A DNA stretch of 64,000 bases from Eledone cirrhosa. Its lineage: Eukaryota. Under the pieces are notes generated by a model that saw only the letters and a program-made list of their open reading frames with translations, did not search any database and was not told where the DNA came from. Below are positions 1-64,000 of this stretch, piece after piece; positions within the stretch are counted from its first letter, which is position 1; the number at the start of each line of letters is the position of its first letter. Where the stretch lies: the NCBI GenBank assembly GCA_964016885.1, contig CAXHJY010000628.1:1-64000 (forward strand). The letters are read 5' to 3'. Position numbers and translations under genes: made by a program.

Positions 1-51910: not shown

Positions 51911-52409
51911 ATGTACCTCCCCATATTTATAATTTAAATATACTTTATTCCTAATATGATAATGTCAGGTAATTTTCCTTCTAAATAACATCTTGTCTCG
52001 TTAACATTTAACACCTGTCCAGGTAGGTAAATTCCTCCCCTCAAGAATGTCCAACAATAATTATAGAACCTCCTCTGTCTTTACCATATCAAAATGGGCA
52101 GACCTCTATAGTAAGTTCGAGCAAGACATAAATGTGTGAACACAAATTTGACGTGGCGTAAATATTTCTTCGCCAATAGTTTTACCATGTTTAATCTTTA
52201 AAAGAGTGTTACGGTCTCTTCTGTTGAATTAAAGTAAAGTTGGGAGTCCTGCGGCATTGATATTGGGTGGCCATAACCATAAATTCAAAAGAAGTTTTCA
52301 CATTTATTGTGAATGAGATGTTTTGATTTTTTTAGATTAATTATCAGGAAATATATTCGTACAGAAACAATTTTCACGCGTCGTAATAATTCCACCATGG
52401 CACTGCACA

Positions 52410-52449
<40 letters not shown>

Positions 52450-52463
52450 ACTAGAAATTGATT

Positions 52464-52520
<57 letters not shown>

Positions 52521-52921
52521 AACATATTAAACAATCACAGGGAATAATTTGTAAAAGTGTGTAAGCCCACATAGCTAGGTAGGTAACTAATTAAAGTTTA
52601 ACTAGAACTTTAAAAATAGATACCTTATAAATTGATTAATCTTTCTTGTATATATTTCATGAAAGAAAAAAATTTCACCATCAATCGGTCGGTAAACCAC
52701 AGTAGCCAAATCCCGGAAGTTCAACAAAGGAGAAGACAACTATTTGTGTTTACACAGCAAATTCAAATCTGCGAATGACTAGCAGCACGTGTTACATTTT
52801 TTAAAAATACACACACCGTACCAGCTTCATCCCAGTGGCGTGAATAGGGTTATCGACAACTAGAAATAGCAGTTCAGTTCGGATCTAGCTGTCGAAACGG
52901 CCATCGGGGTCCTGACTCGTT

Positions 52922-52971
<50 letters not shown>

Positions 52972-53279
52972 GAGAGGTATAGAGATTGTTTTAGCGAGAA
53001 GCTAATAGTATTCTATAACATATATGCGACTATAACGTCAAGATGGGAAAAGTAGTTAACGTAAGATTTAGGAAAAATAATTCAAACTCATCTCAAAAGA
53101 GAATCAGGATATAAATTCATCCACAGAATTTAGTGAAATCCAGGGAAAAATCAATAGACCTTTAACTCATGATAGATATATATGTTTGTGTGTGTGTGTG
53201 TGTTTATATTTATTTATTTATATACATAAACAGACCACAAGAACAAACATGAAACAGGCTATATCAAAAGTTCAGTTAG

Positions 53280-53870
53280 CTCTCAAGACACTGTGGACGA
53301 TTTCTGCTACTTGGGTAGTGGGGGTAGATATTCTGAAAGTACAGTAGCCTGGGGGAGAACTGATTGGAAAAATTTCACGAAGCTACAAATCTGTCTGAAT
53401 AAAAGGCAGACTGTATGATGCCTGCGTGCGAACCACGATACTACACGGAATCGAAATTTCGTCTTAGAGTGTAGCGGCTTTGCGAAAACTAGAAACATAT
53501 GCGGCGAACAATCTCAGGTGGATTTGTAATAATAGTATTGACAATAAAACATTTATGGGTTGGACTTGATCTTTGCTCTTTAAGCTCTGCTGTTGGTGAT
53601 CGAACTTTTTGGAGAAAAATATTTCATGTTGATGTGTAGTCTGCAACTGGCGGAGTTTAGCGTCAAAGTAGTAAGTAGTAGTAGTAGAAAACAAGAGAGA
53701 AGACTGTGATGGTATGGCTATGTGAGGCGTATTATAGATGAGAGCTGTATGAAGAAGTGTAGGACACTAAAAATCCAGGGAACCTTTTGAAGGAGACCAA
53801 GGAGAAAAAAATATATAATATGGAGATTTCCAAGTTGTGTCAGGGAAAAACGACAGGACTGGAACTGTTC
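53280..53870 (+). pseudogene. Old RTE-clade LINE fragments
   Basis: VDDFCYLGS..GRTDWKNFTKL (53290-53400) and QERRL*WYGYVRRIIDESCMKKCRTLKIQG..RRPRR (53692-53810). Confidence 0.7.
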
Positions 53871-53935
53871 GTTTTTACACTAACTCCATTCCTTTTCGTA
53901 TAAACACTCGACTATGCAATGAGACAAACAACATA

Positions 53936-54120
53936 TAATTGTTTCTATATTTGGCTCAAGGCCAGCAATTATCCCAGTGCATTACCGCTACTTTATCGTA
54001 TCGACCCCGTATGGATGAAAGGCAAAGCTAACCTCAGCGGGATTTGAACTCAGACCGTAAAGGGACATAACTCTATGCAGGAAAGCATGGCGTCCGACCC
54101 TCTACCAATACTGCCAATCC
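53936..54120 (-). mobile_element. tRNA-derived SINE
   Basis: Same family as 28338. Confidence 0.9.
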
Positions 54121-54310
54121 AGGATTCACACTACATCCTCGACGTATCACTAGACACCCTGAAAGAACAATAAATGATGCTGATTTTGCAAATAATATCA
54201 CACTCTTATCAGAGACCTGCGAAAAAGAAGAGTTGTTGGAATGGCTGCCGACACAATTGAATGAGAAGAAGGCGAAATATATTGCATCCAACCAGAAAGA
54301 TTATCAATGT
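54121..54310 (+). pseudogene. RTE-clade RT fragment (catalytic motif decayed)
   Basis: GFTLHPRRITRHPERTINDADFANNITLLSET..LNEKKAKYIASNQ; FADD has become FANN. Confidence 0.75.
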
Positions 54311-54337
54311 CTCGAATTTCCTCCTGCGGCAACGTTG

Positions 54338-54700
54338 ATAATAATGGTTTCTTATATAGGCACAAGGCCAGCAAATACCCAGTGCATAACTGGTACTTTA
54401 TTTTATCGACCCCGTAAGGATGAAAGGCAAAGTTAACCTCGGCGGGATTTGAACTCAGATCATAAAGGGCCGCAACTCTTTGCTGCAAATATATATTTAT
54501 ATCAAATTTAAAATAATTGTTTCTACTTTTGGCACAAGGCCAGCAATTATCCAGTACATTACTGGTACTTTATTTTATCGACCCGATAAGGATGAAAGGC
54601 AAAGTTAACCTCGGCGGGATTTGAACTCAGACCATAAAGGGCCGTAACTATGCTGGAAAGCATGGCGTCCGACCCTCTACCGATACTGCCAATCCACCGT
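54338..54700 (-). mobile_element. Two tandem tRNA-derived SINEs
   Basis: 54338-54485 (5'-truncated) and 54512-54700. Confidence 0.9.
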
Positions 54701-54711
54701 TGATAATAATA

Positions 54712-54810
54712 CATGCGGCTGGCCAGCTCATCGACTATGGTGTTGAGTAGGGAGGTAGTCATAGGACCAAGGCAACCAGAAGTCTCCACTGCCAAGGGCA
54801 CGACAGCAAG
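54712..54810 (-). pseudogene. Possible RLE-type (CRE/NeSL-like) non-LTR endonuclease fragment
   Basis: VVPLAVETSGCLGPMTTSLLNTIVDELASR resembles the F.P.AVET.G..G motif of restriction-like endonucleases. Confidence 0.5.
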
Positions 54811-55160
54811 ACCGAGTCTTCTAACCTTTATGACATCTGTAATCTGACTCAAGTTAGTGTGCTCCCTCCAAGATACATTTTGAACTTTCTTCATTAGTCA
54901 ACAATATCAGCCATCTAACCGTCTGTTCATCTTTTTTGAGAGTGTCCAACACTCTGCTCCATAAAAAAGCACACTTGCAACTGTTGATCAAAAAGAATTA
55001 AACCTTTAGTTTCGTGTTCAAGTTTGATTTCCAAATGACATCCATTTTGTTTGCAACTATAGAGTTATAAGTTAAGTCTAGTGCTCAATTCTTTTTCTGA
55101 AGTGTTGATACACGAAGCAAGATGCCTAAGATCCTCGACTCTTTTTGGGTAATCTCCATT
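54811..55160 (-). pseudogene. Old RTE-clade fragment
   Basis: KRVEDLRHLASCINTSEKE..NKMDVIWKSNL..STVASVLFYGAECWTLSKKMNRRLDG..VQNVSWREH..IKVRRL. Confidence 0.78.
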
Positions 55161-55174
55161 TTGTGACACAAAAC

Positions 55175-58440
<3,266 letters not shown>

Positions 58441-58734
58441 ATACTCACCTTACAGCAGAAACTACAAGATAAATGTCAGTACAACTAAATTCCCATCATG
58501 CACCAAATAACAGAGGTATCTGCTATAATTTCTTCACATTTATAACATTTATAACCCTTTCCTCTACTTACCCATACAGCCAGATCTGCCATTCTTTACA
58601 CGTTCCCCTTCAGCTCAATAATTTAAAGATGTTTTTATATTTCTTTCTCATATTTATGTAATTATAAAAGGTTTTTAAGCCAACTTTGTGAAACACGTGT
58701 ATTTCGAATAAACATACTTTTCTTATTAGGATTA

Positions 58735-59037
58735 CTGCTCTGAAATAGCGATGTATACATGAATGAATTTTATAGTATATTTCGCAATATACCGTATGTT
58801 TAATTAAAAACATTTAGAAGACTATATGCTATCAGTTTTAAAGTAGTGACTATGTCACTTACTTCTTTTCGGCGAAAGAAGGGAGAGAAGCTGAGAGCCT
58901 GTTTCACGCTAGTTGGCGTTCATCAGAGCCACGTCCTCCCATGCTTCCGCCGAAAATTATAGAAGCTGGATTCTTATAGAATTCCAGTAATAATCAAGAG
59001 CTGATTATACAGGGCGATTGCCGGTCCAGCTAAATCT
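58735..59037 (-). mobile_element. Diverged single-unit relative of the 310-bp HHR repeat (family C)
   Basis: Shared anchors in the same order: tgctctgaaatagcgat, gtatgttt..aaacattt.gaagac, HHR, cttatagaat, gcg.ttgccggtcc; span ~300 bp. Confidence 0.8.
58889..58930 (-). ncRNA. Type I hammerhead ribozyme (family C; stem III degenerate)
   Basis: Minus strand GGCU-CUGAUGA-ACGC-CAACUA-GCGU-GAAA-CAGGCUC-UC-AGCU. Confidence 0.72.
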
Positions 59038-59084
59038 CATTTTATCTTTTTACTGGTAGAATTAGACTTATGTGTAAAAGGGGA

Positions 59085-59281
59085 AAGACATCCATCGGTG
59101 ACGATTGACTTTGGGATTGTCACCTACAATGTTTCTCTCCGAGGCAGAAGTCTGGGCTGGGTTGTTTGTGAAAGACCAGCAGTTGCCCATCCATGCCAGT
59201 CCCCGCTCTCTACACCACCGATGTTGTCCAAAGGAAAGGCTATGGCCGATACAGTTTGGCACAAGTGATGTCACAACTCGC
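59085..59281 (-). mobile_element. SINE body fragment (Ceph-domain-like)
   Basis: gatgttgtccaa(a/g)ggaaaggctatggccgatacag.ttggcac.agtga recurs at 59327-59383 and 59768-59840; family recognised from memory. Confidence 0.6.
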
Positions 59282-59400
59282 ATATATTATATATATACTA
59301 TGTACAGTATATATATATACACGATGTATGTTGTCCAAGGGAAAGGCTATGGCTAATACAGCTTGACACAATTGACGTGGCAACACACACACACACACAT

Positions 59401-59482
<82 letters not shown>

Positions 59483-59873
59483 TCGATATATCAACAAATG
59501 TAAACTATATTTCTAAAACCATATTTATTTCATTATACATATTTCAAGGACACCAAGTTAAATTATGGTGTGCTTTCATCAAATAAAATATAATATAGAT
59601 CAGCTTTATAAATAAATATTGACATACCCTTAAAGAATGCGACCATTTCTGTTGGAAGCTCCCGGATAGTCATATATATATATATATATATAATAGATTT
59701 ACTGTAAATATGGTACATACACTTCATATACACTATATATAGACTATATATACACTAAACTACATATGATATTGTCCAAGGGAAAGGCAATGGCTGATAT
59801 AGGTTGACACCAGTGACATCGCAACTCATTTCAACAGCTAGGACATAACACAGGACCCTTCTATTTCTAACTC

Positions 59874-60002
59874 TATCTTCTGATGAAGAACTAGTTTCCG
59901 AAACATTAAAACTCACTTATTGCTATTCGAAGTGTTAGATAATATATTTCTTAAATGTACTGTGTCATTTTGCTTTTTTTAAAATTTCTGTTTACCTTTT
60001 AC
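59874..60002 (+). mobile_element. pLTR-like repeat with a degenerate HHR (family D)
   Basis: tctt-CTGATGA-agaactagtttcc-GAAA-cattaaaa (59876-59911); downstream part homologous to 2021-2122. Confidence 0.62.
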
Positions 60003-60226
60003 ACACACACGAACAAACAAACACACATACACACACATACACACACACATGTATAAATATATATATATATGTAGGGGGGGGTGTATGTACATATGTATGT
60101 ATGTTTGTATATATGTAAGGTGCTATATACAAATTGTATAAAACATATATAAATGAGTGTGCGTTCGTGTATGCAGTATGTATTGCATCTACATATAGAT
60201 TTTATAAACCACTTGCACGCACGTAA

Positions 60227-60258
<32 letters not shown>

Positions 60259-60408
60259 TCATTTGTACATATATATACATTTTCATTTCTACATACATAT
60301 ATATACATTTTCATTTATACATACATATATATATATACATTTTCATTTATACATACATATATATATATACATGTACACAATATGTGCATATATACACATA
60401 CATATGCA

Positions 60409-60492
<84 letters not shown>

Positions 60493-60603
60493 GTCTAATG
60501 GTGTGATAAGGATGTGAGTGATTTAAAGTATTAAAATACAATTTGCTATCAATTGCTATGTTGAAAACACTCATTTCTAGTTAAAGAATTGATAATCGTT
60601 ATT

Positions 60604-60685
60604 GCTTCCTTTTCGCATCTCCGCCATTTTAAATCTTAACTGAACAACTGTGACGTCAAGCTGGTAGGCAAGCTGGGAAGTGGAG
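60604..60685. promoter_or_regulatory. Candidate regulatory element (YY1 + CRE + ETS-like motifs)
   Basis: CCGCCATTTT 60621-60630, TGACGTCA 60651-60658, GGAAG cores; motif evidence only. Confidence 0.35.
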
Positions 60686-60844
60686 CGTCCATAGATTAAC
60701 GCTGGAACAACGACACGACAGGATATCTGTCTCTCTCTCACTCTCTTTCTTTTTCCATATCTCGCCCTTTCTCATTCTTTTTCAGTCTATAAATAACTTT
60801 CTCTCTATATATATGTAATATAAATGTATCTTCCATCTGTCACT

Positions 60845-63112
<2,268 letters not shown>

Positions 63113-63549
63113 GGAATTAAAAAATAATGACTGTGTTCCAGAGATGCGGGATTTCTTTAACACCCGGTTTATCCCCACTTCTCACCCATTTCGAAGTCCC
63201 TAAATAAAGAACTAGAGTGATACTTTATTCATCGATAGCAAAAGAATGAAAAGCAAATCCTATCCAACGTTCTCAAGATTCAGCCAATTCGCCGCCTTCT
63301 AGCAGTCGTAGTAGTAGTAATGGTGGTGATTTGTTGGTGAGGTGTAAACGGCAACGATAAGTCTAGATGAGACACCATTTTAGAATTATTTATTTTAGAG
63401 TCTTTTTGCTTTTTGATATTGGTTCCTTTTCATATTTCTTCATTACCTTTTTCTTTCTTCTTCTCTCTATTTGATATCGATGGTTTCAAATTCGATTTTA
63501 AAAATAAAAAATGTTTAAATTAGGATACGTAGACATCCTTACACCCTCA

Positions 63550-63930
63550 TACACACACACACAGAGACGCATATACACGCACACAGACGCATACACACAC
63601 AGACGCATACACACACACAGACGCACACACACACAGACGCATACACACACAGACGCATACACACACAGACGCATACACACACACACAGAGAGAGACGCAT
63701 ACACACAGAGACGCATACACACACAGAGACAGACGCATACGCACACAGACGCACACTCACACACACACAGACGCACACGCACACAGAGACGCATAGACAC
63801 ACAAACGCACACACTCACACAGACGCATACACACACATACGCACACACACACACACGCAGACGCATATACACACACAGAGACGCATAGACACACAAACGC
63901 ATACATACACACACACAGACGCATACACAC
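63550..63930. repeat. (ACACACAGACGCAT)-type minisatellite
   Basis: Recurrent agacgca + (ca)n units. Confidence 0.9.
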
Positions 63931-64000
63931 GTACATGCATATCTGAGTCTCACCACAACCCCTTTGCTGCCTTTTACATGCAGACACTTACACGTACATA

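Follow-up and report, generated by a model that had tools for sequence, protein, structure and literature searches.

A covarying RNA fold beyond the catalytic core in hammerhead repeats of Eledone cirrhosa, most likely non-LTR retrozymes

The first 64,000 nucleotides of an Eledone cirrhosa contig (CAXHJY010000628.1, forward strand; hereafter the window), from a microsatellite-rich genome of 3.0 Gb, contain two diverged hammerhead repeats, one at the contig start and the other near 58.7 kb. An earlier note had proposed that paired changes between them reveal selection on an RNA structure that extends beyond the catalytic core. Both loci are copies of related hammerhead repeats of ~310 nt, and between subfamilies the outer stem and the 3′ hairpins of these repeats covary. 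We consider it probable that they are non-LTR retrozymes, non-coding RNAs for which a Penelope-like (Neptune-type) reverse transcriptase (RT) is the predicted means of copying into (AT)n, and that selection acts on the fold of the master RNA.

Two related hammerhead repeats in the window

The repeat at the contig start (family A) comprises the following features:

1–567, minus strand: family A tandem array with a 310-bp period and 1.8 units, extending beyond the contig start
103–189, minus strand: outer stem and hammerhead of unit 2; core from 160, palindromic stem III at 131–136, predicted cut 130/129
413–499, minus strand: outer stem and hammerhead of unit 1; predicted cut 440/439
569–699, plus strand: part of a family A unit in inverted orientation, directly adjoining the array at its 5′ end, 96% identical to unit positions 137–267

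The outer-stem arms of family A lie at 175–189 and 103–117 (minus strand), and the predicted cut monomer, window 130–439 (minus strand), starts and ends in these two arms. In a computed fold of that monomer the outer stem was closed at a mean probability of 0.98, and the family A fold was better than those of shuffled sequences (z = −5.55). As a separate observation, three runs listed under other organism codes (X4, X5 and X6; window 28–437) each gave one contig of 340 nt, that is the unit plus 30, with ~97% identity to family A; tandem DNA and a circle fit these contigs equally well, and they are left out of the argument.

The repeat near 58.7 kb (family B), first bounded at 58735–59037, was found to span 58724–59034:

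58724–59034, minus strand: family B retrozyme-like unit, a single decayed copy with 92–93% identity to its best genomic relatives
58966–59008, minus strand: two 5′ hairpins (58990–59008 and 58966–58987), kept in B and in sister subfamilies C and D, mostly out of register in A
58942–58956, minus strand: outer stem (extended helix I), 5′ arm
58887–58932, minus strand: type I hammerhead, predicted cut after 58893
58927–58932/58887–58892, minus strand: hammerhead stem I
58920–58926 and 58902–58905, minus strand: hammerhead core
58906–58919, minus strand: hammerhead stem II
58894–58902, minus strand: hammerhead stem III, broken at 58895
58866–58880, minus strand: outer stem, 3′ arm
58845–58859, minus strand: hairpin after the outer stem
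58745–58832, minus strand: 3′ domain, just upstream of two 3′ insertion ends
58827–58832/58745–58750, minus strand: helix enclosing the 3′ domain, around hairpins 58796–58813 and 58774–58793

Relative to family B, this copy carries 13 differences over 291 columns. Four of them fall in helices and three of these break a pair, one being in stem III, where the C15.2–G16.2 pair (58895) is lost. Judged by its sequence, the 58.7-kb copy is decaying. Two motifs of the unit (window 59018–59027 and 58818–58824, minus strand) are nearly invariant across A–D and could serve as promoter signals or for protein binding; a TATA-like promoter in the 5′ hairpin is likewise conceivable. A long-range pairing of the two motifs, suggested by RNAalifold, is not claimed here, as it shows no covariation.

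Comparison of A with B confirmed the paired changes that had been reported, with some qualifications. Along the 15 positions of the outer stem there are four double changes from A to B (C-G to U-A, A-U to G-C, U-A to C-G and A-U to G-C), one A-U to G.U change and one C-G to C.U mismatch, precisely as described, and stem I is indeed replaced with its pairing retained. Stem-loop II has 14 nt in both families, with UUCU/AGAA in A and ACGC/GCGU in B; in register, the 4-bp stem is shifted by one between the families, A adds a U.U pair at the base, two pairs change on both sides and one is kept. The neighbouring 5′ hairpin, described earlier as kept, agrees between the families in position and apex, but of its 9 B pairs just 5 hold in A. 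Wobble pairs favour the minus strand, as the earlier note had stated, but folding energy does not, since family B gives −87.1 kcal/mol (z = −4.0) on the minus strand and −87.2 kcal/mol (z = −4.5) on the plus strand. Strand choice by folding energy was rejected because both strands are equally stable, and the strand was assigned from the catalytic core. The two loci also align outside that core, with 78% identity over 93 nt at the 3′ end. Family A has a 6-bp hairpin at a place similar to that of the 58845–58859 hairpin of B, and the bases of the two are not alignable.

An Rfam scan of the whole window returned only microsatellite-driven miRNA noise. Hammerhead_HH9 is an intronic amniote family and not a repeat. 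Core, stem I and stem II of its model (RF02275) align with A and B, but the hits are weak (15.4 and 17.1 bits; the gathering score is 52), and stem III of A and B is short and self-complementary, unlike that of HH9.

Several other repeats were observed in the window. At 2450–2630 (minus strand, core at 2613), next to (AT)n, is a third hammerhead-like repeat; its stem III is palindromic, and it has related copies elsewhere at 75–91% identity. Another family, with a hammerhead-like core (31624) and a long stem II, is found at 31500–31850 (plus strand) and has 77–96% matches in several loci. A degenerate minimal hammerhead-like motif at 59880–59920 (plus strand) is 78% similar to loci L098 and L235, and a long near-perfect hairpin at 31114–31245 reaches 23.5 bits with the structure model described below and has no proper core. 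Two-copy tandem repeats of 167–210 bp at 28320–28752, 49994–50372 and 61923–62255 resemble SINE dimers.

Covariation against a neutral control

A strict core-plus-tail pattern gave at least 15,869 matches genome-wide, compared with none for the reversed control, and family A accounted for 99 of the first 100 listed. Copies of this family share 99–100% identity; on many contigs they are arrayed in runs of over 20 units, often head to head. For family B, a first look yielded 2,225 candidates, the best 39 others being 92–93% identical, and most copies are monomers or short partial tandems. Further patterns, one of them with 1,465 matches, exposed the sister subfamilies C and D, and 40 loci were fetched. 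Taken over all loci, 453 near-full units collapsed into 91 distinct sequences, of which 88 were labelled (A 26, B 35, C 12 and D 15); the aberrant units L104 and L113 and the deletion unit L198 stayed unlabelled and outside the counts. The hammerhead core and its three stems are intact in family A and in most B, C and D copies, with no fixed change at 10 core positions. Stem III is self-complementary in every subfamily from A to D, as it is in the more distant families E and F. Units abut other units, inverted arms or (AT)n, and the element holds no protein-coding frame.

To follow the helices through these lineages, 76 pairs were fixed from the family B fold and the hammerhead topology, and private changes, seen in only one or two copies, served as the neutral control. 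Among fixed changes in C and D, pairing was kept in 14 of 17, against 65 of 262 private changes (p = 2.7e-6), and double changes made up 11 of 17 against 4 of 262 (p = 1e-12); the Fisher tests ignore the tree, and the signal is carried by four main lineages only. In the outer stem (13 pairs), pairing was kept in all fixed changes (7/7 in C and D, 5/5 in A) compared with 9/48 private ones. The two 3′ hairpins covary too: in the 3′ domain pairing was kept in 3/3 (C, D) and 2/2 (A) changes versus 17/56 private ones. Across 26 representative copies, 20 of the 76 pairs change on both sides, a count matched by 35 of 500 shuffles, and 91.7% of cells are paired, compared with 41–46% when partners are slid. 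RNAalifold, unprompted, finds the outer stem, stems I and II and both 3′ hairpins.

Covariation is not uniform along the unit. Just 1 of 10 changes keeps pairing in the 5′ hairpins and closing helix of family A, the enclosing and closing helices show no double changes, and only 3 of 12 A-versus-B changes keep pairing when everything outside the hammerhead domain is taken together. The hairpin after the outer stem, whose bases could not be aligned between the families, does not enter these A-versus-B counts. With this deeper alignment and its built-in neutral control, the extended fold is real, and the proposal of selection on RNA structure beyond the catalytic core is supported.

The fold was also traced beyond A–D. 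Two further high-copy hammerhead repeat families, first met in flanks, were designated E (copies L204–L223, L089:598–957 and L105:1165–1524) and F (copies L144–L163), and both keep the helix order of A–D, with outer stem, hammerhead, hairpin and 3′ hairpins. The A–D structure model aligned E copies end to end at 28–38 bits and a sequence-only model recovered one E copy at 15.7 bits; the sequence-only run used default filters and the structure run none, so that the former is no clean control for the latter. Family F scored 33–48 bits with the 3′-domain model and 16–27 bits with the structure model (R1), which is no better than wrong-strand hairpins (20–30 bits); for this reason its assignment relies on the 3′-domain model and on inspection.

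Paired changes could also arise without RNA selection, if imperfect inverted repeats were repaired at the DNA or cDNA level by template switching from arm onto arm. Fixed doubles (11/17) do outnumber wobble intermediates, 4 of the 20 doubles are transversions, inverted copies form when these elements insert, and both strands fold equally well, all as such hairpin self-correction would have it. However, none of 78 private outer-stem changes was a double, and transitions account for 16 of the 20 fixed doubles but for 54% of private changes (p = 0.015), the excess expected for a path through G.U. Wobble states are commonly carried by whole subfamilies, family A stem I showing U.G, A-U, G.U and G-C in different arrays; internal mismatches persist, and the helix order survives in families of little sequence similarity. 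The direct strand test is weak: with all helices included, common G.U and A.C states stand at 5:3 (p = 0.28 relative to private changes), and at 5:0 only in a subset picked afterwards. On three points, namely the lack of private outer-stem doubles, the transition excess and the stem I wobble states, RNA selection is favoured over hairpin self-correction, which we regard as quite unlikely.

As to where selection acts, one could suppose that the fold is kept for a host function, the loci encoding a co-opted non-coding RNA. Retrozyme RNAs are abundant in other animals (according to PMC7229834), which is compatible with this idea without being specific to it. Against it, stem III of the 58.7-kb copy is broken and private changes in that copy disrupt helices, and private changes in family B are alike at paired and unpaired sites (0.87 versus 0.81 per site; these figures and those for transitions are for family B without L014 and L015). 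We therefore judge a host function very improbable; from the same two observations, the decaying copy and the even private changes, selection likely acts on the fold of transposing master RNAs of a selfish retrozyme and not on the 58.7-kb copy.

Element type and insertion anatomy

By every feature tested, namely a hammerhead in each unit, short low-GC units (roughly 170–400 nt) occurring both in tandem and dispersed, and no coding frame, A–D appear to be non-LTR retrozymes. Animal non-LTR retrozymes are similarly described as ~300-nt low-GC tandem units with one type I hammerhead each, occurring as monomers to long arrays and having no coding capacity (main texts of PMC7229834 and bioRxiv 10.64898/2026.07.22.740005), and the description of axolotl HHR_Amex2 matches the two-pair stem III of family A and its U.U at the base of stem II. 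The element type is thus already known, and families A–D add mechanistic leads. Expression and circles have been demonstrated for published retrozymes, whereas A–D are known here from genome sequence; in Xenopus, 8 of 9 retrozymes are reported not to have cleaved (bioRxiv 10.64898/2026.07.22.740005). The published structures, in the accounts consulted, are minimum-energy folds of single sequences, with no description of inverted arms, (AT)n targeting or two 3′ ends, and the main texts of PMC7229834 and bioRxiv 10.64898/2026.07.22.740005 mention neither covariation nor octopus. Our literature search found no account of families A–D or of an animal retrozyme structure based on covariation; repeat databases may already name these families.

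(AT)n follows 22 of 22 true family A ends (among 26 rows). In family B, 28 of 30 loci were scored (one doubtful), and in 23 of them (AT)n follows the 3′ end; the 58.7-kb copy is an exception. Family A has two 3′ ends, 26 nt apart, and all seven loci with both arms scored, out of 11 examined, have one long and one short end; by a noisier rule the same holds for 11 of 16 B–D loci. The two arms of head-to-head arrays carry the same array-specific alleles and each ends in (AT)n, consistent with their having formed at insertion.

The genome contains numerous GIY-YIG elements with a cysteine linker of Neptune type, as assigned with the help of PMC8557442. One young Neptune-like family (L227, L228, L231, L236 and L238) combines RT and GIY-YIG domains, with 93–98% identity among its five copies; it carries a 3′ hammerhead of its own and ends in (TA)n at either of two alternative 3′ positions. 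It is a candidate trans partner, and it shows no sequence similarity to A–D. No terminal homology to A–D was found by BLAST in 30 + 20 GIY-YIG loci, the 3′-domain model gave no match below E 0.09 on 11 such loci, and at locus L115 an inverted B pair lies well past a GIY-YIG gene.

Penelope-like elements are reported to have inverted 5′ copies, a tail confined to one end and a microsatellite bias (PMC8557442). One such protein nicks both strands of AT-rich DNA and starts within an RNA stem-loop at two adjacent sites, the hammerhead being dispensable for insertion in vitro (PMC11167929). The features that the Neptune and Naiad clades (PMC8557442, PMC4209133 and PMC11167929) share with A–D are a hammerhead with a palindromic stem III, partial tandems, an inverted 5′ copy, an optional one-end tail, a microsatellite bias and two RT start sites at a stem-loop. 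Of these, the partial tandems, inverted 5′ copy, one-end tail and microsatellite target were all found in A–D elements. In contrast to Neptune and Naiad, A–D lack an RT/GIY-YIG frame, can string over 20 short units together in an array and have a tail of 26 nt instead of 30–40, with no terminal-repeat homology to the sampled elements.

Given these likenesses, the units might be solo terminal repeats that an autonomous Penelope-like element has shed; the fold would then have been selected in that element, the arrays having grown later by unequal crossing-over. An origin of retrozymes from Penelope-like terminal repeats has been argued (in bioRxiv 10.64898/2026.07.22.740005), the Penelope-like tail, inverted arms and microsatellite bias agree with it, and so does the prevalence of monomers and short partial tandems in family B. 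However, no reading frame adjoins any of the A–D units examined, none of 50 GIY-YIG loci ends in an A–D unit, and the shared alleles and (AT)n ends of the array arms are in keeping with formation at insertion. We find shed repeats an unlikely source, and return to non-LTR retrozymes mobilised in trans as the preferred reading.

A predicted route of transposition

For such retrozymes, arrays would give read-through transcripts in which each unit is cut once, probably by hammerheads acting as dimers. Dimeric cutting is suggested by the self-complementary stem III of every subfamily, a hallmark of hammerheads proposed to cut as dimers (see the discussions in PMC4209133 and PMC6765202). The outer stem would clamp both monomer ends together, allowing ligation into a circle; RtcB is reported to circularise other retrozymes in vitro (PMC7229834). 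The 3′ domain, immediately ahead of the two start sites, is the likely binding signal for a Penelope-like protein, and reverse transcription may start at two nearby sites and yield one long-ended and one short-ended arm. After insertion, copies would decay neutrally, as the 58.7-kb copy appears to do.

A more specific version can be put forward only tentatively, and we hold it to be possible rather than probable. Animal retrozymes may have a conserved modular architecture in which an end-clamping outer stem is combined with a 3′ two-hairpin domain recognised by a dimer of a Neptune-type protein. This dimer would prime on both nicked (AT)n strands 26 nt apart and roll round one RNA circle, producing head-to-head arrays. 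If this modular reading is true, the repeats would show directly, at the genomic level, how retrozymes move and would supply ready substrates for studying it, and the architecture of a retrozyme would have been read for the first time from natural covariation.

All in all, this clade amounts to a natural experiment, in which several dated subfamilies and thousands of neutrally decaying copies show which helices a mobile RNA needs. Through insertion anatomy, beyond mere co-occurrence, retrozymes are tied to Penelope-like transposition, and two questions become testable: which RNA feature a Penelope-like RT recognises, and whether circles are the template.
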